Assembly (NCBI GenBank): GCA_965215275.1
Contig: OZ244044.1
Location: 672,001 to 736,000 of the forward strand
Source of the DNA: Thermodesulfobacteriota bacterium
GTDB lineage: Bacteria > Desulfobacterota_D > UBA1144 > Nemesobacterales > JAJCZQ01
Direction of reading: 5' to 3'
Length of the DNA stretch: 64,000 nucleotides
In this document: positions 1-64,000 of the stretch, piece after piece
Layout: every line of letters begins with the position of its first letter
Numbering within the stretch: position 1 is the first letter of the stretch
The notes under the pieces: generated by a model
Database searches by the model: none
Told to the model about the DNA's origin: nothing
What the model saw: only the letters and a program-made list of their open reading frames with translations
Translations under genes and position numbers: made by a program

Positions 1-37
1 GCGGTGGGCTAATATTAATGATTGAGGAGGAAACACC

Positions 38-277
38 ATGGAACAGCTCAAAGATTTAGTTTTAATGTTGGCAAAGTCCCTTGTTGACAGTCCGGATGCA
101 GTAGAAGTGCAAGAGGTCGTTGGAGAACAAACAACGGTTATAGAACTGAAGGTGGCAACTGATGACCTGGGCAAAATAATCGGTAAGCAGGGAAAGACCG
201 CAAAAGCGATCAGAACTATACTTAGTGCCGCAGCAGCTAAAATGAAAAAGCGTGCAGTGCTGGAAATTTTAGAATGA
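38..277 (+). CDS. khpA: KH-domain RNA-binding protein KhpA
   Basis: [17 protein letters not shown] motif; sits upstream of rimM-trmD-rplS. Confidence 0.93.
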
Positions 278-280
278 TCA

Positions 281-784
281 ATGAAGTTCATCGCTTATGG
301 TAAGATCCTGAAACCGCACGGACTTAAAGGGGAGATCAAAGTCCTTCCATACAGCACCAGCCCTGAAAACTTCAAGCAGGTCCAGTACATATATACAGAA
401 CCGGACAGTAAAAACCCTCAAAGACACAAAGTATCAGATAAAAGGTTCCATAAACACTTTATCATTGCCAAGCTCCAGAACGTCAACAGTATAGAAGAAG
501 CAGAAGCACTGCGGAACAAGGAAGTACACGTTGACAGAAACGAACTGCCTTCAAAACAAGAGGATGAATACTACTGGTTTGAACTTATCGGACTGAACGT
601 TTACGACGAGAACGAGTGCCTGATAGGTCAGGTGGATTCTCTGATAGATAATACCGCTCAGCCAATACTTGTTATTAAAAACGGTTCTGAAGAGTACATG
701 GTTCCGTTCATAGACCGCTTCGTTAAGGAAGTCGATCTTAACAGTTCAAAAATAGCAGTGGAGTCCATAGCGGATTTAATTTAG
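281..784 (+). CDS. rimM: 16S rRNA processing protein RimM
   Basis: GKILKPHGLKGEIKV and EDEYYWFELIGLNV motifs; operon context. Confidence 0.95.
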   Translation: MKFIAYGKILKPHGLKGEIKVLPYSTSPENFKQVQYIYTEPDSKNPQRHKVSDKRFHKHFIIAKLQNVNSIEEAEALRNKEVHVDRNELPSKQEDEYYWFELIGLNVYDENECLIGQVDSLIDNTAQPILVIKNGSEEYMVPFIDRFVKEVDLNSSKIAVESIADLI

Positions 785-808
785 CAGGTCGTTCAGTCCA
801 AAACTGCC

Positions 809-2110
809 ATGAAGTACGATATTATCACAATTTTTCCTGGTTTTTTTGACTCGATATTCTCGTCTGGAGTGATCAAGAAAGCCCTTGATAGTTCTATAAT
901 AGACGTTAAGGTCCACGATCTCAGAGACTACGCTGAAAACAAGCACAGATCGGTAGATGACACACCTTACGGTGGGGGCGGGGGAATGCTGATGAGTGCC
1001 AAACCCCTTTCAAAAGCCATTGAGAACATAAAAAAAAATGACGAAAAATCCCTTGTAGTCCTCACCTCTCCGCAAGGCGAGATACTGAACGACGATATGG
1101 TAAACGAGCTAAAGAATTATGAGCAGATGGTAATTTTATGCGGAAGGTACGAAGGAATAGACGAGAGGATCAGAGAACTTTACGTGAATAGAGAAATTTC
1201 AATTGGCGACTACGTTGTCTCGGGAGGAGAATACGCAGCGGTAATAATAGTGGATGCTGTCTCAAGGAACATCCCAGGTGTACTGGGAAACAAGGATTCA
1301 GCCGTTAATGATTCATATAGAAATGGTTTGCTTGAACACCCTCATTACACAAAACCTGAACTGTTCAAAGGTGCAAGAGTACCTTCGGTACTTTTATCAG
1401 GTAACCACCGGCAAATAAATAAATGGAGGCTTACCGAAAGTATAAAGAGAACGTTCATTAATCGTCCGGAACTTCTGGACCATGCAAAACTGGACGTTGA
1501 TGGAACGCAGCAACTTATAGAGGTCCAGAACGAGTTAAAACCTGATTTTAAAGTTTATATTGCATTAATTCACTATCCCGTTTACAATAGGAACTTCAAA
1601 AAAATCACAACTTCGTTTACGAATCTGGATGCTCACGACATTGCAAGAGCGGCAAAGACCTATGGTGTCAGTAAATTCTATCTTGTAAATCCAAACCAGG
1701 ACCAGAGAGCATTGGTAACGAAAGTGATCGAGCACTGGACCAAAGGGGCCGGAGTAGAATTTAATCCAACCCGTAAAGAGGCTTTGGAAACAGTAGATAT
1801 CAAAAAAGATCTTGAAGAAGTGCTGAACGAAATAGAAGAAACAGAGGGGACCAGACCAAAAGTGATCGCCACGGACGCAAGGATCAAGAAAAATAATATG
1901 GTTGGTTATAAAGAGTTAAGGAACGAAATATTGAAAGAAGAACGACCGTTCCTGATCCTTTTCGGAACCGGATGGGGATTGGATGATGATATTATAGATT
2001 CTGCAGACTACACCCTAAAACCCATTAAAGGATTTGAAGACTATAACCATCTGTCGGTCAGAAGTGCGGCATCAATAGTGTTAGACAGGCTGTTATGCTG
2101 TACAATATAA
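809..2110 (+). CDS. trmD: tRNA (guanine-N1)-methyltransferase TrmD fused to a C-terminal second SPOUT-type RNA methyltransferase domain (DUF2168-like)
   Basis: N-terminal VDDTPYGGGGGM, CGRYEGIDER and SIGDYVVSGGE; C-terminal IALIHYPVYN..DAHDIAR..FGTGWGL..YNHLSVRSAA. Confidence 0.92.
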   Translation: MKYDIITIFPGFFDSIFSSGVIKKALDSSIIDVKVHDLRDYAENKHRSVDDTPYGGGGGMLMSAKPLSKAIENIKKNDEKSLVVLTSPQGEILNDDMVNELKNYEQMVILCGRYEGIDERIRELYVNREISIGDYVVSGGEYAAVIIVDAVSRNIPGVLGNKDSAVNDSYRNGLLEHPHYTKPELFKGARVPSVLLSGNHRQINKWRLTESIKRTFINRPELLDHAKLDVDGTQQLIEVQNELKPDFKVYIALIHYPVYNRNFKKITTSFTNLDAHDIARAAKTYGVSKFYLVNPNQDQRALVTKVIEHWTKGAGVEFNPTRKEALETVDIKKDLEEVLNEIEETEGTRPKVIATDARIKKNNMVGYKELRNEILKEERPFLILFGTGWGLDDDIIDSADYTLKPIKGFEDYNHLSVRSAASIVLDRLLCCTI

Positions 2111-2125
2111 TTCAGGAGTATAAAG

Positions 2126-2467
2126 ATGAACGTTATAAATGAATTCGAAAAAGCACAAATAAGGGACGACGTACCCGATTTCAGAGCAGGTGACACCGTA
2201 GCCGTGCATTACAACATCAAAGAAGGTGACAGAAGAAGAAATCAGATATTCGAAGGTGTAGTAATTGCAAAAAAAGGCGGAGGTTTTAAAGAAACCTTTA
2301 CCATCAGAAAGATCTCTTATGGTATCGGAGTTGAAAGAATATTCCCAGTTCATTCACCTCTCATAAACAAGATCGAAGTAAAAAGAAAGGGTAAGGTCAG
2401 AAGAGCAAAACTTTATTACCTGCGTGGACTGTCAAAGAAAGCAAGTCGTATCAAAGAAAGGACGTAA
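2126..2467 (+). CDS. rplS: 50S ribosomal protein L19
   Basis: [16 protein letters not shown] and RRAKLYYLR motifs. Confidence 0.97.
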
Positions 2468-2539
2468 GACCGGTCATCCGGTACCAGGCACGCGTTCTTC
2501 CGATAACTTGAAGTTTTGTAACCCGTGTTCTTCAGGCCG

Positions 2540-3268
2540 CTAACCTTCGTTCTGCTTCAAAGCCCCCATCACGTGAAACATTCGCTGCAGAGCAGTATAA
2601 ACAGAAAATATAAATAAGATAGCAAGCGATATTTTCAGCAAATAGTCTGATCCTGTAAAACCTATATACGCCGTGAGCATGTTCCCAAAATAGTTAAAAA
2701 CGGAAAGCAGGCCCAGGTAAACGACCCTTTCCGTTCTTTGCATAATCCCAACCTCACAGTTAACTCCTAACCCTTCTGCACGTGCCCGTGTATAACTAAC
2801 CATCATGGTTGAAACCACAATTAAGAATATCACATAAATATAATACGAATCTCTGAAATAGCTTAAAAGTCCCATATATATAAATGCTTCTGAGAACCTG
2901 TCCAGACAGGAATCAAAAAACGCCCCATGAGAAGAACTCAGATCCTGAGCTCTCGCAACTCTACCATCAAATATATCAAAAGTTGAACCGGCAAGTATTA
3001 AAACCCCTGCTACGAAGATCCAGCCAAGATGGAAAAAATATCCAGCAACTATAGAAACTATGAGAGTTGTAACGGTTAATACATTAGGGTGGTATTTATG
3101 CTCTATAAGATAATTCTCAATTGGTCTGACCAGAAGAAGCCACCATTCTTTCACACCTACGCCCAATAATTTGGACGATTCAGGTCTTTTTTTCCCCTTG
3201 GACCTATCAGTAAGTTCTTCTGATGAAATCATATATAAATTATAATCAGAATTTGCAGAAAAATGCAA
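2540..3268 (-). CDS. CDP-alcohol phosphatidyltransferase (PgsA/PIP-synthase-like); true start may be internal
   Basis: DIFDGRVAR..GAFFDSCLDR signature; SYTRARAEGLG. Confidence 0.88.
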   Translation of the reverse strand: MHFSANSDYNLYMISSEELTDRSKGKKRPESSKLLGVGVKEWWLLLVRPIENYLIEHKYHPNVLTVTTLIVSIVAGYFFHLGWIFVAGVLILAGSTFDIFDGRVARAQDLSSSHGAFFDSCLDRFSEAFIYMGLLSYFRDSYYIYVIFLIVVSTMMVSYTRARAEGLGVNCEVGIMQRTERVVYLGLLSVFNYFGNMLTAYIGFTGSDYLLKISLAILFIFSVYTALQRMFHVMGALKQNEG

Positions 3269-3465
3269 AAATATGCTGGATATTATAACGCTGAATTTTG
3301 AGAATTATACAGACAGCTATGCTGAATGAACAAAGACGGCGTTCTTAACAAAACTATATCTGACGGAAAGATCTCAGTTAGTTCAATACCTTTGAAAGGA
3401 CCGCTGCTAATTTTTTGGGACTTATATACTTAACTCCACAAAATTTAACACTTTATTTTTATCGT

Positions 3466-5078
<1,613 letters not shown>

Positions 5079-5082
<4 letters not shown>

Positions 5083-6002
5083 CCAACTAATCTCTTATAA
5101 GTCAGTCTTTTATTAAATGATCTGTCACACAACGAGTTAATTCTCTCCGTAGTGTGTCTCTTAACATTACCATCATTTAATCTGAAAGAAAACTCATTTA
5201 CATATCTGCCTATATGCTTTCTGTTTATTCTACCATGAAACACTCCGTCGAAACCCCTCTTTAATACTGCCCAGAAAGACTCTACACCATTCGTGCTTGC
5301 CATTCCTTTTACATATTCCTTAACGCTGTGATTAACAGAATCATGGTTATATCCTGCTACACCTCTTTTCCAGTGACTCGCATCATCCGTATAAAGTTGT
5401 GAACCACTTTCTATACTTTTATAAACTGCATTATGAACTGTAGATAAACTTGTATCTTCAACAGGCATTGCTTTAGTCTTGCCAGTTCGTTCCCTCATAC
5501 CAAGTATAACGGATTTTGTTTTTGTACTTTTTCCCTGATTATGTGGTGTTCTTTTATCTCTATGTTTGTTTTTTTCTTTACCTCCCACATAGGTCTCATC
5601 TATTTCTACTATACCTTTAAGCATTAAACTATCTTCCCCGCATGCCTCTCGTATCCTATGAAGCATAAACCACGCTGTCTTCTGCGTGACCCCTATCTCT
5701 TTTGCCATCTGAACCGATGATATACCTTTTCTTGCCGTTACAACTAAATACATTACATATATCCATTTGTGGAGTTGAACATGACTTTTACCAAATATCG
5801 TGCCACTGCGAACCGTAAAGTGCTTATAACAACCATTGCATTTATGGTAAGGTTTTCTCTTTAATCTTGTAGTATCAAAACATCCACATTCAGGACAAAA
5901 CACTCCATTCTTCCATCTTCTACTTTCCAGATATTCAATCGCTTTATCTTCATCAGAAAATTTAGACATAAGATCGTATGTGCTTATTGTGCTTTTACTC
6001 AT
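5079..6002 (-). CDS. IS1595-family (ISXO2-like) transposase
   Basis: Zn ribbon CPECG..CNGC; VEIDETYVGG, LYTDD, TNGVESFWAVLKRG, YVNEFSFRLN. Confidence 0.95.
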
Positions 6003-6053
6003 TACTTTTCCTCCGTTATTATATCCATTAATATAATAATTTACCTTGTGGAG

Positions 6054-8554
6054 TCAAGTATATAAGTCCCAATTTTTTATCCGAGACCTTATCTTCCTTC
6101 TGATAACAACGGATACAGGTATAAGCATCAGAGATGCTACTGCTGTGAGCATATCAGAAGCAGCTTCGTTCTGCTCGGAGACCGCACATCCTCCTCCACC
6201 TGCATCACTACCTGATGGTGTTGGTCTTCGTGTCGGTGGTCTTGTTGTTGGTGGGTCTGTTGGTCCTGGCGGCGTGGTTGTTACCCTGATAGTGAATCTC
6301 AGCTCGTCCGTATCTCCATCTTCATCCGTTACCGTATATGTATAACTGCCGGAAGATACAGCAGTTGGTGTTCCGCTGATCACTCGGTCAGTTTCACTGA
6401 AAGTAAGTCCAGCAGGTAAAGAAAGAGGGGACAGGCTGTAGGTTAATTCTCCATTCCCTGCTGTTGCCTCAGGCAGTGTTTCCTTTATTGCAGTTCCCGG
6501 CACGTAATTCTTATCTGGTATGGTCCAGCTGTTAAACGTCGGTTTATTACCAGACATATGACCATAGACCTTAATGTTCCATGAGTGTAAGGTCCCCGCA
6601 CCTGCGACTGAAGCGTTGGTTATCTTCAAGGTCCACTCTCCGGCAGGGTCCGTTCCCAAGTGATTAGCTAAACCAAAACGATGCTCTCTGCCTGTATAGT
6701 CAAAGTCGTCTACAGTAAGAGATCTGCCAGATAATAAAAGTGATAAAGCTTCTGCTGGATATGCCTCAGTGAGTTTTGACACTCTACCGTCAGGGGAAGT
6801 TATTTCTATACTTAAAAAAGGAAAGAAAGGGTGAGTGAAATTGATACCGATCTCTATAAATTCCGTAAATACCTCAGTACCTGTTATATCGATATCAGGT
6901 ACTGTAAGTGTGAAAACAGCGGAAACATCTTTTGCATCTTCTCCCGTTGTGAATCCTGGTATAACCGTATCGATATTACCCGAGGAAACCGTCACGGGTC
7001 TCATTGGCGGTGGAACGTTGGTCCAGCTTTCGGCAAGTTCTGCTGCAGCAGCAGCGTCTACAATGCCAAAACCGAATTTTGGATTGTAACGATAATATTC
7101 TGAATCAGAACCGTATTGAAGTGCCACTCTAGTCCATTGTGTGTCGGTAAAACCTAACTGTACGTCATGACTGGTTGAACCTGCCAGTATCAGTTTCAGG
7201 TCTCGCCAGCTAAGATCACTGTTTACCTCCCGCAGCAGTGCTGCTACTCCTGAAACGACAGCAGCTGAATTTGACGTTCCAGGGAACTCAAAACTGTAAC
7301 CGTCGTTATTGTCGGTAGTTACAATACCAGAACCCGGTGCACATACCCACAGATTGAAACCCTCTTCTGAAAAGGAACTTTTAGTAACACTAGATGAAGT
7401 CTTACCGCTCTCTGCTGAACATACAGTGGTTACAGCGTAGTAGTTGGAATACTCATCAAAATTAGCCTGCTCTGCTCCTTCATGTCCGTCCCCTGCTGCC
7501 CACACGTAAAATACTCCTTTACCACCAAATCCTTCTCTTATACCCGTTCTCACTCCTTCTTCCCATTCTGATGAAGCCTCTGTAAGAACCGGCAGGTCCT
7601 TCGGTCCCCAGTTGTTGACCGATACAGCCGTTATATCCTTATTACGGACCATGGCATCCTTTGCGTTAGCATCACTGAAGTTATCAGCTAAATTATAACT
7701 GTAGATGCCTGCCTGAGGTGCTACACCTCTTACTCCAAGGCTGTTATCACCCACTGCTGCTATAATGCCAGCCACACGTGTACCACGACCACTTGAAGGA
7801 CTGTACAGATCACCGCTTCCTGAATAATCATGAGAAAGTGTGGTATCCACGTTATCAGCAAGGTCCTCATGATCTGTGTCCATACCATGATCTACCACTG
7901 CTACGTTAATCCCAGCTCCAAATATACTATCATCCCAGACCTCTTCTATGTTTATATCTATATCTTCTTCAGAGGTTTGGAATATCAGCTCGCCACTTAC
8001 TTGCACATCAACTGCTGGACGTTTCAGATACCACTGACACCCGTATAAGGGATCATTTGGAAAATTGGTAGTGATATCTGTACAGTCGCCGAGTAAGTTT
8101 TGAGAATCAGCTAATAAAACTCTGATATTGTAGGGTGTACTTCCACTGCTTCCCACAACTATATAGTACATTCCCTGTCTTAAGCGGGTTTGTAGAGTGG
8201 CCGTTGCTGCGTTACCTGACAAAGTCACTTCAGCAGTACTTGCTATCAGACCATCATTGCTGTCACATAACTGTAAGCTGTATCCCAGATCATTGGAGAA
8301 GGGGAAATTTGCCTTTATATCTACAATAAGATCTTCATTTATGTTTGTCCGAAAGTAATGCGGACCAGAACCGGCAGCTAAACTTCCACTACGTGTACTT
8401 CCGGCTACTCTCAACGTAGCTTCGGTCGTTGCACTGGAGTCACAGTTATTAACGCTGGTCTGACCATATGCACCAACGTTTACAAAGCACAGAAGAAAGA
8501 AAAAGGGAATTAATAACTTATGGGGGGGGGTATTACTCTGAATAAGATGTTCAT
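6054..8554 (-). CDS. Surface S8/kexin-like pseudoprotease, copy 1 (P-domain, one putative Ig domain, GGGGC-TM-basic tail); frameshifted at a C9 tract just before the signal-peptide core
   Basis: VAVVDHG, RGTRVAG, WAAGDG, GTSNSA, GEWTLKITN; signal peptide KLLIPFFFLLCFVNVGAYG is in frame upstream of 8414; ATG 8554 is one base out of frame. Confidence 0.85.
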
Positions 8555-8563
8555 GACCTTTTC

Positions 8564-8593
8564 ATTTTACTTTGTATTATTAATGAATGTCAA
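8564..8593 (-). promoter_or_regulatory. Sigma70-like promoter TTGACA-N18-TAAAAT, conserved upstream of all three S8 paralogues
   Basis: Same motif at 29451-29480 and 45613-45642, each followed after 9 nt by an ATG. Confidence 0.6.
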
Positions 8594-8805
8594 GAATAAT
8601 TTCTTTTTTAACATGTACAAGTGCGGTACTGTACCATACCCTAACTCTCACCAATATCATCATAACCAGCCACAGTCCCAGTTCCTGCTCAAGCCGGGGT
8701 GAAACCGGCATGGGAAAAACTACCCGTCTGCAAATAAACGGATAGAAAATAATCAGACATATCAGACCCGAGCCTGCTTTCCATTCAGTCGGTGAAACAT
8801 GCCAG

Positions 8806-9450
8806 CTAAACAACATAAACAACCAAATAAACGACATTTGCCATGAAATGGAACGCCACACTTGACCAGATAGTGCCCGTTTTCATAAAAAGATATCCCA
8901 TTACGAGAGATGGAAAGAAAGTGCAGGCGTTGTTTACACAAACGGTACCTACGCTTCCCGCCGTCACGCAAACCAGTATCAGGTGAGCTATTGCAAACAA
9001 AGCACTGACCAGAACTATGGATTTGTACGTATTTCCAAACTCTCTCTGTAAATATCCTCGGAAAAAGAACTCTTCGGGAAAAGCAATTAATACAAACTGC
9101 GAAAATAAAAAGATACCGATCTCCCTTGTATCGCCAAACTTCCTGATATCCAAACTGCTTCCAACCCATTTGGAATATAGAAAGAGAAACAAGACATAAA
9201 AGAACAGGATAATGATCGATAAACCCAGTCCTTTAAGCAGTTTCGGTGTATTGAAGTGAAAAAAATCCAGGTCTTTGACCAATAATGCCGGAAGAATAAG
9301 CATTATATAGACACTGATATCCCATCCCAAAAACAGCTTTACAAAAAGAGAGGCAAGGAGCAAGACCAGATATGAAAAGACGGGTACTTTATAACGCTTA
9401 ATCAGTTCCTTTACCTTATAAAGCAAGGGAGTTCGTTTTATAAAAAGCAC
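8806..9450 (-). CDS. CPBP-family glutamic intramembrane protease, myxosortase/JDVT-CTERM-sortase-like
   Basis: PEEFFFRGYLQ, FAIAH and TFFPSLVMGYLFMKTGTIWSSVAFHFMAN motifs; multiple transmembrane segments. Confidence 0.8.
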   Translation of the reverse strand: MLFIKRTPLLYKVKELIKRYKVPVFSYLVLLLASLFVKLFLGWDISVYIMLILPALLVKDLDFFHFNTPKLLKGLGLSIIILFFYVLFLFLYSKWVGSSLDIRKFGDTREIGIFLFSQFVLIAFPEEFFFRGYLQREFGNTYKSIVLVSALFAIAHLILVCVTAGSVGTVCVNNACTFFPSLVMGYLFMKTGTIWSSVAFHFMANVVYLVVYVV

Positions 9451-9488
9451 TGATTACAAGCCCTTGGGTTAAACCTATCACGCGTCAT

Positions 9489-9926
9489 TTAATAAACGTT
9501 TTCAGTTTTCTCTGATTCACATACTTCGTTTACAGTGTCCTTTACCAGCTGTCCATCTTCCCAGACTCTTTCTCTGACCTTATGACAGTTCGTTCGCTCA
9601 TTAAAATCCTGTGGTGTGGCCTCGATCCTCCTGTATCCGTCCTCGCTCCTGTAAACCACGGGTCTGCCTTCCCGTGCAGCCTCGCGTGACGCCTGCTCGG
9701 ATATATCTGCAAGAGAACCTCCAAAGATAGCTCCCAGAGCGCTCCCTATAGAAGCACCTCTCCAGCGATTTTCTCTATCTATCAACGCCCCTGCGGCAGC
9801 GCCTACCGCAGCACCTATACTTGCACCTTCTCCAACGCTCTTGGTACATGACGGCATAAAAAATAAGCATCCAGCAAATAAAACCAAAGAAATTTTCAAA
9901 CAGATGTTCCTTAAACTGTTTATCAC
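9489..9926 (-). CDS. Glycine-zipper lipoprotein
   Basis: Lipobox-like MPSC; GASIGAAVGAAAGALI..GASIGSALGAIFG. Confidence 0.8.
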   Translation of the reverse strand: MINSLRNICLKISLVLFAGCLFFMPSCTKSVGEGASIGAAVGAAAGALIDRENRWRGASIGSALGAIFGGSLADISEQASREAAREGRPVVYRSEDGYRRIEATPQDFNERTNCHKVRERVWEDGQLVKDTVNEVCESEKTENVY

Positions 9927-10033
9927 TTTAATTCTCCCGTTAATGAACTTAACGATGAAATTCTAATCAAAATCAAATAAGTTGCAAAGCAATTAACGTT
10001 TTTTTGAAAATACTATATAATTACATTTTTTGA

Positions 10034-13030
10034 TTGAGGTTAAAACAACTGAAAATGAACTTGAGAAGGGCTTTTAAAATACTTAACGGAAATACTCTCC
10101 TGGTCATACTTATATCCCTGCTGCTGTCGCTGTTTTTAATTTCCGATAATTCCGCACAGCAGCGATCCAGTGACTACAACCTGGCAATATTACCAGCGAC
10201 CCTTAACTACGTAGACCAATACTACGTGGATGAAACGAAAATCGATCTTAATCAGATGACGATCAAAGGACTTAACAAACTTGAGAGTCTGGTCAATGAG
10301 ATACTCGTTCATTTTCCCGACCCGCAAAGCAGTTCTGATTTCACCGTGCAGGTCAATAAAGAAGTAAAAAGTTACAGGAACGTGAAAACAGACAGCTGGA
10401 GCAGCATTAATGAGGTCATGCAGGACGTCTTTTCGTTCGTAATACCCAGTCTGAAAAGCACCCGGATAAAACCCGTTGAAATAGAGTATGCGGTCATGGA
10501 TACAATGCTGAAAACCCTGGACAAGCATTCAGGGATCATCACACCCGAAGTTTATAATGAGTTCAGGATCGAAACCGAAGGACATTTTGGCGGACTTGGC
10601 ATCGTTATAGGGATCAGAGACGGGCAACTTACGGTAATTTCCCCTCTTGAAGGCACACCGGCCTACAGAGCCGGAATAAAGTCAAATGACAAAATAGTGC
10701 AAATTGAGAGTGAATCGACCATTAATATGTCCCTTATGGAAGCGGTAAACAGGTTAAGAGGAAAAAAGGGAACAAAGGCAAAGATCTATATCATGAGAGA
10801 TTCCTTCAACGAGATAAAAGAATACTTAATAACAAGAGACACCATAAAGATCGAAAGCGTTGAAGACCTTTCCCTTGACGGTGAAATACTGTATATAAAG
10901 ATCAGGGATTTTCATAAGAACACCATTAAGAGCCTCAAAGAAACAATACGTAATAACAGGAACGATATAAATGGGATCATACTGGACCTGAGAGGAAATC
11001 CTGGAGGACTGCTTGAGCAGGCAGAACAAGTGGCAAATCTTTTTCTTTCTTACGGAACCATCGTTACTACCAAAGCCAATAATTATCAAAGAAGCTATTA
11101 TGCAAAATCGTACCGGTCCGAATTCAATGGAAAGGTCGTAGTGCTCGTGGACTCCGGAAGTGCAAGTGCTTCCGAGATCGTCGCAGGGGCTTTAAAGAAC
11201 AATCAAAGAGCAATAATAATCGGAGAAAAGACCTTCGGAAAAGGTTCGGTACAGCAGATCTTTGACCTGAAGGGCGGAGCTGCTCTAAAACTCACTATTG
11301 CAGATTATCTGACGCCCGGAGACATCTCCATCCAGAACGTAGGAATTACACCCGACATTGAAGTAGTACCCGTGATAATTACAGAAAAGGATGTAATGTA
11401 CAATGATATAAAGAAAAATGAGCAGACAGAAACAGTTCCTGTACACAAGATCAAATACTTATATAAAATGCCAATTCAGGAACAGGATGAACAGATCCAT
11501 GACGAGGCACTGGCAGAAAGCGAGAAAAAGGAAAAAATAAATAAGGATTTTGCGGTTCAGCTTGCAAAGAACATCATCGAATCGGTAAACGTTCTGGACA
11601 GAGAAGAGGTACTGAAAAAAGGTAAACGTGTAATTACTGATTTTATCTCCAAGGAAGAAAAACATATTGAACTGAAATGGAAAGAACTCGGCATAGACTG
11701 GTCATCTGGAAACGGTTTTTCATCCGACCCGGACCTCCAGTTCCAGCTGCATCCATCAAAACCGAAGTTCATTGCCGGAGAAAAAACCGCAACGGCCGTA
11801 ACGGCAACGAACAACGGGACCAATCCCATTTACAGATTAAGAGCTATAACAGCTTCTGATAATCCCGTTCTTAACGGCAAAGAGGTGATATTTGGAAAGC
11901 TGCTTCCGGGACGGTCAAAAAGTCTGGATATAAACTTTGACGTTCCGGAATGGGTCAACACAAGGAACGACGAGGTGAAGATCAAGTTCTTCCACTCGGA
12001 CAATGAATATATCAAGGAGAGTAATTTCGATATAAGCACTATTGCAAAGGGCAAGCCGCTTTTTGCCTATAACTTCGAGGTCGTTGACGACGGCAGATAT
12101 GGATCCACGGGCAATGCAAATGGTGAACTGGACGAAGGAGAGCAGATATCATTAGTATTTAATATAAAGAACACGGGTACCAGCAGATCCCCAAAGACCA
12201 TAGTTACCATCAAAAATCTGTCAGGGGAAGCCTTATATCTTCAAAAGGGCAGATTTGAACTTGCCGAGCTGAAACCAGGTGAAAGCCAGATAGCTTCTTT
12301 TCTTTTTAGAGTTAATAACAAAAACAACATAAATCTGGAGATCAGCATCACTGACGACGCGTCCAGACAGATAATAACAACCAACCGAGTAGACCTGGTC
12401 AGATCAAACAATACTGAAAAGTTCGTAAGGTCCGAAGGCTGGGTAACCATAGAAAAAAGGACCCCGATCATGGGAGGGAACGATACCTTACCGTTAATTG
12501 CCTACGCCGAGAGCGGTTCAGTTTTCGACCTGCTTGGTTACAAGGGTGAGCATGCCAAGATCAGGCTGCCCACTTTAGAAAGAGCAGGATGGGTACTGAA
12601 AGAAAACATTAAAATAGATAAAGAACAAAAGAAAGAAAAAGACAGTCATGACTTTAAGGAAGTGTTTTTTTACAGCCAGCCCAGTATGGAAAATATGATT
12701 AATGATAGAAGAGACTTTAAGGAAGTGTTTTTTTACAGCCAGCCCAGTATAGATATCGCAAGTACGTCACTGGTAACGAACAAGAAAGAGATAAGTATCA
12801 GAGGCTCAGTTACCGATAACAATAAAATAGAGAGCATATCTATTTTTAAAGGCGACGATAAGATCAAGCTGTTAACCCCCAATAAAAACAGTCAGGTATT
12901 TTCATTTAATTCAAGTCTGGAAGACGGTATAAACGTTTTCAGTATAGTTGCAAAGGACACCAGCGGTTTATTTTCCAAAGAAACCGTTACGATAAGAAAA
13001 TCCACCTCTCCTGTAACCTTGAATGATTAA
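10034..13030 (+). CDS. S41 carboxyl-terminal processing protease with PDZ domain and long C-terminal extension
   Basis: FGGLGIVI, DLRGNPGGLL, SASASEIVAGAL, GEKTFGKGSVQ. Confidence 0.9.
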   Translation: MRLKQLKMNLRRAFKILNGNTLLVILISLLLSLFLISDNSAQQRSSDYNLAILPATLNYVDQYYVDETKIDLNQMTIKGLNKLESLVNEILVHFPDPQSSSDFTVQVNKEVKSYRNVKTDSWSSINEVMQDVFSFVIPSLKSTRIKPVEIEYAVMDTMLKTLDKHSGIITPEVYNEFRIETEGHFGGLGIVIGIRDGQLTVISPLEGTPAYRAGIKSNDKIVQIESESTINMSLMEAVNRLRGKKGTKAKIYIMRDSFNEIKEYLITRDTIKIESVEDLSLDGEILYIKIRDFHKNTIKSLKETIRNNRNDINGIILDLRGNPGGLLEQAEQVANLFLSYGTIVTTKANNYQRSYYAKSYRSEFNGKVVVLVDSGSASASEIVAGALKNNQRAIIIGEKTFGKGSVQQIFDLKGGAALKLTIADYLTPGDISIQNVGITPDIEVVPVIITEKDVMYNDIKKNEQTETVPVHKIKYLYKMPIQEQDEQIHDEALAESEKKEKINKDFAVQLAKNIIESVNVLDREEVLKKGKRVITDFISKEEKHIELKWKELGIDWSSGNGFSSDPDLQFQLHPSKPKFIAGEKTATAVTATNNGTNPIYRLRAITASDNPVLNGKEVIFGKLLPGRSKSLDINFDVPEWVNTRNDEVKIKFFHSDNEYIKESNFDISTIAKGKPLFAYNFEVVDDGRYGSTGNANGELDEGEQISLVFNIKNTGTSRSPKTIVTIKNLSGEALYLQKGRFELAELKPGESQIASFLFRVNNKNNINLEISITDDASRQIITTNRVDLVRSNNTEKFVRSEGWVTIEKRTPIMGGNDTLPLIAYAESGSVFDLLGYKGEHAKIRLPTLERAGWVLKENIKIDKEQKKEKDSHDFKEVFFYSQPSMENMINDRRDFKEVFFYSQPSIDIASTSLVTNKKEISIRGSVTDNNKIESISIFKGDDKIKLLTPNKNSQVFSFNSSLEDGINVFSIVAKDTSGLFSKETVTIRKSTSPVTLND
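12650..12750. repeat. 38-bp perfect direct repeat (12650-12687, 12713-12750) around a 25-bp insert, in frame within the S41 gene
   Basis: gactttaaggaagtgtttttttacagccagcccagtat occurs twice; DFKEVFFYSQPS occurs twice in the protein. Confidence 0.9.
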
Positions 13031-13949
13031 GCTTGCCTTTCTTCGTATTGCAACCGGAATAACGGTCATATTATTTGTGGTAAGTCTCACTTTTATCTTA
13101 CTGCGATTTTTACCAGGTGGACCATTTGACAATGAAAAACAGGTTCCTGCCGCGATCATGGAGAACCTTGAAAAGAAATACAAGTTCAATGAACCGATCT
13201 GGAAGCAGTATACGATCTATATGACAAATCTCCTTAAGGGGGACTTTGGACCATCGTATAAATATCACAACAGGTCAGCAAACGACATAATCAAGGAAAC
13301 TTTCCCTGTATCCGTCCAGCTCGGCATAGCAGCGCTTTTTATATCGGTCGTGCTTGGGATCTCTCTTGGAGTTGCAGCCTCGTTCTCTCCCGGGAACTTC
13401 CTGGACACGTCAACGGCGGTCTTGTCCGTGTCCCTCGTTTCAGTTCCTAACTTCGTTATAGGTGCAGTTCTCATCTATATATTTTCCATAAAAACGGGAT
13501 GGCTTCCGGCCGCTTTGTGGGGCAAGCCTGAAAACTATGTACTTCCCGCACTGACCCTCGCCTCTGGTTCCATGGCCTATATTGCAAGGCTGGTGAGAGC
13601 AAATATGATCGAAGCTTCAAAGGAACTTTATGTAAGGACTGCAAAGGCAAAGGGACTGAGCAGGGTCCAGATCACTTTCAAGCACGTTTTAAAGAACGCC
13701 CTGACCCCGGTGGTCACGGTACTTGGCCCTATCTCGGCTTACCTTGTAACGGGATCATTCGTCGTGGAGCATATATTCGCCATACCGGGTATGGGGCGCT
13801 TCTTCGTTCTTGCCGTCTCCAACAGGGACTACTCCGTAGTGCTTGCAATTACGGTCCTATATACGGTCATTCTGGTAATAGCTAACCTTATAGTTGATCT
13901 TCTGTACCTGTGGCTGGACCCGAGGATCAGTTATGAAGGCAGGTCATGA
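13023..13949 (+). CDS. oppB: Oligopeptide/dipeptide ABC transporter permease (OppB-like)
   Basis: LPGGPF, GDFGPSY, YVRTAKAKGL..KHVLKNAL, NRDY. Confidence 0.88.
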   Translation: MIKLAFLRIATGITVILFVVSLTFILLRFLPGGPFDNEKQVPAAIMENLEKKYKFNEPIWKQYTIYMTNLLKGDFGPSYKYHNRSANDIIKETFPVSVQLGIAALFISVVLGISLGVAASFSPGNFLDTSTAVLSVSLVSVPNFVIGAVLIYIFSIKTGWLPAALWGKPENYVLPALTLASGSMAYIARLVRANMIEASKELYVRTAKAKGLSRVQITFKHVLKNALTPVVTVLGPISAYLVTGSFVVEHIFAIPGMGRFFVLAVSNRDYSVVLAITVLYTVILVIANLIVDLLYLWLDPRISYEGRS

Positions 13950-14680
13950 GAAATATAAAACTGACCATAGAATACAACGGAACAGCTTACAGCGGCTGGC
14001 AAAGACAGCCGGGAAGAAGAACGGTTCAAAGAGAGATCGAAGACTCGATCATGGAAATTACCAGGGAAAAGACCACTGTAAACGGGTCGGGAAGAACTGA
14101 TTCCGGCGTGCACGCACTTGGCCAAGTCGCCAATTTTCAAACCGGTTCCGGTTTAACCGTCCGTCAGTTTAAAAAGGCACTGAACGCCCGTCTGCCAAGC
14201 GACATAGCCGTTATTGAGCTCAGGGAGGTCCCTGATGATTTTCACTCTCAGTTCAGTTCAAAAAGCAAAGTATATCTGTATAGGATATTAAACAGGGACT
14301 ACAGGTCCGCTCATGAGCATAAAAGGTCCTGGAACGTCAGGCAAAAACTTGATACAGAAAGTATGAAGCAGGCATCACAGTGCCTTATCGGCAGACATGA
14401 CTTCAAGGTATTTGCCCATCAGGATATAAACGTCAGATCAACGGTGAGGACAGTTAAAAAACTAAGCATAAGCAGAAAAAAAGATATGATAAGCCTTGAG
14501 ATCGAAGCGGACGGATTTCTGAAAAGAATGGTCAGAATGATAACGGGAACGCTGACGCAGGTCGGGAAGGAAAGGCTTACCCCTGACGGCTTTAAGCAGA
14601 TCCTGGCAGATGGAAAGAGGAACAAATACGTCTATACGGCGCCGGCGCACGGACTGTTCCTGAAAAAGGTAAAATACTGA
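13946..14680 (+). CDS. truA: tRNA pseudouridine(38-40) synthase
   Basis: YNGTAYSGWQRQ, SGRTDSGVHALGQV, TAPAHGLFL. Confidence 0.96.
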   Translation: MRNIKLTIEYNGTAYSGWQRQPGRRTVQREIEDSIMEITREKTTVNGSGRTDSGVHALGQVANFQTGSGLTVRQFKKALNARLPSDIAVIELREVPDDFHSQFSSKSKVYLYRILNRDYRSAHEHKRSWNVRQKLDTESMKQASQCLIGRHDFKVFAHQDINVRSTVRTVKKLSISRKKDMISLEIEADGFLKRMVRMITGTLTQVGKERLTPDGFKQILADGKRNKYVYTAPAHGLFLKKVKY

Positions 14681-14690
14681 GGAGCGAGCA

Positions 14691-15461
14691 ATGAAAACAG
14701 CAAGATTCCTGAACGAGAACGGTGAAGAAAGAACCGGAATACTGGACGATACGACCATCAGGGAGATCAGCGGTGATATATATTCAGAATACCGTGAGAA
14801 CGGAAAGGTCCATAAACTTGACGAGGTAAAGATACTCCCTCCCTGCAGACCAACGAAGATAATCGCAGTGGGACTTAACTACGAAGACCATGCCAAAGAG
14901 ATGAAAAGAGCATTGCCGAAGGAACCTATGCTGTTCTTAAAACCGAACACTACCGTCATTTCTCACAAGGAAGACATAATCTACCCTTCTCACATGTCCC
15001 AGAGAGTGGACTATGAAGGAGAACTTGCAGTTGTTATAGGCAGAGAGGCCCATATGGTCGAAGAAAAAGATACAAAAAACCATATATACGGCTATACGTG
15101 CATAAACGACGTAACGGCAAGGGACCTTCAGGCAAAAGACGTTCAGTTTACAAGAGGTAAGGGGTTCAATACCTTTGCACCGATCGGACCTTGTATAGAA
15201 ACTGACGTGGACCCCGGCGATCTTGAAATACAGACCACGTTAAACGGAGAGATCAGACAAAGCTCAAACACGAGTAATCTGATATTTAACGTCGGTCAGC
15301 TCGTAAGCTTTATCTCAAAGGTAATGACCCTTCTTCCAGGAGATATAATAGCAACAGGTACACCCAGCGGAATTGGTCCGATGTCTCCGGGCGACCAGGT
15401 ACAGGTGAAGATCTCCGGTATTGGAACTTTAACGAACTTCGTCCGGTCTATTTATGGTTGA
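14691..15461 (+). CDS. Fumarylacetoacetate hydrolase family protein
   Basis: GLNYEDHA, DYEGELAVVIG, NDVTARD, PGDIIATGTP. Confidence 0.92.
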   Translation: MKTARFLNENGEERTGILDDTTIREISGDIYSEYRENGKVHKLDEVKILPPCRPTKIIAVGLNYEDHAKEMKRALPKEPMLFLKPNTTVISHKEDIIYPSHMSQRVDYEGELAVVIGREAHMVEEKDTKNHIYGYTCINDVTARDLQAKDVQFTRGKGFNTFAPIGPCIETDVDPGDLEIQTTLNGEIRQSSNTSNLIFNVGQLVSFISKVMTLLPGDIIATGTPSGIGPMSPGDQVQVKISGIGTLTNFVRSIYG

Positions 15462-17217
15462 TGATCTGCTTTGCCTGCTGATCATCAGGAGCGGCCAGAC
15501 CGTACCTGAGGGCAGTTTTTGCGTACTTTTTGGCATTTTTCAGGTCACCCAGTTCAAAATATACCCTGGCGGCTCCCAGATATCCCTTGGAATAATTTCT
15601 CTTAGCCTCGATCGATTTTAAAAAATACCTTCCAGACCATCGTAACATCTCCTTTGATCTTTCAGGCGTGGTCATTTTCGCCCCTGAGTGGTAGATCAAC
15701 CCCAGGTGATAATAGGACTTATGAAACCTTCTGTCTTCTTTTACTGCCTCCTGAAAGGCCCTGTGAGCCCTTTTGAACTTTTTCTGCTTCATGTATGCAA
15801 TACCAAGATTATTCAAAGCAATCGATTTCATCATAGAAGACGCGTTCTTGTCAGCTTTGAGCGCGGCTCTGAGAACCCTGGCACCTTTATCCAACTGGTC
15901 TGAATCAATAAGTGCCATACCATAATTAATAAGAGGTATTGAATCACTGGTATCCCTTGACGCGTCCTTCCAGAAAGTAACCCTGTCCTTCCAGACGGAC
16001 TGTCTGGTAATTGTAGAAACGCTGAGTACCACGATTATCAAACCGAACAGAATAACGGATAATCGGCGATATTCTCCCTGGTTCAACCTGTATAATGCAA
16101 AAGCAACCAGCAGAGAGAACGGTGCTAACGGCAGATATAAATACCTCTCCGCCAGCGGCGTTGACGCAATCTGCACAACTGCAACGATCGATGAAGGTCC
16201 AAGGACCAAAAGAAGCCAAAGTATACAGAAGCCCTTAAAGCCAGACCTTATATACGAAGAAAAGAACGCGTATCCTATCGCTAAGAAACTGATCAGGGAT
16301 AAGACCAGATATATCGAACCCTTTGGAACATTGCTTATGAACGAACTGAACCAAAAAGGCACTAACAGTTTATAAAAATAAAACAGATAGGTAACGAACA
16401 GGGTCTTGATCAGTACAAGATACTTAACGAATTCAAAGCCACTCCCGGACGTAACCTGCTTTGCTCCCGAAGTGACCTCACTGGAAATATCCGCGGCGAC
16501 GCTCGTACCACCTCTGGTTCTTAAGTAAAGATATATCCCGATAAAAACAAGGTATATCAGAAACCTCAGCAAGGACTCTCTTTTAATTTTCCTTTCGGCA
16601 AGGAAATCACATGCTATAACCGCAAAGGGAAAAGCCAGTGCAAGCTCTTTCGACAGCAGTGAAGCGTAGAACAAAACACAGGTAGGTATTATCAGATACC
16701 TGTTTTCATAAGACTTTAAGTGAGTGATAAAAGCTCCTATGAAGAACAGACTGCACAAAATATCCGTCCTGCCTGCGATCCAGGACACGGATTCAACGTG
16801 CATCGGGTGAACTATGAATATCATCGACGCGGTAAAAGCTATTATCTTTCTGCCTTCTATTTCAAATCGTTTAAGGACCAGCAGAAAAAGAAAATATGCC
16901 AGTATAGACGTGGCGGAATTAAATATAAGATTTGCCAGGTGAAAACCATGGGGATTGTCCAGCCCCCATATTTTATAATCATACGCAAGAGTGATATAAG
17001 ATACAGGTCTGTAGTAGCCAGTGCGCTTTACTTCTCTCTTATCTGGAAATATGGACCTTAACAGGCCAACCCTTTCCAGTTTGAAATGGTTTTTTTCCAT
17101 TTCTATCGTATCGTCCCACACAAATCCATTACTGAGCGAGGGAACATATATGGAAAAGGAAACGAGAAATATGACAAGTCCCGCTAAATATCTGTTCTGT
17201 ATGATCTGACTTTGCAT
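15448..17217 (-). CDS. TMTC-like membrane glycosyltransferase with C-terminal TPR repeats
   Basis: FVWDD, YYRP, HPMHVESVSWIAGR, SKE, AERYLYLP, followed by TPR repeats. Confidence 0.8.
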   Translation of the reverse strand: MQSQIIQNRYLAGLVIFLVSFSIYVPSLSNGFVWDDTIEMEKNHFKLERVGLLRSIFPDKREVKRTGYYRPVSYITLAYDYKIWGLDNPHGFHLANLIFNSATSILAYFLFLLVLKRFEIEGRKIIAFTASMIFIVHPMHVESVSWIAGRTDILCSLFFIGAFITHLKSYENRYLIIPTCVLFYASLLSKELALAFPFAVIACDFLAERKIKRESLLRFLIYLVFIGIYLYLRTRGGTSVAADISSEVTSGAKQVTSGSGFEFVKYLVLIKTLFVTYLFYFYKLLVPFWFSSFISNVPKGSIYLVLSLISFLAIGYAFFSSYIRSGFKGFCILWLLLVLGPSSIVAVVQIASTPLAERYLYLPLAPFSLLVAFALYRLNQGEYRRLSVILFGLIIVVLSVSTITRQSVWKDRVTFWKDASRDTSDSIPLINYGMALIDSDQLDKGARVLRAALKADKNASSMMKSIALNNLGIAYMKQKKFKRAHRAFQEAVKEDRRFHKSYYHLGLIYHSGAKMTTPERSKEMLRWSGRYFLKSIEAKRNYSKGYLGAARVYFELGDLKNAKKYAKTALRYGLAAPDDQQAKQIINHK

Positions 17218-17264
17218 CTGCTGTTACTAATTATAGGTTAAAAGGATCTTTTGTCATTAATTAC

Positions 17265-17686
17265 GGGATCATTAAGGAAAGTTGACAAAACATTATGATT
17301 TCCCTTAATCTCTAACTTCTTTAACAGACTGGTCTACCCTTTGAACTTACGGTCAGAGTAAACCGTTGATCCAGCTGTTCCCTGGTCGGTCCGGGTGGTC
17401 TTTTAGGCAGAACTGCACCTGCGTTAAGAAATGACGTTACTGATTTGTCTGACCTGTTCCACTCTGCCTTTTTATTCATTATTATTTCAGTATAACACAG
17501 ATTAAAGCTTGTTTCCATATTCGTTCATATACATTACCTGCACTGTCAACCCCTTTATAAACCCCTGCTCCACACCTTCAAAATATCTATATCTTATTAA
17601 TATGGCTTTTAAGCATCTGTAAGGTCACAGAGCGGGTCCGTACCATATTGCATGTCCTTTTCTGTCAACTTCCCCTGGCAGTTCCC
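17265..17686. mobile_element. Degenerate IS1595-type MITE with one small ORF (about 17321-17479, minus strand)
   Basis: Imperfect ends gggatcattaaggaaagttgacaaaa and rc gggaactgccaggggaagttgacagaa; flanks ttaattac/ttaatttt (6/8); left end resembles the end at 62046. Confidence 0.55.
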
Positions 17687-17742
17687 TTAATTTTTACTAA
17701 ATCTTCAGTTATATTATAGGGTTTTTAAGTCGAGCAAGAAAA

Positions 17743-18813
17743 ATGTCGAAAATACTGGTAGTTCCGGGCGACGGGATCGGAGTTGAAGTAACTGAAGTCA
17801 GCCTGAGAGTTTTAAAGGTCATAGAGAAGAAATACGATCTGAACTTTGAGATCGAACGGGAGTTTTTCGGAGGTATCTCAATTGATAGGAACGGGGTGCC
17901 CGTTACCGACCAGGTAATTAAAAAGGCACAAGGTTCAGACGCCGTTCTGTTAGGTGCCGTTGGCGGACCGCAATGGGAAAACCTTGAGCATAACCTGAAA
18001 CCCGAAGCAGGACTGCTTAAGCTCAGACGATCACTTGACACTTTCGCGAACCTCCGACCTGCAGTTGTCTACAGTGCTCTTTCTGATGCATCAACTCTGA
18101 AAAGAGAGGTCGTGCAGGACGTGAACATAATGGTCGTAAGGGAACTGACCAGTGGGATATATTTTGGAAAGCCCAGAGGAATAAACAAGATAAACGGTGA
18201 AGACACGGGTTTTAACACCCTTAGCTACACAGCTTCTCAAATTACAAGAATTGCCGAACTTGCCTTCCAGATCGCAGATACAAGAAAAAAGAAACTCACG
18301 TCGGTCGATAAATCGAACGTTTTAGAATCCATGGTGCTGTGGAGGGACGTGGTGACCGAACTGCATAAAAACCATTATTCTCACATCGAACTTGAGCATC
18401 TTTACGTTGATAACGCGGCAATGCAGTTAATAAGAAGACCCAGGACCTTTGACGTAATACTTGCAGGCAATATGTTCGGGGACATAATCAGTGACGAAGC
18501 GGCACAGCTTACAGGGTCCCTTGGCATGTTACCTTCAGCAAGCATCGGGAACAAGGGAGCTATCTACGAACCAGTGCACGGAAGTGCTCCTGACATCGCA
18601 GGTAAAGACGTTGCCAATCCAATAGCCTCCATCTTATCGCTTTCAATGATGTTTAAATATTCTTTCAACCTTGAACCGGTCGCAAGAGACATTGAGACGG
18701 CGATAAACAGTGCTCTGGAAAAAGGTTACAGAACGGCGGATATATACGAAGAAGGAACGGTCAAGGTCGGTTGTGATGAAATGGGAAAGATAATAATAGA
18801 CGAACTTCAGTAA
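17743..18813 (+). CDS. leuB: 3-isopropylmalate dehydrogenase
   Basis: PGDGIGVEV, NMFGDIISDEAA, EPVHGSAPDIAG. Confidence 0.96.
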   Translation: MSKILVVPGDGIGVEVTEVSLRVLKVIEKKYDLNFEIEREFFGGISIDRNGVPVTDQVIKKAQGSDAVLLGAVGGPQWENLEHNLKPEAGLLKLRRSLDTFANLRPAVVYSALSDASTLKREVVQDVNIMVVRELTSGIYFGKPRGINKINGEDTGFNTLSYTASQITRIAELAFQIADTRKKKLTSVDKSNVLESMVLWRDVVTELHKNHYSHIELEHLYVDNAAMQLIRRPRTFDVILAGNMFGDIISDEAAQLTGSLGMLPSASIGNKGAIYEPVHGSAPDIAGKDVANPIASILSLSMMFKYSFNLEPVARDIETAINSALEKGYRTADIYEEGTVKVGCDEMGKIIIDELQ

Positions 18814-18835
18814 ACCACTGCTGTTACTTTTATAA

Positions 18836-21800
18836 GTGCTACACAAGAAAGTTTTTTTAAACAAGTTAATAAATTCCCGTCTTGACGACATTACAACCTC
18901 CCTGAACAACGGCTTAAGAAGTCTGACCATTTCCGGTCTCGAGGGCACGTACAAGTACCTTATAGCCAGTCTTATAAGCAGGTCTTTAAACAGGCCGTAC
19001 CTTTACGTGTTCGGCTCAAAGGCCGACGGGGAAGCCGTTTCAGAAAACCTGAAATTCTTTATCAGAAAAGAGATACCAGTGTTCAGAAGAAAGGTCCTTT
19101 CAAAGGGATCACCCGTTGATAAAGGTGCTGATAATAACAGACATCAGAGACTCAGTACCCTGATATCCATCATAGATAAGAGACCTTTGTGCACGGAAGC
19201 CGCGTCCCTGTCCGAACTGGTAATACCAAGTAAGGTCCTCAGAGAAAGCTTTACTGAAATAAACGTAAAGGATAAGGTCGAACGGGATAAGTTTATCGTT
19301 CAGTTAAATAAATATGGCTACAGGAAGAGTGATTTTGTAACCTCTCCGTGCGAGATGAGCGTAAGGGGGTCGATCGTTGATCTGTACTCGTCCGGACATG
19401 AATTTCCGATCAGAATTGAATATGAAGGTGACGTAGTAAGGTCTCTCAGGTACTTCTCCTCCAGTTCGCAAAAATCGTTAAACAAACTCCGGTCCGCCAC
19501 AATACGTCCGGTCAGTGAGTTTGTTCCATACGGCAGCTCTGAAAGCCTGCATAACAAGATCGTTGAAGCGGCGAACAGGAGGGGAGTTTCCGCACAGCTA
19601 AAAAACACCCTGCTGGACTTAATAAAGAACGGGGTTTATACCGACGAACTGGAACACCTTGTACCATATGTATACAGCGAGCGTGAAAACATCCTGAATT
19701 TTCTGGACGAAAGTTATCTGCTCTTTCTGGACCTGGACAACGGCCTTGAAACTGAACTTGAGAAAGTCCGTAAAACGGCTGACAAAGACGGCATCAGATC
19801 TCAGAGGTTCCATGAACTTCTGCCTGATCCCGAGGAACGCTATTTTACTCCGGACGAAATAAGGAAAAAGCTGACGAGGTTTCAGATCATAAGGATCAAC
19901 GACCTCATAAGTCGCTCGGAAGATCACTTTAAGTTCCGGTCACACAGCTCCAAGCTGAAACCTTCCGACGTCAGATCGCCCGTTCAGGAACTGGCAGAAC
20001 AACTGAGGAAGCTCATCAAAAGGCAATTCGAGGTCTTTATCGTTTCATACAATGAAAACGAGCAGAGTAAATTAAAGGAACTGCTGTCGGATTATAACGT
20101 TGAAAAGATAAACTACCTTACGGGTAATATAGGGACCGGGTTCATATCAGACGATCTGAAACTTGCCGTTTTCTGCGAAAATGATCTTTCGGAAAAGTAC
20201 AAGGTCCCGGACCATAAAGCGGAAGAAAACGTCTCCTCCGTTTTCATATCCAATTTCAGCAAGCTGAAGACCGGTGATTTTATCGTTCATAAGAACTTCG
20301 GCATAGGGATCTACAATGGCCTGAAGAAGCTGGATGTGAACGATAAAAAAAGCGACTTTCTCGAGTGTGAATATAAAGACGGGAACAAGCTCTTCGTTCC
20401 GGTGGAGAACTTAAAACTGATCCAAAGGTACGTAGGCGGCAAAACCGCTCCTGCAGTTGACGGACTGGGCGGCAGCAGCTGGAAAAGAAAAATAAGCAAA
20501 GTAAAAAAAGCCGTGGATAAGATCGCCATGGAACTGCTTGAACTTTATGCAAAGAGAAAATCCATAAAGGGATTTAAGTTCTCAAAGCGGGATCACGCGT
20601 TCAAGGAATTCGAGATAGATTTTGACTTTGAAGAAACGGCCGATCAGTCAAAAGCAATAGAAGACGTAATGTACGATATGGAAAGGCCCAGACCAATGGA
20701 CCGTTTGATCTGTGGAGACACGGGATTTGGCAAAACGGAGATCGCTATGCGAGCTTCGTTCAAAGCAGCCATGGACGGCAAACAGACGGCCTTTCTGGTA
20801 CCCACCACGCTGCTTGCCGGTCAGCACTATGATAATTTCATAAAAAGGTTCAAGAACCATCCGATCAATATTGAAGTGATCTCTCGTTTTAAGACGGCAG
20901 CTGAATCTAACAAAATATTCAGAAGATTGAGCGATGGGCTCATAGACATAATCATCGGTACTCATAAACTGCTCGGTAAAAGAACGAAATTTAAGAACCT
21001 GGGACTTGTAATAACAGACGAGGAACATAAATTCGGGGTCAGGCACAAGGAGAAATTAAGGTTAATATCCAACGGCGTGGACGTGTTATCCTTATCAGCG
21101 ACCCCAATACCCAGGTCCCTTCAGCTTTCCCTTACCAGCATCAGGGACATCAGCCTAGTTAACACACCTCCGGAGGGAAGAATGCCGGTAAGCGTCTATA
21201 TCGATAATTACAACGAAAAGGTCATCCGAGAGGCCGTGATGAAAGAACTTTCACGGAACGGTCTGGTGCTTTTCATTAACAACAGGATAAGGAACATATC
21301 AGAAATAGCCGAAACCCTGAAGACGCTCGTCCCTGAGGCATCGATCGGGATAACGCACGGGCAGATGAACGAAAAGGTCCTCGAAAACCGTATATCGATG
21401 TTCAGGGATGGAAAGATCAATCTGCTGGTCACGACCGCTATAGTGGAATCGGGACTGGACATACCCAGGGCGAACACGATTATCATAAATGACGCACATA
21501 AGTTCGGACTGGCAGACCTTTATCAACTCAAAGGACGTGTAGGAAGGGGTAAAATAAAGGCCCATGCATATTTTTTAGTACCATCTATCAACGCACTGAC
21601 CACGGACGCCAGAAAAAGATTAACGAAGCTTTCCGAACTGCAGAACCTGGGAACGGGATTCAAGCTCGCTTTATACGACATGGAGATCAGAGGAGCGGGA
21701 AGCCTGTTCGGTGAGGAACAGTCGGGCACGATCTCGGAAGTGGGACTGGAACTCTACCTGGAAATGCTCCAGGAAACCATCAGGAACTTAAACAAGTGCA

Positions 21801-22231
21801 GGGAGGCTGAAGATTACGACCCTGAAATACAGAGTTACGAGAGTGCTTTTATTCCCGAAGACTATATAGAGAACAGTTCCGAAAGGCTTTACTACTATAA
21901 AAGGTTTTCCTCGTATAACAAACTAAAGGAACTCAACGAAATAAAAGAGGAGATTAACGACAAGTTCGGAAAGGTCCCCAGGGAACTGACAACGCTGATA
22001 AAAATGCTGGAGTTGAAGTTCAGGATAAAGAAAGTCAGAATATCCAGGCTGGAGATCCAGAAAAATCATGCACTGTTTGTCCTGAAAGACGATTCCGTCC
22101 TGTATAAAAAGTTTAAACTTCCTGAAAAAATAAAGATATACTATGAAGAACACGACAAATACGAAGAGATACACAAAAAGCTCAGAGAACTGAGCAGCAG
22201 TTCTATCACCGGGAAAGAAACTAACGCTTAA
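18836..22231 (+). CDS. mfd: Transcription-repair coupling factor
   Basis: MDRLICGDTGFGKTE, DEEHKFGV, SATPIPR, QLKGRVGR; CarD-like and TRCF regions. Confidence 0.96.
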   Translation: MLHKKVFLNKLINSRLDDITTSLNNGLRSLTISGLEGTYKYLIASLISRSLNRPYLYVFGSKADGEAVSENLKFFIRKEIPVFRRKVLSKGSPVDKGADNNRHQRLSTLISIIDKRPLCTEAASLSELVIPSKVLRESFTEINVKDKVERDKFIVQLNKYGYRKSDFVTSPCEMSVRGSIVDLYSSGHEFPIRIEYEGDVVRSLRYFSSSSQKSLNKLRSATIRPVSEFVPYGSSESLHNKIVEAANRRGVSAQLKNTLLDLIKNGVYTDELEHLVPYVYSERENILNFLDESYLLFLDLDNGLETELEKVRKTADKDGIRSQRFHELLPDPEERYFTPDEIRKKLTRFQIIRINDLISRSEDHFKFRSHSSKLKPSDVRSPVQELAEQLRKLIKRQFEVFIVSYNENEQSKLKELLSDYNVEKINYLTGNIGTGFISDDLKLAVFCENDLSEKYKVPDHKAEENVSSVFISNFSKLKTGDFIVHKNFGIGIYNGLKKLDVNDKKSDFLECEYKDGNKLFVPVENLKLIQRYVGGKTAPAVDGLGGSSWKRKISKVKKAVDKIAMELLELYAKRKSIKGFKFSKRDHAFKEFEIDFDFEETADQSKAIEDVMYDMERPRPMDRLICGDTGFGKTEIAMRASFKAAMDGKQTAFLVPTTLLAGQHYDNFIKRFKNHPINIEVISRFKTAAESNKIFRRLSDGLIDIIIGTHKLLGKRTKFKNLGLVITDEEHKFGVRHKEKLRLISNGVDVLSLSATPIPRSLQLSLTSIRDISLVNTPPEGRMPVSVYIDNYNEKVIREAVMKELSRNGLVLFINNRIRNISEIAETLKTLVPEASIGITHGQMNEKVLENRISMFRDGKINLLVTTAIVESGLDIPRANTIIINDAHKFGLADLYQLKGRVGRGKIKAHAYFLVPSINALTTDARKRLTKLSELQNLGTGFKLALYDMEIRGAGSLFGEEQSGTISEVGLELYLEMLQETIRNLNKCREAEDYDPEIQSYESAFIPEDYIENSSERLYYYKRFSSYNKLKELNEIKEEINDKFGKVPRELTTLIKMLELKFRIKKVRISRLEIQKNHALFVLKDDSVLYKKFKLPEKIKIYYEEHDKYEEIHKKLRELSSSSITGKETNA

Positions 22232-22260
22232 GTACTTTACTGAAAGGAGTAAACAAACCT

Positions 22261-23184
22261 ATGAACAGATCAGCAATCTACGTGCTAATTACATTTACGG
22301 TCATAAACCTTCTGTGTACCAGTGCAGCCGCACGGGATCAGGTGGACAGAATTGTAGCGGTAATCAACGACAAGATAATAACGCTGACCGAGTATGAAGA
22401 ACAGGCAAAGCTCAACGGGGTCAAGCTCGGGGAAATTGAGACCGACTTTGCTTTTCTGGAGCAGATAATAGACAAGACGATAATAGAACAGGAAGCTAAA
22501 AAAACGGGAATAGTCATAACTGATAACGAAGTGGAACTGTCCATCCAGGAAATGCAGTCATTTTACAACCTAGATAAACAAGATATGGAGAAAGGCATCA
22601 AGGAACAGAACATTACCGAGGAAGGATTTAAGGACCAGTGGAAGTTCCAGCTCATTACAAGAAGGCTCATTCAAAGAGAGATCAAGGGCAGTATAGCCAT
22701 AACCGATGAAGAGGTCGCTCGGTATTATAAAAAGACCTACGGTGAAGAACTTGAAAAGGGTAACGTAGATGAACTTGAGATCGCGCACATACTCATATCT
22801 TCCAAGACCCCGCAGATAGCATCTCAGATCGCCGAGAGGGCAAAACAGGGAGAGGACTTTGCCAGGCTGGCAAAAGATCATTCTCAAGATGCAATGTCCG
22901 CTTCAGGTGGCGGAGTTCTCGGACATTTTAAAAAAGGAGAACTGGTGGAACCACTTGACCAGGCAGTTCAGAACGCAGAGGTGAACGAGATCGTCGGACC
23001 CGTGGAATCTCCCGCCGGATTTCATATAATCAAGGTCCTGGACAGACAGGAAATTAAAAACGGTATATCTAAAACTTACTCTGACGAAATAAGGACCATT
23101 CTTTACAATCAGAAAGCAGAGGAAATATTAAAGAACTATCTGATAAAAATTAAGAATTCGGCTTATATAGAAAGAAAGCTCTAG
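22261..23184 (+). CDS. surA: SurA/PpiC-type peptidylprolyl isomerase chaperone
   Basis: [38 protein letters not shown]. Confidence 0.8.
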
Positions 23185-26093
23185 TCCGGCTGTTCATATT
23201 CATCCACGGGAGGACAGGTACATACAAGGTTCCTGTCTCCAAAAGCGTTATCAACCCTGCCCACGGACGACCAGAACTTGTTCCTGAGAAGGTACGTAAG
23301 CGGATAACAGGCTTTCTCCCTGGAGTATTCATAGCTCCACTCTGACAGAACGGCGTCACCTATCGTATGCGGCGAGTTCTTCAGTACGTTGTTTTCCTTT
23401 GAAAATTCCCCCCTCTCTACTTCCCTGATCTCTTTTCTTATCTCTATCAAAGCGTCACAAAATCTGTCCAGTTCCTCCTTGGATTCACTTTCGGTCGGTT
23501 CGATCATTAACGTTCCGGGCACGGGCCATGACATCGTCGGAGCATGAAATCCGTAGTCTATCAGCCTCTTGGCTATATCTTCAACATCAACGTCACAGGT
23601 TTTTTTAAAACCCCTGAGATCCAGTATGAACTCATGTGCGACCCTTCCGTTCTCCCCTTCATAAAGCACGGGATAGTACTTTGCAAGTCTGGACTTAAGG
23701 TAGTTCGCGTTCAGGATGGCGTACTTGGTAGCCTCCGTTACACCGGCTGCCCCGAGCAGTCTGATATAAGCGTAGGAAATAAGTAAAATACTTGCACTTC
23801 CCCACGGAGACGAACTGACCGCGAACGTCGCACTCTCACCCGTTCCGTTATCAACTACGGGATGTCCGGGAAGAAATGGAGAAAGGTGTCTGGCCACGCA
23901 TATCGGTCCCATACCCGGGCCTCCGCCACCGTGCGGGATACTGAAGGTCTTATGCAGATTTATATGACAGACGTCCGCTCCTATGATGGAAGGATTGGTC
24001 AGACCGACCTGAGCGTTCAGATTTGCACCGTCCATGTAAACCTGTCCGCCACTTTCATGAACTAGGTCACATATCTCTTTTATCCTTGTTTCAAAAACGC
24101 CATGAGTGGAAGGATAGGTGATCATTATTGCAGAAAGATCATCCTTATACCTGCTGCATTTTGACTTCAGGTCGTCAAAATCTATATTGCCGTGCGGGTC
24201 GCACTTTATCACCACGACCTTCATTCCCGCCATCACGGCACTGGCAGGATTAGTACCATGAGCGGAAAACGGTACAAATACCACGTCCCTGCCGGTCTGG
24301 TCAAGGCTGTGATGATATGCTCTTATTACGGTCAGTCCCGCGTACTCTCCCTGAGAGCCGGAATTTGGCTGCAGGGAAACGGCATCAAATCCTGAAATTT
24401 CACACAGAAAATGCTCCAGTTCATCAAATACCTCTCTATACCCCAACGCCTGATCCAGCGGAACGAACGGATGGACCTCGCCAAATTCAGGCCAGCTTAC
24501 CGGTATCATCTCTGTCGTGGCGTTCAGTTTCATCGTACACGAACCAAGCGGGATCATGGAATGTGCCAGTGACAGGTCCTTGTTCTCCAGGCTCTTTATA
24601 TATCTGAGCATCTTTGTCTCGGACCGGTTGACGTTAAACACGGGATGAACCAAAAAGCCGGACGTACGGGTCAGTTTTTCAGGTAAGTGCACGGCTGAAT
24701 TCGAACTGTAAAGGTCTTTTACGCCGTCAGTACCACTGGCCGAGGCAAAAACGTTCACTATATTTAAAACATCATCGTCCGTTGTCGTTTCATCCAGAGA
24801 TATATAGACCTCTTTTTTGCCGTACCTGAAGTTAATGCTTTCAGACAGTGCCTCTTTACGTAACGCTTTTATAAATACCCCTTCCCTGCCTGACAGATCT
24901 ATACGCAAGGTATCAAAATAGCTTTTGTTCAGCTGATCAAATCCGAGCTTTTTAAGTTCCTGCTCAAGGGTCGATGTTCGTCTGTGAATGCAAAGTGCCG
25001 TGTTCTTAAGTCCTTCTGGACCATGATACACGCAGTACATGCCTGCCATTACGGCAAGTAACGCCTGGGCGGTGCAGATATTTGAAGTGGCCTTCTCTCT
25101 CCTTATATGCTGCTCACGGGTCTGTAAGGACATCCTGTATGCTTTTTTCCCCTTTCTGTCGACCGAAGCACCTATTATCCTTCCGGGAACACTTCTCTTA
25201 AATTCGTCCCTTGTGGCGAAATAGGCCGCATGGGGACCTCCGTAGCCAGCCGGAACCCCAAGCCTCTGAGTGGACCCAACAACGATATCCGCTCCGGACT
25301 CTCCCGGGGGCTTTAATAACGCAAGGCTCATAATATCCGCCGCAACGACCGCCAGAGCGCCCTGATCGTGCAGTTTTTCAATAAAACCGCCCATATCGTA
25401 CACGTTTCCGTCCCCGTCCGGGTATTGCAGAAGGGCACCAAAGGTACCGAGGGATATATCTGCCTTGTTAAGGTCTCCGATCTCAAGCTCTATTCCCAGC
25501 GGCTCCGACCTTGACCTCAGAACGTCAATGGTCTGAGGAAAGCATTTTTCAGAAACGAAAAACCTGTTCGCACCACTTTTAACAAGTGCTTTTTCACGAA
25601 GTCTGTAAGCCATCGTCATAGCTTCAGCTGCGGCATTTCCTTCATCAAGCAAAGAGGAATTCGCGATCTCCATACCCGTCAGGTCGCATACCGCAGTCTG
25701 AAAGTTCAGAAGTGCCTCCAGTCTGCCCTGTGATATTTCGGCCTGATAAGGAGTGTACTGCGTGTACCAGCCTGGGTTTTCCAGAACGTTCCTCAGGATC
25801 ACGGGCGGAACGATACAGCCGTAATAACCAAGCCCTATATAAGACTTGAACAGGAGATTTTTTCCCGCGACCTCTCTTATGTGCTTTATATACTCATGTT
25901 CCGATAAGGCAGCGGGCAGATCAAGTTCATCAGTGGTCCTGATATCGGAAGGTATGGTCTGTGCAACCAGTTCGTCCAGGGAATCAACGTTCAGCACCTC
26001 AAGCATCTGCCTGGTCTCATCCTCTGAAACACCTATATGCCTCAGTATAAACTCACTATCTGAATACTCCTGCATGATAAAATACTGCTTCAC
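23181..26093 (-). CDS. gcvP: Glycine dehydrogenase (decarboxylating), P protein
   Basis: [40 protein letters not shown]. Confidence 0.97.
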
Positions 26094-26485
26094 TCGTCCA
26101 TTTCGCTCTCAACAAGACCGATGTAACGTTCACAGCTAAGAAGGTCCTTCAGTTCGTCCTCGTCGTTCATTTTGATCCTGACTATCCACCCGTTTCCATA
26201 TGGGTCTTCATTTATCGTTTCAGGCGATGCTGAAAGTTCATCGTTCACTTCAACTATCTCGCCAGATACCGGAGAATATATATCCGATACTGATTTAGTT
26301 GACTCCACGGCACCAAATGAATCACCTTTCACCGCTCCATCGCCCTCATCAGGTAACTCAATAAAAACTATCTCACCCAAAGCTTCCTGTGCGTAATCGG
26401 TAATACCGATCTCCACACTGTCCCCCCTGGTTCTAACCCACTCGTGATTTTCCGTATATTTTAAATCATCAGGAACGTGAGACAT
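26090..26485 (-). CDS. gcvH: Glycine cleavage system H protein
   Basis: [17 protein letters not shown], lipoyl-site VESTKSVS. Confidence 0.96.
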
Positions 26486-26506
26486 ATAACTTACCTCCTT
26501 AAAAGC

Positions 26507-27601
26507 CTATTTCCTGTAAAAGGGTATTGGCACTACTTTAGCTGATCTCTTCTTACCTCTTATATCCACTGATAATACGTCTTTTTTCACGTTTTTCGGA
26601 TCTATCATACCGAGTCCAATGGATCTTTTCAGGCTCGGGGAAAATGTACCACTTGTAACGTATCCTACAACACTGTTTTCGGAGTAGATCTCATACCCCT
26701 TTCTTGGAATGGCCCTGTCTGTCATTTCGAATGTCACTAATTTTTTCTTAAGACCGGCTTTTATATATTTTTCCAGGCTCTCCCGTCCTATGAACGACCC
26801 TTTGTTCAGCTTTACGTATCTTTGCAGTCCAGCTTCCAGGGGATTTATGCTCTCACCTATCTCGCAGCCATAAAGACTATACCCCATCTCGATCCTCAGA
26901 GTATCCCTTGATCCCAGACCGCAGGGCAGAAAACCGGTCCCACCAGCCTCTTCTAATATACTGTTCCATAATTCAGGTCCCCTATCCCAGGGAAGATATA
27001 TCTCAAAGCCGTCCTCCCCGGTATATCCGGTTCTTGAAACAAGGACTTCCCGACCATTTAGCCGGACCTTTTCAAAATGGAACGTTCTGATCGACGTCAC
27101 TTCACTTCCAAAGATACTTTCCATTATATTGACCGACCCCGGACCCTGGAGTGCAAGCTGTGAATACAGGCAACTGACGTTATCGACCTTCACGTCAAAA
27201 CCGCCTCTGTTCTCAAGCATCCAGTTAAAATCCTTGTCCGTGTTCGAAGCGTTAACGCAAAAAAAGAACTCATCGTTACTTATTTTATATATCAGCAGAT
27301 CATCTATAACTCCGCCGTCGTTATTGCACATCAGCGAATACTGTGCCTGCCCGTCCCTGATCCTGCTCAGATCATTGGTGGATAAAAACTGACAGAAGCT
27401 CAAAGCATCCTTTCCCCTGACCAGTATCTCTCCCATATGACTGACATCGAACAATCCTGCATACTTCCTGACTGCCAGATGCTCTTCTATTATCCCGGAG
27501 TACGAAACCGGCATTTGCCATCCGGCAAAATCAACGATCTTTGCGTTGCTTGACACGTGGATACTGTAAATAGCGGTTTTTCTCATTGAAGGATCAGGCA
27601 C
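26507..27601 (-). CDS. gcvT: Glycine cleavage system aminomethyltransferase T
   Basis: FDVSHMGE, RTGYTGEDGFE, GLGSRDTLRIEMG. Confidence 0.96.
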   Translation of the reverse strand: MPDPSMRKTAIYSIHVSSNAKIVDFAGWQMPVSYSGIIEEHLAVRKYAGLFDVSHMGEILVRGKDALSFCQFLSTNDLSRIRDGQAQYSLMCNNDGGVIDDLLIYKISNDEFFFCVNASNTDKDFNWMLENRGGFDVKVDNVSCLYSQLALQGPGSVNIMESIFGSEVTSIRTFHFEKVRLNGREVLVSRTGYTGEDGFEIYLPWDRGPELWNSILEEAGGTGFLPCGLGSRDTLRIEMGYSLYGCEIGESINPLEAGLQRYVKLNKGSFIGRESLEKYIKAGLKKKLVTFEMTDRAIPRKGYEIYSENSVVGYVTSGTFSPSLKRSIGLGMIDPKNVKKDVLSVDIRGKKRSAKVVPIPFYRK

Positions 27602-27670
27602 TCACCAGTTATACAGGTTCGTTCAGAAAAAAAGTATAATACATTAAACACCTTTAATTGAAAATAACGG

Positions 27671-28537
27671 CTAACTCAGATAAAGGAAAATAAGGGTCAG
27701 ATAGTAAGCAGCGGGAAATACAAAAAAGAAACTGTCGAATCTGTCCAGGATCCCTCCATGTCCAGGGACAATGCCACCAGAATCCTTAACTGCCGCCCCC
27801 CTCTTCAGTGCAGATTCGACCAGATCACCAAACATAGCCGTTATTCCTATCAGTAACCCGTAGATCACGCACCATTGCCAGCTCAGCGGGTCTGAGAAAA
27901 AGCCGTTGATAAGTAACGCACCTACCACTGATAATAAAACCCCACCTACTGTACCTTCCACCGTTTTGCCCGGGCTTATGGTCGAAGAAAGCTTGTTCCT
28001 TCCAAATTTCTTACCTATAAAGAAAGCACCCGTATCATTAACGAAAGTGCATCCATAAACGATCACGAGAAAGAAAAAACCGGGGTCACGCAGACCATCC
28101 AGAAGCCTTACGGCATTTTCATCAAACCCTATATTGCGTATTAATATCCCATGGCCTAGGAACCACCCGAAATACATCACTGGAAAAACAGATGACCCGG
28201 CCACCTGTGAGAAATTTGAAACGTTATCGGAACTTAAATTAGAAGCTACGGTAAACACGACGACCAGCGTAAAAAGCATCATAAAGGCGACCGGATGAAT
28301 AAACGCCCCCGCGGCGATCAGTAGAGAACCCAGTAAAACAACGTTAAAGTTCGGTTTTTTCTTGTGATTTTTTATAAGTTCAAAATACTCTATTATTCCA
28401 AGAACTGTTAAAATGGATATGAAAAAGAAAAACACGACCTCGTCCAGGTAGGAAACAATGAGTATAACGGGCACGCCTACAAGGGAAGTGATCAGTCTCT
28501 GTATTAAGTTTTTCATATTTGAAGCCTGTAATTTCAT
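27671..28537 (-). CDS. cdsA: Phosphatidate cytidylyltransferase
   Basis: ISPGKTVEG, ESALKR..KDSG..PGHGGILDRFDS. Confidence 0.95.
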   Translation of the reverse strand: MKLQASNMKNLIQRLITSLVGVPVILIVSYLDEVVFFFFISILTVLGIIEYFELIKNHKKKPNFNVVLLGSLLIAAGAFIHPVAFMMLFTLVVVFTVASNLSSDNVSNFSQVAGSSVFPVMYFGWFLGHGILIRNIGFDENAVRLLDGLRDPGFFFLVIVYGCTFVNDTGAFFIGKKFGRNKLSSTISPGKTVEGTVGGVLLSVVGALLINGFFSDPLSWQWCVIYGLLIGITAMFGDLVESALKRGAAVKDSGGIVPGHGGILDRFDSFFFVFPAAYYLTLIFLYLS

Positions 28538-28561
28538 AATCTATAATTCTGTTTTTTTCAA

Positions 28562-29311
28562 ATGAGTACAACTAAAGTTTATTCACCCGTCCAGAACAGA
28601 CCTATGTCAGTTGCGGTTTTACTGTCCGGTTCGGGACGCAATTTTGAAGCACTTTACAGAAAGCAGACAGAGCTTTACAAACAGAATATCAAGTCTGCAA
28701 AGATCGACCTGGTATTTTCAAACGTTCCGGAATGCAGAGGTATAATAACGGCCAAGGAACTGGGCATTAAGACAGCGGTATTAAGTTCGAAACAGTTCTT
28801 TGGATCACTTGGAAAACCAGTTGACGATGAAGGTTCAAGAAAACTGTACGACATTGAAGCAATAAAGCTGATCGAAGATAACTCCACACCCGACCTGATC
28901 GTACTGGCCGGATACAGGAGAAAACTGAGCAGCGTTTTCTATCAAAGATTTAAAAATGCAGTTATTAACATGTATCCCGGGGACATAACAAAAAATTATC
29001 TGATCCGTGGCGTGCCAGCGGCAGTTCAGGGAATCAGGAACAAGGATACTGAAATAAGATGCACGGTATATATCGATCAGGAAGATCAAAGGTTCGGGTC
29101 TGCGGTAGCACAGTCAAAACCTGTTTCTCTGGAGAAATACAGCGAAAGGGACATTGAAGACCTGAACTATAAAATAAGAGCAGAAGCTGAATGGGTCACC
29201 CTGCCGATTGTGGTCTTTGACCTTATCTCCCAAGGAAGAATATCTACCGATAACAGTGGCAAGGTATATATGGACAAAAAACTTCTTCCAAAGACGGGCT
29301 ATCGGTTATAG
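28562..29311 (+). CDS. Divergent formyltransferase-fold protein (PurN-like)
   Basis: VAVLLSGSGRNFEAL, PDLIVLAGY, RAEAE; catalytic region atypical. Confidence 0.7.
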   Translation: MSTTKVYSPVQNRPMSVAVLLSGSGRNFEALYRKQTELYKQNIKSAKIDLVFSNVPECRGIITAKELGIKTAVLSSKQFFGSLGKPVDDEGSRKLYDIEAIKLIEDNSTPDLIVLAGYRRKLSSVFYQRFKNAVINMYPGDITKNYLIRGVPAAVQGIRNKDTEIRCTVYIDQEDQRFGSAVAQSKPVSLEKYSERDIEDLNYKIRAEAEWVTLPIVVFDLISQGRISTDNSGKVYMDKKLLPKTGYRL

Positions 29312-29392
29312 ACGGGTCAGTATTTTTACGGTAAGACCGGATAAAAAATCCACAGTAATTCAGACGAATTTTAATCCTTTCATCTAAATTAA

Positions 29393-32180
29393 GGGGAATT
29401 ATATATTTAACTGTGCGAAAATAAAATATAGCCTTTGTATATTTATACACTTGACATTCATTAATAATACAAAGTAAAATAAAAAGGTTATGAACATTTT
29501 ATTTAGAATATCCCCCCCCCCACCATAAATTATTAATTCCCTTTTTCTTTTTTCTGTGCCTTGTAAACGTTAGTGCATATGGTCAGACCAGCATTAATAA
29601 CTGTGACTCCAGTGCAACGACCGAAGCTACGTTGAGAGTAGCCGGAAGTACACGTAGTGGAAGTTTAGCTGCCGGTTCTGGTCCGCATTACTTTCGGACA
29701 AACATAAATGAAGATCTTATTGTAGATATAAAGGCAAATTTCCCCTTCTCCAATGATCTGGGATACAGCTTACAGTTATGTGACAGCAATGATGGTCTGA
29801 TAGCAAGTACTGCTGAAGTGACTTTGTCAGGTAACGCAGCAACGGCCACTCTACAAACCCGCCTCAGAACGGGAACGTACTATATAGTTGTAGGAAGCAG
29901 TGGTGCTACATCCTATACAGTTCAAGTTCTATTAGCTGATTCTAGTGAACTCTTTGAGATCTGTCAAATTATCACTACCAATTTTCCAAATGATCCCTTA
30001 TACGGCTGTCAGTGGTATCTGAAACGTCCAGCAGTTGATGTGCAAGTAAGTGGCGAGCTGATATTCCAAACCTCTGGAGAAGATATAGATATAAACATAG
30101 AAGAGGTCTGGGATGATAGTGTATTTGGAGCTGAGATTAACGTAGCGGTTGTAGATCATGGCATGGACACAGATCATGAGGACCTTGCTGATAACGTAGA
30201 TACCACCCTTTCTCATGATTACTCAGGAAGCGGTGATCTGTACAGTCCTTTCAGTGGTCGTGGTACACGTGTAGCTGGCATTATAGCAGCAGTGGGTGAT
30301 AACAGCCTTGGAGTAAGAGGTGTAGCACCACAGGCAAACATCTACAGTTATAATTTAGCTGGTAACTTCAGTGATGCTAATGCAAAGGACGCCATGATCC
30401 GTAATATGGATACAACGGCTGTATCGGTCAACAACTGGGGACCGAAGGACCTGCCGGTTCTTACAGAGGCTTCATCAGAGTGGGAAGAAGGAGTGAGAAC
30501 TGGTATAAGAGAAGGGTTTGGTGGTAAAGGAGTATTTTACGTATGGGCGGCAGGGGACGGACATGAAGGATCAGATCAGGCTAATTTTGATGAGTATTCC
30601 AACTATTACGCTGTAACTACCGTATGTTCAGCAGAGATCAGTAATATTACAGGCAATAACAATATTATTAAGAGTTCTTTTTCAGAAGAGGGGTTCAATC
30701 TGTGGGTATGTGCACCGGGTTCTGATATTGTAACTACCAACAATAACGACGGTTATACTTTTGAGTTCCCTGGAACTTCAAATTCAGCTGCGGTCGTTTC
30801 AGGGATAGCAGCACTGATTAGAGAGGTAAACAGTGATCTCAGCTGGCGGGACCTGAAACTGATACTGGCAGGTTCAGCCAGTCATGACATACAGTTAGGT
30901 TTTACCGACACAGCCTGGAGACCAGTAGCATTTAAATACGGTTCTGATTCAGAACGTTATCGTCACAATCCAAAGTTCGGTTTTGGCATGGCAGACGCTG
31001 CTGCGGCAGCAGAACTTGCAGGAAGCTGGACCAATGTTCCACCGCCAATGAGACCTCTGACGGTTTCCTCGGGTAATATCGATACAGTTATCCCGGACTT
31101 CACAACGGGAGAAGACGTTTCCGATGTTTTCACACTGACAGTACCTGATATTGATATACCAGGTACTGAGGTCTTTACGGAATTTATAGAGATAGGTATC
31201 AATTTCACTCACCCTTTCTTTCCTTTTTTAGATATAGAAATAACTTCCCCTGACGGTACCGTATCAAAACTTGTTGAGGCATATCCAGCAGACGCAATAT
31301 CACATTTATCTGACAGATCTGTTACTGTAAACGACTTTAAGTACACGGGCAGAGAGCACCGTTTTGGTTTAGCCAATCACCTGGGAACAGACCCTGCCGG
31401 AGAGTGGACTTTGAAAATAACTAATAATTCACCTTCAGGTACGGGGACCTTACACTCATGGAACATTAAGGTCTATGGTCATATGTCTGGGGATACACCT
31501 ACGTTTAACAGCTGGACTATACCAGATAAGAACTACGTGCCAGGAATTGCAGTAAAGGAAACACTGCCTGAGGCAACAGCAGGGAATGGAGAATTAACCT
31601 ACAGCCTTTCCCCTCTTTCTTTACCTGTTGGACTTACTTTCAGTGAAACTGACAGAGTGATCAGCGGAACACCAACTGCTGTATCTTCCGGCAGTTATAC
31701 ATATACGGTAACGGATGAAGATGGAGATACGGACGAACTCATCTTTACCATCAGGGTAACGACTACGCCACCAGGACCGACAGACCCACCAACAACAGGA
31801 CCACCGACACGAAGACCGACATCATCAGGTACAGGCGGAGGTGGAGGAGGATGTGCGGTCTCCGATCAGAACGAAGCTGCTTCTGATCTGCTCACAGCAT
31901 TGGCATCTCTGATGCTTATACCTGTATCCGTTGTGATAAGAAGAAAGATAAGGTCTCGGATAAAGACATAGCAATGCGGTATTTTCCAAGCGTTGAACTA
32001 ACTGAGAGCTTTCCGTCAGGATATCTACTGGCTGCTTACGGGAGAAGAAGTGTATTTATCTTTTTAAACCTTCTTTTTTGATATTCAATGTTTTCAGTAC
32101 CCTAGGGTCCCACTGCAAGATCTTCCATCCGTTTAAAACATCGTCTTTGTTCATTTAGCATAGCTACTTGTATAATTCCC
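29393..32180 (+). mobile_element. Non-autonomous IS1595-type cassette carrying S8 copy 2
   Basis: Left end (g)gggaattatatatttaact, right end rc gggaattatacaagtagct; 8-bp direct repeat taaattaa at 29385-29392 and 32181-32188. Confidence 0.75.
29490..31971 (+). CDS. Surface S8/kexin-like pseudoprotease, copy 2; frameshifted at a C10 tract (29512-29521)
   Basis: Close paralogue of copy 1; ATG 29490 stops just after the tract, and C9 would fuse it to HKLLIPFFFFLCLVNVSAYG. Confidence 0.85.
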
Positions 32181-33340
32181 TAAATTAAACTGCACTGCAT
32201 TCCCTTTAATCTCTGTCTTGCCGTCTTACAGTAATCATCAGAAATATCTATCCCAAGATATCTTCTACCTAGCTTATGTGCAACAACACTCGTTGTACCA
32301 ACACCATTAAATGGATCTAATACAATATCTCTTTTGTAACTGAAGAGTTTCAGAACTCTCTCTACTAGTTTCTCTGGGAACATTGCAGGGTGTCCGTATT
32401 CTTTCATCTTTCTTTCAGGTGCAAGTGACCACTTGCCAGTAACCCATTGTTTAAATTCATCAGCAGAGATATCTATATCGTCTTTCAATCCTGTCTTTTT
32501 TAGATCTCCTTTGCAAAATACTTCTAAAAACTCCCATGTATATTTCAAGTAAGGATTGCTCGGACTTTTCCAACTTCCCCAAGCGGTATATTTACAGTTG
32601 TAGTTATTCTTCTCCCATAATATCTCACCTTTCCATATGAGTTTTTCCTTTATAAAAAAGCCGCTGATTATATGGTGGCTCGGAATATAATCAGAAAAAA
32701 GCGGCTGAACGTTAACTATTATTCTTCCACCATACTTAACAACCCTTATACATTCCTTGAATACTTTAAACAGTTTTTCAAAGTACTCTTCCCAATAGTG
32801 TGCATCTTTATTGTGAGCATAGTCCAACCCAAAATTATAGGGAGGAGAGGTAAAAACCAGATCAACAGAATTATCAGGAACGTCCTTTAACACTGTTTCG
32901 CTGTCACCTTTAATTATCCTGTCCTGATATTTATCCGGCAATTCATTATTGATTTTAGAAAAAGTACTGTCTTGAGCGTAATAATACTGCGTTCTTGCCG
33001 TCTCTTTGTTCTTCCTGTCCTTTACTTTTCTTTCTTTGTTGTAGTCAATGTAATTCCTTTTGCTGCCACTTATACTGTAACTTTTTATCTGTTCTATTAA
33101 TCCAGTAATATCGCTAATAATTGACCTGTTCACGGTCCCATTCAGTAAAGTGCTCTGATCTTTTAACTTTGTAATATCGACCGTCTTTAGCAAGACAGTG
33201 ATATTTTTCCCATCATGCTCTATTCTCAGATCGCTTTTATCAAAAGTCTTGTTAAGAACCTCAATGGTGTACAAGTCTTTTTTGCTTAGCCTCCTGTCGT
33301 AACTCAAGGTCAGTTCTTTGTATTTTCCCGTATTATTCAC
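32180..33340 (-). CDS. Beta-class N4C/N6A site-specific DNA methyltransferase with an N-terminal extension
   Basis: DLVFTSPPYN, HPAMFP, VLDPFNGVGTT, YLGIDIS. Confidence 0.9.
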   Translation of the reverse strand: MNNTGKYKELTLSYDRRLSKKDLYTIEVLNKTFDKSDLRIEHDGKNITVLLKTVDITKLKDQSTLLNGTVNRSIISDITGLIEQIKSYSISGSKRNYIDYNKERKVKDRKNKETARTQYYYAQDSTFSKINNELPDKYQDRIIKGDSETVLKDVPDNSVDLVFTSPPYNFGLDYAHNKDAHYWEEYFEKLFKVFKECIRVVKYGGRIIVNVQPLFSDYIPSHHIISGFFIKEKLIWKGEILWEKNNYNCKYTAWGSWKSPSNPYLKYTWEFLEVFCKGDLKKTGLKDDIDISADEFKQWVTGKWSLAPERKMKEYGHPAMFPEKLVERVLKLFSYKRDIVLDPFNGVGTTSVVAHKLGRRYLGIDISDDYCKTARQRLKGMQCSLI

Positions 33341-33364
33341 CTCATACTTACCTTGCTTGCCAGA

Positions 33365-33461
33365 CGCTCTGAAGCTATCACAATGCGGACATCGTGTGGT
33401 TTACCTTTCCATCCCTCCACCTAACAACGAAATCTATCACTGAAACTTCATCAGGGATCTG
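33365..33461 (-). pseudogene. Relic of an IS1595 transposase N-terminus
   Basis: Hand translation gives QIPDEVSVIDFVVRWRDGK and, after a frameshift, RCPHCDS; compare FSDEDKAIEYLESRRWKNGVFCPECG in the intact transposase. Confidence 0.5.
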
Positions 33462-33610
33462 TTATATAAGATACAGGTGAAAACATATCATAAAACAGTA
33501 ATTTTGTCAATAAAAACTTAATTAATTCAGTAAGTTATATCAAAAATAAAAGTATTTACGACAGTCAGTTATACTTTCAGGGTAATTTTATATAATTCAC
33601 TGATCCGAAT

Positions 33611-35350
33611 ATGAGCGTAAGAATAGCTTTGGCTCAAATCAACTGCTGTGTGGGCGATATACACGGGAACGTGGACAGGATGATCGCTCACATTAAAGAA
33701 GCTCAGAAAGCCGGTGCAGACATCATCGTTTTTCCCGAACTGACTATCACTGGGTATCCGCCAGAAGACCTCTTGTTAAAAAAAAGCTTCATTAAAGACA
33801 ATAAAGACGCAATCAACGAGATCAAAGAGGCTTCAGGGTCGATTATCACGATCGCCGGATTTGTTGAATCCAGCGGCAATATTTACAACGCGGCGGCTGT
33901 AATTCAAAACGGCGAGGTCGCCGACGTGTACAGAAAGTCACGCCTTCCCAATTACGGAGTATTCGATGAGGACAGATATTTCAAATCCGGAAGTGAGGTC
34001 AGTGTTTACAGATATGGTAAACTGATCTTCGGAGTGAACATATGCGAGGACATATGGCATCCCGGCAACCCGGCAAAACAACAGGTACGCAGCGGCAACG
34101 CTCAGCTCATAATCAATATCTCCTCTTCACCTTATAACTTAAAAAAACCCGAAGAGAGGGAAAAAATGCTGACTAAAAGGGCTTCACGTCATGGCTGCTT
34201 TCTGGCCTTCTGTAACCTCGTTGGAGGACAGGACGAACTGGTATTTGACGGGAACAGCTGCGTGATAAGTGATACGGGAGAGGTTATTTCACGTGCCGCA
34301 CAGTTTCAAGAAGACCTGCTCGTAACCGACCTTGATATAAAAAGACCTTCCAGGAAGAACGGCAGGGATACCAAAGCACAAAAGATGCCGTCAAAACATA
34401 AGACAGTAAGGTCAGTGGAACTTAAGCCACCAGCAAACAGAACGAGAAGACCCGTATTACCCAGAAAGAACGAGTTTAAAAGTGAAGAGCAGGAGGTCTT
34501 TGACGCACTTGTACTGGGTACAAGGGACTATGTGATGAAGAACGGCTTTAAAAAGACCGTGATCGGGATCAGTGGAGGAATAGACTCATCTCTCGTTGCC
34601 GTCATTGCCACCGAGGCACTTGGTGCCGGGAACCTGCTTGGGATTATAATGCCTTCTGAATACAGTTCGAAAGGGAGCGTGGAGGATTCTCTGATACTGG
34701 CTGCAAACCTCGGAATTGAAACACGGAACATCCCTATAAGTAAGATATTCAGTTCATACCTTAAAAGCCTTGAAGTCCACTTCGAAGGTAAACCCGCCAA
34801 CGAAGCCGAGGAGAACATCCAGGCACGCATAAGGGGAAACATATTAATGGCACTGTCCAATAAGTTCGGCTATCTGGTCTTAAGTACAGGTAACAAGAGC
34901 GAAATGAGCGTTGGGTACGGAACGCTTTACGGCGACATGGCAGGTGGCTTTGCCGTTATAAAAGATATACCGAAGATGCTCATTTACAGACTAGCAAAGT
35001 TCTACAACAGGGAAAAGGGACAGGACGTGATCCCGGTCTCGGTCATTAATAAACCTCCTTCGGCGGAGTTAAGGCCCGAGCAGAAAGACACCGACTCCTT
35101 ACCCCCGTATGAACAGCTGGACAGAATACTGAAGTACTATATAGAAGACGATCTGAGCGTAAAGGAAATAATAAATAAAGGGGAAGATGAAAGTACGGTC
35201 AGGCAGGTAGCCAGAATGGTGGACCAGAACGAATACAAGCGCAGACAAAGTCCCATTGGAATTAAAATAACGGGCAAGGCGTTCGGAAAGGACCGGAGAA
35301 TGCCTGTAACGATGGGATATAACAGATCCGGTAAATCATCAATATCTTAA
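33611..35350 (+). CDS. nadE: Glutamine-dependent NAD+ synthetase
   Basis: FPELTITGYPPEDL, ICEDIW, GISGGIDS, NIQARIRG, PPSAEL. Confidence 0.97.
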   Translation: MSVRIALAQINCCVGDIHGNVDRMIAHIKEAQKAGADIIVFPELTITGYPPEDLLLKKSFIKDNKDAINEIKEASGSIITIAGFVESSGNIYNAAAVIQNGEVADVYRKSRLPNYGVFDEDRYFKSGSEVSVYRYGKLIFGVNICEDIWHPGNPAKQQVRSGNAQLIINISSSPYNLKKPEEREKMLTKRASRHGCFLAFCNLVGGQDELVFDGNSCVISDTGEVISRAAQFQEDLLVTDLDIKRPSRKNGRDTKAQKMPSKHKTVRSVELKPPANRTRRPVLPRKNEFKSEEQEVFDALVLGTRDYVMKNGFKKTVIGISGGIDSSLVAVIATEALGAGNLLGIIMPSEYSSKGSVEDSLILAANLGIETRNIPISKIFSSYLKSLEVHFEGKPANEAEENIQARIRGNILMALSNKFGYLVLSTGNKSEMSVGYGTLYGDMAGGFAVIKDIPKMLIYRLAKFYNREKGQDVIPVSVINKPPSAELRPEQKDTDSLPPYEQLDRILKYYIEDDLSVKEIINKGEDESTVRQVARMVDQNEYKRRQSPIGIKITGKAFGKDRRMPVTMGYNRSGKSSIS

Positions 35351-36555
35351 GCTTTATCTGACGTATTGTTCAGTACTGCAATACCGGGAAGTTCACTTCC
35401 ACCGAGAAACTCAAGGGAGGCACCTCCGCCAGTCGATATATGACTTACCTCAAGATCAAGCACTTCAGCGTTCCTCATCGCGGCAATACTGTCCCCTCCA
35501 CCCACGACCGTTGTAGCACCTCTCCACGTTGCAAGGGCAATTGACCTTGCAATACTGGTCGTGCCGGAAGAAAAATCCTCTATTTCGAACAGTCCCATGG
35601 GTCCGTTCCAGAATATAGTACCGTTTCCCTTTATGAACAAAGAGTAGTTATTTACGGTCTTGGGACCAATATCAAAACCCTGATAATGCTCGGGTATCTC
35701 ATTATCAATCACGATCGGGTTTTTCACGTTGTCGAAACTCTCTGAAACAATATGGTCGACCGGCAGTGATATCTTATCTCCAAAGGTCTTAAGTGCTTCC
35801 CTTGCCCAAGGCAACATCTCGTCCTCACAGATCGATTTACCGACCGAAATACCTTTCGCCTTAAGGAAAGTATAGGCAATACCACCACCTAACAGCACGT
35901 GGTCGGCTTTTTCTATAAGGTTTTTCAGTGCTCCTATCTTGTCCTTTATCTTGGCCCCTCCCACGATCACCACGTAAGGTCTCATAGGATTATCGAGCAG
36001 CGTACCTAAAAACCTTATCTCGCGGTCTACAAGAAATCCCGACAATCTCTTTTCAAAGTTGAATGCCATACCGTAAGTCGACGCATGGGCCCTGTGTGAA
36101 GTTCCAAACGCGTCATTAACGTAAATATCTGCCAACAATGACAGCTGTTTTGCAAATTCCGGGTCGTTGTTCCTTTCTTCAATGTGAAACCTGAGGTTCT
36201 CAAGGAGCATTACATCTCCGTTTTTCAGATCATCGGAGGCATCTTCGACCTCTTTTCCAATGATCTTGCCTACAAATTTCACGTCTTTTCCGAGAAACTC
36301 CGTCAGTCTCAAGGCAACGGGACGAAGGGACAGACTGGAAATATATTTCCCTTTAGGTCTGCCAAGGTGGGAAGCAAGTATAACCTTTGCACCTTTTTCA
36401 ACCAAAAAATCGATCGTGGGAATCGTCCGCCTTATCCTGTAGTCCTCGCTGATCCTGCTGTTCTTTATAGGAACGTTAAAATCAACTCTGACAAAGACCT
36501 TCTTACCCTTTATATCGGAATCCGGAAGGTCTGATATGACCGATTTAGCTATCAA
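35347..36555 (-). CDS. pgk: Phosphoglycerate kinase
   Basis: RVDFNVP, SHLGRP, LLENLRF, HISTGGGASLE. Confidence 0.97.
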   Translation of the reverse strand: MIAKSVISDLPDSDIKGKKVFVRVDFNVPIKNSRISEDYRIRRTIPTIDFLVEKGAKVILASHLGRPKGKYISSLSLRPVALRLTEFLGKDVKFVGKIIGKEVEDASDDLKNGDVMLLENLRFHIEERNNDPEFAKQLSLLADIYVNDAFGTSHRAHASTYGMAFNFEKRLSGFLVDREIRFLGTLLDNPMRPYVVIVGGAKIKDKIGALKNLIEKADHVLLGGGIAYTFLKAKGISVGKSICEDEMLPWAREALKTFGDKISLPVDHIVSESFDNVKNPIVIDNEIPEHYQGFDIGPKTVNNYSLFIKGNGTIFWNGPMGLFEIEDFSSGTTSIARSIALATWRGATTVVGGGDSIAAMRNAEVLDLEVSHISTGGGASLEFLGGSELPGIAVLNNTSDKA

Positions 36556-37559
36556 GACCGTTTTCCCACCAGTTCAATCAGGTCCACCACCCTTGCAGAA
36601 TACCCATACTCGTTGTCGTACCAGGCTATTACCTTTGCAAGCTCACCATTAACTACCGACGTGAGTTCCGAGTCATAAGAAGCAGAGTGGGTATCGGCGA
36701 TCATATCCGATGAAACAAGAGGTTCATCAATATACCTTATATACCTCTGTAAATCGCCATCTGACGCCTGCTTGAACTTCTCGTTTATTTCGTCAACGCA
36801 GCTTTCCCTGCCAAGTTCACAGGTAAAGTCAACCACAGAAACGTTTGGAGTTGGAACCCTTAAAGCAATTGCCTCAAGTTTGCCTTTCAGTTCAGGGAAC
36901 ACCAGCTGAATGGCACTTGCCGCTCCGGTACTGGTCGGGATAATGGAAAGCGCCGCCGAACGTGCTCTTCTCAGGTCCGAGTGAGGGGCATCCAGAATTC
37001 TCTGGTCATTGGTATAGGAATGAATGGTCGTCATCTGACCTTTTTTTATTCCGAAATTATCCAGAAGCACCTTAACAAGCATACTGAAACAGTTCGTAGT
37101 GCATGAGGCATTGGAGATTATATGGTCTTTATCCGGTCTGTAGTCATCGTCATTAATGCCCATAACGACCGAAAAGTCCACTTTACCTTTAGCCGGCGCC
37201 GTAATTATCACCTTCCTTACGGATCCACCAAGGTGCATGGAAGCCTGTTCCCTGGTCCTGAAAACACCCGTTGCTTCCACTACCGCTTCTGCTCCGACCC
37301 CGTCCCAGTCTATCTGCTCCGGGCTCCGGGAGGAAAATACCCTTACAGGATCGCCGTCAATAACTATATCGCTTCCATCGACCTTTACTTCTCCCTTGTA
37401 CGGACCAAACACCGAATCGTATTTAAAAAGATGTGCTAAGGTCCTCGCATCTGATACGTCATTGATACCTACGAACTTCAAACCAGGTCTCTCAAGCCCT
37501 ATCCTGAGTACGTGCCTTCCTATACGTCCAAAACCATTGATACCTACTTTCAAAGACAT
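36552..37559 (-). CDS. gap: Type I glyceraldehyde-3-phosphate dehydrogenase
   Basis: GINGFGRIGR, NASCTTNC, WYDNEYGY. Confidence 0.97.
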   Translation of the reverse strand: MSLKVGINGFGRIGRHVLRIGLERPGLKFVGINDVSDARTLAHLFKYDSVFGPYKGEVKVDGSDIVIDGDPVRVFSSRSPEQIDWDGVGAEAVVEATGVFRTREQASMHLGGSVRKVIITAPAKGKVDFSVVMGINDDDYRPDKDHIISNASCTTNCFSMLVKVLLDNFGIKKGQMTTIHSYTNDQRILDAPHSDLRRARSAALSIIPTSTGAASAIQLVFPELKGKLEAIALRVPTPNVSVVDFTCELGRESCVDEINEKFKQASDGDLQRYIRYIDEPLVSSDMIADTHSASYDSELTSVVNGELAKVIAWYDNEYGYSARVVDLIELVGKRS

Positions 37560-37704
37560 TATATTCTCCTTAAGAATAAATCTGTTATAGTACCTTTTGT
37601 CAGATGTTCAGTCAAGATATCATAGGTGCTGCCTGGGTTGCTGCACTTACATTACAATTGAAAAAGGTTGTATTTGTTCGCTTAAACGGATACTTTCAAT
37701 TACC

Positions 37705-38745
37705 ATGTCAAATATAAGAACGGCTATACTAGGTGCCAGTGGATACACGGGAGGGGAACTGATAAGGCTTCTGCTGAACCATCCCGGCGTGGAGATCCGT
37801 CACGCCACGGCAGCAAGGCACGCGGGCAAGAAACTCGTGGAGGTCTTTCCGCATTTAAGAGACCTGACAGATCTGGACCTGGAAAAACTGAGCCCCGAAA
37901 AAATAGCAGATAACGTGGATGTTGTATTTGCGTCACTGCCGCACGGAGCATCGGCCGAGGTCGTGGCTTACCTGTATAAAAAAGGCCTGAAGATAGTTGA
38001 TCTTGGAGCGGACTTCAGAATAAGTGAAGAAAACTACAATAAGTGGTACAGCAGGCACCCTTGCCCATCGTTTATAGAAAGTGCAGTGTATGGAATTTCA
38101 GAGCTCTACAGGGACGAGATAGCAAAGTCACAACTGGTTGCCAATCCCGGATGCTATCCGACGTCCACGATCCTGCCTCTGGCCCCGCTTATAAAAAAAG
38201 GGATCATCAGGGAAGATAACATAATTATAGATTCAAAGTCAGGCGCTTCGGGTGCAGGAAGAACGCCTTCTCTGGATCTTCATTTCTGTGAAGTGGATGA
38301 AGTGCTTAAGGCATATAAGGTAGGTGCTCACAGACATTCTCCCGAGATCGAACAGCATTTATCCAGTTACTGTAAAAAGAAGACGGAGGTGATCTTCACC
38401 CCTCATCTGCTTCCGATCAGCAGAGGGATCCTGTCAACGATATACGTAAGCACCAACGGAAGCTACTCCACTTCCGACCTGATAGGGATATTAAAACAGT
38501 TCTATCACGGTTCATACTTTATCAGAATTTACGACGAAGGGCACTTCCCGAGCATTTCGTCCATAAAAGGTTCCAATTACTGCGACATAGGGGTTGTATC
38601 CAATCCTGATAAAAAGACCGCCATTCTGGTCTCCGTGATAGATAACCTCGTAAAAGGAGCCTCAGGACAGGCTGTCCAGAACATGAACATTATGATGGGA
38701 CTGCCTGAAAGCACGGGACTGAAGCTGAACCCAGTGTTTCCATGA
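37705..38745 (+). CDS. argC: N-acetyl-gamma-glutamyl-phosphate reductase
   Basis: GASGYTGGEL, ANPGCYPT, DNLVKGASGQA; start moved to ATG 37705 (MSNIRTAI). Confidence 0.95.
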   Translation: MSNIRTAILGASGYTGGELIRLLLNHPGVEIRHATAARHAGKKLVEVFPHLRDLTDLDLEKLSPEKIADNVDVVFASLPHGASAEVVAYLYKKGLKIVDLGADFRISEENYNKWYSRHPCPSFIESAVYGISELYRDEIAKSQLVANPGCYPTSTILPLAPLIKKGIIREDNIIIDSKSGASGAGRTPSLDLHFCEVDEVLKAYKVGAHRHSPEIEQHLSSYCKKKTEVIFTPHLLPISRGILSTIYVSTNGSYSTSDLIGILKQFYHGSYFIRIYDEGHFPSISSIKGSNYCDIGVVSNPDKKTAILVSVIDNLVKGASGQAVQNMNIMMGLPESTGLKLNPVFP

Positions 38746-38818
38746 TGAACGGGACTGACGGCGGTCGTTCAGAAAGTAACTGAACGTTTCAGGACAGCGG
38801 CTTTACCTATAAACCGCG

Positions 38819-39967
38819 TCAGATGCGCGTGTTTCTGATCCTTTCCACTATGCCTGGCAGTACCGAGATGATCCTTTCCACGTCCTTTTCTTCTGAAAAC
38901 CGTCCAAAGCTCAGCCTGAGCGATGAAGCTGCCTGCCTGCTGCTCAGTCCCATAGCAAGAAGCACATGGGACGGCTCCACGTTCCCCTCGGAGCATGCCG
39001 AACCGGTCGAGCACGAAATACCTTCAAGATCAAGATTTACTACAAGCGATTCCCCTTCAACGTCGTCAAAGCTGAAATTAAGCGTGTTTGAAAGACGCTT
39101 TGCACCAGCCCCATTTATCCTGACGCCTTTTATACTTTCAAGTACCCGGCTCTGAAGCGTCTTTGTCAGTTCGCTCACCCTGCGGTCCTCGTGTACGAGC
39201 AGATCAGAGGCCAGTTCACATGCCTTGCCAAACCCCACCACTGCTGGAACGTTCTCAGTGCCGGACCTCCTTCCTCTCTCCTGCCCGCCGCCGTGCAGCA
39301 GTACCGAAGGGTCCAGTCCGGTCCTTATATACGCCGCCCCGACGCCTTTAGGACCGTATACCTTGTGAGAAGAGAACGACGCGGCGTCCACCGGCAGCTT
39401 CTGAACGTCCAGCGGTAACTTGCCCAGGACCTGAACCGTATCGGTATGCAGGATTATTCCATGCTCCTTTGATATCCGGCTTATCTTTTCGATCGGACTT
39501 ATTACTCCCGTCTCGTTATTTGCAAAAATACAGGTTATCAGCACGGTCTTTTCCGAAATGGACCCCTCAAGTTCATCAAGGTCAACGACCCCGTCTTTAT
39601 CAACGCCTGTATAAGTGACTTCAAATCCGAGCTTTTCCATGTACTTCAGCGTTGCCAGCGTAGAGGCATGCTCCACCTGGGTGGAAATTATATGATTTCC
39701 CTTTTCCTTCACTGACATTGCCAGTCCTCTGATCAGGTAGTTATTGCATTCACTGCCTCCACTGGTAAAAACGATCTCCCGTGGTCTGACGTTGATCAGT
39801 CCTGCCACTTTTTCCCTTGATACGTCAAGTGCGGCCTTTGCCTCGTTCCCCATTGAATGAATGCTTGAAGGGTTCCCGTAGTTATAATGAAAATAAGGAA
39901 GCATTTCATCTATAACCCTCTGGTCGACCGGGGTGGTTGCGTTGTAATCACAATATGCTCTGTCCAT
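38819..39967 (-). CDS. Cysteine desulfurase (IscS/NifS family)
   Basis: DYNATTP, GNPSS, SSHKVYGPKG, STGSACS. Confidence 0.93.
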   Translation of the reverse strand: MDRAYCDYNATTPVDQRVIDEMLPYFHYNYGNPSSIHSMGNEAKAALDVSREKVAGLINVRPREIVFTSGGSECNNYLIRGLAMSVKEKGNHIISTQVEHASTLATLKYMEKLGFEVTYTGVDKDGVVDLDELEGSISEKTVLITCIFANNETGVISPIEKISRISKEHGIILHTDTVQVLGKLPLDVQKLPVDAASFSSHKVYGPKGVGAAYIRTGLDPSVLLHGGGQERGRRSGTENVPAVVGFGKACELASDLLVHEDRRVSELTKTLQSRVLESIKGVRINGAGAKRLSNTLNFSFDDVEGESLVVNLDLEGISCSTGSACSEGNVEPSHVLLAMGLSSRQAASSLRLSFGRFSEEKDVERIISVLPGIVERIRNTRI

Positions 39968-39973
39968 TGGAGC

Positions 39974-40657
39974 CTATGACAACAGGTCGGGTTTGTCCGT
40001 AATAATACCTCTTATACCTAATTTTTTCATCTTCAGGGCAAGTTCCTTTTCATTGACCGTCCAGGCAAACAGTTCTAACTTCATGTCCCGGACCTTCTTA
40101 ACCAGCCCGGAGGTTATGAAATACCGAAAGACCGCGACCATATCCGCATTACAGAACTTACAGTCCCTGTATATATTAAAGGGAAAGAACTTTATTAAAC
40201 CAGTGAGAACGGCCGGTTCCAGATGCTTGACCCTTTTCAGTATTCTCTTGTGAAACGAAACGATAAAGACGTCATTGATAACTTTGTACCTGTGAACAAT
40301 GTCCAGGATCTTGTCCTCGGAGTTGTGTTCCTTCAGTTCTATCACAAATTTTGTGCCGGCAAATCCCGATATTACTTCCTCCACCGTCGGTATTTTCTCC
40401 CCACTGCCCGCGTCAAGTTCCCTCAGCTCTTCCAGCGTTTTATCCCTTACGTATCCCTTTCCGTTCGTCGTTCTGTTCACTCTGCTGTCATGCATGACCA
40501 CAAGTTCACCGTCAAGGCTGGTCCGAACGTCGAACTCTATCACCGGTGCACCAAGTGCAACGGCCTTTCTGAACGATGAAATGGTATTTTCAGGCTCATA
40601 TCCACTTGCACCGCGGTGTGATATTATTATAAACTCTTCTTCTTCAGCATCCGACAT
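39974..40657 (-). CDS. Glycerophosphodiester phosphodiesterase
   Basis: SHRGASGYEPENT, EFDV, HD, WTVN, GIITDKP. Confidence 0.92.
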   Translation of the reverse strand: MSDAEEEEFIIISHRGASGYEPENTISSFRKAVALGAPVIEFDVRTSLDGELVVMHDSRVNRTTNGKGYVRDKTLEELRELDAGSGEKIPTVEEVISGFAGTKFVIELKEHNSEDKILDIVHRYKVINDVFIVSFHKRILKRVKHLEPAVLTGLIKFFPFNIYRDCKFCNADMVAVFRYFITSGLVKKVRDMKLELFAWTVNEKELALKMKKLGIRGIITDKPDLLS

Positions 40658-40716
40658 TATTTAAAAATATACACATCAATTGCAATAAATCGTAGAGATT
40701 GTAGAATGGTTCAGAG

Positions 40717-41595
40717 ATGAGATCACACATGCGGCACTACGTTCTGCTGGTTCGTCCGGAACACTGGGTAAAGAACTGTCTGGTTATCGCCCCATCGTTT
40801 TTTGCCGGGATTTTATTTGAGAACCTGAACAATCTCCTTGTGGGTCTGACCGCTTTTTTCTCTTTCTCCTTTATCGCTTCGGTGGGATACATACTTAACG
40901 ACCTCGCCGACAGGGAATCTGACAGGAACCATACGGTCAAGAAGAACAGACCTATCGCGTCTGGAAAGATACAGACTGCCGCCGCGATCATTGCTGCAAT
41001 GCTGCTTCTGGCCCTGGGAATGTTCATGGCGTTCAAGATCAATCTGTCCTACGTACTGATGCTCGTCTGTTATCTTGTGGTTTCCTCGTTTTACACTTTA
41101 CTGCTGAAAAATATCGTTATAATAGAGCTTTTTTTCATATCTTTCGGATTTCTGCTCAGAATATTTGCAGGAGGTATCAGTTGCAATATACCCATCTCCG
41201 GCTGGTTTTTACTGTTAACCCTTTTTCTATCCCTGCTTCTTGCGTTCGGCAAAAGAAGAACTGAACTTAACGCGGTCAACAAAGGAGCAAATTTCAAAAA
41301 GGTCCTTAGTAACTACAACACCTCATTTCTGGACAGTGGCGTGCTTATCTTCTCCACTATGTCCATTATTGTCTATTCGTTATATCTGGTCTACAGGGGC
41401 ATGGATGAGATGTTATTTACAATACCACTTGTCTGCTTCGGTATATTACGATACATCTACCTTATTAACGTAAAGTCCAAAGGGGAACCAACTGATGCAC
41501 TGCTGAACGATATCTGGCTGCTGTCCTGTGTTGTCTTGTGGCTGGTTACCAACGGAATTATCATATACTTCTTTGACAATAAGGGATTCGTTTAA
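40717..41595 (+). CDS. UbiA-family decaprenyl-phosphate phosphoribosyltransferase-like protein
   Basis: RPEHWVKN, YILNDLADRESDRNH..KNRPIASG, KRRTEL. Confidence 0.85.
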   Translation: MRSHMRHYVLLVRPEHWVKNCLVIAPSFFAGILFENLNNLLVGLTAFFSFSFIASVGYILNDLADRESDRNHTVKKNRPIASGKIQTAAAIIAAMLLLALGMFMAFKINLSYVLMLVCYLVVSSFYTLLLKNIVIIELFFISFGFLLRIFAGGISCNIPISGWFLLLTLFLSLLLAFGKRRTELNAVNKGANFKKVLSNYNTSFLDSGVLIFSTMSIIVYSLYLVYRGMDEMLFTIPLVCFGILRYIYLINVKSKGEPTDALLNDIWLLSCVVLWLVTNGIIIYFFDNKGFV

Positions 41596-41783
41596 CAAAG
41601 CATCATTGATCTTCCACTTCATCACGTCTCTTACTTCTTTTACGGCCTGCTCCGGTCCGTCCAGTTTGTTATCGGACGGGAAAAATCATTTCATTCCATA
41701 TAAAGGAATTTACCAAGGAAAAATTTAAGAAAGAGAGTAAGAAAAGCAGTACAGGAATTACCATGCGTTGAGGTGTGTCATAT

Positions 41784-42575
41784 CTATCTGAAAAGGTCCT
41801 CTCCTGGATTTCTGATCAATGCTTTTGAACCTTTACTGCTTCTTTTATACTTCAGTCCTTTAACTATTATCAAAGGCGTCTTACTGTTCTTTCCCATAAG
41901 TAATCCTGCAGCCGCTGCCACCTGGTCCGCAGTCGCCATTACGGTAGCATTAAGGGTAAAGCCCCCGGAGTCCTTGACGCCTCTCTGATCATCCAGGACC
42001 TTTATTCCTGCACACCCGATCGCAATATCAACAAGTCCGTCCCTCCAGGGTCTGCCCACGGTATCCGTGATGATGACCGCAACCCTCTTCTGTATCTTCC
42101 TTTTTATGTAATCTTTGATCTTTCTTGCAGATCTGTCAGGGTCCAGAGGCAGCAGAGTTACACAGTTACCTCCGGATACGTTTGATGTGTCAACACCGGC
42201 ATTTGCAAGTATCAGGCCGTTTCTGGTTTCAACTATCAATCTTCCCTTATCTTTTTTTCTCAGGTCCATACGGATTATCTTGTGAGTTTCTGAAAGGATA
42301 ACCTCAACCAGCCTTGGGTCTTTTGCAACTTCCTTACCCACGGTCTTGGAGAATTCCGACGGCTGGATATTTTTTAGGTCAACTATACGGTCTTCCGCCT
42401 TGGACACTATTTTTTGTGCCACCAGTACTATGTCGTCGTTATCTATATCAATATTATCTTCCAGTACAGAATTAACTATGGTCCCTGGCAGATCATCCCC
42501 GGCATTTATCTCAGGAAAGTTATTTATGGCAACTATATTAACGGAGTCCGTTCTGGAAAGCATCGTATGGTCCAC
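41784..42575 (-). CDS. cofE: Coenzyme F420-0:L-glutamate ligase
   Basis: QKIVSKAE, ANAGVDTSN, LLPLDPDRSA, IITDTVGRPWR. Confidence 0.9.
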   Translation of the reverse strand: MDHTMLSRTDSVNIVAINNFPEINAGDDLPGTIVNSVLEDNIDIDNDDIVLVAQKIVSKAEDRIVDLKNIQPSEFSKTVGKEVAKDPRLVEVILSETHKIIRMDLRKKDKGRLIVETRNGLILANAGVDTSNVSGGNCVTLLPLDPDRSARKIKDYIKRKIQKRVAVIITDTVGRPWRDGLVDIAIGCAGIKVLDDQRGVKDSGGFTLNATVMATADQVAAAAGLLMGKNSKTPLIIVKGLKYKRSSKGSKALIRNPGEDLFR

Positions 42576-42699
42576 ACCTGCTGCAGAACAAAGATTATAA
42601 ATACAATTTATGGTTTTGAAATATAAAATGTTAGGGGACTATATACTTAAGTATCCAAACTACTTAAAAAAAGCAAGGGAATAAGGTAAAATTACAAAT

Positions 42700-43902
42700 A
42701 TGAAAGAAGGTAAGACAATAAGAACGGTAAGGCAGAGGTTGAGATCAAACAACAGGAAAAAGTTTCATAAACTTTCCTCTACTGCTGGCTGTTGCAGGTT
42801 TGTATGGAATCACTTTACAGGGATTTTAAGGGATAACGATTTTAATGATGGTTATGGTCATGAGAGTTTAGGGAATTTTTTAAGAGAGTTTAAGAAAGAA
42901 GAAAAGAACTACTTTCTGAAAGAAGCATCTGCTTACATACTTCAGCATTATTTACTGGACCTTACAAATGCCTGTAAGAGATACAGGGATGGAAAATCGG
43001 GACAACCTAAATTCAAGAGTAAATTAAAAACTACTCCTTCGTTTCCGGTAAATTATCAGTCAGCTAAACTGTCAGACAATAACTGGGTCCGTATTTTAAA
43101 GGTTGGATGGTTCAGGTTGGCAGGTAAGAATCCTTATCCTGATGGAAAGTTCCTTTCTGGCAGGATCAAGAAGGAATGCGGTAAGTGGTATGCGTACCTT
43201 AGCTATGAGATAGATGAAACTAAAAAGGAAAAGAAAGAAGTAAGAGTTGTAGCAATGGACAGGAATTCAAGACAGGTTACGCTGTCTGACGGACAGGTTT
43301 TTAAGTTATCTGATGATGAACTTACAGAAGCAAAGATACGCAGATACCAAAAGAAACTTGCACGTCAGGAAGAGGGAAGTAACAGGTGGAGAATTACTAA
43401 GGAAAGGTTGCAGAAACTTCACAGGAAGCTGGCAAACAGACAGAAGGACTGGAGACATCAGGTTACAAGAAAGATCTCCGATCTTTATGACGTTCCTGTA
43501 CTTGAGAGACTTAATACACAAGGGATGACAGCCAGAAAGAAATGGAAGAACTTTCGCAAGATGAACAGGAACATTCGTGCTACTGGCTGGTTTGATATGA
43601 AAAGGATGCTGGATTATAAGTGTAATGCTACTGAAGAAGTTCCAGCACCATATACCAGTCAAACCTGTTCTGAATGCGGACACAGATCTCCTGACAACAG
43701 AAGATCGCAATCCAGATTTAAGTGTATATCTTGCGGTTATGAAGTTAATGCTGACTTAAATGCTGCATTTAACCAGCTTGAAACTGGAATAAAACAAATT
43801 ATAGCCTCAGGGAAAGGGGTGATTGGACGGGGAGACTGCAGAGGGGTTGGGGACAGGAACTGGTCTATGACTCGTCAAAGAGAACTTTTAGTATCTGTTT
43901 AG
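42700..43902 (+). CDS. tnpB: RNA-guided endonuclease TnpB
   Basis: GCCRFVWN, PKFKSK, RuvC I VAMDRN, RuvC II VLERL, TSQTCSECG..CISCG, RuvC III NADLNAA. Confidence 0.93.
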   Translation: MKEGKTIRTVRQRLRSNNRKKFHKLSSTAGCCRFVWNHFTGILRDNDFNDGYGHESLGNFLREFKKEEKNYFLKEASAYILQHYLLDLTNACKRYRDGKSGQPKFKSKLKTTPSFPVNYQSAKLSDNNWVRILKVGWFRLAGKNPYPDGKFLSGRIKKECGKWYAYLSYEIDETKKEKKEVRVVAMDRNSRQVTLSDGQVFKLSDDELTEAKIRRYQKKLARQEEGSNRWRITKERLQKLHRKLANRQKDWRHQVTRKISDLYDVPVLERLNTQGMTARKKWKNFRKMNRNIRATGWFDMKRMLDYKCNATEEVPAPYTSQTCSECGHRSPDNRRSQSRFKCISCGYEVNADLNAAFNQLETGIKQIIASGKGVIGRGDCRGVGDRNWSMTRQRELLVSV

Positions 43903-43929
43903 TTTTGGCTACTTAAGTATATAGTTCCC
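43800..43929 (+). ncRNA. Candidate omegaRNA scaffold overlapping the tnpB 3' end
   Basis: G-rich tail after RuvC III with pairable arms gcctc/ggggt, ttggacggg/ctcgtcaa and agact/ggtct; position typical of TnpB RNAs. Confidence 0.5.
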
Positions 43930-43950
43930 AAATGTTAAACTTTCAAGGAG

Positions 43951-44391
43951 ATGAAAAATTTTATAATCAGCAGAGAATCCGACCTTAACGACGGCACACA
44001 GCATGATATAACGGAGATTGCCAAAGAAGCCGGTCTTCCTTTTATCGTATTTACCACAGCTGGGGTCTGGAACGAGTGGATAGCACCTGATGAACATTCA
44101 ATAAAAAAAGGTGAAACGGATCAGAAGCGGATACGGTTAATTCTGCAAAAGCTGATCCATTCCATAAGGATTTACAGAAGGAACAACAGATCAAATCTGT
44201 TAAGTTTTTTCGTGGGTTTAACCAAAAGCGGAAAAACTCAGGACGTGGAACTTCTTTCCTATCTCGGCCCGGTCAGTCTGGAAAAGAAAACTCCCTGTAT
44301 AACGCTGCTTTTAAGAGATGAACTGAACGACGAGGAAGAAAGTTCTTCAGGTCACGTTAAAGATAAACCAGACGGCGATCACCTTAATTAG
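43951..44391 (+). CDS. Hypothetical protein, DUF6573-like
   Basis: DITEIAKEAG..GVW..GET..R..GP..PCITLLL pattern, recognised from memory. Confidence 0.55.
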   Translation: MKNFIISRESDLNDGTQHDITEIAKEAGLPFIVFTTAGVWNEWIAPDEHSIKKGETDQKRIRLILQKLIHSIRIYRRNNRSNLLSFFVGLTKSGKTQDVELLSYLGPVSLEKKTPCITLLLRDELNDEEESSSGHVKDKPDGDHLN

Positions 44392-44397
44392 AAGCTC

Positions 44398-45543
44398 ATG
44401 AAAGAAATATACTTTGATAACAACGCCACCACCCGACCTCTTCCACCGGTAAGAGAGGAAATAATGAAAGTTATGGGTGAGGATTTTGGAAATCCTTCAA
44501 GCATCCACTCGGCAGGTGAAAGAGTAAGGAACTATTTGCTGAAGGCTCGGCAGGCACTTGCAGGTCTTCTGGGCTGCTCTGACCATAACAAAATAATATT
44601 TACAAGTTCCGGAACGGAAGCGAACAACCTGGTGTTTTACTCCCGTTCGATCGGTAGTTCAAAGAAAAGAACAAGAATACTGACCACGGCAGTGGAACAT
44701 TCATCAATACTTAAAATGTGTAACTTCCTTGCTTTAAACAACGTAGAGATCGAGTATATAAAGATCAGCAAAGAGGGCATAGTCGATATCGATGACCTGA
44801 AAGAACTGCTGAGAAAACGACCTGCCGACCTTGTTTCAGTACAGTGGGTAAATAATGAGACCGGGGTCGTGCAGGACCTAAAGGATATAACAGACGTGTG
44901 TGCAGAGTGGGAGGTTCCGTTCCATACCGATGCTGCACAGTCAGTTGGTAAGTTGAAGTTTACAACAAAGAACATGGACCTTGATTACTTAACCCTTGCA
45001 GGGCATAAGTTCCATGCTCCACAAGGCATAGGGGCAGTTTACGTTAAAGATAAAATATCGATCCATCCTTTTCTGTTCGGTGGATTTCAGGAAGAAGGGT
45101 TCAGACCAGGAACTGAAAATATTCCAGGTATTGTAGGTATGGGAAAAGCTTCCGAGATAAGAAACAGGAACATGAATGAAACGATCAGGTATATGAGCAG
45201 GATAAGAGATACTTTTGAAGATACTGTACTGAAAAGTATTGAAGGAACTCAGATCAACGGTACGAGGAATAACAGGATCTGTAACACTACGAACATAATG
45301 TTCAGAGGAATTGATGGAAGAAAGCTGCTCGCATATCTTGATACCCGGGGAATAAGATGTTCGCAGAGTTCCGCGTGTACAAACTTCGACACTGCACCTT
45401 CTTATGTCCTGAGGACCATGGGGATCAGTGAAGAAGAGGCATATTCAAGCATCCGGTTCAGTTTCAGCGAAGAAAATACAGACGAAGAGGTTAGATCAGC
45501 CGTGGAGATCATTGTGAAGGGGTGTAATGAACTGCGAGGTTAG
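44398..45543 (+). CDS. Second cysteine desulfurase (IscS/NifS family)
   Basis: YFDNNATT, GNPSS, GHKFHAPQG, SSACT. Confidence 0.92.
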   Translation: MKEIYFDNNATTRPLPPVREEIMKVMGEDFGNPSSIHSAGERVRNYLLKARQALAGLLGCSDHNKIIFTSSGTEANNLVFYSRSIGSSKKRTRILTTAVEHSSILKMCNFLALNNVEIEYIKISKEGIVDIDDLKELLRKRPADLVSVQWVNNETGVVQDLKDITDVCAEWEVPFHTDAAQSVGKLKFTTKNMDLDYLTLAGHKFHAPQGIGAVYVKDKISIHPFLFGGFQEEGFRPGTENIPGIVGMGKASEIRNRNMNETIRYMSRIRDTFEDTVLKSIEGTQINGTRNNRICNTTNIMFRGIDGRKLLAYLDTRGIRCSQSSACTNFDTAPSYVLRTMGISEEEAYSSIRFSFSEENTDEEVRSAVEIIVKGCNELRG

Positions 45544-45651
45544 GGTCTTCTTAAAAAAATCAATATATTTAACTGTGCGAAAATAAAATACAGCCTTTGT
45601 ATATTTATACACTTGACAGTCATTCATAATACGAAGTAAAATATCAATGTT

Positions 45652-48600
45652 ATGAAACATTCAAACATAAAAACGCGTAGTTCCATTACCCCCCCCCTCC
45701 GTGTATACCTGATCTTTCAGCCTGGTATAAGTATTTTGTAAGAACAATGTTTAAGATAATCCCCCCCCCCCATTCTATCTAAGTTAGTAATTCCCTTTTT
45801 CTTTCTTCTGTGTTTTGTATCCATTGAGGCATATGGTCAGATCAATAACTGTGACACCAGTACCACCGATTTCAATGATCCCTTATACGGGTGTCAGTGG
45901 CATCTGAAAAATACAGGACAGCTTGGGGCTGTAACTACCTCCGGAGAAGATATAAACATAGAAGGGGTCTGGGATGATAATGTATTCGGTGCTGGAATTA
46001 ATATAGCGGTGGTAGATTATGGTATGCAGACAGATCATGAGGACCTTACTGATAATGTAAATACCAGCCTGAATCATGATTATTCAGGAAGCAGTAACAT
46101 ATACGACCCTTCAGAAACTCGTGGTACACGTGTATCGGGAGTTATAGCAGCAGCGGGAGATAACAGCCTTGGAGTAAGAGGCGTAGCACCACAGGCAAGT
46201 ATCTATGGTTATAATTTAGCTGGTAATTTAACTTCTGCTAACGCAAAGGATGCCATGATCCGTAATAGAGATATAACGGCTGTATCCATCAACAACTGGG
46301 GACCGAATGACGACTTGCCCATTCTCAGAGAGGCTTCATCAGAATGGGAAGAAGGAGTAGGAACGGGCATAAGTGAAGGGTTTGGTGGTAAGGGGGTATT
46401 TTATGTATGGGCAGCTGGAGACGGAGATAAAAATTCAAATTTGGCAGATCACGCTAATTTTGACGAATATTCCAACTACTACGCAGTAACTGCCGTATGT
46501 TCGGTAGATGGAGAAGGGAACAAGAGTTCTTTTTCAGAAGAGGGAGTAAATCTGTGGGTATGTGCTCCAGGTGAAGATATTACAACTACTGATAATAACG
46601 ATGGATATGTTTTTGATGCGAGTGGAACGGCATATTCAGCAGCACAGGTTGCAGGTGTGGCGGCACTGATGAGGGAGGTAAACAGTAAACTTAGCTGGAG
46701 AGACCTTAAATTGATACTTGCAGCTTCAGCTCGTAAGAACGACGCTTCCGACACAAGCTGGGAGACGGGAGCACATAAATACGGTTCTGATACAGAAAGT
46801 TATAATTACAATCCTAAGTACGGTTTTGGTGTGGTAGACGCTGAAGCAGCAGCAGGACTTGCTGAAAGCTGGACTAAAGTTGCAGGGATGAGAACTCAGA
46901 CCGCTTCCTCTGGAACTATTGATATGACAATCCCCGACCGCGGTAGCATTACAAGCACCCTGACCATAGCTAATACTGATCTTTTTACAGAATTTGTAGA
47001 GATAGTTCTCAATTTCACTCACGATTACTTTCCAGAATTGAACATACAGATAACGTCCCCTGACGGTACCGTGTCGCAACTTAATGAGGGATTTTACGTC
47101 CCCGACCCAGATGCGTTTAAGACTTTTTACACGGACAAAACCCATCGTTTTGGTTCAGCCAGACACCTTGGAGAAAATCCTGCTGGAGTATGGACTTTGA
47201 ATATATCTGACACTGGTCGTGATGATTCAGGGACTTTACACTCATGGAGCATTAAAGTCTATGGGCATAAGACCGGAGATACAGTGCCAAGCTTTGACGG
47301 TAAGACGATAGATAATAAGGAATATGTAACGGGCAGTGCAATAACAACAGAAACGCTGCCTGCTGCAACTAACGGAAATGCACCGCTAACTTACAGTATA
47401 ACCCCTGGATTACCTGCCGGATTGGATTTTACCCCTGCTACCCGAGTGATAAGCGGGACACCCACTACTGCAACGAGCAGAGCTACTTATACATATACAG
47501 TTACTGATGCAGAGGGAGATACGGATGAGTTGACGTTCGGTATCACGATATCAGCAGACGTAGAACCAAGTTTCAGTGATACGATAGATGATCAGGAGTA
47601 CATAGCAGGGACAGCAACTAACCTTCCGGTAACACTGCCTGCAGCAACGGGAGGGAACGGAGAATTAAGGTACAGTATAACCCCTGGATTACCGACTGGA
47701 TTGAGTTTTGACATTAACACTCGAGTAATAAGCGGAACACCGGCTGCTGCAGAGAGCAGAACAGCTTATACATATACTGTAACGGATGATGATGGGGATA
47801 CAGCTGATCTGACATTCGATATCACGGTGGCTGCAAATGTAGAACCAGGCTTCAGTGATACGATAGATGATCAGGAGTACGTAGCAGGGACAGCAACAAA
47901 CCTTCCGGTAACACTGCCTGCAGCAACGGGAGGGAATGCTCCATTAACTTACAGTATAACCCCTGGATTACCTGCCGGATTGGATTTTACCCCTGCTACC
48001 CGAGTGATAAGTGGAACTCCGACTACTGCAGCGAGCAGAACAGCTTATACATATACTGTAACGGATGATGATGGGGATACAGCTAATTTGACGTTCGGTA
48101 TCACGATATCAGCAGACGTAGAACCAGGCTTCAGCGATACGATAGCTGATCAGGAGTACATAGCAGGAAAAATGACAAACCTTCCGGTAACACTGCCTGC
48201 AGCAACGGGAGGGAACGGAGAATTAAGGTACAGTATAACCCCTGCGTTACCAACTGGATTGAATTTTGACAATAACACTCGAGTAATAAGCGGGACACCG
48301 GCTGCTGCAGCGAGTAAGAATACCTATACATATACGGTAGAAGACATAGATGGAGATACGACTGATTTGACGTTCGGGATCACTATAGAAGAAAACAGCA
48401 TGCCGGACTTCGGCAGTGAAATGATCACTGATAAGGAGTACTTTACGGGTACAGCAGTAACAGAGACGCTGCCTGTTGCAACAGGAGGGAATCCACCAGT
48501 TACTTACAGTATAACTCCTGATCTGCCAGTTGGATTGAATTTTAACGCATCTACCAGAGAGATAAGCGGAACACCGACTACTGCAACGAATAAAATAACT

Positions 48601-49119
48601 TATACATATACTGTAACGGACGAAGATGGAGATGCGGCTGAGTTGAGATTCGGGGTCACTGTAGGATCTGACGTGCCAACCTTTAGCAGTACAACAATTA
48701 CTAATAAGGAGTATGTGAGAGATACAGCAGTAACAGAAACACTACCTATTGCAGCGGGAGGGAATGGAGCATTAAGATACAGTTTAACACCTGCATTACC
48801 AACTGGACTGGATTTTAACGCAGCTACCCGAGAGATAAGCGGAACACCCACCAGTACATCATCGTCTGATACTTACATGTATACTGTAACAGATGAAGAT
48901 GGGGATATGGATGAGTTGAGTTTCACGATCAGGGTAGTGAATCGTCCTGCTCCGTTACCACCAAGACAAACACCAGGTACTGAAGCTGGCGGAGGAGGAT
49001 GTACGATCTCCGATCAGAGCAATGTTGTTTCTGATCTGCTCGGTGCAGTGGTATCTCTGATGCTTATACCTGTATCTGTAGTTATAAGAAGGAAGATAAG
49101 GTGTCAGATAAAGACTTAA
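45652..49119 (+). CDS. Surface S8/kexin-like pseudoprotease, copy 3, with six putative Ig domains; 5' end interrupted by two poly-C tracts
   Basis: The frame upstream of 46009 encodes ILSKLVIPFFFLLCFVSIEAYG..DPLYGCQWHL; RGTRVSG, GTAYSA; GGGGC-TM-RRK tail. Confidence 0.85.
47285..48940 (+). repeat. Six tandem putative Ig (He_PIG-like) units of about 93 aa; 279-bp period in the central units
   Basis: ttcag(t/c)gatacgatag recurs at 47572, 47851 and 48130; LP.GL.F...TR.ISGTP motif occurs six times. Confidence 0.9.
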
Positions 49120-49273
49120 TAATTCACTCCTTTCCAGGACACTTAACGAACTGGGGTCTTTCCATCAGAATATTTACTGGCTGCTTACGGAAGAAAGAAC
49201 AGTAATAATTGCACAAAGCACAGCCACGGAAATTCAGGACAGGATCAGATACTATCAGGTTCAGACAGTACTT

Positions 49274-52200
49274 TTATGCCCGTGCCGAAATAACTGACCC
49301 GCGTCCCAGTTTCATCCTTACATATCCGATCAGATCATGCAGTATCAAATAAAAACACGGGATCAGATAAAGCAATATCATAGTTGAAAAAAGTAATCCG
49401 AAGCCCAGAGCAGTGGCCATCGGAGCAAGGAACGATGCTTCGCCCCTGAATACGAACATGAGGGTCGAGAGACCGGAGAACGTGGTCAGAGTTGTCAAGA
49501 TTATAGGTCTGAACCTATGTTTTGCAGACATTACAACGGCAAAAATGATATTTTGAAACCTGTCTTTTCTCTTATTTATAAAGTCCATAAGCACAAGGCT
49601 GTCATTTACGACTATACCAAACAGGGCAACTATACCAATAATAGCGGGAAGGGTCAGAGGCTCCCCTCTTAACAGTATCCCGGCAGTCACGCCTATAAGC
49701 GTGAACGGTAATATGCTCATTATAATGAACGGCTGGAAGTAGGAACGTAAAATGCTTGCCAGGATCAGATAGATCAGGATTATTGCAGCTATTGAAGCCC
49801 TCATTATATCTCCCATCGTTTTTTTATAATCTTCTGCTTCTCCCGCAAGTCCATACTTATAACCCGGATACTCTTTCAGAAGATCCTTCATATAGGCCAA
49901 GATATTCGAATTAACCTCCTGTGAAGTAGTGAGTTTCTGGTCAACTTCAGCAGTTACCGAAACAGTACGGTTCAGATCTACCCTGTTAATGTTCAAAATG
50001 CCGGGTTTTATCTCAATATCCGCTATTGTTCCAAGGGACACGTTCCTTTTATCGGGAGTGAACACCTGATGCGACTGGAGCAAGCTGATCAGATCTGCCG
50101 AGGAAAAGTCATACTGAACGTTAATATCGGCCTCCTCTTTCCCAATCCTTGTTCGTGCAACGGTAACCCCGTCGGCAATTGCCCTGACCTCTCTTGCAAC
50201 GCTGCCGGTATCAAGTCCGAAAATGGCAGCTTTTCTTTCATCAACGCTGACCCTGAGTTCCGGCTTACCCCAGACGAGATTATCCCTCACTCCATAAACG
50301 CCTTTGTATTTATTAAGCTCCGTCTGTGTCTTTTGTGATATCTCTTCAAGGGTCAACAGGTCCTTGCCAACTATTTCTACATTAACCGGCTTACCGGTCG
50401 GAATACCTACGTCTGATATAAAGTCCAGTTTTTCAGGTCCTACGACCGACCTCTCCACTTCCTCCCGCACCAGGTTCTTCATTTGCAAGCCGTTCTCCTT
50501 TCTCTTGTCAAAATCCTCATATTCAACCATTATGCTGGCAAGGTGTTTCCCGTAAGATGCGGAATCGTTGTTTGTAATATCAATACCGACCATTGAAACC
50601 ATGTTCTTCAATACGTGCTCTGGAACAACCCGCTCGATCACCTCTTCGATCTGTTTTACCGAACTTACCGTATAATTCAGGCTGGACTGCGGGGGATTTT
50701 CCACTCTTATCCTGAATTCTGACGCATCATGCTGATAGAACATCACGTTTGGAAGGCTTCTGATCAGAAAAAAACTGATAAATAAAATAACGGCAAAGGT
50801 ACAGACCACGACGTATCTGTTCCGGAGAGCAAATAACAGACCTTTCAGATAAACCGACCTGATCCTTAAAACCCATCTTCTTTTACCACGGGTCCTTTTT
50901 ACTTCGGGCTTCATCCAGTCTGAACAGTGCGAAGGCATTACCAGGAGTGCTTCGACCAGAGAGACGAACAGAGCAAAGATTGCCACCGTAGGTATAATAG
51001 ATAGAAACTCACCTATTTCCCCAGTTGCAAACAACAAAGGTATGAACGCCGCAATATTGGTAAGCACCGTTGCTATGACCGGCAAGGTTACCTCTTTTGT
51101 TGCTTTTATCGCGGCTTCGCGAGGGGGAACGCCCTGAGAAATGTACCTCTGAACGTTCTCCACAACGATAACCGCGTCGTCCACCACGATCCCCAGTACC
51201 ATTATCAGTCCGAACATCGAGAGCATGTTAATGGTCACTCCGCTTACGTGCATTAAGATGAACGCACCGAGAAACGAGACAGGAATTCCCAACGCCGCAA
51301 TTACCGCAGCCCTTCTGTTCAGAAAAAGTCCAAGCAGCACTAAAACAAAGAACAGCCCCATCCCACCGCTTTTTAACATGCTCTTAAGCCTTTTCTCCAC
51401 CCAGTGAGAAGTATCATTTGTGTCATAGACCTTTACTGACTCAGGGAGCGTACCTTGAAACTCGGACAGGAACCGTCTTATATTCCTGACTATATCAATG
51501 GCATCCGTATCTTTCTGTTTATTTATCCAGAAAGTAATTGAAGGATCGCCGTTAACTCTTGAGGTCGTTACGACCTTATCTTCTCCGATAGTTACCGAGG
51601 CAATGTCTTTTATCAGTACGTGTTTTCCCTGCGGGTCGCTTGTTACCGGTATATCTAAAATATCATCCACGTTGTAGATCTTGCCCGTGGTTCTTACCAG
51701 AAACTCCGTTTTGTCCTGTAAGTAGCTCCCGCCGGGAAGGTCCAGGTTCTTCCTGATAACGGCACTTGATATCTGGTCAATACCGATCCTGTATTGATGC
51801 ATCTTTCTATAGTCCAGCCTGATCCAGAACGCCGGGTCGCCAACTCCTGAAAGAACGATACTGTCAACCCCTTCAATGAGCTGCAGTTTATCCTTGAGCT
51901 TAACGGCGTAACGTCTGAGCGTTTCTCTGGGAACGTCTCCGGCAAGAGCAACGTTCAGCAGAGGAAAGCCCGTAGTTATCTCTTCGATCACCGGATCTTC
52001 TGCATCTTCGGGAAGCTCGGCCTTTACTATTGAGATCTTGGAATCAATGTCCCGTGTGACCTCTAACAGGTTCTCTCCCGTTTCTAACTCTGCACTTATG
52101 ACGGACAGACCTTCGAACGACGTGGACCTTAAAACCCTGATCCCGGAAGTGTTTTTTATTTCCTCCTCGATCGGGACCGTTACCAGTTTTTCAACGTCTT

Positions 52201-52369
52201 CAGCGGACGCTCCGGGAAAAATGGTCTTTACCTTGACTACTTCAAGTTTTACCGAGGGGAATATCTCAAGCGGAAGAACAAGTGCGAACACCAACCCTAT
52301 GACTATGATCGCACCCATCAGAAGGTTGACGAAAACGGAATTTCTAACGGAAAAATCAGCTATGTGCAT
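49274..52369 (-). CDS. RND efflux transporter permease (AcrB/AcrD/AcrF family)
   Basis: GIVVDDAVIVVENV, RFRPIILTTLTT; 1031 aa. Confidence 0.94.
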   Translation of the reverse strand: MHIADFSVRNSVFVNLLMGAIIVIGLVFALVLPLEIFPSVKLEVVKVKTIFPGASAEDVEKLVTVPIEEEIKNTSGIRVLRSTSFEGLSVISAELETGENLLEVTRDIDSKISIVKAELPEDAEDPVIEEITTGFPLLNVALAGDVPRETLRRYAVKLKDKLQLIEGVDSIVLSGVGDPAFWIRLDYRKMHQYRIGIDQISSAVIRKNLDLPGGSYLQDKTEFLVRTTGKIYNVDDILDIPVTSDPQGKHVLIKDIASVTIGEDKVVTTSRVNGDPSITFWINKQKDTDAIDIVRNIRRFLSEFQGTLPESVKVYDTNDTSHWVEKRLKSMLKSGGMGLFFVLVLLGLFLNRRAAVIAALGIPVSFLGAFILMHVSGVTINMLSMFGLIMVLGIVVDDAVIVVENVQRYISQGVPPREAAIKATKEVTLPVIATVLTNIAAFIPLLFATGEIGEFLSIIPTVAIFALFVSLVEALLVMPSHCSDWMKPEVKRTRGKRRWVLRIRSVYLKGLLFALRNRYVVVCTFAVILFISFFLIRSLPNVMFYQHDASEFRIRVENPPQSSLNYTVSSVKQIEEVIERVVPEHVLKNMVSMVGIDITNNDSASYGKHLASIMVEYEDFDKRKENGLQMKNLVREEVERSVVGPEKLDFISDVGIPTGKPVNVEIVGKDLLTLEEISQKTQTELNKYKGVYGVRDNLVWGKPELRVSVDERKAAIFGLDTGSVAREVRAIADGVTVARTRIGKEEADINVQYDFSSADLISLLQSHQVFTPDKRNVSLGTIADIEIKPGILNINRVDLNRTVSVTAEVDQKLTTSQEVNSNILAYMKDLLKEYPGYKYGLAGEAEDYKKTMGDIMRASIAAIILIYLILASILRSYFQPFIIMSILPFTLIGVTAGILLRGEPLTLPAIIGIVALFGIVVNDSLVLMDFINKRKDRFQNIIFAVVMSAKHRFRPIILTTLTTFSGLSTLMFVFRGEASFLAPMATALGFGLLFSTMILLYLIPCFYLILHDLIGYVRMKLGRGSVISARA

Positions 52370-52372
52370 ATA

Positions 52373-53491
52373 CTATCGTGTAATAACTCTTACTTTCTGT
52401 CCGCTTATCAGACCGGCACCACCCTCAACGATTATCAGGCAGTCCGGGGGCAGCATCCCGGCAGGAACAAATCCCGTTTTATCGTCCACCCAGGTAACTT
52501 CCACCGGTACTCTTAAGCTCTTACCTCTCTGCACCACAAAGATAAAGAATTCATCTGCACTGGACAGGACCGCGGTACGAGGTACGCTGACCACGTTACT
52601 GATACTTTTTTCCGGGACCTTTACTTCTATGATCTCCCCTGGCCACCAGTCAGTTCCATCAGGTATTATCTTTATCTCCACCTCGTAGGGTCCGTTACCG
52701 TCCGAGATCCTGCTAACGCCCACGACCTTACCTTTGCCACGTTCGGTAATCCCCGGTGAACCCGCTTTCAGATCGACCACTGTCCCGGCCTTTATGAACT
52801 TTGCCACCCTGGCTTCAGTTGCTGCGATCAGCCTTTTGTCGTTCAGATCAACTACCTTTGCAACCAGGTCGTTTTTAAACACTTCCTGTCCAACGTCAGG
52901 AACGACCCTTATTACGCTTCCTTCTATCGGAGACCTTAACTTCAGACCGTCAAAATCAAATTCTGCCCTTTTATAAAGAGCCTCGACCACCCTTGTATTT
53001 GCTGTTTCAATTTCAAGCTGACTTTTACTCAGATCAAGTCTGTCTCTGGAGATAATCCCCTTTTCAAACAGGGTCCGGTTCTGTGCGTACTGTCGTTTTG
53101 TCTCCTCCAGTTTTGCTTTTGAGGCTTTCAGTCTGAACTCCAGCTCCTGGAACTCAGCCGTTCTTCTCTCGTCAGAAAGTTCTAATATGATCTCTCCTTT
53201 CTTAACCCCGTCACCTCTTTTTGAGTATATCTTACTTACCCAGCCGCCAGTGCTGGCATGAACGTTAACGGTTTTACCCCCTTCAACGCGGCCGATCAGC
53301 TTTCTGTACAGCAGACCGTCCGAGGCAGACGGTGAAATAACCTTCACAGGCCTTGGTACCTGCACGGGTGCGACCTTTGCCGCATCGGAACGAACGGAGG
53401 TCAATCTTAAATACAGACCGGACAGAAGTAACAGGAAAGCACCAACTATCAGTAAAAAAGCAGTCCACTGTTTTTTTGTGGTCTTAGACAT
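52373..53491 (-). CDS. RND efflux periplasmic adaptor (membrane fusion protein)
   Basis: N-terminal TM, GDGVKKGEII, coiled hairpin, LRSPIEG, VPRTAV. Confidence 0.9.
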   Translation of the reverse strand: MSKTTKKQWTAFLLIVGAFLLLLSGLYLRLTSVRSDAAKVAPVQVPRPVKVISPSASDGLLYRKLIGRVEGGKTVNVHASTGGWVSKIYSKRGDGVKKGEIILELSDERRTAEFQELEFRLKASKAKLEETKRQYAQNRTLFEKGIISRDRLDLSKSQLEIETANTRVVEALYKRAEFDFDGLKLRSPIEGSVIRVVPDVGQEVFKNDLVAKVVDLNDKRLIAATEARVAKFIKAGTVVDLKAGSPGITERGKGKVVGVSRISDGNGPYEVEIKIIPDGTDWWPGEIIEVKVPEKSISNVVSVPRTAVLSSADEFFIFVVQRGKSLRVPVEVTWVDDKTGFVPAGMLPPDCLIIVEGGAGLISGQKVRVITR

Positions 53492-53661
53492 ACTGGATTC
53501 CCGGTCTATAAACGGTTAAAAATATGGTAAAAAATTAACTGAAAATTTGCTTTTCGTTAGGAACGGTTTTTATTATAACTTGTTTTGTTTAATAAAAGGT
53601 TGCATTTTATCAGTTTTTCTGAAATAATCCTTATTTAAAAAGAGTTTTAAAAGGAGGAAAC

Positions 53662-53964
53662 ATGGCTACAAAACCAATGAAAAAATCAGAACTATTCTCT
53701 CAGATCGTAGAGAATACAGGTATGCCTAACACCACTGCCAGCAAGAAGTCAGTTGGTAAGATCGTTGACGCATTGATCAATATTGCATATCAGGAAACTA
53801 AGGACAAGGGAGAATTTACAGTACCCGGACTGGGCAAACTGTCCCTCCAGGACCGCAAAGCCCGGACTGGACGTAACCCCGCTACTGGAGAGGTTATAAA
53901 CATTCCGGCCAAGAAGGTCGTGAAGTTTAAAGTTTCCAAAATTGCCAACGATAACATCTTATAG
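53662..53964 (+). CDS. hup: HU-family DNA-binding protein
   Basis: RKARTGRNPATGEVINIPAKKVVKFK. Confidence 0.93.
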   Translation: MATKPMKKSELFSQIVENTGMPNTTASKKSVGKIVDALINIAYQETKDKGEFTVPGLGKLSLQDRKARTGRNPATGEVINIPAKKVVKFKVSKIANDNIL

Positions 53965-54087
53965 ACCTGCCTGGAAATATTAACCTTACGCTTGTTAAAT
54001 TAAATACAAGATAAGGCAGCAGCGGCAACTGGTCATTGGGGCGTATATTAAAAGAGGTATAACTTCTTAATGACCGAGTGCTTTGTA

Positions 54088-55368
54088 CTATAACGCCCTG
54101 TTCAGTAATTCCACTGGATGCACGGTTCTGATATTCAGGCCGTTCTCCCTGATACCTTTCTGTATCTGTATTAGGCATCCAGGGTTGCTGACGGCCAGTA
54201 CGTCAGAACCGGTCTTTTCTATATTTGATATTTTTCTGTGAAGAATTCGTTCAGCCATATCGGGCTGTACGAGGTTGTATATTCCTGCGCTGCCGCAACA
54301 GTGGCTTGACTCGTTCATTTCGATCAGACGCAGTCCCGGTATTTTCAGAAGGACGTTCCTGGGAGCCTGTACTATAGACTGTCCATGTGAAATATGGCAG
54401 GCATCCTGATAGGTTACCTTCAGTTTCAACTCCCTGAGCTCTTCATCTATACCTATCTCGTCAATGAATTCCATTATATCCCGGGTTTTTTCGCTCAGCT
54501 GTTTTGCTTTCAGAAAATACTCATCAGCAGGGGTAAAAAGGTCACCGTAATCTTTGACGCTCGACCCGCATCCTGCGGAATTTATAACCAGATAGTCAAC
54601 TTTCAGGCCGCCGAACGTATCGATCGTGTTACGGGCAAACTGCCTGCCTTCTTCAAGTCTCCCAGAGTGAGTGGATAAAGCCCCGCAGCACTGCTGATGC
54701 CTTGGTACTACTACTTCACAACCTAATTTCGTCAGTACTTCAATAGAGGCCTGGTTCGTCTTTGAAAAAAATACGTTCTGAACGCATCCGGTCAGAAAAG
54801 CCACTCTGTACTTCGTTTTCTTTTTTGATGGTATTACTTCAGGATACTTCGTGATACTTACGGAATCGGGTAAAGGGACCATCTGCTCCATTTTATGCAG
54901 ATCTTTCGATATTCTTTTCAGAATACCCGTAGAGGCAACCAGTTTACGAAGTCCGGTCTTATTATAAAGATAAAGAAAAGGTAATATCAGACCCAGTCTT
55001 TTCTGATAGGGGAACAATCTGAAAATAAACGCCTTGTACAGCCTGTCTCTCAGGGTTCTTGGGTAATTCCTCTCTATCTGAGACCGCGTGGTCTCTATTA
55101 ACTGTCTGTATTTCACTCCCGAAGGACAGGCAGTTTCACAAGCTAAGCACCCAAGGCATTTATCTATATGATCCACCGCGAAGTTCCCAAGTGGTATTCT
55201 TTCTTCCATAACGGACTTGATCAGATATATCCTGCCCCTTGGAGAATCAAGTTCGTTGCCGGTCTCAACGTAGGTCGGGCATGCGCTCAGGCAAAACCCG
55301 CAATGAACGCAGTCTTCGATAATACTCTGGCTCGGCTTGTCTATATGATCAAATCCGGACATGTTCAC
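54088..55368 (-). CDS. glcF: Glycolate oxidase iron-sulfur subunit
   Basis: CVHCGFCLSACPT, CLGCLACETACPSGV, CCG domains. Confidence 0.92.
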   Translation of the reverse strand: MNMSGFDHIDKPSQSIIEDCVHCGFCLSACPTYVETGNELDSPRGRIYLIKSVMEERIPLGNFAVDHIDKCLGCLACETACPSGVKYRQLIETTRSQIERNYPRTLRDRLYKAFIFRLFPYQKRLGLILPFLYLYNKTGLRKLVASTGILKRISKDLHKMEQMVPLPDSVSITKYPEVIPSKKKTKYRVAFLTGCVQNVFFSKTNQASIEVLTKLGCEVVVPRHQQCCGALSTHSGRLEEGRQFARNTIDTFGGLKVDYLVINSAGCGSSVKDYGDLFTPADEYFLKAKQLSEKTRDIMEFIDEIGIDEELRELKLKVTYQDACHISHGQSIVQAPRNVLLKIPGLRLIEMNESSHCCGSAGIYNLVQPDMAERILHRKISNIEKTGSDVLAVSNPGCLIQIQKGIRENGLNIRTVHPVELLNRAL

Positions 55369-56129
55369 TCTATTGTAAAATAAAATTTTTCCAGCTGCGA
55401 CCTGCTCAGCGCCGTTCTGAGAGCATCATCACTATCGAACGTTTTTCTCAGCAGTCTCTTTCCGTATATGCTGACGTTCAGCTTTTTTACGGAAAAAGGA
55501 TTAGGGTCGACCCTATATTTAAAACCATCAGCAGATCGTAAAGTTATATCCACCATGCCGTCTTCATAATCCGATGGAACGTCCTTTAACACGCTTGATC
55601 TCCAGCCATGGCAAAGGGCAAGTGATATAATGTCACCTATCTGTAAAAACTTCAAATTGGTCATTACTTCAGGAGAAAGTTCATTATCTTTAAGCGAATT
55701 GTATTCAGCACCAAAGATGGAAGCAATGATATCCTTTGTTTTTTTCTGAAGTTCCAAGGAACTTCCCTCGTCACGGTCCGTACAAGTGGAACTTTCGTTC
55801 AGCTTGGAAAAATGAAGGGCTATAAGTGCCGATGAATAACCATGGCTGTGAAAACCGTTCTCAAAGCTTTTTATCCAGATCCTTTTCTGCTCCTCGTCGT
55901 TCATCTCCATAAAGTTCGCCGGGTACCGGTTCTTTTTATCCGTTTTCGGATAAGTATCCCATTCTATCCATCCAAGGTCGTGATTATTAACCGCGTACAT
56001 AACTTCTTCAAAAGGTCTTATAGATGAAAAATGCTCGTTACCCCAGAACTTCATTACGTCCCCTGCAAGCCTCGCGTGGTCATGCTGATGGAACACTACC
56101 CACCCTTTTTCCAAGTCTCTTCTTATCAT
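55365..56129 (-). CDS. DUF3891-like protein
   Basis: MIRR..QHDHARLAG..W..HDLGW..D..SLALC pattern. Confidence 0.65.
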   Translation of the reverse strand: MIRRDLEKGWVVFHQHDHARLAGDVMKFWGNEHFSSIRPFEEVMYAVNNHDLGWIEWDTYPKTDKKNRYPANFMEMNDEEQKRIWIKSFENGFHSHGYSSALIALHFSKLNESSTCTDRDEGSSLELQKKTKDIIASIFGAEYNSLKDNELSPEVMTNLKFLQIGDIISLALCHGWRSSVLKDVPSDYEDGMVDITLRSADGFKYRVDPNPFSVKKLNVSIYGKRLLRKTFDSDDALRTALSRSQLEKFYFTIE

Positions 56130-56232
56130 CTTCTGTAACCGTACGACATAAAGTGATCAGAACTTTTGTCCCTGATAGATCGTTAAATATCGTTTCTGTT
56201 TTATTCCCTTTTCGGACGAACGCCGTTTCTGC

Positions 56233-57546
56233 TTATAAAAGTCTTCCGGGACTTAACACGTTACCGGGATCAAAGTTCTTTTTAAGGACCTTCATCAGAT
56301 CATAAGAGGACAGCAGACCGCTCCATTTATCAATCCTGTCAGATTCATCACAGAGTCTCTGAACCATTACGTTCCCTCCAAGAGCTGCAACGTAACTTCC
56401 GAGAAGCGATACGCACATTTTCAAGGACCTGCTTTCACCTTTGATCAGTACCTGTATTGAGCCGATACCTGCTTTTGCAGATATAAAGAACACCAGATCG
56501 AGGTTTCTGGCAACGTCCTCTGTGTATTCAAGAACCTTTGGAACGTCCGTGATAAGCACGTTGATCCTGCAGAGTGCATCATCAGACGGGTCCAGGAATG
56601 GAAAGTTCCTTATATACTTCCATACATTCCTATCGTTTTTTATAATAACTCCATCAATATTTTTATCTTTCAGTACACGGTCAACCGTCATGATCTGCTC
56701 ATCCACTGCTTTTGATACGTTCTCGATCTTTATAACGACGGCGTAAACAAGACCCGCCGGTCTTAAATTTGCAAATCGGGAAATGGCTTTTAAAAGATCG
56801 CGATTGATGATCTCGAACGCCGTCAGAGAGAGTTCAGCCTCAAGAACAGCTTTGGTCAGTTTTTTTACTTCCGACGCACTTTTTATACCCAAGATAAACG
56901 AAACGGACCTTTCGGCGATCGGGTGGACTTTCAAGGTTGCCTCAACTATTATGCCCAGGGTTCCCAGTGAACCAACGAACAGTTTCGGCAGGTCATATCC
57001 AGCTACATTTTTAACGACCTTGGCTCCACCCCTTATAATTTCCCCGTTCGCCCTTACGACCTTGACTTCAAGGACCTGCTCCCTGCAGGTCTTATACCTC
57101 ATCCTTGACGGACCACTGTCGTTCGAAGATATGATCCCTCCGATGGTGGCGCCTTGCTCCGTAAGGGGAGGGTCGAGCGCAATGAACTGATCCTTTTTTA
57201 CAAGCTGACCTTGTATATCCTCTAACTTTGCACCAGCCTGGACGGTAGCTATAAAGTCCATCTCGTTGTGATGGACGATCTTGTTCAGTTTTTCCAGCCC
57301 AAGGGCAACGTCATACGAATCAGGACCATTTCCCAGGGATATCTTGGTACCACTTCCATACGGTATAACGCTCAGTTTATTTTCACTACAGTACCTTACG
57401 ACCTCCGAAACCTGTTCATAGGTATCCGGAAGGACCGCCACCTGAGGAAGCCTGCCATGAACGGAAAACCCGTTAAGTTCATCTCTGCTGAACATAACGT
57501 TCAGTCCATCGGGCAAGCCTGTAAATTTTTCTTTATTGATCTTCAT
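56233..57546 (-). CDS. glcE: Glycolate oxidase FAD-binding subunit
   Basis: ATIGG, KVVKNVAGYDLPKLFVGSLGTLG, FDP..LSPGR. Confidence 0.88.
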   Translation of the reverse strand: MKINKEKFTGLPDGLNVMFSRDELNGFSVHGRLPQVAVLPDTYEQVSEVVRYCSENKLSVIPYGSGTKISLGNGPDSYDVALGLEKLNKIVHHNEMDFIATVQAGAKLEDIQGQLVKKDQFIALDPPLTEQGATIGGIISSNDSGPSRMRYKTCREQVLEVKVVRANGEIIRGGAKVVKNVAGYDLPKLFVGSLGTLGIIVEATLKVHPIAERSVSFILGIKSASEVKKLTKAVLEAELSLTAFEIINRDLLKAISRFANLRPAGLVYAVVIKIENVSKAVDEQIMTVDRVLKDKNIDGVIIKNDRNVWKYIRNFPFLDPSDDALCRINVLITDVPKVLEYTEDVARNLDLVFFISAKAGIGSIQVLIKGESRSLKMCVSLLGSYVAALGGNVMVQRLCDESDRIDKWSGLLSSYDLMKVLKKNFDPGNVLSPGRLL

Positions 57547-57564
57547 CTAATAACTAACGCTTAG

Positions 57565-59034
57565 TTAAAACATCTCTCCTTCTGCGTAGCTTTGCCATTT
57601 AAGTGCTCTCTCGTGCGACATTCCATGCTCGGCACAGGTCCTTGGAGTGGGAAACAGCTTACCGGGATTGCATATCCCCTTTGGGTCAAAGGTGCGTCTT
57701 ACCAGGTTCATCGTATCTATGTCCTGTTCGTTGAACATTATAGGTACGTAGTTTTTTTTATCATAACCCACTCCGTGCTCACCCGTGATGCTTCCACCCG
57801 AATCCACGCAGACCCGTAGTATTTCCTCTGACAGCTTTTCAACTTTCTCAAAGTCTCCCTCGGTCCTGGAATTATAGAGAATAAGAGGATGCAGATTACC
57901 GTCACCGGCGTGAAAAACGTTAGCAACGGTAAGTTCATATTTATCGCTCAGCTCATTGATCTTTCCAAGGACCTCGGACAGCTTGAACCTCGGTATAACT
58001 CCATCTTGAACATAATAGTCAGGGCTGACCCTGCCCATCGCAGCAAAGGCGCTCTTTCTGCCCTTCCAGAACAGGTCCCTTTCTGCCTCGTCCCTGGCAA
58101 CCCTTATATCCTTTGCGGAATTTTTTCTTAAAACCGTTTCCGCGATCGGCATCTGAGCTTCAACTTCAGCAGCGGTCCCGTCAAGTTCCAAAAGCAGAAT
58201 TGCAGCAGCATCTTCCGGATAACCCGCGTTAACGGACCTCTGAACGGCCTTTATGCAGGTATTGTCCATTATTTCCATACCCGCCGGTACTATACCACTT
58301 GCAATGATCCCGGATACTGACGAGCCGGCATCTTCTATACGATCAAATGAAGCAAACAGGGTCTTTACGGACCCAGGTCGTTTTATAATCCTTAAGACAA
58401 CCTTTGTTACAATACCCAGAAGCCCTTCGGAACCTATAACGATACTTAAAAGATCATAACCGGGAGAGTCGTGCGTTTTACCGCCTATCTCCACTACCTG
58501 CCCGTCCGGTAAGACCATTTCAACGCCAAGCACGTGATCGGTAGTGACCCCGTATTTAAGACAGTGCACCCCGCCGGAGTTTTCCGCAATGTTCCCTCCG
58601 ATCGTACAGACGATCTGACTTGATGGATCAGGTGCATAATAAAACCCATCTTTATCAACTGCTTCGCTCACCTCTCTGTTCACAACTCCCGGCTGAACGA
58701 CCACAAGCCTGTTCGGAACGTCTATCTCCAAGATCTTGTTCATCCTGGAAAGGCAGATTATTATTCCTGCTTTATTAGGTAATGCCCCACCGGACAGCCC
58801 CGTGCCTGCACCACGCGGCACAAAGGGGACCTCATACTTGTGGCACAGCTTTACTATCTCCGATACCTGCTTTGTTGTAGAAGGGAGGACCACGAACTGC
58901 GGCTTTACCCTGTAGCTTGTTAAACCATCACACTCAAACGCAATAAGCTGCTCATCAGACGACAGAACAGACCCTGGTTCCAGGATAAAACTGAGGCCGT
59001 CTTTAAGAATATTTTTCAGTCGTGGATCCATCAA
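57565..59034 (-). CDS. glcD: Glycolate oxidase subunit D
   Basis: PRGAGTGLSGG, YAPDPSS, HCLKYG, HAGDGNLHP, GEHGVG. Confidence 0.93.
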   Translation of the reverse strand: MMDPRLKNILKDGLSFILEPGSVLSSDEQLIAFECDGLTSYRVKPQFVVLPSTTKQVSEIVKLCHKYEVPFVPRGAGTGLSGGALPNKAGIIICLSRMNKILEIDVPNRLVVVQPGVVNREVSEAVDKDGFYYAPDPSSQIVCTIGGNIAENSGGVHCLKYGVTTDHVLGVEMVLPDGQVVEIGGKTHDSPGYDLLSIVIGSEGLLGIVTKVVLRIIKRPGSVKTLFASFDRIEDAGSSVSGIIASGIVPAGMEIMDNTCIKAVQRSVNAGYPEDAAAILLLELDGTAAEVEAQMPIAETVLRKNSAKDIRVARDEAERDLFWKGRKSAFAAMGRVSPDYYVQDGVIPRFKLSEVLGKINELSDKYELTVANVFHAGDGNLHPLILYNSRTEGDFEKVEKLSEEILRVCVDSGGSITGEHGVGYDKKNYVPIMFNEQDIDTMNLVRRTFDPKGICNPGKLFPTPRTCAEHGMSHERALKWQSYAEGEMF

Positions 59035-59143
59035 TTGTTCTTTCTTACAGTTACCCGATCAGAATTAAGTATAGTATATTGTATTTCCTGTAAGATTTCT
59101 TTAATCTGACCGTTAAAGTATTTTCAATGAAACTTTCAAGACC

Positions 59144-59788
59144 ATGACAATAAAAGCAAAGATACTACCCCCGTCGGACACCGGCTGCGTCCAGACCGCG
59201 GCAGAGACGCTCAAAAGAGGTGGAATTATCATTTATCCCACTGAAACCCTGTACGGCATTGGAGCACTTGCAGACAACGCGGAAGCGATCAGTAAAATAT
59301 TCAATATCAAGGAAAGAGCGGCCAACAAACCGCTTTTAACCTTGGTCAAAGATACCGACATGATCAGAAAATATTTTAAGATCAGTGAAGAACAGTTCCA
59401 TCTGTATAAGAAGTTCAGCAAGCTGCCCCTGACGATCATAGTGGAACAAAAGTTCAGGTTCCCGGACGAGCTTTCAGCAGGGACCAGGAAGGTCGGGATC
59501 AGGATATCCTCAAATCAGTTCGTTGCCGAACTCTTTAAGTTCATCCATACCCCGCTTGCGTCAACAAGTGCTAACATCAGCGGACAAGAACAAGTAACAA
59601 AGATCAAAGATATAATAGATCAGTTCGGTCATAAGGTTGATGTTATAGTTAACTCTGGTAATTTACCTGACTCTCAAGGGTCCACCATACTGGACATAAC
59701 GACCTGCCCCGTTGTAATGGTCAGAGAAGGCGATATAAAAAAGAAAGAATTAAAGGAGTTCTTTATTGGCAACGATCAAGGGATTTAA
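59144..59788 (+). CDS. tsaC: L-threonylcarbamoyladenylate synthase (Sua5/YrdC)
   Basis: YPTETLYG, K.R...KPL, STSANISG. Confidence 0.92.
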   Translation: MTIKAKILPPSDTGCVQTAAETLKRGGIIIYPTETLYGIGALADNAEAISKIFNIKERAANKPLLTLVKDTDMIRKYFKISEEQFHLYKKFSKLPLTIIVEQKFRFPDELSAGTRKVGIRISSNQFVAELFKFIHTPLASTSANISGQEQVTKIKDIIDQFGHKVDVIVNSGNLPDSQGSTILDITTCPVVMVREGDIKKKELKEFFIGNDQGI

Positions 59789-60983
59789 AGGTATAAGGTA
59801 CAACGCGGACAAAATTGAGGACCTAAGCAGCGTTATTGCTCCTCCTTACGACGTAATCAGTGAGCAGGAACAGGACGAACTTTATAAACTGAATCAGCAC
59901 AACGTTATCAGACTGATACTTGCCAAAGGTCAAGGAGACGACAGATATAGGAACGCTGGCAAGTCGTTTAAAGAATGGCTTGATGATTCGGTGTTAATTC
60001 AGGAAAGCCGTCCTTGTATTTATCCCTATTATCAGGAATTCGAGTTAGAAGGCAAGTCGTTTACAAGAAAGGGATTTATAGCCATTGTAAGAGTTGAGGA
60101 CTTTACCTCAAAAACAGTCTTTCCTCATGAGCAGACATTTAAAAAGCACAAGGAGGACAGATTGAAACTCACTACCGCGTGCAATGCCAATATGAGTCAG
60201 ATCTTTGCGGTCTATACGGACCAGAACGGCGAAGCGGAAAAGCTGATAGACAGGTCCATTGATAAACCCATAATGAGCGCCGTTACAAAAGACGGAGTCA
60301 ATAACAAGCTCTGGAAGATCGAGGATCAATCCGTTATAGATGAAGTTTCACACAAGTTTATGGATAAGAACTTACTGATAGCCGATGGACATCACAGGTA
60401 TGAAACTGCGATCAACTTCAGAAACGAACAGAGGAGTATGAACGGGAAAGACGGGGAAGAAAGACCTTATAATTACGTAATGATGTACCTTTCAAGATCA
60501 GAGGGTGAAGGTTTGATAATAAATCCCACACACAGGGTCGTTAGAAAGATCGGCCTGTCTGAAGATGAACTGCTTCAAAGAGTGGAAAAACATTTTGAGG
60601 TTAAAAAATGTAGTGAAGATAAGGTCCACGATCTAGCTTTTGATCAAATAGCCGTTGTATTAAGTTCCACAGGCTCAAGCTATGTGCTTAAACCCAGGCG
60701 TAAGTATACAAAGCATTATCAGAACCTGGCAGTGATGCAGCTTCACAACCTGATATTTAAACAGATCATAGACGAAGAAAACGCAGGGGTCTTATACACT
60801 AAATTTGAGGATGAGTTATACGACCTGGTTAAAGATAATGAGTATGAAGCGGGTTTTCTGCTACCCAAGATAAAAGCGAGTGATATATTCGAAGTCGTTC
60901 TTGACGGTAAAAAAATGCCTCACAAAACAACCTATTTTTATCCCAAAATACTTTCTGGGATGGTTTTCAATCCTCTCTGGTAA
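59766..60983 (+). CDS. DUF1015 family protein
   Basis: APPYDVIS, PHEQT, IADGHHRYETA, MPHKTTYFYPK. Confidence 0.9.
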   Translation: MATIKGFKGIRYNADKIEDLSSVIAPPYDVISEQEQDELYKLNQHNVIRLILAKGQGDDRYRNAGKSFKEWLDDSVLIQESRPCIYPYYQEFELEGKSFTRKGFIAIVRVEDFTSKTVFPHEQTFKKHKEDRLKLTTACNANMSQIFAVYTDQNGEAEKLIDRSIDKPIMSAVTKDGVNNKLWKIEDQSVIDEVSHKFMDKNLLIADGHHRYETAINFRNEQRSMNGKDGEERPYNYVMMYLSRSEGEGLIINPTHRVVRKIGLSEDELLQRVEKHFEVKKCSEDKVHDLAFDQIAVVLSSTGSSYVLKPRRKYTKHYQNLAVMQLHNLIFKQIIDEENAGVLYTKFEDELYDLVKDNEYEAGFLLPKIKASDIFEVVLDGKKMPHKTTYFYPKILSGMVFNPLW

Positions 60984-60996
60984 GGTAACAGGATAA

Positions 60997-61203
60997 TTAC
61001 TGGTTATTTTGCTGGTTTGTCTGAAATTTGTTGAACAAGGCCCCCCCCCAATATTTGCTCATATCTATCTCTTTAATACTTATTTCACTCTTGATATAAG
61101 TTCTTATAATGAAGAAAATTCCAACAACTCTAATACCAGTAAAAACGATAATCCCTACTATTAAAAACAATGCGAACAGTTTATTTACTGTCTTCTTTAG
61201 CAA
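60997..61203 (-). CDS. Small membrane protein or fragment ending QQNNQ; contains a G9 tract (C9 on the + strand, 61041-61049)
   Basis: One TM segment; 3' end shared with 62966..63415. Confidence 0.4.
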   Translation of the reverse strand: MLKKTVNKLFALFLIVGIIVFTGIRVVGIFFIIRTYIKSEISIKEIDMSKYWGGALFNKFQTNQQNNQ

Positions 61204-61217
61204 ATTTTGATTATTAT

Positions 61218-61988
61218 TTAATCTCTAATCAATAGATTTTTTATTGTTTTAGGTAAAACTGGATCAATTTCTTCAATAGATTCAGACTGGACAGTCTCTG
61301 ACTTTTCTTTTGATACTGACTTGGAGTTTGAAGTCCTTAATCTGCAAGTATGATGATAAACAACGTCATTAAGAGTAGCTCTAATTCCATCTATAGTTAT
61401 TCCAAAAATGTCATATCCATAAAAGATTTCCATAGAACCACCGTTTAAATTATCAATCACAAATCCTGTATTCTCTCCTTGTGTATAAGTAACCACGTTG
61501 CATCTATCAAAAGTATAACCTACCTTGCCACGACTATTAGATAAAATCTCTCGGCTGGGAAAACAAGGAGGTAAATCAAAAGTATAACCTACCTTGCCAC
61601 GACTATTAGTGCATCCATCTGCTGAAATAACAGTTGCTGTAACTATTGAGTCAGTAAGGTGTATGTTAAAAGTACCATCTAAAGATTCAGAAACATTATA
61701 CTGAGTTCTCCCCGAAACACTTATACTACCGATAGTAACCCTACCGGACGAACAATCCCAATAATTTGAGTTTGTATTTAAAAAATCATCTTGGGAAGAA
61801 ACACAGTCTCTATTAGTAGCGATACTATCTAGTGATGTGCTTTGAAACCGTGAATCTTCAATAACAGGACAATCATTTTCTACTATTGCATTTACGTTTT
61901 CGTTCCCATCTCCACCACCGCAAGCTAATAACACAACGATTAACAACCCACTAAATAGATAACTTTGTAATCTTTTATAAATCATCAC
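61218..61988 (-). CDS. Hypothetical Cys-containing lipoprotein
   Basis: Lipobox LLAC followed by GGGDG; AT-rich sequence. Confidence 0.7.
   Translation of the reverse strand: MMIYKRLQSYLFSGLLIVVLLACGGGDGNENVNAIVENDCPVIEDSRFQSTSLDSIATNRDCVSSQDDFLNTNSNYWDCSSGRVTIGSISVSGRTQYNVSESLDGTFNIHLTDSIVTATVISADGCTNSRGKVGYTFDLPPCFPSREILSNSRGKVGYTFDRCNVVTYTQGENTGFVIDNLNGGSMEIFYGYDIFGITIDGIRATLNDVVYHHTCRLRTSNSKSVSKEKSETVQSESIEEIDPVLPKTIKNLLIRD
61506..61609. repeat. 35-bp perfect direct repeat (61506-61540, 61575-61609) around a 34-bp insert, in frame
   Basis: atcaaaagtataacctaccttgccacgactattag occurs twice; NSRGKVGYTFD occurs twice in the protein. Confidence 0.9.
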
Positions 61989-62246
61989 TTGTAATAAATT
62001 CCCGTTTGTCTTCTACTTCTTTTTTTTCTAAAAGTTTTAATTTTTGGGAATTATATAGGAAAGTTGACAAACTATATTACTCGTTAACTTTCTTATATTT
62101 TCTAAATCTTGGTTTAACATTTTTATTACCTAAAAGAATACGAACCACATCATCAAATTCTATCTCGTGCATTCCAGGCAGACGGGTTTTCCTTTCTTTT
62201 TAACAACTTCTTTTGATTCGTAACCATATAACGATTGATTTTATTT

Positions 62247-62393
62247 CTACTCACAACGTTCTATATAATCAACGCATTGTCCATTAAAAGTACGTGCACA
62301 ATGCAAGCTACATTCTTCTCTCAAATCATCACATCCTGACCCAGCCACGACTATAAATGATAAAATAACTAAACCCATTAAAAAATTTTTCAT
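62247..62393 (-). CDS. 48-aa Cys-rich lipopeptide (MKNFLMGLVILSFIVVAGSGCDDLREECSLHCARTFNGQCVDYIERCE)
   Basis: Hand translation; strong AAGGAGG RBS, signal peptide with GSGC lipobox, four further Cys. Confidence 0.65.
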   Translation of the reverse strand: MKNFLMGLVILSFIVVAGSGCDDLREECSLHCARTFNGQCVDYIERCE

Positions 62394-62413
62394 TTTTTAA
62401 CCCTCCTTCAGAT

Positions 62414-62775
62414 CTAATAAACAAACATGAAACAGACAAACGCACCCATTCCGTCTGAATAAGCACATCTCGCACTTTCTATAGCTTTTACAAGTTCTGG
62501 AGAATCATCGGTGATTTTATCAAACCACTCCTGGTGAACATCCTTGTCCCAAGACCATTTGTCCTGAAAAGAAGCACCAGAAGCTAAACTATCAGGTGTA
62601 GAATGGAAATCTCTATTTTCGTTAAAAGGAGGGTTGGTTGCAATCAAATGAACAGATTCACTGTTCATTGTTTGTAAAAAATCTAAATTATCGCCATGAA
62701 ATGAAGTACGGTTATCCCAGTTAGGTAGTACCGTGTGTACTACTGGATTGGATGGGGGGGGGTAGGTTTATTCAT
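62414..62775 (-). pseudogene. Truncated DNA methyltransferase N-terminus with a 5' C9 tract (62754-62762)
   Basis: PNWDNRTSFHGDNLDFL..VHLIATNPPFN..GASFQDKW, same family as 3466-4883; ends prematurely; ATG 62775 is one base out of frame. Confidence 0.75.
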
Positions 62776-62965
62776 CTCGTTAAGTCCTTATATTTAGTAT
62801 CTTACCATCTAATCCTCTAAACATCAATTTGCTTCTGTAACTTACACATAAATCACCTATTTTAAATCCCCATTGTACCACTTTCCATTCATAACAACCT
62901 GTATAAAAATAGCATTGTACGCAATAGTCTTTTGTTAATAGTTATCAGAGAAGATAACAGGATAA

Positions 62966-63415
62966 TTACTGGTTATTTTGCTGTTTTTTATAAATTTCTA
63001 ATATTTGTTCGATCATTGCATCTTGTTTATCAAATCTTGCACTTTGTTCAGCAAACTCTTTCTTTTGCTCGGCAAACTCTTTCTTTTGCTCGGCAAACTC
63101 TTTCCTTTGTTCAGCAAACTCTTTCCTTTGTTTTTCAGCAAATTCATTCATTATATCTTTAATATCTTGTTTAAATTCTCTGCCCATTTTTACCTCCATA
63201 AGACTTAACTGGTCATCTATATATACTCTGACAAATAAAAACGTAGCAGCAACTATTGATGTTGATAATAATACAACCCCAACTAAATTCTCTTCTAATT
63301 TACCATAATTACTATAAACAGATGTTATAAAAACAAATGTACCGAGTGCAAGGTATATTGGTATTAAAACAGTTAACCCACTGTCTAATACGCGTTTAAA
63401 ACTCTCCCGTTCCAT
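62966..63415 (-). CDS. Hypothetical protein with two TM segments and a KEFAEQ(K/R) heptad-repeat coiled coil
   Basis: About four 21-nt tandem repeats at roughly 63044-63130. Confidence 0.65.
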   Translation of the reverse strand: MERESFKRVLDSGLTVLIPIYLALGTFVFITSVYSNYGKLEENLVGVVLLSTSIVAATFLFVRVYIDDQLSLMEVKMGREFKQDIKDIMNEFAEKQRKEFAEQRKEFAEQKKEFAEQKKEFAEQSARFDKQDAMIEQILEIYKKQQNNQ

Positions 63416-63458
63416 AATAATAAACTTATATCAAACCGTGAATGTTTAGTCAACTTTT

Positions 63459-63539
63459 TTAACGGATCAGGTCCTTATACCTTAACGGTTCATTCTCCAT
63501 AGATCTACTTAAAGCAACCATACGGTCAAGTGTGTCAAT
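63459..63539 (-). pseudogene. Last 26 codons of an IS1595 transposase
   Basis: IDTLDRMVALSRSMENEPLRYKDLIR* parallels RHTTERINSLCDRSFNKRLTYKRLVG* of the intact transposase; lies just inside the end at 63586. Confidence 0.65.
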
Positions 63540-63649
63540 GTTTTTAAATAGTTATATTATCTTCGGTACTTAACTATATAATCCCCTATCTTTAATATCT
63601 TGTCTAAATTCTCTACCCATCTTACTTCACCTGTTTATAACAGAACAAA

Positions 63650-63892
63650 TCAAGTCTTATAAAGATTCAAACCAAGCATTTTAGCTTTGAGTTTCTGAAT
63701 AAAATAACTAGGTAATTGAACCGGAGATTTTTTATCAGGTATTGGTATGTAATATAAACGCTCATATTTAATTTTCTCATTATCTTTTTGTATCTCATCA
63801 AGACCTCTGCGATCAAAACCGTTGGCTTTATGAGGTTTACATAACAAACATCCTGCTCTTCTGCTTTTCGGTCTACCTCGTTTGTGATGCAT
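63650..63892 (-). CDS. Small basic hypothetical protein with a CLLC-KPHK motif
   Basis: GGAGG RBS upstream; MHHKRGRPKSRRAGCLLCKPHKANG. Confidence 0.45.
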   Translation of the reverse strand: MHHKRGRPKSRRAGCLLCKPHKANGFDRRGLDEIQKDNEKIKYERLYYIPIPDKKSPVQLPSYFIQKLKAKMLGLNLYKT

Positions 63893-64000
63893 TTTCTATC
63901 CTCCAATTTGATTTTTTTGTTTCTCCCGTCCTGTAATAAACTTAGGGAATTATATACTCTATTATACAAATACTAAATATACTGTTCTGCAAGCAGAGTC

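What the first reader, a model, noticed from the sequence alone, without database searches (positions are those of the whole stretch)
42626..43937. TnpB RNA-guided nuclease packaged alone inside IS1595-type inverted repeats with an 8-bp TSD
Seen: tnpB with all three RuvC acidic residues (MDRN, LERL, NADLN) and a Zn finger is the only gene in a 1296-bp element. The element has 24/26-matching terminal inverted repeats and a perfect 8-bp TSD (aaatgtta). Its right end matches the left end of the intact IS1595 at 3417 at 15 of the first 17 nt (gggaactatatacttaa vs gggacttatatacttaa). Known: tnpB normally travels in IS200/605 (HUH TnpA, hairpin ends, no TSD, insertion next to a fixed TAM) or IS607, while IS1595 elements make 8-bp TSDs. 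Inference: this is a tnpB lineage captured by, and moved in trans by, an IS1595 DDE transposase. AT-rich 8-mer targeting plus a TSD breaks the usual TAM/flank-guide homing logic, so guide definition or function may differ. TnpB-DDE associations may already be catalogued, so novelty needs checking.
Basis: partly seen in the sequence, partly recalled or inferred. Interest (0 to 1): 0.9.

Follow-up and report, generated by a model that had tools for sequence, protein, structure and literature searches.

The report
TnpB riding IS1595 transposon ends
A 1.3-kb mobile element carries only an RNA-guided nuclease gene (tnpB) between the inverted ends of an IS1595-type transposon, is likely moved by a transposase encoded elsewhere in the genome, and likely uses its guide RNA to cut empty copies of its own insertion site, an arrangement reported in outline in 2023.

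Summary
Confirmed. Element 42634-43929 holds only tnpB between 24/26 inverted repeats with a perfect 8-bp TSD. Two more copies have their own perfect TSDs, and a related genome has the empty site with one 8-mer. All 19 full-size tnpB loci of this genome lie in such ends, as do many relatives elsewhere. The likeliest helper is an IS1595 outside the window (end 28/28 identical), not the one at 3417.

Homing logic is adapted, not broken. The right repeat's tip is predicted to form the omegaRNA pseudoknot; by register with IS605-type loci, TSD base 1 is the last scaffold base and the guide starts at base 2. A purine precedes the left TSD in 83 of 85 elements (mirror side 43 of 85; tnpB-less controls 11 of 18): a short TAM that the repeat's terminal C cannot mimic. 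TnpB is under purifying selection. Expression and cleavage are untested.

TnpB in DDE inverted repeats, solo copies included, was published (Altae-Tran 2023; DDE-5 has 'TA 8 bp upstream'); IS1595 is not named as partner in what I read. This scan noted the same kind before on other DNA. New variant of a known kind.

The parts
42624..42626 (+). Predicted TAM core TAA (two bases outside the left TSD plus TSD base 1)
   Evidence: TA|A at all 3 family-A copies, at a fourth left junction in runs X6/X8 and in the empty site of G002; function inferred
42626..42633 (+). Left copy of the 8-bp target-site duplication
   Evidence: single copy in the empty site
42634..42659 (+). Left terminal inverted repeat, IS1595-type
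   Evidence: 24/26 to right end; first 28 nt identical to an end of the IS1595 at G000:1516018-1519071
42700..43902 (+). tnpB, 400 aa; RuvC D187 (43258), E269 (43504), D352 (43753); C4 Zn finger
   Evidence: dN/dS 0.18 against the copy at G000:202418-203706
43804..43930 (+). Predicted omegaRNA scaffold core: stem-loop 43804-43820 whose loop pairs with the tip of the right repeat, stem 43826-43830/43872-43876; last base = TSD base 1; true 5' end unknown
   Evidence: covariation in 36 relatives; register against IS605-type loci; not shown to be expressed
43904..43929 (-). Right terminal inverted repeat; its last 6 nt double as the predicted pseudoknot strand
43930..43937 (+). Right copy of the 8-bp target-site duplication
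43931..43946 (+). Predicted guide (TSD bases 2-8 plus host flank; length assumed from other TnpBs)
   Evidence: inference; the 16-mer starting at 43930 has no other match with fewer than 2 mismatches in the genome
3417..6070 (-). IS1595 element with 307-aa transposase (5079-6002) and a methylase-HNH passenger; same end family, but not the closest helper candidate

Best explanation
This is a tnpB-only element with IS1595-type inverted ends and an 8-bp target duplication, likely moved in trans by an IS1595 DDE transposase, whose TnpB likely acts as a homing nuclease that cuts the element-free version of its own insertion site. Shown by sequence: ends, duplication, several insertion sites, empty site, intact RuvC residues under purifying selection, one-sided flank bias, covarying RNA stems. 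Inferred steps: (1) the transposase (best candidate G000:1516018-1519071) inserts the cassette into an AT-rich 8-mer and duplicates it; (2) an omegaRNA overlapping the tnpB 3' end runs through the right repeat, whose last six bases pair with the stem-loop-1 loop; TSD base 1 is the last scaffold base and TSD bases 2-8 plus host flank are the guide; (3) the TAM is the two bases outside the left TSD plus TSD base 1 (here TAA; minimal form purine, then not G); (4) in a single-copy empty allele TAM and guide target are adjacent, so it is cut and repaired from the filled allele; at the filled right junction the TAM's purine position is the repeat's terminal C, and at the filled left junction only 7 guide bases match, so the element spares itself; (5) insertions that land beside a TAM are kept or spread, the rest are lost, which yields the observed bias.
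For: Ends and TSDs: 19 of 19 full-size tnpB loci in G000 lie in these repeats (18, the 19th), 12 of 19 with TSD mismatch <=1; 15 of 15 tnpB loci in G041 carry the right-end motif; 79 of 180 distinct loci examined have a TSD with <=1 mismatch and 32 more a repeat pair with a worse TSD. No IS1595 transposase hit in any tnpB locus examined. G000 has no NF033518 IS607 match and one weak Y1 hit away from any tnpB. Empty site with one 8-mer. TAM signal: purine just 5' of the left TSD in 83 of 85 elements against 43 of 85 at the mirror position and 11 of 18 / 8 of 18 on the two sides of tnpB-less IS1595 controls; C depleted at -1 (1 vs 13) and -2 (4 vs 19); a further subfamily with other repeats has G there in 9 of 9. 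In G000 the motif follows the TnpB family: TA in 3 of 3 family A, A at -1 in 8 of 8 family B, G at -1 in 7 of 8 family C, G in 0 of 22 control positions. RNA: 3 helices, 96.9% of cells paired, 8 pairs with changes on both sides; pseudoknot helix 93.5% paired with 5+1 compensatory cells; the subfamily with other repeats changed loop and repeat tip together. Register: the partner of loop positions 3-7 ends 2 nt before the end in 23 IS605-type loci (4.17 of 5 pairs) but 1 nt before the repeat tip in 63 of 85 elements where the loop was found (4.73 of 5), and TSD base 1 is A 58, C 14, T 13, G 0, like the last base of the IS605-type ends (A 22, C 1); it is mismatched in 0 of 25 imperfect TSDs, against 3-8 of 25 at the other positions. 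D/E/D intact in 78 of 78 long ORFs; dN/dS 0.10-0.32 in 15 of 15 pairs, same-genome copies included. No purine bias at TSD base 8 (40 of 85), so the target looks like the single-copy site rather than a double-TSD excision scar. Precedent: restorative and non-restorative homing by IS605/IS607 TnpB (PMC13565253); a flanking base built into the scaffold in IS607 (PMC10711439).
Against: Nothing functional was measured: no expression, cleavage or transposition data. The elements are related, so the p-values overstate; the tracking of the flank motif on the tree is partly host composition (control position -5 also tracked: 5 of 300 shuffles). Four of the six pseudoknot pairs show no compensatory change, and the single sequence folds no better than shuffles (z +1.18). 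Family A's TA is also the commonest dinucleotide beside control insertions (6 of 22), so for this family alone the TAM evidence is weak. IS605-type ends used for the register were set by motif, not by empty sites. 98% TAM-flanked sites is a lot to explain by selection after insertion alone, and 9 of 10 elements with unrelated left and right 8-mers still have the purine. A cut-and-paste break could be repaired from a sister chromosome without TnpB (argument in PMC13565253); how IS1595 leaves its donor site is not known to me.
Confidence: 0.7

Rival explanations
1. TnpB helps choose the insertion site: the TnpB-omegaRNA complex, reading only its short TAM, biases the IS1595 transposase towards TAM-flanked 8-mers and sets the orientation, so the bias is made at insertion, not by later selection.
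For: Bias is nearly absolute (83 of 85; 9 of 9) and follows the TnpB family within one genome; it persists in 9 of 10 elements whose two 8-mers no longer match.
Against: No known contact between TnpB and a DDE transposase; the same ends host two distant TnpB clades; unmatched 8-mers are also common in tnpB-less IS1595 elements (10 of 18) and recombination between copies would keep the purine.
Confidence: 0.12
2. Same homing role but another guide register: the guide starts at TSD base 1 (IS605 rule) or the whole TSD is scaffold (Fanzor1 rule).
For: The repeat's terminal C can pair with loop position 2, so the register is a homology argument; Fanzor scaffolds include the TSD (PMC10711439).
Against: Register test favours one base. 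A whole-TSD scaffold would leave TAM plus target intact at the filled right junction and predicts a motif in TSD bases 5-8, which is not seen.
Confidence: 0.1
3. TnpB is not a homing nuclease here: it is cargo or a regulator (for example binding the TAM plus 7-nt match at the left junction), and the flank bias comes from asymmetric target choice by the transposase on these ends.
For: The left junction of every filled allele does offer TAM plus a 7-nt match; different families may use different transposases.
Against: Catalytic triad intact in 78 of 78 and dN/dS <=0.32; tnpB-less IS1595 elements show no one-sided bias; TSD decay is not higher in tnpB elements (7 of 19 with >=2 mismatches) than in controls (10 of 18).
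Confidence: 0.07
4. One-off insertion of an IS1341-type element into a pre-existing IS1595 MITE.
For: The TnpB and RNA scaffold are of IS200/605 descent.
Against: The IS605-type right-end hairpin is gone and replaced by the repeat, whose tip covaries with the RNA loop; the whole unit moves with new TSDs across many genomes.
Confidence: 0.01

Closest known systems
DDE-transposase-associated TnpB branches DDE-1 to DDE-6, especially DDE-5 (Altae-Tran et al. 2023, PNAS, PMC10691335)
   Same: TnpB between inverted terminal repeats; solo tnpB between ends nearly identical to those of transposase-bearing elements, read as mobilisation in trans. The supplement says DDE-5 systems have a TA motif 8 bp upstream of the predicted end, exactly the family-A pattern here.
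   Different: The text I read names only IS630 (DDE-6); a 2026 review lists ISL2, IS630, IS1031; IS1595 occurs once in the supplement, in a profile list. Those branches were defined by a DDE gene within 1 kb; here none was found in any locus. No TSD, RNA register or TAM model is given in what I read. Fig. 4, Table S1 and Additional Files 10-11 were not visible and could show that DDE-5 is this family.
IS1341 (tnpB-only IS200/IS605 derivatives)
   Same: tnpB as sole gene, moved in trans; IS605-type TnpB and omegaRNA core with a 7-nt loop pairing with the element's end.
   Different: Inverted repeats and 8-bp TSD instead of hairpin ends and no TSD; TAM separated from the left end by the TSD; helper is a DDE, not a Y1, enzyme.
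IS607 TnpB (ISXfa1) and Fanzors in TIR transposons (Yoon et al. 2023, PMC10711439)
   Same: The RNA scaffold boundary is moved to absorb flanking sequence imposed by the transposase.
   Different: Here one base of a variable 8-bp TSD is predicted to be absorbed and the other seven become guide; in IS607 the base is fixed by the serine recombinase, and in Fanzors the whole TSD is scaffold.
Non-autonomous IS1595-family derivatives with passenger genes
   Same: GG-type repeats, 8-bp TSD (family traits per PMC8101967), passenger gene without transposase. The end motif resembles the ISNwi1 group (recalled from ISfinder/Siguier reviews, not tested; one search gave no defining text).
   Different: The passenger is an RNA-guided nuclease whose RNA uses the transposon end itself.

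Membership tests
IS200/IS605 family (IS1341 group) | tnpB with RuvC triad and Zn finger | tested here: met
   scores below the cut-off of the narrower IS200_TnpB model (160 of 425 bits)
IS200/IS605 family (IS1341 group) | No terminal inverted repeats and no TSD; hairpin ends (PMC13565253) | tested here: not met
   24/26 repeats, 8-bp TSD, single 8-mer in the empty site
IS200/IS605 family (IS1341 group) | Y1 TnpA in cis or in trans | tested here: inconclusive
   one weak PF01797 hit in G000 (E 1.3e-5), not beside a tnpB
IS607 family | Serine recombinase; no TIR, no TSD | tested here: not met
   no NF033518 match in G000; TIR and TSD present
IS1595 family, non-autonomous derivative | 8-bp TSD | tested here: met
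   3 of 3 family-A copies; empty site
IS1595 family, non-autonomous derivative | Terminal repeats shared with a resident IS1595 transposase element | tested here: met
   28/28 and 24/28 to G000:1516018-1519071, which encodes a 326-aa transposase
IS1595 family, autonomous element | Own DDE_Tnp_IS1595 transposase | tested here: not met
   none in the element or in any tnpB locus examined
IS1595 family, non-autonomous derivative | Mobilisation by that transposase | not testable with these tools
   needs a transposition assay
OMEGA system | Structured omegaRNA at the element's 3' end with a pseudoknot next to the guide | tested here: met
   by covariation only; no Rfam family matches
OMEGA system | omegaRNA expressed; TAM- and guide-dependent DNA cleavage | not testable with these tools
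   TAM inferred from flank bias only
DDE-5 branch of Altae-Tran 2023 | TA motif 8 bp upstream of the end | tested here: met
   3 of 3 family-A copies; across the wider set TA is only 14 of 85, other lineages have TG, GG, GA, AG
DDE-5 branch of Altae-Tran 2023 | Place in that branch of the TnpB tree; DDE gene within 1 kb | not testable with these tools
   branch sequences (Table S1, Additional Files) not held; no DDE gene of the IS1595 type seen inside our loci

The most novel reading that the evidence does not exclude
TnpB and an IS1595 DDE transposase cooperate in trans: a TnpB-omegaRNA complex with a near-minimal TAM (one purine plus a non-G) steers where and in which orientation the transposase inserts the cassette, which would make this a two-part, nuclease-active bridge between OMEGA homing and guided integration, arisen at least twice.
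Probability: 0.12. Interest if true: 0.85.

Novelty: new variant of a known kind. Interest (0 to 1): 0.57.

Why it matters
A 2026 review (PMC13565253; section 6.2 and passages) treats TnpB on bacterial DDE transposons as rare, unexplained and in need of characterisation. This family is abundant and diverse, keeps its nuclease under selection, and gives exact predictions (first guide base, TAM, self-protection by the repeat's terminal C) that one TAM screen and one transposition assay can test. It is a prokaryotic parallel to the capture of Fanzors by TIR transposons, with a different answer to the TSD problem. If the flank bias is the TAM, these ~400-aa nucleases have very short, lineage-specific TAMs (TAA, TGW, purine-rich), which is useful for editing tools.

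Tried and rejected
Self-target escape: I tested whether left TSDs decay faster in tnpB elements; 7 of 19 have >=2 mismatches against 10 of 18 tnpB-less IS1595 elements in G000, so rejected. The IS at 3417 as helper: ends only 20-21/28 alike. Double-TSD scar as the target: no purine bias at TSD base 8. Single-protein scan of GTDB contigs: 1 of 80 loci had these ends, the rest were distant TnpBs (one archaeal row passed the motif score by chance, without a repeat pair or TSD); metagenome scan: 1 of 80, scan stopped after 3 of 64 parts; viral scan: 1 close relative of 40, without the ends; 1 of 151 genomes of G041's phylum, G041 itself; not found in the 4 other genomes of G000's family (two are 80-83% complete). 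Plasmid searches gave only ~35%-identical TnpBs, no RNA-end match, and 5 IS1595 transposases that I did not open. Rfam: no family. Promoter scan: 3 sites against 3.6 expected. No RNA holder listed among public runs. Reads: 8 runs laid, no contig joined across the element; one raw-read run had no reads. Empty site of the third copy: flanks too diverged in G002/G003 to read. A maximum-likelihood tree of 148 rows did not finish; FastTree and a 32-row quick tree were used. One-clade test for all TIR-housed TnpBs: p-AU 0.043, borderline. No structure or complex prediction was run.

Full report
Observation. The element spans 42634-43929 (1296 bp), both flanks read AAATGTTA, and the ends match at 24 of 26. 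It holds one gene, tnpB (400 aa; NF040570, 214 bits), with D187, E269, D352 and a C4 Zn finger. A 24/26 inverted repeat occurred in 0 of 300,000 random pairs. The genome has two more copies, 96-97% identical, each with its own perfect 8-bp duplication; one has a frameshifted tnpB. G002, a genome of the same family, has the two flanks joined by a single AAATGCTA, with the same TA in front, so the 8-mer is a true duplication.

A family, not an accident. G000 has 19 full-size tnpB loci in three families (A 3, B 8, C 8; B and C about 27-30% identical to A), and all 19 lie between the same kind of repeat; 12 of 19 have a TSD with at most one mismatch. Relatives of family A occur in 25 of 101 genomes of the window's order, 23 of them in one genus, and in Candidatus Oxydemutator (Gammaproteobacteria) and 18 of 100 of its relatives. 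In that genome 15 of 15 tnpB loci carry the right-end motif. I fetched most but not all matches. Of 180 distinct loci, 79 had a TSD with <=1 mismatch, 32 a repeat pair with a worse TSD, 28 a right end with a degenerate left end, and 41 no match to this end motif. Of those 41, 20 belong to a subfamily with other repeats; 17 of the 20 have a recognisable right end and 9 a good 8-bp TSD. No locus held an IS1595 transposase. FastTree puts the TIR-housed proteins in two distant clades; a one-clade test was borderline against a single origin (p-AU 0.043, 32 rows).

The helper. G000 has many IS1595 transposase loci with the same end type and 8-bp TSDs. The closest ends belong to G000:1516018-1519071 (28/28 with the left end, 24/28 with the right; 326-aa transposase); the IS at window 3417-6070 matches at 20-21 of 28. 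There is no IS607 transposase match and only one weak Y1 hit in the genome. IS1595 members are usually flanked by 8-bp TSDs (PMC8101967, passages). Mobilisation in trans is inferred, not shown.

The RNA. An alignment of the last 150 nt of 36 family-A-clade elements (36 of 73, picked by hand for spread) gives two covarying stems. The 7-nt loop of the first stem is complementary to the last six bases of the right repeat. With this pseudoknot, 96.9% of cells pair; the pseudoknot helix is 93.5% paired with compensatory changes at 2 of 6 pairs, and slid controls fall to 31-50%. The subfamily with other repeats has loop AGGCGCT and tip AGCGCC, three further paired changes, and there the right end differs from the left end at a base that the pairing needs. 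In 23 IS605-type loci the partner of loop positions 3-7 ends two bases before the element's end; in 63 of 85 TIR elements where the loop was found it ends one base before (IS605-type ends set by motif). So TSD base 1 stands where the last scaffold base stands. It is A 58, C 14, T 13 and never G, like the IS605-type last base (A 22, C 1), and it is the only TSD position never mismatched among 25 imperfect TSDs. IS607 TnpB likewise builds a flanking base into its scaffold (PMC10711439, sections 25-26). The window sequence alone folds no better than shuffles and Rfam has no match.

The TAM. IS1595 transposase elements without tnpB show 11 of 18 and 8 of 18. C is depleted at -1 and -2. The other subfamily has G in 9 of 9. 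Within G000 the motif follows the TnpB family: TA in 3 of 3 A copies (and at a fourth left junction in runs X6 and X8), A in 8 of 8 B, G in 7 of 8 C (TG in 6), while G is absent at 22 control positions, 20 of them in G000. Against: kin are not independent; on the tree a control position also tracked; TA is common beside control insertions (6 of 22).

Selection. The triad is intact in 78 of 78 ORFs of at least 330 aa. dN/dS is 0.10-0.32 in 15 of 15 pairs, 0.18 between the window copy and its sister, although a DDE enzyme should need only the ends (inference).

Mechanism. In an empty allele the order is TAM (two flank bases plus TSD base 1), TSD bases 2-8, right flank, which is what the predicted guide reads. 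In the filled allele the right junction has the repeat's terminal C where the TAM needs a purine, and the left junction offers only seven matching bases. A one-purine TAM is thus the least needed to tell empty from filled. The lack of bias at TSD base 8 (40 of 85) points to the single-copy site, not a scar that keeps both copies. Cutting and repair from the filled copy is the known role of IS605 and IS607 TnpB, both after excision and against naive alleles (PMC13565253, passages). I put this at 0.7. The main rival is that TnpB biases insertion itself (0.12): the bias is almost absolute and holds in 9 of 10 elements whose two 8-mers no longer match, but recombination between copies explains that as well.

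What is known. Altae-Tran et al. 2023 (PMC10691335; I read parts 3, 4 and 6 of 8 of the main text, passages, and passages of the supplement PDF) report six DDE-associated TnpB branches with inverted repeats and solo copies between the same ends, and note that DDE-5 has a TA motif 8 bp upstream of the end. That is family A's pattern, so DDE-5 may be this family or a parallel one; Fig. 4, Table S1 and Additional Files 10-11 were not visible. The 2026 review names ISL2, IS630 and IS1031 as partners (section 6.2). Seven literature searches (listings only, apart from the four papers named) found no paper naming IS1595 as a TnpB carrier; most subscription journals are not covered. Those notes are not independent evidence.

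Verdict. Real, mobile and widespread in a few bacterial groups. It works like an OMEGA homing system, is built as a non-autonomous IS1595 derivative, and is not a member of IS200/605 or IS607 by its ends. New variant of a known kind; interest 0.57, carried by the exact and cheap tests it offers for an open question.

Noticed in passing
L264 (G019:C4) 385-539 and tnpB 554-1753, minus strand: A TnpB of the family-A clade without the inverted repeats is followed by the same RNA stems and then a mini CRISPR-like array: three repeat starts 66 bp apart (two full 39-nt repeats with 27-nt spacers), each full repeat ending in the same TTCCC tip plus three bases; the repeat occurs nowhere else in that genome. 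Possible TnpB-to-Cas12 step.
   Followed up: partly
L422-L441 (G277, G281, G283, G285, G287, G289, G295, G297): A ~470-aa TnpB subfamily in a second type of inverted repeat (GGGGCTTC / GAAGCGCC), 8-bp TSD, G at -1 in 9 of 9; its helper transposase was not identified.
   Followed up: partly
window 3417-6070: The IS1595 carries an N6/N4 methylase-HNH passenger (3466-4494) and a long (CTCTG)n run at about 4715-4880 in front of it, a possible phase-variation switch.
   Followed up: no
window 29394-32180: A 779-aa subtilase-like ORF (29632-31971; family label from my reading of the sequence, not scanned) lies between IS1595-type ends without a transposase (17/22 repeats, TSD not matched); a repeat pair of similar size and ends is at G000:1273849-1276602, and a near-identical gene is at window 6054-8414. 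Possibly passenger cassettes moved by the same transposases.
   Followed up: partly
window 63945-64000: Right end of a family-B tnpB element (G000:735945-737502, perfect 8-bp TSD) begins at the window's edge.
   Followed up: yes
G000:1616480-1619604: Two family-B elements sit back to back, one inserted a few bases outside the other's left TSD.
   Followed up: partly
G000:1516018-1519071: The best helper IS1595 carries two passenger ORFs (200 and 381 aa; one looks like a methylase), and its transposase has a short tandem repeat near the C terminus.
   Followed up: no
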